In this document: positions 1-22,219 of the stretch, piece by piece
Numbering within the stretch: the stretch's first letter is position 1
Layout: each line of letters begins with the position of its first letter
Virus record (IMG/VR): IMGVR_UViG_2671181139_000006
Source: an uncultured virus (IMG/VR IMGVR_UViG_2671181139_000006)
Lineage: Duplodnaviria > Heunggongvirae > Uroviricota > Caudoviricetes
DNA length: 22,219 nt
Direction: 5' to 3' (one strand)
Position numbers and translations under genes: made by a program
Notes under the pieces: model-generated
What the model saw: only the letters and a program-made list of their open reading frames with translations
What the model was told of the DNA's origin: nothing
The model's database searches: none

Positions 1-626
1 TTGGCAGCTCCACCACCTGAACCACCGCCAGAAGCCCCACTTCCTGACGCATTTGAAGCAACAATTAATGGCTTGAATGCCACATTGCCGCGGAACTCTT
101 TTTTGAGGTCATCAATACTTAAAGCACTAGGTTTGCCCTGCGAATCTAGTACGCGTACTTTGACCTCACCGTTTTCATCAGTTTCAACTTGAAGACGGTT
201 TGTAATATGTGGAAGCAGTACTGCCTCCGAGCCTTTGATAGAAAGCTCACTTGCTAATGATTGTGCTGTTTGCCCGACAGTTAATTTGTAGACTTGGTCT
301 TGCAATGCTTTGGTAGCTTCTGCATGTTTTGCTTCTGCTTGCTCAAGCTTGGCTTTCCAAGATGCTTCAATTGCAGCAACGTCACCTTTTTTACGGGCTG
401 CTTCTTCAGCTTCTTTTTGGGCCTTCTCTTCAGCTTCTTGGCGTTTTTCTTGCTCTTTTTTCTTTTCTCCAAGGAGTTGTTCCACCTTGTTTTTAAGGCC
501 TTCAAGCTCACCATTGTTTTGCTGCGGCAGACCTTCAACTTTTAAATAAAATGCACCGTCTTTTTCTTCGTAAAGTGCTTTCATTTCATCAGATAAGCCC
601 TCTAGGCTATCGAGTTTGTATTTCAT
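1..626 (-). CDS. Head scaffolding protein, 3' end outside the window (not in the ORF track)
   Basis: Manual translation from ATG 626 (SD GGGAG upstream): MKYKLDSLEGLSDEMKALYEEKDGAFYLKVEGLP...EKKKEQEKRQEAEEKAQKEAEEAARKKGD...ASNASGSGASGGGSGGGAA, open to the edge. Charged coiled coil plus Gly-rich tail, downstream of portal/MuF. Confidence 0.85.
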   Translation of the reverse strand, partial: MKYKLDSLEGLSDEMKALYEEKDGAFYLKVEGLPQQNNGELEGLKNKVEQLLGEKKKEQEKRQEAEEKAQKEAEEAARKKGDVAAIEASWKAKLEQAEAKHAEATKALQDQVYKLTVGQTAQSLASELSIKGSEAVLLPHITNRLQVETDENGEVKVRVLDSQGKPSALSIDDLKKEFRGNVAFKPLIVASNASGSGASGGGSGGGAA

Positions 627-667
627 GTTTTGCTCCCTGAGCGGTTTTGCAGTCACAAACTGCGGGC

Positions 668-693
668 AATAAAAAAGCACCCTTTCGAGTGCT
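668..693 (-). terminator. Intrinsic terminator
   Basis: Minus strand AGCACTC-GAAA-GGGTGCT followed by TTTTTATT. Confidence 0.8.
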
Positions 694-710
694 CTAAATA
701 GAATTAGGTT

Positions 711-905
711 TTACTTTTCAGAAACTGGCTTGCTAGCATCTTCAAGGCTCTTCAATGTGTTGTTCACTGCTTTAGCAGTTCGTCCATACACATCCTTGCC
801 ATTTGCTGAATCAACAGGAATCATCACTGTATCTACAGTTGCTGTTACAACAGTGGAAGCCGCTGATACTGTAGCTTTTGTAAGACTTTCAATTATTCCG
901 AACAT
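711..905 (-). CDS. Hypothetical 64-aa protein (moron-like insert)
   Basis: MFGIIESLTKATVSAASTVVTATVDTVMIP...; ATG at 905 after a purine-rich run; flanked by two similar terminators. Confidence 0.65.
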   Translation of the reverse strand: MFGIIESLTKATVSAASTVVTATVDTVMIPVDSANGKDVYGRTAKAVNNTLKSLEDASKPVSEK

Positions 906-917
906 TTCTTTTCTCAC

Positions 918-942
918 AATAAGAAAAGCACCCGAAGGTGCT
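918..942 (-). terminator. Intrinsic terminator
   Basis: Minus strand AGCACC-TTCG-GGTGCT (cUUCGg loop) followed by TTTCTTATT. Confidence 0.8.
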
Positions 943-962
943 AAGGTTTGAATTAAGTTGTT

Positions 963-1175
963 TTACATATTTCTATAAATAACTGGCTTTAATGCTTGAG
1001 ATGCAATCCAAATATCGTTACGACATACAGGGCAATTCAACACATAGATAGTTTCGTTTCTATCGCTCATGACTCGCAACTCATTCTTTTGAAATTCGAT
1101 AACTGAATAACACTTGCCACATGAGTCTCTATGGGTCTGCAACTCGGGCGGCACACCTCGACTAATTACTTTCAT
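963..1175 (-). CDS. Small zinc-ribbon protein
   Basis: CGKC...CPVC motifs; ATGA overlap with the MuF stop codon. Confidence 0.75.
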   Translation of the reverse strand: MKVISRGVPPELQTHRDSCGKCYSVIEFQKNELRVMSDRNETIYVLNCPVCRNDIWIASQALKPVIYRNM

Positions 1176-2257
1176 AATCCCAACCTCTTAAACATTTCTT
1201 CATCAAGCTTTTTGAGTTCAGCAAGCGTGAATGGTTGACCTGTAAGCGGATCAATAAACTTATCCAGAGAATACTTGCCCTCTTTGAATAGTTTGTATCT
1301 TGTCGGCCCAAGCCAAGACTTTTGAAAAGCTGCATCTTGTTTATCAAACCAACCTTTGAAAGTTGTATTTGAATCAACCACGCCTATCTCACCTTCACCA
1401 TTCACTTTATTGTTAAATGGACGCATCCCAATTGTTTTTCCTGAATCATCCGATACAGGAATTAGAATCGATCGACAGTTTGGGTGAAGTGGTGGCACAG
1501 GATGAGGTTCATCTTTCTTATAAACCTTGTCTGAATAACCCATGCAGATTTTAGAAGTGCGGCTATCTAGTGTTGCGATGAACTTTACATATTCAACACC
1601 AATGATCTGATATGTTTCATTCAGAGCAACATTGGACACATGACTTCGAGCAGTTCGTACCATTGTAGAAATCTGGTTTCTACTCTGATCAAGCAAACCG
1701 TCTTGGTAATTAAGAGCCTTCTTGCCTTTAATTCGCTGAACAATCTGCTGGTTTGTCTGACCCCGAGATAGACCATCTCGAATTGTTTGCTCTACTCGTA
1801 CTTTTGTATCGTCTGCAATCTTCTCGAATAGGTAATCAAGCAGCACACCACCGCTTAAAGGCGTTTTCTTTGCCTTGTTGAATAGCGTCTTTCCATTTGG
1901 TTCTATTTTGCGATTAGCGAGGGTTTTAGCCTGATATGTAGCTTCATACACCGCTAATGCAGTAGCGCTTACAGTGAAGCTCTCAAGCAATCCTGACGCT
2001 ACACTTGCCTGCCAAGTCTGAACTAATGTCCTTACTTCTTTTAATGCTGGTGTTGTGTATTGTCCTGCCATCAATGCAGTCTTTTCAGCGTCACTCAAGT
2101 CATCTAACAAATCTCTTAACTTTGAAAGCATCTCACTAGAGAGCGAATCAAATTGTGTTAGGAGATTATTAATTTCAGTTGAAGACAACCGGTAGAGATA
2201 AGCCTGATGTGATACCAGGGCATCAAGTAGAGCTTGTTGTGACAACTGGACGTTCAT
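1172..2257 (-). CDS. Head morphogenesis protein, SPP1 gp7/MuF family
   Basis: ATLDSRTSKIC and PPLHPNCRS motifs; directly follows the portal gene. Confidence 0.92.
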   Translation of the reverse strand: MNVQLSQQALLDALVSHQAYLYRLSSTEINNLLTQFDSLSSEMLSKLRDLLDDLSDAEKTALMAGQYTTPALKEVRTLVQTWQASVASGLLESFTVSATALAVYEATYQAKTLANRKIEPNGKTLFNKAKKTPLSGGVLLDYLFEKIADDTKVRVEQTIRDGLSRGQTNQQIVQRIKGKKALNYQDGLLDQSRNQISTMVRTARSHVSNVALNETYQIIGVEYVKFIATLDSRTSKICMGYSDKVYKKDEPHPVPPLHPNCRSILIPVSDDSGKTIGMRPFNNKVNGEGEIGVVDSNTTFKGWFDKQDAAFQKSWLGPTRYKLFKEGKYSLDKFIDPLTGQPFTLAELKKLDEEMFKRLGL

Positions 2258-2273
2258 TTGTCACTCCTGCGAT

Positions 2274-3680
2274 TTAAACCACCATAGGTCTATTGACTGA
2301 CTCGCTTTCGATACGTGTTTGTTCGTCTTCATAGCTAATTTCTGGTACTTTCCCAGTAGTAAGCAACTCATGGAATGTTTCCATACTCATGCGATTAGCA
2401 AGCACCATTTCCCAATAGAACTTAAGCGTATCAAGGTCAATCTTGCCTTTAGCAAAATCTTGCTTAATTGTGAGTTTCGCTTTAGATCCGCTTCCGTAAT
2501 ATGCAGCACACCATTTAAGCGCGTATTCCATCGCCTCATTGGTATTAGCCACACACAAAGAAAGGACACTATACTGAGCAAGTTTTTCATTATTTGATTG
2601 AGTAGCCGTTTTATTGACTTGTTCCGTCTCAAGAATCTTGGCACCCATGGCCTGCATGTACTTTTCTTTAGCATCCATAGCCTGTTTTGCTAAGGTGCTT
2701 TCAGTGACTTGCTTGTAGTCAAATGATGAGCCTTTCGGAAGCATTAAAGGATTCTTAGAACCTAAGCGAACTCCATTTTTCTGCAACCAGTCGCGCCAAC
2801 CTTCATCAAGTTCATTAATAACTGGTTGAGCTTGCCCACAGATAAATACCATTTCTTCATAGCTTGCGCTGTTTTGATAATGGGCCAAGTTCATAGTGAC
2901 AATTGGTTCTAATGGGATCGGGTCAATATTCCAATCATTAGCCAAAGACCCCAAAGGAATAAAAGGAATTTCATTCCATCTTTGGCCTAATGAATTCGTT
3001 GGATAGAAGGCATCACCGCCCTGTAGTTCTCCTGACTTATCTGTATAAACTTGAACGTTATATTCATTGTTTTCATCAAGTCGAAGTACGCGGTAAATAT
3101 TGATTTCTTTCTTAGAGAATTCGTCTTCTGGATCTTTTTCTGTGGACTTCTCATGCAAGACAATAAGTTCAGGCTTATAGACCGAACCAACTCGCTTTAG
3201 ACTCCAATTGATAATGCTCAACGACTCATAAAATACGATTGTTGGTCGAATACCTAAGCTCTCTGCCTGCTGTACAGACACATTTCCATTAGTAGTTGGA
3301 TAATCTACGAATAAACCGCCACGTGCATGTTTAAGCTGACCTTGCAAGGCAGATTGTGCAACTTGGTAAATTGACTTACCTGTACCATCTGCATCGTATT
3401 TAAGAAAATCCATTCCATCCGGTTCGAACGTTGGGTCCTCAGCAAATACCACGCCCACCATCTTGTTTAATGTGTCTTTAGAAATCTCATAAAACACAGC
3501 ACGGGTTAAGTAAGCCAAATAATATTGATCATTCTGCGTTAAATCAGACGATACATTGGGTTTTGGTAAATAAAGTTCGCCACGCTTCTTAACCGTGGCA
3601 GAACCATCACAGACATCGTCGATAGTTTCCCAACGCTTTTTCATGTCTGCATAAGCTTGATGTTCAGTATTAACTGGCAT
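2274..3680 (-). CDS. Portal protein (DUF4055-like)
   Basis: 468 aa; YLPKP, YLAYLTRAVFY and NLAHYQNSASYE motifs; between TerL and MuF. Confidence 0.88.
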   Translation of the reverse strand: MPVNTEHQAYADMKKRWETIDDVCDGSATVKKRGELYLPKPNVSSDLTQNDQYYLAYLTRAVFYEISKDTLNKMVGVVFAEDPTFEPDGMDFLKYDADGTGKSIYQVAQSALQGQLKHARGGLFVDYPTTNGNVSVQQAESLGIRPTIVFYESLSIINWSLKRVGSVYKPELIVLHEKSTEKDPEDEFSKKEINIYRVLRLDENNEYNVQVYTDKSGELQGGDAFYPTNSLGQRWNEIPFIPLGSLANDWNIDPIPLEPIVTMNLAHYQNSASYEEMVFICGQAQPVINELDEGWRDWLQKNGVRLGSKNPLMLPKGSSFDYKQVTESTLAKQAMDAKEKYMQAMGAKILETEQVNKTATQSNNEKLAQYSVLSLCVANTNEAMEYALKWCAAYYGSGSKAKLTIKQDFAKGKIDLDTLKFYWEMVLANRMSMETFHELLTTGKVPEISYEDEQTRIESESVNRPMVV

Positions 3681-5173
3681 TAGTAAACCATTCCTATATC
3701 TAGTGTTTTTGCAACAACCTTTTTACCCATAGCCACAGCAAACATACGGAAGCCATCAGCACTGTGTGAGTGAATGTCATGAAGTGGGTTGTCTTTCCAA
3801 CATCCAAGCTTGTCATTCCACTCTTTTCGGTAGTTCTCAAGATGAGTGATTCCTTCTGCACATTTGTACTCATCAAATTCACATAGAGGCAAAATCTCAC
3901 GAACCTGCTCAATACCATCCATCACCGTTATATTTGGCACCACTTCGAAGTTGACTGAGTATTTCTCCCCGTCATCAAGCACATAACCCTCTTTGGCAAT
4001 GTCTAGGCGAGACTTACCATCATTCATAAGAGAGCGGTTTTTAATGTCGTGCGGAGCATAATGCTTGCTGTACTTGTAGCCTTTTTCTTTAAGCACTTTG
4101 AAATAGTGCCGCATACCTTCGCCTGAGTTTTCGTAGTAATCGATAACTTGGTAGCAAGTATCTGATAACTTCCTGATAAACCAGATCACCATTGAGTCTG
4201 AGACACCTAAGTCCCAGAAGGTCATAACAGGTAAATGATCATTAGAAGGCAATACACCAATGCGTTTATTGGCATACAAGAATTTAAATTGGTTCTTGTA
4301 GTAAGCACCTTCAACAGACTGAGCAAAAGCTTCACTAGGAATACTTGGATATTCCCGCTTCATATCCTCGCCAAGAGTTTTCTCTTTTGAGTGATACCAA
4401 GCCCTTTGCTTTGGCGTTGTTTTAATCTTGTGCTTAACTTCCAGTTCTTCAAAGTATTGAACTAGGCGCTGTGGGAGTTCTTCAGTTGGTTCAATTTCAT
4501 AATCAGCATTCTTCCACCAGGAGAAGAAAAAGAATTTCCAATCAAGAGGACTTAATTTTTTGCTGAGTAATAATAACTTTTCCGCTAATTGGCAGAATTC
4601 ATAGAAGTAGCCGCTTTTACCTTCAGCAGTACTCTCAAGTGTGATTCGTCCTTTAAGACTGACCGCTTCAAATGCACCAGTAACAATCTCACGTGCTTTA
4701 TCTGGGAACTTCGCACAAATCTTACCGAACTCAGACACATGTAATCGGTCTAATGTTCCACCACGGAAAGAGGTTGATACTGTGATCGAACCCCCTTTAA
4801 CAAATACAAGCTCATCCTTAGTTTGAATCTCTAAAGGATTGGCTGCTTTGATTAAATGCGGTAAGCGATCATAAGCGTACTTAACCTTTTCACGGAACAA
4901 GCGCTTAGCATCATGTAGCGTATGGGCAATCAATGCACACTTATCAGACATGAATAATGCAGCATCTAACTGAATCATGCACATCTCAGTGGTAAAACCT
5001 AACTGACGTGCCTTTAAGATGATGTTACGTGTCCATTCGTTTTCGAAGTATTCAAGCTGTTCAAGTGTCATCTTGAACTTAACTTGCTTACCCTCTTTAT
5101 TCGTAATGTAGTAAAGATTATTTAAGCGCCATAACTGGTCTTTAAGTTTCGCTTTATGCTCAGGATTCAGCAT
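3680..5173 (-). CDS. terL: Terminase large subunit
   Basis: Walker A-like ILKARQLGFTT, Walker B LHVSE, ESTAEG coupling motif, nuclease WDLG and HSADGFR. Confidence 0.95.
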   Translation of the reverse strand: MLNPEHKAKLKDQLWRLNNLYYITNKEGKQVKFKMTLEQLEYFENEWTRNIILKARQLGFTTEMCMIQLDAALFMSDKCALIAHTLHDAKRLFREKVKYAYDRLPHLIKAANPLEIQTKDELVFVKGGSITVSTSFRGGTLDRLHVSEFGKICAKFPDKAREIVTGAFEAVSLKGRITLESTAEGKSGYFYEFCQLAEKLLLLSKKLSPLDWKFFFFSWWKNADYEIEPTEELPQRLVQYFEELEVKHKIKTTPKQRAWYHSKEKTLGEDMKREYPSIPSEAFAQSVEGAYYKNQFKFLYANKRIGVLPSNDHLPVMTFWDLGVSDSMVIWFIRKLSDTCYQVIDYYENSGEGMRHYFKVLKEKGYKYSKHYAPHDIKNRSLMNDGKSRLDIAKEGYVLDDGEKYSVNFEVVPNITVMDGIEQVREILPLCEFDEYKCAEGITHLENYRKEWNDKLGCWKDNPLHDIHSHSADGFRMFAVAMGKKVVAKTLDIGMVY

Positions 5174-5188
5174 GGCTACTCCTTATAA

Positions 5189-5650
5189 TTAATCATCCTT
5201 CCCTATTTCATCCATCAATTCTGATAATGACTGAACTTCAAGTGTCAGCTTATTCTCTTGTTTGTCAGCTAAGCCAAGCTCACGGGCAACAATAGAAGCA
5301 TTAAGCAATCCAGCACTTGCACCTTCAAACTTTTGAGTGAAGATAACCCTTTTGATATCGCTACAGATTCCAATAAAACCTTCTTTAGAGCAGTAAGTTG
5401 CCCAAGTTTCGTCAGAGATATCAAGAAAGAAACATAGACCTTGAATGGTCATTGCGCGCATCTTCGGCAAATCTTCAACAGTTACAACGCCCTCATATGC
5501 AAATGCCTTCGCCTCTTCTAGTGGGTTATCTGTAACCCATTCAAAGTATTCACAGGCAGCTTCCCATAGTTGTTCTGGATCTTCAAAGATCGGTTTACGA
5601 CCGTGAGAGCTGCGCTGCTCCCAGAATCTATTACCGATTGGAGCTGCCAT
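5189..5650 (-). CDS. terS: Terminase small subunit, P22 gp3 family
   Basis: MAAPIGNRFWEQRSSHGRKP...CEYFEWV...KMRAMT...QKFEGASAGLLNASIVARELGL closely resembles P22 gp3 as I recall it. Confidence 0.93.
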   Translation of the reverse strand: MAAPIGNRFWEQRSSHGRKPIFEDPEQLWEAACEYFEWVTDNPLEEAKAFAYEGVVTVEDLPKMRAMTIQGLCFFLDISDETWATYCSKEGFIGICSDIKRVIFTQKFEGASAGLLNASIVARELGLADKQENKLTLEVQSLSELMDEIGKDD

Positions 5651-5664
5651 ATATTTACCTCATT

Positions 5665-5687
5665 AAAAAACCGCCACTTGGGCGGTT
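5665..5687 (-). terminator. Intrinsic terminator upstream of terS
   Basis: Minus strand AACCGCC-CAAGT-GGCGGTT followed by TTTT. Confidence 0.8.
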
Positions 5688-5691
5688 CGTA

Positions 5692-5874
5692 TTATTCATC
5701 TAAGGTTGCTTGAACCTCTTTAATATACTTAAGTAAATTATCTCTACTTAACTCGCTTAAATCCATAACACCATGGCCACCACAATTGCTTAGTATTGCC
5801 ACAGCAATTGCTGCTTTACCTTTAATTTTTTCACATTCAATTACTGCTTCATATTCAAGGTTATTCATTGTCAT
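5692..5874 (-). CDS. Hypothetical 60-aa protein
   Basis: ORF fills the gap after an AT-rich spacer and ends just before a terminator. Confidence 0.6.
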   Translation of the reverse strand: MTMNNLEYEAVIECEKIKGKAAIAVAILSNCGGHGVMDLSELSRDNLLKYIKEVQATLDE

Positions 5875-5928
5875 TTGTTAGTTTCTCATTTTATAAAGTG
5901 AGAGACATTAATAATATGAAATTGGCAA

Positions 5929-6411
5929 TTATTCAAGCACATACTTAAGATCATCAGGCGTTTCCAAATAACACCCTTGTTTATTGCAGAATGCATGAAT
6001 GTCGTTTAGGTATTCAGTGAATTGAGCTGTACTTGCGTCTGTCGTGCTCATTAACTCACAAAGTCCATCAGCTACTTGTTGATAGGCTGGATGCTTAGAA
6101 TCCTTCAACTCTCTAACAGCCTTGAATGTTTTCTTGTATTGGCCAACGTCATCACGATCATAGATTTTTGCTAAGAAGTTCTTCTTAAAGAACAGATGCT
6201 CATAGTCTTTATCTGTACCTTGACGTTTAGCCCACTGATTAAGCCACATCCAGTACAAGCGGTTTTGAGCTTTCGTCCGGTCCTTCTCTTGAGGTGCGAT
6301 TAATACTACTAAAGGCTTCCCTTCACTCGCTGCCTTTGCATGATTATTATTCAGATAGCCAATTACATAGTTGATGTCAGAATGGTTTTTGATGACGAAT
6401 CGTGGTTCCAT
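5929..6411 (-). CDS. NinB/Orf-like protein
   Basis: RTKAQNRLYWMWL and STTDASTAQFTEYLNDI match NinB-family motifs; ATG 6411 has SD GAGG. Confidence 0.7.
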   Translation of the reverse strand: MEPRFVIKNHSDINYVIGYLNNNHAKAASEGKPLVVLIAPQEKDRTKAQNRLYWMWLNQWAKRQGTDKDYEHLFFKKNFLAKIYDRDDVGQYKKTFKAVRELKDSKHPAYQQVADGLCELMSTTDASTAQFTEYLNDIHAFCNKQGCYLETPDDLKYVLE

Positions 6412-6420
6412 TTTGACCTC

Positions 6421-6446
6421 GCAATAAAAAACCACCCGAGGGTGGC
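6421..6446 (-). terminator. Intrinsic terminator
   Basis: Minus strand GCCACC-CTCG-GGTGGT followed by TTTTTATTGC. Confidence 0.82.
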
Positions 6447-6911
6447 TTAAACTTTCTCAAACTTAAAATCACTTCTTGATGTATAGACCTTTGCTATATG
6501 ACGCAAAGCCACTTCTTCAGTATCAAACATCATTGAGAATGTTTTAAATTGAATCTTCTTGCCATTTGAAAGGACTTGATATTTGTATTCATATTCTTCG
6601 AACTTGCGACCGGTTCTCTTTTCAAAGTCTTGTAAAAAGTAGCTAAGCTGTTCACCAAACCAGTAAATTTGATTCTCTGGAATGAAGCGAAGTCGATCAC
6701 GAATTAACTCGCGACAAAATGGATGTCGAACATGTTGATGGTTAGAGTTAATAATCCATTCAATTTCATCTAGCCGTTGCAGGTATTCAATCAAGCGACC
6801 AATTTCTTTAACTTCTTGGATGTCGTTAAACTCACCAATTGGCGTTCTATACAATGTTGGTGTATCAATCCAATCAAACTCTGGCACATCAATTTCTAGG
6901 CTAATTTTCAT
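6447..6911 (-). CDS. Hypothetical 154-aa moron protein
   Basis: AT-rich ORF with its own extended -10 element upstream and a terminator right after the stop. Confidence 0.8.
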   Translation of the reverse strand: MKISLEIDVPEFDWIDTPTLYRTPIGEFNDIQEVKEIGRLIEYLQRLDEIEWIINSNHQHVRHPFCRELIRDRLRFIPENQIYWFGEQLSYFLQDFEKRTGRKFEEYEYKYQVLSNGKKIQFKTFSMMFDTEEVALRHIAKVYTSRSDFKFEKV

Positions 6912-6940
6912 TAGAATTTACCATTGATTTATAGAGTTAA

Positions 6941-6949
6941 ATTATACCA
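6941..6949 (-). promoter_or_regulatory. Extended -10 promoter
   Basis: Minus strand TGGTATAAT, about 30 nt upstream of ATG 6911; no good -35. Confidence 0.65.
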
Positions 6950-6965
6950 TAACCACATGATTTAA

Positions 6966-7247
6966 TTAGAAAACATCGTCTGATTTTGTATCTATTTTTA
7001 ACATTAACTCGGTCTTTTCTAACCACCGCTCAAACATGGTTTCTGATTCTTGTCTTGTGCCTAATTTGTATGTGTCGAATAGGAAATGACACTTATGGCA
7101 TAACGGCACTGTAAACGCATCTGAGGCTTTTATTCCTTTTCCCTTGCCATGCTTACCAGAATTAGAATGAGCAGCCTGTGAGTGAGGATAGCCGCATCTA
7201 ACGCATGGTAGTGCTCTTATTTCGTTTAGCCTCTTTGTCGAACGCAT
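6966..7247 (-). CDS. DUF968-like His-Me/zinc-finger putative nuclease
   Basis: LPCVRCG...QAAH...GKGIKASDAFTVPLCHKCH. Confidence 0.72.
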   Translation of the reverse strand: MRSTKRLNEIRALPCVRCGYPHSQAAHSNSGKHGKGKGIKASDAFTVPLCHKCHFLFDTYKLGTRQESETMFERWLEKTELMLKIDTKSDDVF

Positions 7248-7401
7248 TTTCTAGGTTCTCTATTCTGGTTCTGAGAGTATTTACTTCACGCTGACATTCA
7301 GTCTTAAACGTATGGCTGCTGAATAAATGGTTATAGTTTTCTAACCGGCTAAGATTACGTTTATAGATTTCTAAATTCTTCTTCGCTTCGATTGTGTCCA
7401 T
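7198..7401 (-). CDS. Hypothetical 67-aa coiled-coil protein
   Basis: Start revised to MDTIEAKK (ATG 7401, SD GGGGTG), downstream of a terminator. Confidence 0.65.
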   Translation of the reverse strand: MDTIEAKKNLEIYKRNLSRLENYNHLFSSHTFKTECQREVNTLRTRIENLENAFDKEAKRNKSTTMR

Positions 7402-7410
7402 GTTCACCCC

Positions 7411-7440
7411 AAAAAAGAAAACCCCGTCAAAGGACAGGGC
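7411..7440 (-). terminator. Probable intrinsic terminator
   Basis: Minus strand CCCTGTC-CTTT-GACGGGG followed by TTTTCTTTTTT. Confidence 0.7.
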
Positions 7441-7553
7441 TACAAACACTTAATCTTTCCACACTTTCTGCATTCTTTGATTGGGTCGTCGTTGTAATCC
7501 GATCCATATTCCCAAACATGAAAACAGAATACTTGCCTGATGATTCGGAGCAT
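7440..7553 (-). CDS. 37-aa Cys/His microprotein (not in the ORF track)
   Basis: MLRIIRQVFCFHVWEYGSDYNDDPIKECRKCGKIKCL; SD GGAGG 5 nt upstream; CxHxW...CxxCG pattern. Confidence 0.75.
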   Translation of the reverse strand: MLRIIRQVFCFHVWEYGSDYNDDPIKECRKCGKIKCL

Positions 7554-7592
7554 GTGAACCTCCAAAAAGCAAAGGAAACGTAGCGAAAGCTT

Positions 7593-7835
7593 TTAGAAAT
7601 GCTTTTTATCTTCAACAGTTAGAGGATGAAAAATCATATAAGCTTCAACTTGATCTAACTTGATAATATCGCCAAGATCAGGACGATCTACTGTAAGAGT
7701 GAAATGTTTATCTTCACTATCACACATATCCCACACAGCAGGCAGGTAATCAATTGACTCACTGTCAACTTTGACTGCTAGTACACATAATTGATTTGGT
7801 TTAGTTGGTGCATGTCGGTTTGATAGCCAAGCCAT
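7593..7835 (-). CDS. Hypothetical 80-aa protein, first late-operon gene
   Basis: Start revised to MAWLSNRHAP (ATG 7835); the longer track ORF runs through the promoter and terminator. Confidence 0.7.
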   Translation of the reverse strand: MAWLSNRHAPTKPNQLCVLAVKVDSESIDYLPAVWDMCDSEDKHFTLTVDRPDLGDIIKLDQVEAYMIFHPLTVEDKKHF

Positions 7836-7857
7836 TCTTCTTCTCACTTTCCAATAG

Positions 7858-7889
7858 GCAATAAAAAAGCCCACGATTAAGTGAACTTT
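7858..7889 (-). terminator. tR'-like terminator
   Basis: Minus strand AAAGTTCAC-TTAATC-GTGGGCTTT followed by TTTATTGC. Confidence 0.65.
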
Positions 7890-7923
7890 GATGTGTTGGT
7901 CTTCGGAAATCCGTAATACGACC

Positions 7924-7963
7924 AGTATATAAAAACTATACTCTTGTTTCCGCAATAATGGAA
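7924..7963 (-). promoter_or_regulatory. Putative late promoter pR' with a second -10-like element
   Basis: TTCCAT-17 nt-TATAGT, then TATACT offset by 11 nt, immediately after the Q-like gene. Confidence 0.55.
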
Positions 7964-7966
7964 TAC

Positions 7967-8521
7967 CTACACTTTCATATCTTTGTAAGTTTTTCTTTTG
8001 TAGGCTTCAACTGCTTTGCCTGCTTCATCAATTGCCGAATCAATTGCTAAAGTCATCAATGTTTCATAAGGCTTCCATGTCTTGCGGTAGCACTCTATGT
8101 TCATCTGATGGCTCTTAAGACCTGCATAAGCCAAGCGCCCTTTAGCTGTGTAATGTTCTTCTAACTCTGGATTTAATGCGAAGTCTAATACTAGGCGAGC
8201 AATCAACCATGCTAGGTGATATATAGCGACATGTTCAGGCTCTCGCTTCTTATCAACTGCGGCATTTTGAACCATGATCTTCGCCAAATGATTACGTACA
8301 TACTCATAATCACTTTCCGACTTGCCTTCAAAAATAATCAGTGCTGTGACTGACTTTGCTAACTGGGTATCCATTGAAGCAATAGCACCCAAGCGGTCTT
8401 GATAGTTCAATGGTTTCTCTCCTGTTCCGCGAATCACTGGCTCAATACTTGGTGAACTCGCAGTTAAACCATGAGTCAACCATTCAAAACGTTCAAACTT
8501 CTCAACTGCTACTGCATTCAT
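7967..8521 (-). CDS. Putative late regulator/antiterminator (Q-like)
   Basis: 184 aa; last gene of the nin-like block, after the phosphatase as in lambda; followed by promoter and terminator. Function inferred from synteny. Confidence 0.62.
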   Translation of the reverse strand: MNAVAVEKFERFEWLTHGLTASSPSIEPVIRGTGEKPLNYQDRLGAIASMDTQLAKSVTALIIFEGKSESDYEYVRNHLAKIMVQNAAVDKKREPEHVAIYHLAWLIARLVLDFALNPELEEHYTAKGRLAYAGLKSHQMNIECYRKTWKPYETLMTLAIDSAIDEAGKAVEAYKRKTYKDMKV

Positions 8522-8531
8522 ACCGTCACCC

Positions 8532-9206
8532 TCAAATAGTTTCTAAATCTAAGATTGTTATAGTTCCCCAATGAACTGCACCGGTATCAATCCAATAGCA
8601 GTTATCACGCTTACATGGCTTTTGAGTTACTGTGTGCCCCATAATCACTGCATCCACACCATTTACATGTGTGTATTGCTGATTGTCAGTATCAAGACGC
8701 TCTCGGCCCCACATCGCTAAATCTGATGGAGCGCGGTTTTTAGATGGCTGACTAAACGAGTCCTTAAACTCATTCCAATCATTCTGTTCGATATGCCCAT
8801 GCACAATTCCGATCTTTTTACCCTTATGGTTTATCTCCAAAACAACTGGTAGTTCAGAGAAGACTTTTGCAATGTTGCACATGGCTTGCCCATCAAGCAT
8901 GTAGAACCACTCACCACCATTGTCTATGTGGCAACGCTTATATGACTGATCATGCAGACCACCAATGCATAGATCTTCATGATTGCCACGAACTGATGTG
9001 AACCATGGCTTAGAAAGCAACTCGATACATTCAAGATTCTGTGCACCACGATCAATGAGATCACCCACTGCAACCAAAAGGTCGTTTTCAAAGTCGAATT
9101 CAATTTCTTTGAGGCGATTCATTAGCAAGTTGTAGCAGCCGTGAATATCACCAACTGCGTACAGCTTGCCTTTAATTTCTTTATCCCAGACCTTCACTAA
9201 TCCCAT
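8532..9206 (-). CDS. ninI: Ser/Thr protein phosphatase, lambda NinI-like metallophosphoesterase
   Basis: GDIHG, GDLIDRG, RGNHE, MGHT and IDTGAV motifs. Confidence 0.93.
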   Translation of the reverse strand: MGLVKVWDKEIKGKLYAVGDIHGCYNLLMNRLKEIEFDFENDLLVAVGDLIDRGAQNLECIELLSKPWFTSVRGNHEDLCIGGLHDQSYKRCHIDNGGEWFYMLDGQAMCNIAKVFSELPVVLEINHKGKKIGIVHGHIEQNDWNEFKDSFSQPSKNRAPSDLAMWGRERLDTDNQQYTHVNGVDAVIMGHTVTQKPCKRDNCYWIDTGAVHWGTITILDLETI

Positions 9207-9499
9207 CACGCCACCTCAAACTTACTAATCACTTGAAGCGCTTCGTCTATGCTCTCAACCACAAAGACTTTGCCGCGCCATGATTCATGCCATTCGATTT
9301 GATCAGGAGTAAGCTTTCTATCTGACTTGAACTTCTGACCATCTTTAATTTCCATTAAGTAGTTTGTGCCTCTAAACCCTACAAGCAGATCCGGACATCC
9401 TTTTCCAGTTGAAGCAAGCGACTGAACACTTGCCCCAACTTGGCGTAGAGCTTTGACAATCTCGTTTTGATTTGCATCAATTCTTGCTGCTCTACGCAT
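9206..9499 (-). CDS. VRR-NUC / PD-(D/E)XK nuclease (putative junction resolvase)
   Basis: GCPDLLV...MEIKDG...LTPDQIEW. Confidence 0.85.
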   Translation of the reverse strand: MRRAARIDANQNEIVKALRQVGASVQSLASTGKGCPDLLVGFRGTNYLMEIKDGQKFKSDRKLTPDQIEWHESWRGKVFVVESIDEALQVISKFEVA

Positions 9500-9750
9500 T
9501 ACTTAAGAAGCTCCTGAATTTGACGTTGTGCATATTCAATTCCATCAGCAAATCCTTGAGCATGCATATCAGCAGTGTTCTTCCACTCCGCCCATTTCTC
9601 GTTAAACAACTCATCGAAATGGTTGTCTAACTTGATTAACTTCTGCTTGATGTGCTTATTCACATCCTTTGCAATTGTTGGTGTATAACCTCCACGCTTA
9701 GCATTCTTAATCTGCTTCGCGTAGTTTTGAGCCTCTTTGAATGTGGTCAT
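9499..9750 (-). CDS. Hypothetical 83-aa protein
   Basis: Start revised to MTTFKEAQ; ATGA overlap upstream and TAATG overlap downstream. Confidence 0.72.
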   Translation of the reverse strand: MTTFKEAQNYAKQIKNAKRGGYTPTIAKDVNKHIKQKLIKLDNHFDELFNEKWAEWKNTADMHAQGFADGIEYAQRQIQELLK

Positions 9751-10379
9751 TTGACATACTCCGTAATTAAGCGGATAACCAAAACCATAGTTAAAGTCGC
9801 TGCTATTACTCCCCAAGCAAAAAAGAATCCTCTGCCAAACCACTCCATAATTGCAGGTGTTGAAAGCTCACCGTTGTACCAACGCCATGCATACTTAATT
9901 GATACGAATAGCGCTGCACCGTAGATAATTGCTATCGCAAAGTCTTTCATCCTTCCCCCCTTGAGCGCTTGCTCTCCCATCAATTCATACTTGTTTGCGC
10001 CACATCCAAAGCAATGTAGAAGTGCATAACCATCTTTATCAGAACGTATTGCCTGCAATGGCTCCTTGCCACATTGACCACACATTCCATTTATCATCGC
10101 CGCAATAGATTTCCCTTTCCATCCACCTAATTCTTGCTCAAGGAATTGCACCCGCTTTTGCAGCTCCTCCACTTTCGCTTGCTGTTCTGCAATCGTGGTC
10201 TTTTCCAAGAACTCCCAAGCACAGTTGAAATAAGTTCTGTACTCTTCTTTGCTTGCCTTTTGGTTCTCTAAAATTCGAACAAGAATCTTCTCCTCGCCCG
10301 CTGCCATGAACGCTTCAATGAACTTCTCTTGAAATCCATTGAAGAACTTTTCAAACATGTCTGTTTTATTAATATCCAT
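9747..10379 (-). CDS. Apparent fusion of a coiled-coil/zinc-finger protein with a two-TM membrane protein (internal ATG at 9950)
   Basis: QQAKVEELQKR coil, CGQC...CFGC, then G6 run and MKDFAIAIIYGAALFV...FFFAWGVIAATLTMVLVI. Confidence 0.7.
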   Translation of the reverse strand: MDINKTDMFEKFFNGFQEKFIEAFMAAGEEKILVRILENQKASKEEYRTYFNCAWEFLEKTTIAEQQAKVEELQKRVQFLEQELGGWKGKSIAAMINGMCGQCGKEPLQAIRSDKDGYALLHCFGCGANKYELMGEQALKGGRMKDFAIAIIYGAALFVSIKYAWRWYNGELSTPAIMEWFGRGFFFAWGVIAATLTMVLVIRLITEYVK

Positions 10380-10380
10380 C

Positions 10381-10698
10381 TCAAACATCCTTTGATTTAC
10401 ACAGCGGGCTGATGCGGTTTTCTATGGGGAAGTCGTCGCCCATATCGTTGTCAATGCGGTGGCTTGCTGCTATTACCTTCAATTCCTCTATTGAAACTAC
10501 CTTTCCATACTTACCTTTATATTTCTCAATTCCACGGTGGCTCCATGAAATATGCTTGCAATCACTTGGAAGAAATAACACCTTCACATTCGGGATGTAC
10601 TTAAACTCAAGTCCGTTGTAGTAGCCCATTGATTCAGCTAAGGCCATTACGCTGTTGAAGTCTGATTCGTTGTTAACAGCGACTTTAAACTCACTCAT
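10381..10698 (-). CDS. Hypothetical 105-aa protein
   Basis: Start revised to MSEFKV (SD AAGGAG). Confidence 0.75.
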   Translation of the reverse strand: MSEFKVAVNNESDFNSVMALAESMGYYNGLEFKYIPNVKVLFLPSDCKHISWSHRGIEKYKGKYGKVVSIEELKVIAASHRIDNDMGDDFPIENRISPLCKSKDV

Positions 10699-10858
10699 GG
10701 CTAGCTCCTTTTTCCACAACATCTAATTCAATGATTTTGTATGGAGTTCCACTTATCGTGAATGTCTCACCCTTCTTTGATAAATCGACAACTTCATTCC
10801 AGCAGAAGGCGAATCCAGCAATAAAACTTATCAGTCCGATCAAAAGATTTTTACTCAT
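10691..10858 (-). CDS. 55-aa protein with N-terminal hydrophobic segment (not in the ORF track)
   Basis: MSKNLLIGLISFIAGFAFCWNEVVDLSKKGETFTISGTPYKIIELDVVEKGASHE; fills the gap with 8-nt overlaps at both ends. Confidence 0.75.
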   Translation of the reverse strand: MSKNLLIGLISFIAGFAFCWNEVVDLSKKGETFTISGTPYKIIELDVVEKGASHE

Positions 10859-11108
10859 CCCCGCCTCCGTATATTGATTCGTGGTCTTTGATCAAAGCTT
10901 TCATTCGTTCGCCATGACATGAACCGTTATCTCTAAATTTGCGTTTAACTTCGGATAGGCCACCCATATGGGTAATAAGATCAAGTGACGCAATCAACTG
11001 CTTAAGCTGGTTCTCCCAAGGCAATATGTCACCTTCACTTTCAGCAAGTGCTACATACTTTCTGGAATACTCAATACCCCACTCACGAATAAACTGTTCT
11101 GGTTTCAT
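10851..11108 (-). CDS. Hypothetical 85-aa protein
   Basis: SD GGAGG; ATGA overlap. Confidence 0.78.
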   Translation of the reverse strand: MKPEQFIREWGIEYSRKYVALAESEGDILPWENQLKQLIASLDLITHMGGLSEVKRKFRDNGSCHGERMKALIKDHESIYGGGDE

Positions 11109-11419
11109 ACCGCCTCCTTGTCATGTCCTGTCATGATCTCTTCGCGCAGGCCATAAAGCTCAATCCCTTTGTCATCGCCTAGTGGCATAAGACACTCCCG
11201 AGCTGTTAGATTAACTTCTGATCGGCAAACTACTCCAAACATGTTTTTACCTAGCGCAGTCGGATCACTGTGTTTAACTCGCCAAAAGTCATAAACTTTT
11301 CCATCATGCGGTGAAGTTCTTGGGCCAACATGTTCAAGTAGAGTCACCACTCTTCCTATGTTCTCTTCATATTTAGACTTAACTACAAAAGCCAAACCGC
11401 CTACCTGTAATCTGCTCAT
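11105..11419 (-). CDS. Hypothetical 104-aa protein
   Basis: ATGA overlaps at both ends. Confidence 0.75.
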   Translation of the reverse strand: MSRLQVGGLAFVVKSKYEENIGRVVTLLEHVGPRTSPHDGKVYDFWRVKHSDPTALGKNMFGVVCRSEVNLTARECLMPLGDDKGIELYGLREEIMTGHDKEAV

Positions 11420-11886
11420 GCCGCTTTCCCCTTATACAAACAATTAGCCACTGCCCAAGCATCAAGACAGGTATCGCCTTTGAACTCTTCATCCATCATT
11501 GACAGCCACTCTTCCTTGGCGCCTTTCCAACCTTTGGTTTTGAGTCCTTGCCCTTTGTTCACATAGCAATCTGAATAACCATTAATGAACTCTGATAGCT
11601 TCATAGGTGTATCGATACGGAAGCCACGCTCTACAATTCCTTCCTCGCCTGAATCCTTCTTGATCTTTGCGAAGAAAGTCACACCATAAGTCTGGTGGTT
11701 CGGAATAGTTCCAAACTGCAAAGCTGTAAGTAACGAACCTTGGTAAATCTTCATAAGAACTGGTAAAGGCAACTGCCCGCTTGTATCACCTGATTGCTTT
11801 TCGTATTGCTCTACGATTTCAACTGCATTGAATACATTCCAAGAGAGTTGATAGTGCTGAGCTTTATTATGTTTACGCTTGCGCAT
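11416..11886 (-). CDS. Hypothetical 156-aa protein
   Basis: Start revised to MRKRKHNK (SD AAGGAG). Confidence 0.78.
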   Translation of the reverse strand: MRKRKHNKAQHYQLSWNVFNAVEIVEQYEKQSGDTSGQLPLPVLMKIYQGSLLTALQFGTIPNHQTYGVTFFAKIKKDSGEEGIVERGFRIDTPMKLSEFINGYSDCYVNKGQGLKTKGWKGAKEEWLSMMDEEFKGDTCLDAWAVANCLYKGKAA

Positions 11887-12259
11887 GCATACGCTCCTTG
11901 TAACGACGGTTGCACTCATTCACGCAGTGAAGGCATTTATTTGAAGAGACATAACGCTTAGTAGATTTACATCTAGTGCAAGCCATCCCGTCATAGTGAA
12001 GAAGTCCAGCCTGCTTAGCCTCAAAACGAGCTTTAAGGTGTGGGTTAGCTTTCTGAGCCTTAGCCTGTGCCACTGAGTTAGACATCATGCGTCTCATGAC
12101 ATCCTGTGCAGTCTTCTTAGTCGCATTGTTGAATGCTTTGTTATGCGTACTCTCACCACGACCTAGAACAGTAATTTGATTGCCCTGCTCAACCCATGCA
12201 GCAATCTCTGCGCTAAAGTCTTGCTTGATGTACATATTTGGAGTCATTGATTCGATCAT
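11873..12259 (-). CDS. Hypothetical protein with C-terminal zinc ribbon
   Basis: Start revised to MIESMT (ATGA overlap, SD GGGGAG); CTRC...RY...CLHC. Confidence 0.75.
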   Translation of the reverse strand: MIESMTPNMYIKQDFSAEIAAWVEQGNQITVLGRGESTHNKAFNNATKKTAQDVMRRMMSNSVAQAKAQKANPHLKARFEAKQAGLLHYDGMACTRCKSTKRYVSSNKCLHCVNECNRRYKERMHAQA

Positions 12260-12513
12260 GCTACTAGCTCCCCTTTTACATTTAGGATGTCTTTTGCGTA
12301 TTGAGTTGCCTTGTAATGATTTTTCCCAACACGTTCGAAATATTTCCATTCAATAAATTTTTGAAGATTGCTGTAGATGGTCCCTCTATTGAAATCAAAC
12401 ACTGATTCCTTCACGTCTTTGACACTGAAAGGCGCAGTCGCATGACAACCGAACATGAGCAAGCTAAGCTGGTCATCAAAGTTCAATTTCTTAGTTCTAT
12501 TTAATGTTTTCAT
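12256..12513 (-). CDS. Small putative winged-helix DNA-binding protein
   Basis: PFSVKDV...NRGTIYSNLQKF...ERVGKNHYKAT pattern; coupled to dnaB. Confidence 0.65.
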   Translation of the reverse strand: MKTLNRTKKLNFDDQLSLLMFGCHATAPFSVKDVKESVFDFNRGTIYSNLQKFIEWKYFERVGKNHYKATQYAKDILNVKGELVA

Positions 12514-13826
12514 GCAGCCATTCCTTCTTCTCGGATAGTCACAAAACGGCAGATATCTAAGCGGTCCATAACTCGAACTACGCCTTTCTTGCCATGACGA
12601 TTTTTAGCAACGATTAATTCAGTGACACCTGATGGCAGGTCGTCTTCACCTATGATTGGATTCGCTAGGATGATTTGATCTGCATCTTGTTCGATCTGAC
12701 CTGATTCTTTTAGATCTGATGCTTTAGGGCGCTTGCCTTTCTCAGACTCACGGTTAAGCTGTGCTAATGCGATAACTGGGCAATCAAACTCTTTAGCAAG
12801 TGCTTTTAAATCACGGCTAATTGAACTTACTTCCTGGTAACGGTCTTTCTTACTTGGATCACGAACCAACTGAAGGTAATCAATTACGATACAGCCAAGT
12901 TTCTTGTACTTACGTTTCGCTTTACGAGCCCAAGAATGTATTTCTGCAATTGTCGGCTTTTGCTTGTCTTCGATATGGATTGGCAAAGAACTGAATCGTC
13001 TTTGAGCATCTGCAAATTGAGCCAACATCCCATCAAATAATTCAGCGTTATGAATGTTGTCATAAGGAATTTTGGTTAATGCTGAGATGCAGCGGTTTGT
13101 GAATGTCTCTACATCCATTTCGGCAGATACAACCAGGACAGGCTCGTTGTATTGCACAGCTGTTTGAATTACCAACATTTGAGCAAGAGTTGATTTACCT
13201 GAACCGGGACGACCACCAACGATGCAGAAGTGTCCTTTTTGAATTAATCCAACCAGGTTATCGAGGTGAGTTAGGTTGAACTTTACGCCTGTGTATTGCT
13301 TGTTAGCTTTAGCCTCAGCCTTTTGGATTAAACGATCTGTAGCACGGTTCATAGCCTCTTCAAAAGTGAAGCTAGTTTTCTCAACATCGTTTGAGGTTTT
13401 CTTACCATCCAGAATGCTTTCTGCCGCAATGTGAACGTCCGGAATTGTTAAGTCTTTAGCAATCTCAGCAATGCTTTGCCCGATATGCTCAACTTCACGG
13501 TGTGCCTTGAATTTGTTTAGCTCAGCAACATAAGACTCCAGATTATAAAAACTTGAAGGTGCATCACTGCACATTTGAAGTAAGTATTCAGAGCCGCCCA
13601 TCAAATGAATTACGTTGTTTTGTTTAAGCTGCTGCTCAACCATAACGAAATCATATGGCTTGTTTTCATTCGCAAGGTCGGCAATTGCCTGGAAGATTTG
13701 CTTGTGGCGCTCCGGAAAGAAACACTCAACATCAAGATCGTTACTTACAACGTCAAATGATTTGTCTACTGTCATCAATGCTGTAAGAACTGCTTGTTCC
13801 ATAGGGATGTTATGAATATTCGACAT
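12510..13826 (-). CDS. dnaB: Replicative DNA helicase, DnaB family
   Basis: GGRPGSGKS, IVIDYLQL, AQLNR, SDLKESGQIEQDAD, AKNRHG; TAATG coupling to the initiator gene. Confidence 0.96.
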   Translation of the reverse strand: MSNIHNIPMEQAVLTALMTVDKSFDVVSNDLDVECFFPERHKQIFQAIADLANENKPYDFVMVEQQLKQNNVIHLMGGSEYLLQMCSDAPSSFYNLESYVAELNKFKAHREVEHIGQSIAEIAKDLTIPDVHIAAESILDGKKTSNDVEKTSFTFEEAMNRATDRLIQKAEAKANKQYTGVKFNLTHLDNLVGLIQKGHFCIVGGRPGSGKSTLAQMLVIQTAVQYNEPVLVVSAEMDVETFTNRCISALTKIPYDNIHNAELFDGMLAQFADAQRRFSSLPIHIEDKQKPTIAEIHSWARKAKRKYKKLGCIVIDYLQLVRDPSKKDRYQEVSSISRDLKALAKEFDCPVIALAQLNRESEKGKRPKASDLKESGQIEQDADQIILANPIIGEDDLPSGVTELIVAKNRHGKKGVVRVMDRLDICRFVTIREEGMAA

Positions 13827-14650
13827 TACCAATCCCCCATATCTGCTTTGAGTTCAGAAGGATTGATGTTTTGTACAACACCACTAGCTTGTTGGAATAA
13901 ACGCTCTACAAGCTTGTAGTCACGCTTAACCCACTTCACAAAGTTTGAATACATCTGGTTGCTTGTAACTGCACCAGTATGGATTTTGCTTTCGTAGTGA
14001 GGATTGATTTCAAGAAGTAATTCTTCAACTTGAGCTTGATTGATTTTTGGTAAACCTGATCTTTGCATCCAAGAATTCAATTGTTGTAAATCTGGTTTCC
14101 AGATATTCAGAACTTCATCAACTGGATTTTCTTGTGTGCTCTCCTCTCTATAAATATTGTTATATAATTCTATTGTGTCTTTAGTTTCTAAAGTGCTGGC
14201 GCTTTCGTTAGTAAAGTGCTCGCGCTTTACTTTCTGTAGTGCTTTAGTTTCTAAAGTGGTACTGTAGTTTTTAAAGTGCTCGACTAATGACACCTCATTA
14301 ATTCTGTATTCATTACCCTTTCTTGAATCAGAACTAACAACAGTTACAACGCCTAAATCGGTTAATTCTTTTAGGCCTTTACGAACTGTAGTAGTGCTTA
14401 GTTTTTTAGAACCTTCAAGCTTGCCGCCCTGCAATTGAGAGTAACTTACAAAATCAGTAGTTTTGTCTTTAAAAACATTGATGCGGTCTTCCAGTTCAGC
14501 ATACACATTACGTGCTGCATCACTAAGAAATGGACGCACATCACTACGATAAAGACGACTAGACATCACATAGCCCTTTTCGAACTTGTCTGTCATCTTG
14601 TCCCTACCTTTTGAAATTGGAATAATTTCAGCCTGCTTCAATGCACCCAT
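13826..14650 (-). CDS. Replication initiator (lambda O-like; N-terminal wHTH, possible DnaT-like C-terminus)
   Basis: LSTTTVRKGLKELTDLGVV HTH, internal iterons, position between cII and the helicase. Confidence 0.85.
   Translation of the reverse strand: MGALKQAEIIPISKGRDKMTDKFEKGYVMSSRLYRSDVRPFLSDAARNVYAELEDRINVFKDKTTDFVSYSQLQGGKLEGSKKLSTTTVRKGLKELTDLGVVTVVSSDSRKGNEYRINEVSLVEHFKNYSTTLETKALQKVKREHFTNESASTLETKDTIELYNNIYREESTQENPVDEVLNIWKPDLQQLNSWMQRSGLPKINQAQVEELLLEINPHYESKIHTGAVTSNQMYSNFVKWVKRDYKLVERLFQQASGVVQNINPSELKADMGDW
14179..14280. repeat. Five 19-bp iterons, probable phage origin
   Basis: CTTTAGTTTCTAAAGTGCT-like units start at 14179, 14202, 14225, 14242 and 14262, next to an AT-rich tract at about 14148-14174. 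Confidence 0.85.
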
Positions 14651-14808
14651 CAAACACCTCTCAATACAAATGCAGCTAAATCAGCTTTCGCTTTAGCCAA
14701 TGCCATAGAGTTTTCGAGAGTTCGATTAAGCACATAAGCCTCAACCGCTTTTTGAAACAAACTAATCTTCCGATTTAGTTCAATGTCTGCTAATATTTGA
14801 TGGTTCAT
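14650..14808 (-). CDS. 52-aa hypothetical protein (not in the ORF track)
   Basis: MNHQILADIELNRKISLFQKAVEAYVLNRTLENSMALAKAKADLAAFVLRGV; SD AAGGTGGA; TGATG coupling to the initiator gene. Confidence 0.8.
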   Translation of the reverse strand: MNHQILADIELNRKISLFQKAVEAYVLNRTLENSMALAKAKADLAAFVLRGV

Positions 14809-14832
14809 TTAATCCACCTTGTTTGAACATTG

Positions 14833-14863
14833 AGCCTGATTTACGAGATCAGGCTTTTTCTTT
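14833..14863 (+). terminator. Antisense-facing terminator over the cII stop (oop-like)
   Basis: AGCCTGAT-TTACGAG-ATCAGGCT followed by TTTTCTTT on the + strand. Confidence 0.7.
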
Positions 14864-15223
14864 ATATCCAAGCTCAAAACACATGCCGAAATCTTCAATG
14901 TCATCTTGAAAAAGATCGTCAATTGTTTGTTTGCTTTCCATCCACGCTTTTGACATCACAAAAAGCGCATTTAGTTTTTCCTCGCTAATCATTCGATATT
15001 TCTTGAGGACAGTCTTAAATCCAAGAATGTCCAACAGCACTAAACAGTTCTCAAGCTCAGTCAAGCCATTGGATTTTCTATCATTTTTCATTCGTGATAA
15101 TGTGCTTGGATCAATCCCCAACTGTTCAGCAACCTGACTTTGATTGCTTGATGCAAGGGCTTGCAAAACTCTAGAAACTTCATTTCTAGCCCTTGCACTC
15201 AATTCGGTTGATACTTTGCTCAT
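14849..15223 (-). CDS. CII-like transcriptional regulator
   Basis: QSQVAEQLGIDPSTLSRMK HTH; directly downstream of cro. Confidence 0.8.
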   Translation of the reverse strand: MSKVSTELSARARNEVSRVLQALASSNQSQVAEQLGIDPSTLSRMKNDRKSNGLTELENCLVLLDILGFKTVLKKYRMISEEKLNALFVMSKAWMESKQTIDDLFQDDIEDFGMCFELGYKEKA

Positions 15224-15233
15224 GGTTTAGTTC

Positions 15234-15434
15234 CTAAGCGGTTAATTGTTTTGAACAATATTTCTTCCATAAGTTTTCTAGTTTTTTTCCTAGATCATAT
15301 GAAAGGCGTTTCCCACATAACCCGCGCTCTAAATCACTAACGTAGTTCTGTGAGCAACCGATTTCTGTGGCTATGAATGTCTGAGTAAGACCCTTTTCCC
15401 TTAACTCAGAGATCATCTTCTGCCATTGATTCAT
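15234..15434 (-). CDS. cro: Cro-like repressor
   Basis: Start revised to MNQWQKM (SD GGAG); GLTQTFIATEIGCSQNYVSDLERG HTH; divergent from cI. Confidence 0.88.
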   Translation of the reverse strand: MNQWQKMISELREKGLTQTFIATEIGCSQNYVSDLERGLCGKRLSYDLGKKLENLWKKYCSKQLTA

Positions 15435-15459
15435 GGGAAGTCTCCGATAATTTTTATTA

Positions 15460-15528
15460 AATATATAGGTTTTCCGATATTTATACAATAGCCAAACCGA
15501 TTGAAATATGTATCAGAATTCCGATAGT
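15460..15528. promoter_or_regulatory. pR / pRM with three oR operators
   Basis: pR on minus strand: TTGTAT-17-TATATT (15488-15460). Operators at 15464-15479, 15487-15502 and 15511-15526. Possible pRM TTGAAA-16-GATAGT (15501-15528). Confidence 0.8.
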
Positions 15529-15535
15529 AGTAACG

Positions 15536-16210
15536 ATGGACAAATTTATGGCTACTTTGGGCGAAAACTTAAAAGCAATTCGCAAAGCTAAGAAAATGAC
15601 TCAAAAAGAACTGGCTATGAAGTCAGGTGTCAAACAGTCTGTAATTTCTGACCTTGAGACAGGTAATGCGAAATCGACAGGCTCTATACTTGAGCTGGCT
15701 ACCGCACTTGGTGTTACCGCAGAAGAGCTAAAAAAAGGAATTGTCAGTAAGTTTGACAATAATGTTGAGCCTATAACTAAAAAACTAATTCCCGTTCTTT
15801 CTTGGGTGCAGGCAGGGACAATGACATCAGTAGAAGCTATCGATCCTAATAAAATAAATGAATGGTTGCCACCACTTAGTGCAGATGATCCAGATGGTTG
15901 TTTTTATTTGAGAGTAGTTGGAGTAAGTAATTCCCCTAGATATGAAGAGGGAGACTACATTTTAGTTAATCCAAACTATCAAGTTTGCGATCTAATCGCT
16001 GATGACCTCATCGTTGTTAGAAATAATTCAGACGCAACCTTTAAGAAGCTTGTAATTGAAAGCGACCAGCGCAAATACTTGCAAGCATTAAACCCCAACT
16101 TCCATCCTAATATTATTGAATTTGAAGATGGTATGGAGCTCGTAGGCTTAGTTATTGATGCATTTAGACCATTAGGCGGATCACGTCCAAAGCGTGTTAG
16201 AAAAAGTTAA
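15536..16210 (+). CDS. cI: CI-like repressor (XRE HTH plus S24 peptidase)
   Basis: MTQKELAMKSGVKQSVISDLETG HTH; VQAG cleavage site; GVSNSP catalytic Ser; ATFKKL catalytic Lys. Alternative start at 15548. Confidence 0.95.
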   Translation: MDKFMATLGENLKAIRKAKKMTQKELAMKSGVKQSVISDLETGNAKSTGSILELATALGVTAEELKKGIVSKFDNNVEPITKKLIPVLSWVQAGTMTSVEAIDPNKINEWLPPLSADDPDGCFYLRVVGVSNSPRYEEGDYILVNPNYQVCDLIADDLIVVRNNSDATFKKLVIESDQRKYLQALNPNFHPNIIEFEDGMELVGLVIDAFRPLGGSRPKRVRKS

Positions 16211-16230
16211 ATTAAGGTTTTAGGTGATAT

Positions 16231-16434
16231 ATGGACAACTCAAAACTACCAATCAACCAGATTATTGCCCGTATTAATGATGCTGCGAAAAATGGAGAGG
16301 CGTTAGTTCTAACTGCTGAGGAAGTGAGAATCCTTTCAAAAGTTATCGGCGATAAGGTCTTTATTCCCGTACTTACAAATGAACAAGTCGTTCAGTTGGC
16401 AAAAGAAGGAAAGTTGGGGCAGAAAATTAAATAA
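16231..16434 (+). CDS. Hypothetical 67-aa protein downstream of cI
   Basis: SD AGGTGA; ATG 20 nt after the cI stop. Confidence 0.8.
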   Translation: MDNSKLPINQIIARINDAAKNGEALVLTAEEVRILSKVIGDKVFIPVLTNEQVVQLAKEGKLGQKIK

Positions 16435-16518
16435 TAAAAAAAGACCGATGATAAGTCGGTCTTTCCATCCAAGTTTCCTAGGCTTGGATTTGCCAATACT
16501 GCCGTATTAGCCGTTGCG
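16434..16518 (-). ncRNA. Candidate structured antisense sRNA (about 85 nt)
   Basis: Minus strand TGT-GATATT extended -10, hairpins at 16492-16511 and 16467-16489, terminator at 16436-16464. Confidence 0.5.
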
Positions 16519-16560
16519 CTCACCAATATCACAAGATAATTGATAGTTTGAGAATAACAT

Positions 16561-16908
16561 ATGTTTGGAGAATTAATAAAAAAGATTAAGGCTTGGTACA
16601 AAGGAGATCCAGGACTAATTGATAGCAACCCTGCAACTGGTATTGATACAGTTATAAGAGAGCCTTATAGAAGTCCCCTTGCTAAATTGGTAAGCTATTT
16701 TATTAGGCCCATAGGGTGGGCTTACAATTTTTTTATTCAAGAGTGGAAGTTCATTATTACTACGTTTTTAGTCATCCTTAATTTTGTCTACACTCACTCG
16801 ATTAATAAGACCTTTAAGCAAAATAACCAAGAATATTCCAGATGCGAGGTACAGAAAGAAAGGGGAAATGAAATTACTTTTCATTGTTTGAAGAGAGAAA
16901 GCCATTGA
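16561..16908 (+). CDS. Hypothetical 115-aa membrane protein
   Basis: Hydrophobic WKFIITTFLVILNFVY segment; AT-rich; weak SD. Confidence 0.65.
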   Translation: MFGELIKKIKAWYKGDPGLIDSNPATGIDTVIREPYRSPLAKLVSYFIRPIGWAYNFFIQEWKFIITTFLVILNFVYTHSINKTFKQNNQEYSRCEVQKERGNEITFHCLKRESH

Positions 16909-16959
16909 GAAGCTAAACATCGACATCGACAAACAAAAGGTTAAATTGTTTTTACTCAT
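16768..16959 (-). CDS. Possible 63-aa hydrophobic antisense protein
   Basis: MSKNNLTFCLSMSMFSF...FFLYLASGIFLVILLKGLI; start context resembles that of 17455; overlaps the + gene by 141 nt, so may be spurious. Confidence 0.3.
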   Translation of the reverse strand: MSKNNLTFCLSMSMFSFSMAFSLQTMKSNFISPFFLYLASGIFLVILLKGLINRVSVDKIKDD

Positions 16960-16972
16960 ATCTATAAACTCA

Positions 16973-17006
16973 CTGTGAACCCGACACAGCATTAGATCGG
17001 GTGGAG
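16973..17006 (+). promoter_or_regulatory. Predicted H-type RNA pseudoknot adjoining an SD
   Basis: S1 CTGTG/CACAG, 1-nt L1, S2 ACCCGA/TCGGGT, 7-nt L3, then GGAG. Confidence 0.55.
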
Positions 17007-17013
17007 AAGTAAA

Positions 17014-17283
17014 ATGGCTGTATATTCTGTAACTTATGATCTTATTAAATCAAAAGATTACTCCAGAATTATTGAGGGAATAAAAAAAGTTTCTGGTGAT
17101 AATTGGGCGAAACCAACTCGATCACAATGGATCATCACATCAACCAAAACATCTGAACAAGTTAGGGATTTTCTTAAAAACTATATTGATTCTGATGATG
17201 TTTTATTTGTGATCGAGGTTAAGCCAGAAAATTGGGCTTCATGGAATATTCCTAGAGAAACCCTTAATTGGTTGCATTCTTGA
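17014..17283 (+). CDS. Stand-alone Cas2/VapD-like ferredoxin-fold protein
   Basis: 89 aa; VYSVTYDL (Cas2-type YD), DYSRI helix, RSQW (cf. Cas2 QxSVF), DSDDVLFVIEV; SD GGAG. Confidence 0.65.
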   Translation: MAVYSVTYDLIKSKDYSRIIEGIKKVSGDNWAKPTRSQWIITSTKTSEQVRDFLKNYIDSDDVLFVIEVKPENWASWNIPRETLNWLHS

Positions 17284-17455
17284 GTCCATGCCCGCCTACT
17301 ACACCAACACCATTATCGAAGTTTTCTTGCGCTTTGAGGGTGGCTTCAAGAATAGCCTGATCTCCATCAACAAGAGCATCTTCTTGTAAGATGTACGAAC
17401 AACCCATAATTTGAATTTTAGTACCTTTTGGTATAACAGCAATGTTCTTGCTCAT
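17264..17455 (-). CDS. Hypothetical 63-aa protein convergent on the Cas2-like gene
   Basis: MSKNIAVIPKGTKIQIMG...; SD GGAG 6 nt upstream; 20-nt 3' overlap. Confidence 0.7.
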   Translation of the reverse strand: MSKNIAVIPKGTKIQIMGCSYILQEDALVDGDQAILEATLKAQENFDNGVGVVGGHGLKNATN

Positions 17456-17469
17456 AATAAACTCCATAC

Positions 17470-17495
17470 AACCCACCCAGCGTGGGTTTTCTTTT
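17470..17495 (+). terminator. Immunity-region terminator (timm-like)
   Basis: AACCCAC-CCAGC-GTGGGTT followed by TTCTTTT. Confidence 0.78.
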
Positions 17496-17513
17496 GTCTA
17501 TTAAAGCATAAAA

Positions 17514-17576
17514 AATCGGATTTTCTATAAAAATATCGGATTCCCTATTGACTAATAATATCGGAAATGCGATATT
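17514..17576 (+). promoter_or_regulatory. pL with three oL operators
   Basis: TTGACT-17-GATATT (17548-17576); operators at 17514-17529, 17534-17549 and 17559-17574. Confidence 0.85.
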
Positions 17577-17589
17577 TATCTCACCAGAT

Positions 17590-17638
17590 AACAAAAAAGT
17601 CCCAGACATCTGACCGACGGGACTTTTACTCAATGAGT
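17590..17638 (-). ncRNA. Candidate short RNA antisense to the pL leader
   Basis: Minus promoter TTGACT-17-CATACT (17673-17645) and hairpin AAAAGTCCC...GGGACTTTT with a T-run. Confidence 0.5.
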
Positions 17639-17647
17639 GAGATAAGT

Positions 17648-18025
17648 ATGAATATAAAAGCCAACATAGTCAAATCCATGGGATTCGTAGGAGTAGTTAG
17701 TGCTCTAACTGCTGCTTATGCTTTCACCCCTGCTAACAACGAACCTGTAACGGTTGTAGCTCCTTTCAAAGTTGAATCAATCGACCCTGAGAATGAACAA
17801 GCAGTACTTCAAACTGAGAATGAGAAGTTCACCTTAGAAGTTGATTTCGATGCTCAGTATTCAATTGATGGCAACGGCTATCAATCTTGGCGTGATGTTG
17901 AGATTAACGAGATTAAAGACATTCGCGTTTATGACGAAGATGGCGAGATCTTGGCTTACGTTGACCGTTTAGACGTAGTAGAGATTAAAGATCTTATCGA
18001 ATCAGGGATTAGAGAGCGCATTTAA
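17648..18025 (+). CDS. First pL gene; N-terminal signal/TM segment plus acidic domain
   Basis: Start revised to MNIKANIVKSMGFVGVVSALTAAYAF, since the track start lies inside pL. Confidence 0.75.
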   Translation: MNIKANIVKSMGFVGVVSALTAAYAFTPANNEPVTVVAPFKVESIDPENEQAVLQTENEKFTLEVDFDAQYSIDGNGYQSWRDVEINEIKDIRVYDEDGEILAYVDRLDVVEIKDLIESGIRERI

Positions 18026-18044
18026 GCGCTCCATGGTGAATGTT

Positions 18045-18311
18045 ATGAATGCACATCCTGAAATTATCGAAGTATCAAGACTTCAGAGACTTATTAAGGA
18101 CTCAGTCAAAGCGTTGCTTCCCCTCTCTAACGAACAAGACACAGTTGTTACTGATGGCGGCAATTGGATTCACTTGCGCTATGTGGGCCGTGGAACTGAG
18201 CAAATCCAATTAGAGCTAGGTGATCAGTTTTCTGTTAAGACAAAAATCGCCTATTTAAGTGAAACGTTAAAAAGATTGGCAGAAATTAGGAATGAGTTGA
18301 GAGGTGGGTGA
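18045..18311 (+). CDS. Hypothetical protein
   Basis: ORF in the pL operon; start 18045 (GGTG SD) or 18033. Confidence 0.75.
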   Translation: MNAHPEIIEVSRLQRLIKDSVKALLPLSNEQDTVVTDGGNWIHLRYVGRGTEQIQLELGDQFSVKTKIAYLSETLKRLAEIRNELRGG

Positions 18312-18511
18312 TGGAGTGGATTAGTGTTGAAAATTGTCTTCCACCTGTAGGGATTCCTCTTTTGTTATACGGTCAGCTTGGCTTTGATCATGGACCAACT
18401 CAATTTGAAGGTCAATATTCAGAAAACAGAGGTTTTGAAGGAATGTGGGCCAGTGCTTCACAAGTTACCCACTGGATGATTAGACCAGAAAACCCAGTAG
18501 AAAAGAATTAG
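18311..18511 (+). CDS. DUF551-like protein
   Basis: MEWISVENCLPP...VTHWM; TGATG coupling. Confidence 0.8.
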   Translation: MEWISVENCLPPVGIPLLLYGQLGFDHGPTQFEGQYSENRGFEGMWASASQVTHWMIRPENPVEKN

Positions 18512-18520
18512 GAGAAGATT

Positions 18521-19459
18521 ATGAATGCGCCAGTACAACACTCAGGACAGAACCCTTTTGCAGTAGCTACTCCTACTACTCAAGCAATGTCTACAGTTCA
18601 ATCTGATAGTCAACGTGCAATTGCAGAGGTTCAAGCTGCTTTAGTTATTGCTAAACAGTTCCCACGTAACCCAATTGAAGCTTATGACCGGATTATGAAC
18701 GCCTGCCAGCGTCCCGGTTTAGCTCAATCGGCTGTTTATTCTTATGCTCGTGGTGGTACTTCAGTTACTGGTCCATCAATTCGACTTGCGGAAATGCTTG
18801 CTCAGAATTGGGGAAATATTCAGTACGGTATACGAGAATTATCTTCTGAGAATGGCGAATCTACGGTTGAAGCATTTGCTTGGGATGTTGAAACAAATAC
18901 CCGTCAAACAAAGGTTTTTCAGGTTCCACATATACGCTATACCCGTAATGGATCTAAAAAATTAACAGATCCACGCGATATTTATGAATTGGTTGCAAAC
19001 AATGGTGCTCGTCGTCTACGTGCATGCATCTTAGGTGTAATACCAGGTGATGTAATTGATGATGCAGTTAATCAGTGTGAAAAGACAATCCATGCAAGTG
19101 CTGACACTTCACCGGAAGCTGTACAAAAACTTGTGGTTGCCTTTGAGCAATTTAATGTCACCAAGAAAGACATTGAAGATTACATTCAGCGTCGTCTTGA
19201 TGCTATTACAGCAGCCAATATCGTTGCGCTTCGCAAGATTTTCACTAGCTTACGTGATGGAATGAGCTCACCTAAAGACTGGTTTAAAAATGTCACCGTG
19301 AAGGAAGTTGGAGAAGTTCAGGAAGTTAAACCAACTGTACCAGACAACGAGTTCCCGGTTCTCTTAGAGCAGATCAAAGCTGATGCAGTTACTAAAGAGT
19401 ATGTATTAGAAGGCTATGCACTTACTAATGCACAAATAGCTGAGGTAAATGCACTATGA
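18521..19459 (+). CDS. Putative single-strand annealing protein/recombinase
   Basis: 312 aa; SD AGGAG; coupled to the exonuclease; GPSIRLAE and ANNGARRLRACI motifs. Function inferred from synteny. Confidence 0.6.
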   Translation: MNAPVQHSGQNPFAVATPTTQAMSTVQSDSQRAIAEVQAALVIAKQFPRNPIEAYDRIMNACQRPGLAQSAVYSYARGGTSVTGPSIRLAEMLAQNWGNIQYGIRELSSENGESTVEAFAWDVETNTRQTKVFQVPHIRYTRNGSKKLTDPRDIYELVANNGARRLRACILGVIPGDVIDDAVNQCEKTIHASADTSPEAVQKLVVAFEQFNVTKKDIEDYIQRRLDAITAANIVALRKIFTSLRDGMSSPKDWFKNVTVKEVGEVQEVKPTVPDNEFPVLLEQIKADAVTKEYVLEGYALTNAQIAEVNAL

Positions 19460-20115
19460 AGCTATTCCGATGCTCAAGCCTACATAAGCTTGTAGGCGAC
19501 TCTAAAACTAAAGGCTTAGTTCTTGGCGATACAGCTAAGACTGAGATCAGAACAATCGTTAAGGAGGACTTGACCACGTTCAAGTCTTTCAAAGGCAACC
19601 AGTACACAGCTAAGGGCAATGCTCTTGAAGAAATCGCAATTAGCCTGTCTGGTAAGGTTCGTTTTCGTCAGTACTTGAAGCATGAAGGCCGTTTGGAAAA
19701 TGAATTAATTACTGGTGAGTGTGATGTTCTCGATTTAAACAATAAATTGATCCTCGACACTAAATGTACTTGGGATATTGGCACTCACCCATTCTTTCAA
19801 GATGAAGCAGAAGAAAAGGCAAAGAAAGCTGGCTATGACTGGCAGATGCAGGGCTACATGTGGCTTTACGACTGTGAACAAGCAATGGTTGATTTCTGGC
19901 TACTCCCTTGCCCTATCGAGCTCACCAATGATTGGGATGACAGAGAACAGTTAATTGATTTAGTTGAGCGTATCGACCTTAGAGAACGTTTAACAACTGT
20001 CACCTACAAACGAGATGAAGCAATGATTCAAAAGATCAAAGACAAAATTCCACATGCTCAAGAGTACTACGCAAAGTTATATCAAGAGCGCATTAAGGCG
20101 AAGGTGGCAGCATGA
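19456..20115 (+). CDS. YqaJ/lambda-exonuclease-like PD-(D/E)XK nuclease
   Basis: KGNALEE, TGECD, DTKC and YDWQMQGYMWL motifs. Confidence 0.85.
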   Translation: MKLFRCSSLHKLVGDSKTKGLVLGDTAKTEIRTIVKEDLTTFKSFKGNQYTAKGNALEEIAISLSGKVRFRQYLKHEGRLENELITGECDVLDLNNKLILDTKCTWDIGTHPFFQDEAEEKAKKAGYDWQMQGYMWLYDCEQAMVDFWLLPCPIELTNDWDDREQLIDLVERIDLRERLTTVTYKRDEAMIQKIKDKIPHAQEYYAKLYQERIKAKVAA

Positions 20116-20633
20116 CAGATTTGAATAAGAAACAAGCTTTTTGGGCAGAGCAACTACCATTATTTAAAGAAAAATATTGGCTTCCAGAGCACTTAGATGT
20201 TCTTGAATTTAATATGGATGGCGGCTGTTTTGAAATACCTGTAGATGTAAAAACTGATCTTAGTGAAGACGATCTTTTTGAAATTTACCATCGGGTAAAT
20301 AGTGGTTGGGCAATGTGGAAGAAAGCCGTAACCTTCATGAAAGAAAAAGCCAAAGCTCAGGCGGTGCCAGTTTGGATCAGTGCAGAAGTTGGGAGCCCTA
20401 TTAAGTTCGGAACACGAGTAAAGATAAAACGTAAATCGTGGGATGAGGAAGACAATCTTATTTACGTTGAGTCAGAAGCGACCTATGACAAAGACTCAGA
20501 TTTTTGCGAACTATCTAACCGTACTCATGAATATGAAACATGGTTCGATCATGAGTTAAATAGATATCTTGATGAAGATGAATTAACCCATTGGGCGCCA
20601 ATGGATAAAAGCGAATCGGGGGCTGAGGGATGA
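20112..20633 (+). CDS. Hypothetical two-part protein with DUF551-like C-terminus
   Basis: ATGA overlaps; ...AQAVPVWISAE...LTHWAPM. Confidence 0.72.
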   Translation: MTDLNKKQAFWAEQLPLFKEKYWLPEHLDVLEFNMDGGCFEIPVDVKTDLSEDDLFEIYHRVNSGWAMWKKAVTFMKEKAKAQAVPVWISAEVGSPIKFGTRVKIKRKSWDEEDNLIYVESEATYDKDSDFCELSNRTHEYETWFDHELNRYLDEDELTHWAPMDKSESGAEG

Positions 20634-20965
20634 AATATCAAATACAACCAACACAAGTACCAGATGATTTAAATAGCTGCTGGTTCCACCCTGATATAGA
20701 GAAGCACGACACTATTGGAGAGCATGCTGAGTTTTATACAAAAGAACAATGGGCTCAGCTACAAATTAATCTTGGTGTAGAAATTCTTGTTGAGCGTTTG
20801 GAATATTGGGATATTCCAGAAATTCCTGAAGACGACTGTGCAGATTGGTCAAACTGGAAACCACAAACACCTATAAAAGATGCCTTTCTTATTGCCGGTT
20901 TTGATACAGAAGATGGGCCTTGTTTGTGGTGGGCAAAGCCTAAAGCGGAAAGTAAGGAGGGGTGA
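20630..20965 (+). CDS. Hypothetical Trp/Asp-rich phage protein
   Basis: WFHPD...WSNWKP...DTEDGPCLWW; ATGA overlap. Confidence 0.78.
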   Translation: MKYQIQPTQVPDDLNSCWFHPDIEKHDTIGEHAEFYTKEQWAQLQINLGVEILVERLEYWDIPEIPEDDCADWSNWKPQTPIKDAFLIAGFDTEDGPCLWWAKPKAESKEG

Positions 20966-20966
20966 A

Positions 20967-21236
20967 ATGACAGCAATTGCAAATATTGGTAGTAACTTTA
21001 TTGTAGCGTTACCACCTTCAGATATTTGGCTTAATGACTCTCAAGCTGCTGAGTTTTTAGGTTACAAAGATGTACACTTCAAGGCGGCAGTTTGCTGCCT
21101 GCCCACCTTCCCCAAACCGCGCTATGTAATTAAGTGCGGCCAAGGAAGACGTTGGAACTTGGCTGAAATATCAAACTGGTTGAAAGACCAGTCTGATGAT
21201 GAGCCCAAAAGAGGGCGACCACGCAACCGGGGCTAA
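20967..21236 (+). CDS. xis: Excisionase / AlpA-like recombination directionality factor
   Basis: Start revised to MTAIANIG (SD AAGGAGG); WLNDSQAAEFLG...FPKP...RRWNLAEISNWL; adjacent to the integrase. Confidence 0.8.
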   Translation: MTAIANIGSNFIVALPPSDIWLNDSQAAEFLGYKDVHFKAAVCCLPTFPKPRYVIKCGQGRRWNLAEISNWLKDQSDDEPKRGRPRNRG

Positions 21237-22219
21237 TCTAGCCTCGTTGCAATTTCGCTTGCAGTAGCATTGTAGTAAATCATCAAGCTTCTTAAATCTT
21301 TATGCCCAATCATCCGGGCTAAGTCTAAAACTTCTAATTTTCTTGCAAGTCGTGTACACGCCTCATGTCGAGTGTCATGAAAGTGCAAATCAGTAATTTG
21401 GCACCTATCCCTTAATTTACGCCACAACGTATCAAAGCTTTGAGAGTTACAAGTAAATACCTGCTTTCTATCTAAGCCTTTTAATAAAGTTAGCAATTCA
21501 ACTGCGCGCTTAGATAAAGGTACATTTCTTTTTGTACCGTTCTTTGTTTCAGTCAAAACAAGATATCTATCTTTTAAATAGACACGATCCCAAGTTAAGC
21601 AAACAATCTCACCAGCACGCATTGCAGTTTCAATTGCAAAAAGAAAAGCAATAATAATTTGCTGAGTTGAGTTTACTGGGACATTGTTATCCCAGTTTGC
21701 TGCAAGACATAATCTATCAATTTCATCCTGAGCTATTCGTCTATCCCGGTGCTTTGATGGTGGCGGCAAAGTTAAGTCAGCCATTGGGGATTCTTTAATC
21801 CACTTCCATTCTTTCCGGGCTACAGTAAATAAAGAAGCTAAAATATTTGCTTCACGCCTAACTGTAGCGCCCTGCACTTCTTTTAAACGGGAGTCACGCC
21901 ATTGGACTAAATCATCAGTGGTAACCTTGGCCAATTGTTTTTGGCATAGCTTTTTATACTCACGTTTAAAGAAGGCCATTCGCTTGACTTCATTCTCATG
22001 AGTTTTCTTCTTTATACTTACTTCATTTAAGTAGCGTTCAATTGCTTCTAAAAATGAGTGGTCAGGAAGCTTACCATGTGACTGTTCGCGTAATTGAGTC
22101 TCACGTTTTGACGCCCAAGCCCTAGCCTGTGCTTTTGTATCAAAGGTTGCACTTTCGCGAATTCCGTTTACACTTATCTCGGCTCGCCATGTATCGTTGC
22201 GTTGTCTAAATGAAGCCAT
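21233..22219 (-). CDS. int: Tyrosine recombinase/integrase (Rci/HP1-like)
   Basis: AMRAGE (R), TKNG (K), HDTRH (HxxR), IGHKD (H), IYYN (Y). Confidence 0.96.
   Translation of the reverse strand: MASFRQRNDTWRAEISVNGIRESATFDTKAQARAWASKRETQLREQSHGKLPDHSFLEAIERYLNEVSIKKKTHENEVKRMAFFKREYKKLCQKQLAKVTTDDLVQWRDSRLKEVQGATVRREANILASLFTVARKEWKWIKESPMADLTLPPPSKHRDRRIAQDEIDRLCLAANWDNNVPVNSTQQIIIAFLFAIETAMRAGEIVCLTWDRVYLKDRYLVLTETKNGTKRNVPLSKRAVELLTLLKGLDRKQVFTCNSQSFDTLWRKLRDRCQITDLHFHDTRHEACTRLARKLEVLDLARMIGHKDLRSLMIYYNATASEIATRLD

Follow-up and report, generated by a model that had tools for sequence, protein, structure and literature searches.

A pseudoknot element at the start of accessory genes in repressor operons of Acinetobacter and Psychrobacter temperate phages: apparently an uncatalogued family of cis-acting RNA

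Introduction

How a gene that is swapped into a prophage gains a working, dosed ribosome binding site (RBS), and whether a pseudoknot that touches the Shine-Dalgarno (SD) sequence helps or hinders initiation, are questions raised by a short leader in a 22,219-nt stretch of viral DNA (IMG/VR record IMGVR_UViG_2671181139_000006, Caudoviricetes), hereafter the window. An initial annotation, made from the sequence alone, had described a pseudoknot in front of a Cas2-like gene and suggested that it might be a translational switch, an RNA ligand or a leader shared by swappable cargo genes. We examined the locus and its relatives by computational analysis.

Results

Layout of the accessory slot

The window is a lambdoid prophage fragment with terminase, replication, cro/cI-like, exonuclease and integrase genes, and named homologues suggest an Acinetobacter origin. 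A cI-like prophage repressor with HTH and S24 domains (15536..16210, + strand; Pfam HTH_3 and Peptidase_S24; phrog_4, E 2e-45) heads an operon in which it is followed on the same strand by a conserved 67-aa gene (16231..16434, phrog_2719), a first cargo ORF of 115 aa with no family match (16561..16908) and a cargo gene for an 89-aa protein with a Cas2-like ferredoxin fold (17014..17283, phrog_1090). A terminator-like hairpin with a U tail (17470..17496, + strand) is the probable end of the repressor-cargo operon. The right edge of the slot is formed by a pL-like promoter match (17548..17576, + strand) within operator-like inverted repeats, whose role we infer from the lambdoid layout. Boxes of the form ATATCGGA, repeated and inverted, surround this promoter at 17510-17577 and are probable oL operators. 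The pseudoknot sits between the repressor gene (15536-16210) and the terminator and pL-like promoter (17470-17576). In lambda, the slot behind cI carries rexAB.

Several other features of the region were observed. Each cargo module in the window closes with a small convergent minus-strand ORF, at 16768-16959 (63 codons, hydrophobic, no PHROG match) and at 17264-17476 (phrog_35189). Both begin in a similar context, GAGTTTAT...ATGAG, and similar ORFs recur in relatives, among them a minus-strand ORF in relative L275 that resembles 16768..16959. After the small conserved gene, an 11-pair hairpin (16438-16466), scored as a minus-strand terminator, stands in for the pseudoknot at that junction in both the window and L275; judging by loose read ends in RNA-seq, this junction type was also transcribed in the runs used below. 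Farther downstream, a 312-aa protein of unknown function (18521-19459, phrog_3657) is encoded immediately 5' of the phage exonuclease gene, a position that is the usual site of a single-strand annealing recombinase.

Geometry of the pseudoknot and its chance level

Stem 1 (S1) is a + strand hairpin at 16973..16989 that pairs CUGUG (16973-16977) with CACAG (16985-16989). Its loop holds L1, a single nucleotide (A16978), and the 5' strand of stem 2 (S2), ACCCGA (16979..16984). L2 is absent, loop 3 (L3) is the 7-nt CATTAGA (16990..16996), and the 3' strand of S2, UCGGGU (16997..17002), is the cargo-side half. The SD sequence GGAG (17003..17006) abuts S2 and belongs to neither stem; from the end of S2 to the ATG at 17014 there are 11 nt. 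The coordinates given in the initial annotation for S1, L1, S2, L3, GGAG and ATG were all exact. In an H-type fold, a short L1 spans a 6-bp S2 and a longer L3 spans S1. The loop lengths in the family fit this geometry, with L1 of 1-3 nt, L2 of 0-1 nt and, in 100 of 101 members, L3 of 6-15 nt; L3 is variable across members, with GA frequently at its end. As judged from the alignments, the element is an H-type pseudoknot, with two interleaved stems and compensatory change in both.

On both strands of the window this is the sole compact 5+6 Watson-Crick H-type knot. Since 60 dinucleotide-resampled windows contained on average 1.17 such knots each, the pairing alone is not beyond chance; a knot directly before an SD and a start codon occurred in none of the 60. 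Nested folding was unremarkable (z of +0.7, -0.75, +1.2 and -1.75 in four folds). The covariance model matched one copy of the element in the window, and no repeat of it was found. The window copy resembles a type I-F CRISPR repeat, a likeness absent from the rest of the family. Stretches 16963-16989 and 17455-17482 share TAAACT...AACCC-like letters, at the left edge of the element and before the right-hand terminator; this microhomology is a possible joint of two modules in the window phage and is too short to weigh.

Distribution of the family

A 17-mer query consisting of S1 and its loop matched at least 120 viral stretches, in at least 67 distinct contexts. With the small gene that follows cI as an anchor, 75 of 79 loci carried one copy of the element and 4 carried none. 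The element comes right after the stop codon of the small gene in 73 loci, 4-5 nt after it in most relatives. At E <= 0.05, a covariance model with only S1 paired matched in 72 of the 151 Acinetobacter genomes searched; its successor, at E <= 0.001, placed the element in 58 of the 151. True members were also present in three further genera of the same family (L502, L505, L508, L647 and L649). A protein-only search with the Cas2-like alignment returned 17 loci: 6 with a knot of the Acinetobacter type, 8 with a diverged knot that was parsed by eye, and 3 distant ones with no knot. Three of the 8 are titled Psychrobacter, and pattern searches brought this Psychrobacter type to 22 distinct elements. 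As chance matches, lying within ORFs or lacking context, we discarded 36 of 53 viral matches and 33 of 42 pattern loci, 12 of the 42 having been selected by hand for resemblance. In 101 of 128 members the element is preceded on the same strand by a repressor-like ORF, usually within 1.5 kb (flanks of 1-2.5 kb were examined).

The element was not found beyond the Moraxellaceae in the order- and class-level samples searched. The order-level sample gave 16 weak matches besides G001, and the 4 that were inspected are non-members; the class-level sample gave one besides G001, also a non-member. Cas2-like homologues at L359-L362, L530, L531 and L540, including those of Flavobacterium and Paenisporosarcina, have no such leader. 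Recurring CTGTGA-N6-CACAG matches in many genomes were rejected as chance, all 6 that were checked being inside one conserved long ORF.

Two-copy loci were seen (L047, L370, L408, L410, L473-L475, L486 and L490), in which one copy is usually degenerate and each copy precedes its own cargo gene, forming short cassette chains.

The Rfam check proposed in the initial annotation, run on the window and 12 family loci, returned nothing near the gathering score or over the element, and phage B1251 has no annotated RNA feature at the corresponding place. We found no published description of the element. The supplementary motif sets of PMC10690425 and PMC5737381 might contain it unnamed, the former listing, among candidate motifs of DNA viruses, 17 linked to Acinetobacter and 1 to Psychrobacter. 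The pseudoknot element is a real and apparently uncatalogued family of cis-acting RNA of Acinetobacter and Psychrobacter temperate phages.

Compensatory change and strand signal

Alignment A4 comprises 105 matches to a model fitted to S1 only. In this alignment, S1 is paired in 95.7% of cells and 4 of its 5 pairs are compensated, that is, changed on both sides. S2 is paired in 90.8% of cells with 3 of 6 pairs compensated, its outer pair being unpaired in 30 of 103 cells. Compensated S2 cells numbered 8, compared to 1.3 in shuffles, and none of 500 shuffles scored as high. The compensation at L410:1035, one of three A-U cells at its S2 pair in A4, was discounted because S1 is broken in that copy and the 3' arm resembles a remnant of the end of another gene.

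The Psychrobacter-type leaders, which were found via the protein alone, align in register with the Acinetobacter type (MAFFT). In alignment A5, which joins both subfamilies in 40 hand-picked rows of which related ones are not independent, S2 is 93.8% paired versus 74.8% after shuffling. Four of its 6 pairs are compensated (A-U/C-G/G-C, C-G/G-C, G-C/A-U and A-U/G-C/C-G), and by neither of two pair-counting measures does S2 rise above the shuffles (494 and 429 of 500). About 7 independent S2 compensation events were counted by eye. In these alignments both stems are maintained through compensatory change, the outcome that the covariation check suggested in the initial annotation was to look for.

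Among inner S1 pairs and S2-intact copies, terminal pairs being left out, G-U outnumbered A-C 31 to 10 (p 0.0015), an excess that favours an RNA read from the + strand. For S2 across all of A4, broken copies included, the counts were 15 G-U versus 20 A-C.

Cargo genes and their exchange

Unrelated genes of many kinds follow the pseudoknot element. The 120 ORFs downstream of it fall into 46 BLAST clusters, the biggest being the Cas2-like family with 14. Among 45 cargo representatives scanned, 10 match PADLOC models (BstA, PDC-S42, PDC-M11A, M53A, M63A, M66A, beta/PD-Lambda-2, RmrA, a GajA-like ATPase and WYL). Pfam adds HicA, HipA_2, KTSC and P63C, finds no SSB family among the 45 and leaves the majority without a match. 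The BstA homologue (L013:486-1439, - strand; PADLOC E 1e-113) lies directly behind the pseudoknot in a prophage of the Acinetobacter type; the word 'Acinetobacter' is absent from the main text of the BstA preprint (bioRxiv 2020.07.13.199331). The commonest cargo is an unannotated pair of 333 aa and 167 aa, seen in L243 and 22 other anchored loci. Its representative matched no PADLOC model, and its one match in Pfam was below threshold. This pair is a candidate new defence system.

Behind one anchor gene, 73 loci carry 16 cargo types. Upstream of the junction these loci are 87% identical; in 101 of the 120 pairwise comparisons between cargo types, identity is lost at positions 17-28, where loop 3 starts. 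Likeness to named phages such as YMC/09/02/B1251 and Ab105-2phi also ends at loop 3 in blastn. From these comparisons, loop 3 appears to be, in most cases, the main break point between cargo types, and the earlier suggestion of a leader common to swappable genes is upheld by the 46 clusters and by the breaks in this loop. S2 is not intact in 5 of the 16 cargo types (by our own tally, 23 of the 73 loci), so the element is dispensable for some cargo.

Link to translation initiation

No more than 22 nt separate the end of S2 from a start codon in 79 of 92 S2-intact copies compared to 4 of 13 S2-broken copies (Fisher p 7e-5, copies counted without regard to kinship), and in 22 of 22 elements of the Psychrobacter type. 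S2 ends 9-14 nt before the start codon in 74 of the 92 intact copies. The element has a fixed position relative to the SD and the start codon, and this link, together with the compensatory stem changes, bears out the earlier proposal that the pseudoknot is tied to translation initiation.

The SD (GGAG or GAGGTG) lies outside S2, abutting it in the Acinetobacter type and following it after several nt in the Psychrobacter type; in TCGGGAGG variants, the final bases of S2 could also form part of a longer SD. Loop 3 as an anti-SD was rejected, since it pairs with the RBS worse than shuffled loop 3 does in 77 of 101 members, and for the same reason there is no conserved OFF hairpin. The predicted opening of the RBS by the knot is small (0.54 to 0.61), and in the window copy the change goes the other way (0.49 to 0.44). 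In 47 of the 92 intact copies, S1 begins 0-16 nt after an upstream stop codon. In 40 of the 92 this stop is 24-262 nt away, so translational coupling is possible and not required. In the window the nearest upstream stop is 64 nt before the element.

Transcription

The initial annotation had placed a possible promoter, TCGACA-16-TAAATT, at 16920-16947. This site lies inside the 63-codon minus-strand ORF (16768..16959) and matches a promoter at 9 of 12 positions, in a region that holds 6 such sites versus 7.2 expected. Of 105 family members, 1 has this site, and 12 have any 9/12 match within 70 nt upstream. The promoter proposal is not supported.

Two RNA-seq studies supplied 3 runs, whose raw reads were mapped at 85% likeness on L415, a relative of the window locus whose element copy has a degenerate S2. 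In the three runs 65, 58 and 13 reads ran from the upstream gene through stem 1 into the cargo leader. Coverage of the cI operon was strongly stranded (about 20 to 1), the sense call assuming the usual library orientation. In this related prophage, the repressor transcript carries the element in sense orientation. Read ends did not accumulate at the element in the 3 runs, which is a weak test, as the fragments were random and S2 of this copy is degenerate. They did pile up at L415:1476 (119 and 31 molecules in the two studies), close to where the small conserved gene ends; this could reflect either RNA processing or an artefact of the alignment.

The Cas2-like protein

The 89-aa ORF (17014..17283) has a confidently predicted structure (pLDDT 92.9). 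Cas2 proteins are marked by a ferredoxin-like fold with an Asp after strand 1, and the predicted structure has both. Its fold matches to TT1823 and BPSL1038 (Z 8.8, rmsd 2.4-2.6, about 80 residues aligned) are only just above the common background of that search. Y8-D9 are invariant, and UniRef names include 'SinR family'. A ToxN-like fold was absent from the fold listing, in which the best folds are Cas2-like. No cas1 or CRISPR context was found around the ORF, which lies in a prophage immunity region with no CRISPR repeat in the Rfam scan. The best PDB sequence match had E 0.28, Foldseek gave no match at E <= 0.001, and Pfam, NCBIfam and PADLOC gave none. Of the earlier description of this gene, the Cas2-like ferredoxin fold stands; a special link to the element does not, the family making up 14 of the 120 downstream ORFs.

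Discussion

Comparison with known systems

By analogy, the element would be functionally closest to the SD-adjacent pseudoknot of repZ, although it falls outside that group. As in the IncI, IncB and IncL-M rep leaders (ColIb-P9 repZ, pMU720 repBA), a hairpin loop pairs with bases that lie immediately 5' of a free SD (PMC4705826); this holds for the Acinetobacter type, whereas the Psychrobacter type has a gap of several nt. The repZ and repBA knots are long-range, are induced by termination of a leader peptide and compete with an SD-masking stem and an antisense RNA. In contrast, our element is compact (30-40 nt), has no conserved masking stem or L3:RBS hairpin, shows stop distances of 0-262 nt and serves dozens of unrelated genes.

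The T4/T2/RB69 gene 32 operator, to which the initial annotation had likened the knot, is also an H-type phage knot of about 28-30 nt located 5' of an RBS. However, in that operator more than 40 nt of unstructured, UUAAA-rich sequence must separate the knot from the RBS, and the gene 32 product controls its own synthesis (PMC535899). In the present family the corresponding spacing is 0 to about 8 nt, and the downstream products fall into 46 unrelated clusters with no SSB among the 45 representatives scanned, so an operator of that type does not account for the element. Pseudoknots in the initiation regions of rpsO (S15), tisB and timP are handled by protein S1 and the 30S subunit (PMC3858243, PMC11295053), but each is tied to one gene, unlike the element; the rpsO knot includes coding sequence and must melt, and the tisB knot is a distant standby site.

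The slot itself corresponds in position to lambda rexAB and BTP1 bstA, and one cargo is a BstA homologue. In BTP1, bstA is situated 3' of cI and is expressed by the lysogen (bioRxiv 2020.07.13.199331); its aba element acts as DNA with direct repeats, and the preprint's account of it does not mention a pseudoknot leader.

Alternative explanations

The compact knot of the Carnobacterium antarcticum preQ1-I riboswitch, 1-10 nt from an unsequestered SD, represses sterically (PMC10018353), and its geometry relative to the SD is that of the present element, which counts against promotion of translation. A similar brake or gate is accordingly a possible though doubtful explanation here: the folded knot would obstruct the 30S subunit just 5' of the SD, would keep potentially toxic cargo low, and would open once S1 is melted by a ribosome that finishes translating the upstream gene, or once a phage or host protein binds the knot. 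The distance of 9-14 nt from S2 to the start in 74 of 92 copies fits such an arrangement, as do cargos that include BstA, HicA-like, HipA-like and Cas2-like proteins and the upstream stops within 16 nt of S1; the conserved S2 sequence could reflect a protein ligand. Yet the SD is unpaired with no conserved alternative fold, many of the cargo proteins are small and give no hint of being toxic, the distant stops, the window's included, mean that coupling is not obligatory, and any ligand is at present a candidate only. A riboswitch that sequesters the SD, such as SAM-II or preQ1, does not describe the element, whose GGAG is outside the final stem; the preQ1-I riboswitch depends on its ligand, whereas the element has no Rfam match and little conserved loop sequence. 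Type III toxin-antitoxin loci (ToxIN, CptIN, TenpIN) have tandem pseudoknot repeats and a terminator between the array and the toxin gene. The further suggestion of an antitoxin RNA of this type, or of a small-molecule riboswitch, acting on the Cas2-like protein is very improbable. It could draw on a compact H-type fold beside a gene whose product has a predicted Cas2/VapD-like nuclease fold; however, the window has a single copy with no repeats and no terminator before the ORF, S2 ends 11 nt from the ATG, the cargo is of 46 unrelated clusters, and a 1-nt L1 and variable L3 leave little conserved pocket.

Two other readings place the function outside initiation. The knot might, after cleavage in the A/U-rich upstream stretch, cap the 5' end of the cargo mRNA and thereby uncouple its decay from that of the repressor mRNA. 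The A/U-rich 5' flank of most members, the stable stems and a position at the start of the intergenic gap would suit such a role, but the constant distance to the start codon is more in keeping with initiation and read ends did not pile up at the element in the admittedly weak RNA-seq test; we consider it unlikely. Less probable again is that the element is a DNA boundary only, a short conserved stretch of homology or a palindromic site bound by protein, serving cargo exchange or repression, in which the pairing is incidental. Identity between cargo types does stop at the element, S1 is retained where S2 is lost, and the window encodes a phage exonuclease; against this stand compensation in the non-palindromic S2 across genera, the G-U excess on one strand and the tie between S2 integrity and the start codon. 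The element is probably also a crossover landmark, which leaves S2 unexplained.

A portable initiation module

Since the SD lies outside the stems and there is no conserved OFF hairpin, the best reading is that a cis-acting, probably constitutively folded H-type pseudoknot serves as a portable translation-initiation module, promoting or insulating, in the accessory slot of Moraxellaceae prophage repressor operons. We hold this tentatively, at somewhat less than an even chance, with promotion or insulation modestly favoured over damping. With some 30 nt directly before the SD locked up in the knot, variable upstream RNA would be kept from invading the RBS. By analogy with repZ, tisB and timP, the knot and its A-rich 5' flank may form a docking point for the 30S subunit via protein S1. 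Any gene swapped in behind the knot would then be translated at a set level in the lysogen. Because swaps break mostly in loop 3, the two halves of the knot would be divided between backbone and cargo: S1 and the 5' strand of S2 would remain with the phage backbone, the 3' strand of S2 and the SD would come with the cargo, and the knot would re-form across the junction. There are precedents for activation. In repZ the pseudoknot strand immediately 5' of the SD is activating (PMC4705826), the timP and tisB pseudoknots also activate, such translation-activating pseudoknots being described as rare (PMC11295053), and protein S1 melts the rpsO knot on the 30S subunit (PMC3858243).

An extension of the portable module, which we regard as speculative and improbable as a whole, is a split lock-and-key leader in which the backbone supplies S1 and half of S2 and the cassette the other half and the SD, so that only compatible cassettes would be expressed properly. 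In the same scheme a shared gate, worked by a protein that binds or melts the knot, would turn on the prophage's full set of defence genes upon superinfection, or turn them off when the prophage itself is induced.

A 50-nt model marks this hypervariable slot to within a few bases, and the slot houses known and candidate anti-phage genes. The model can therefore be used to mine new defence genes.
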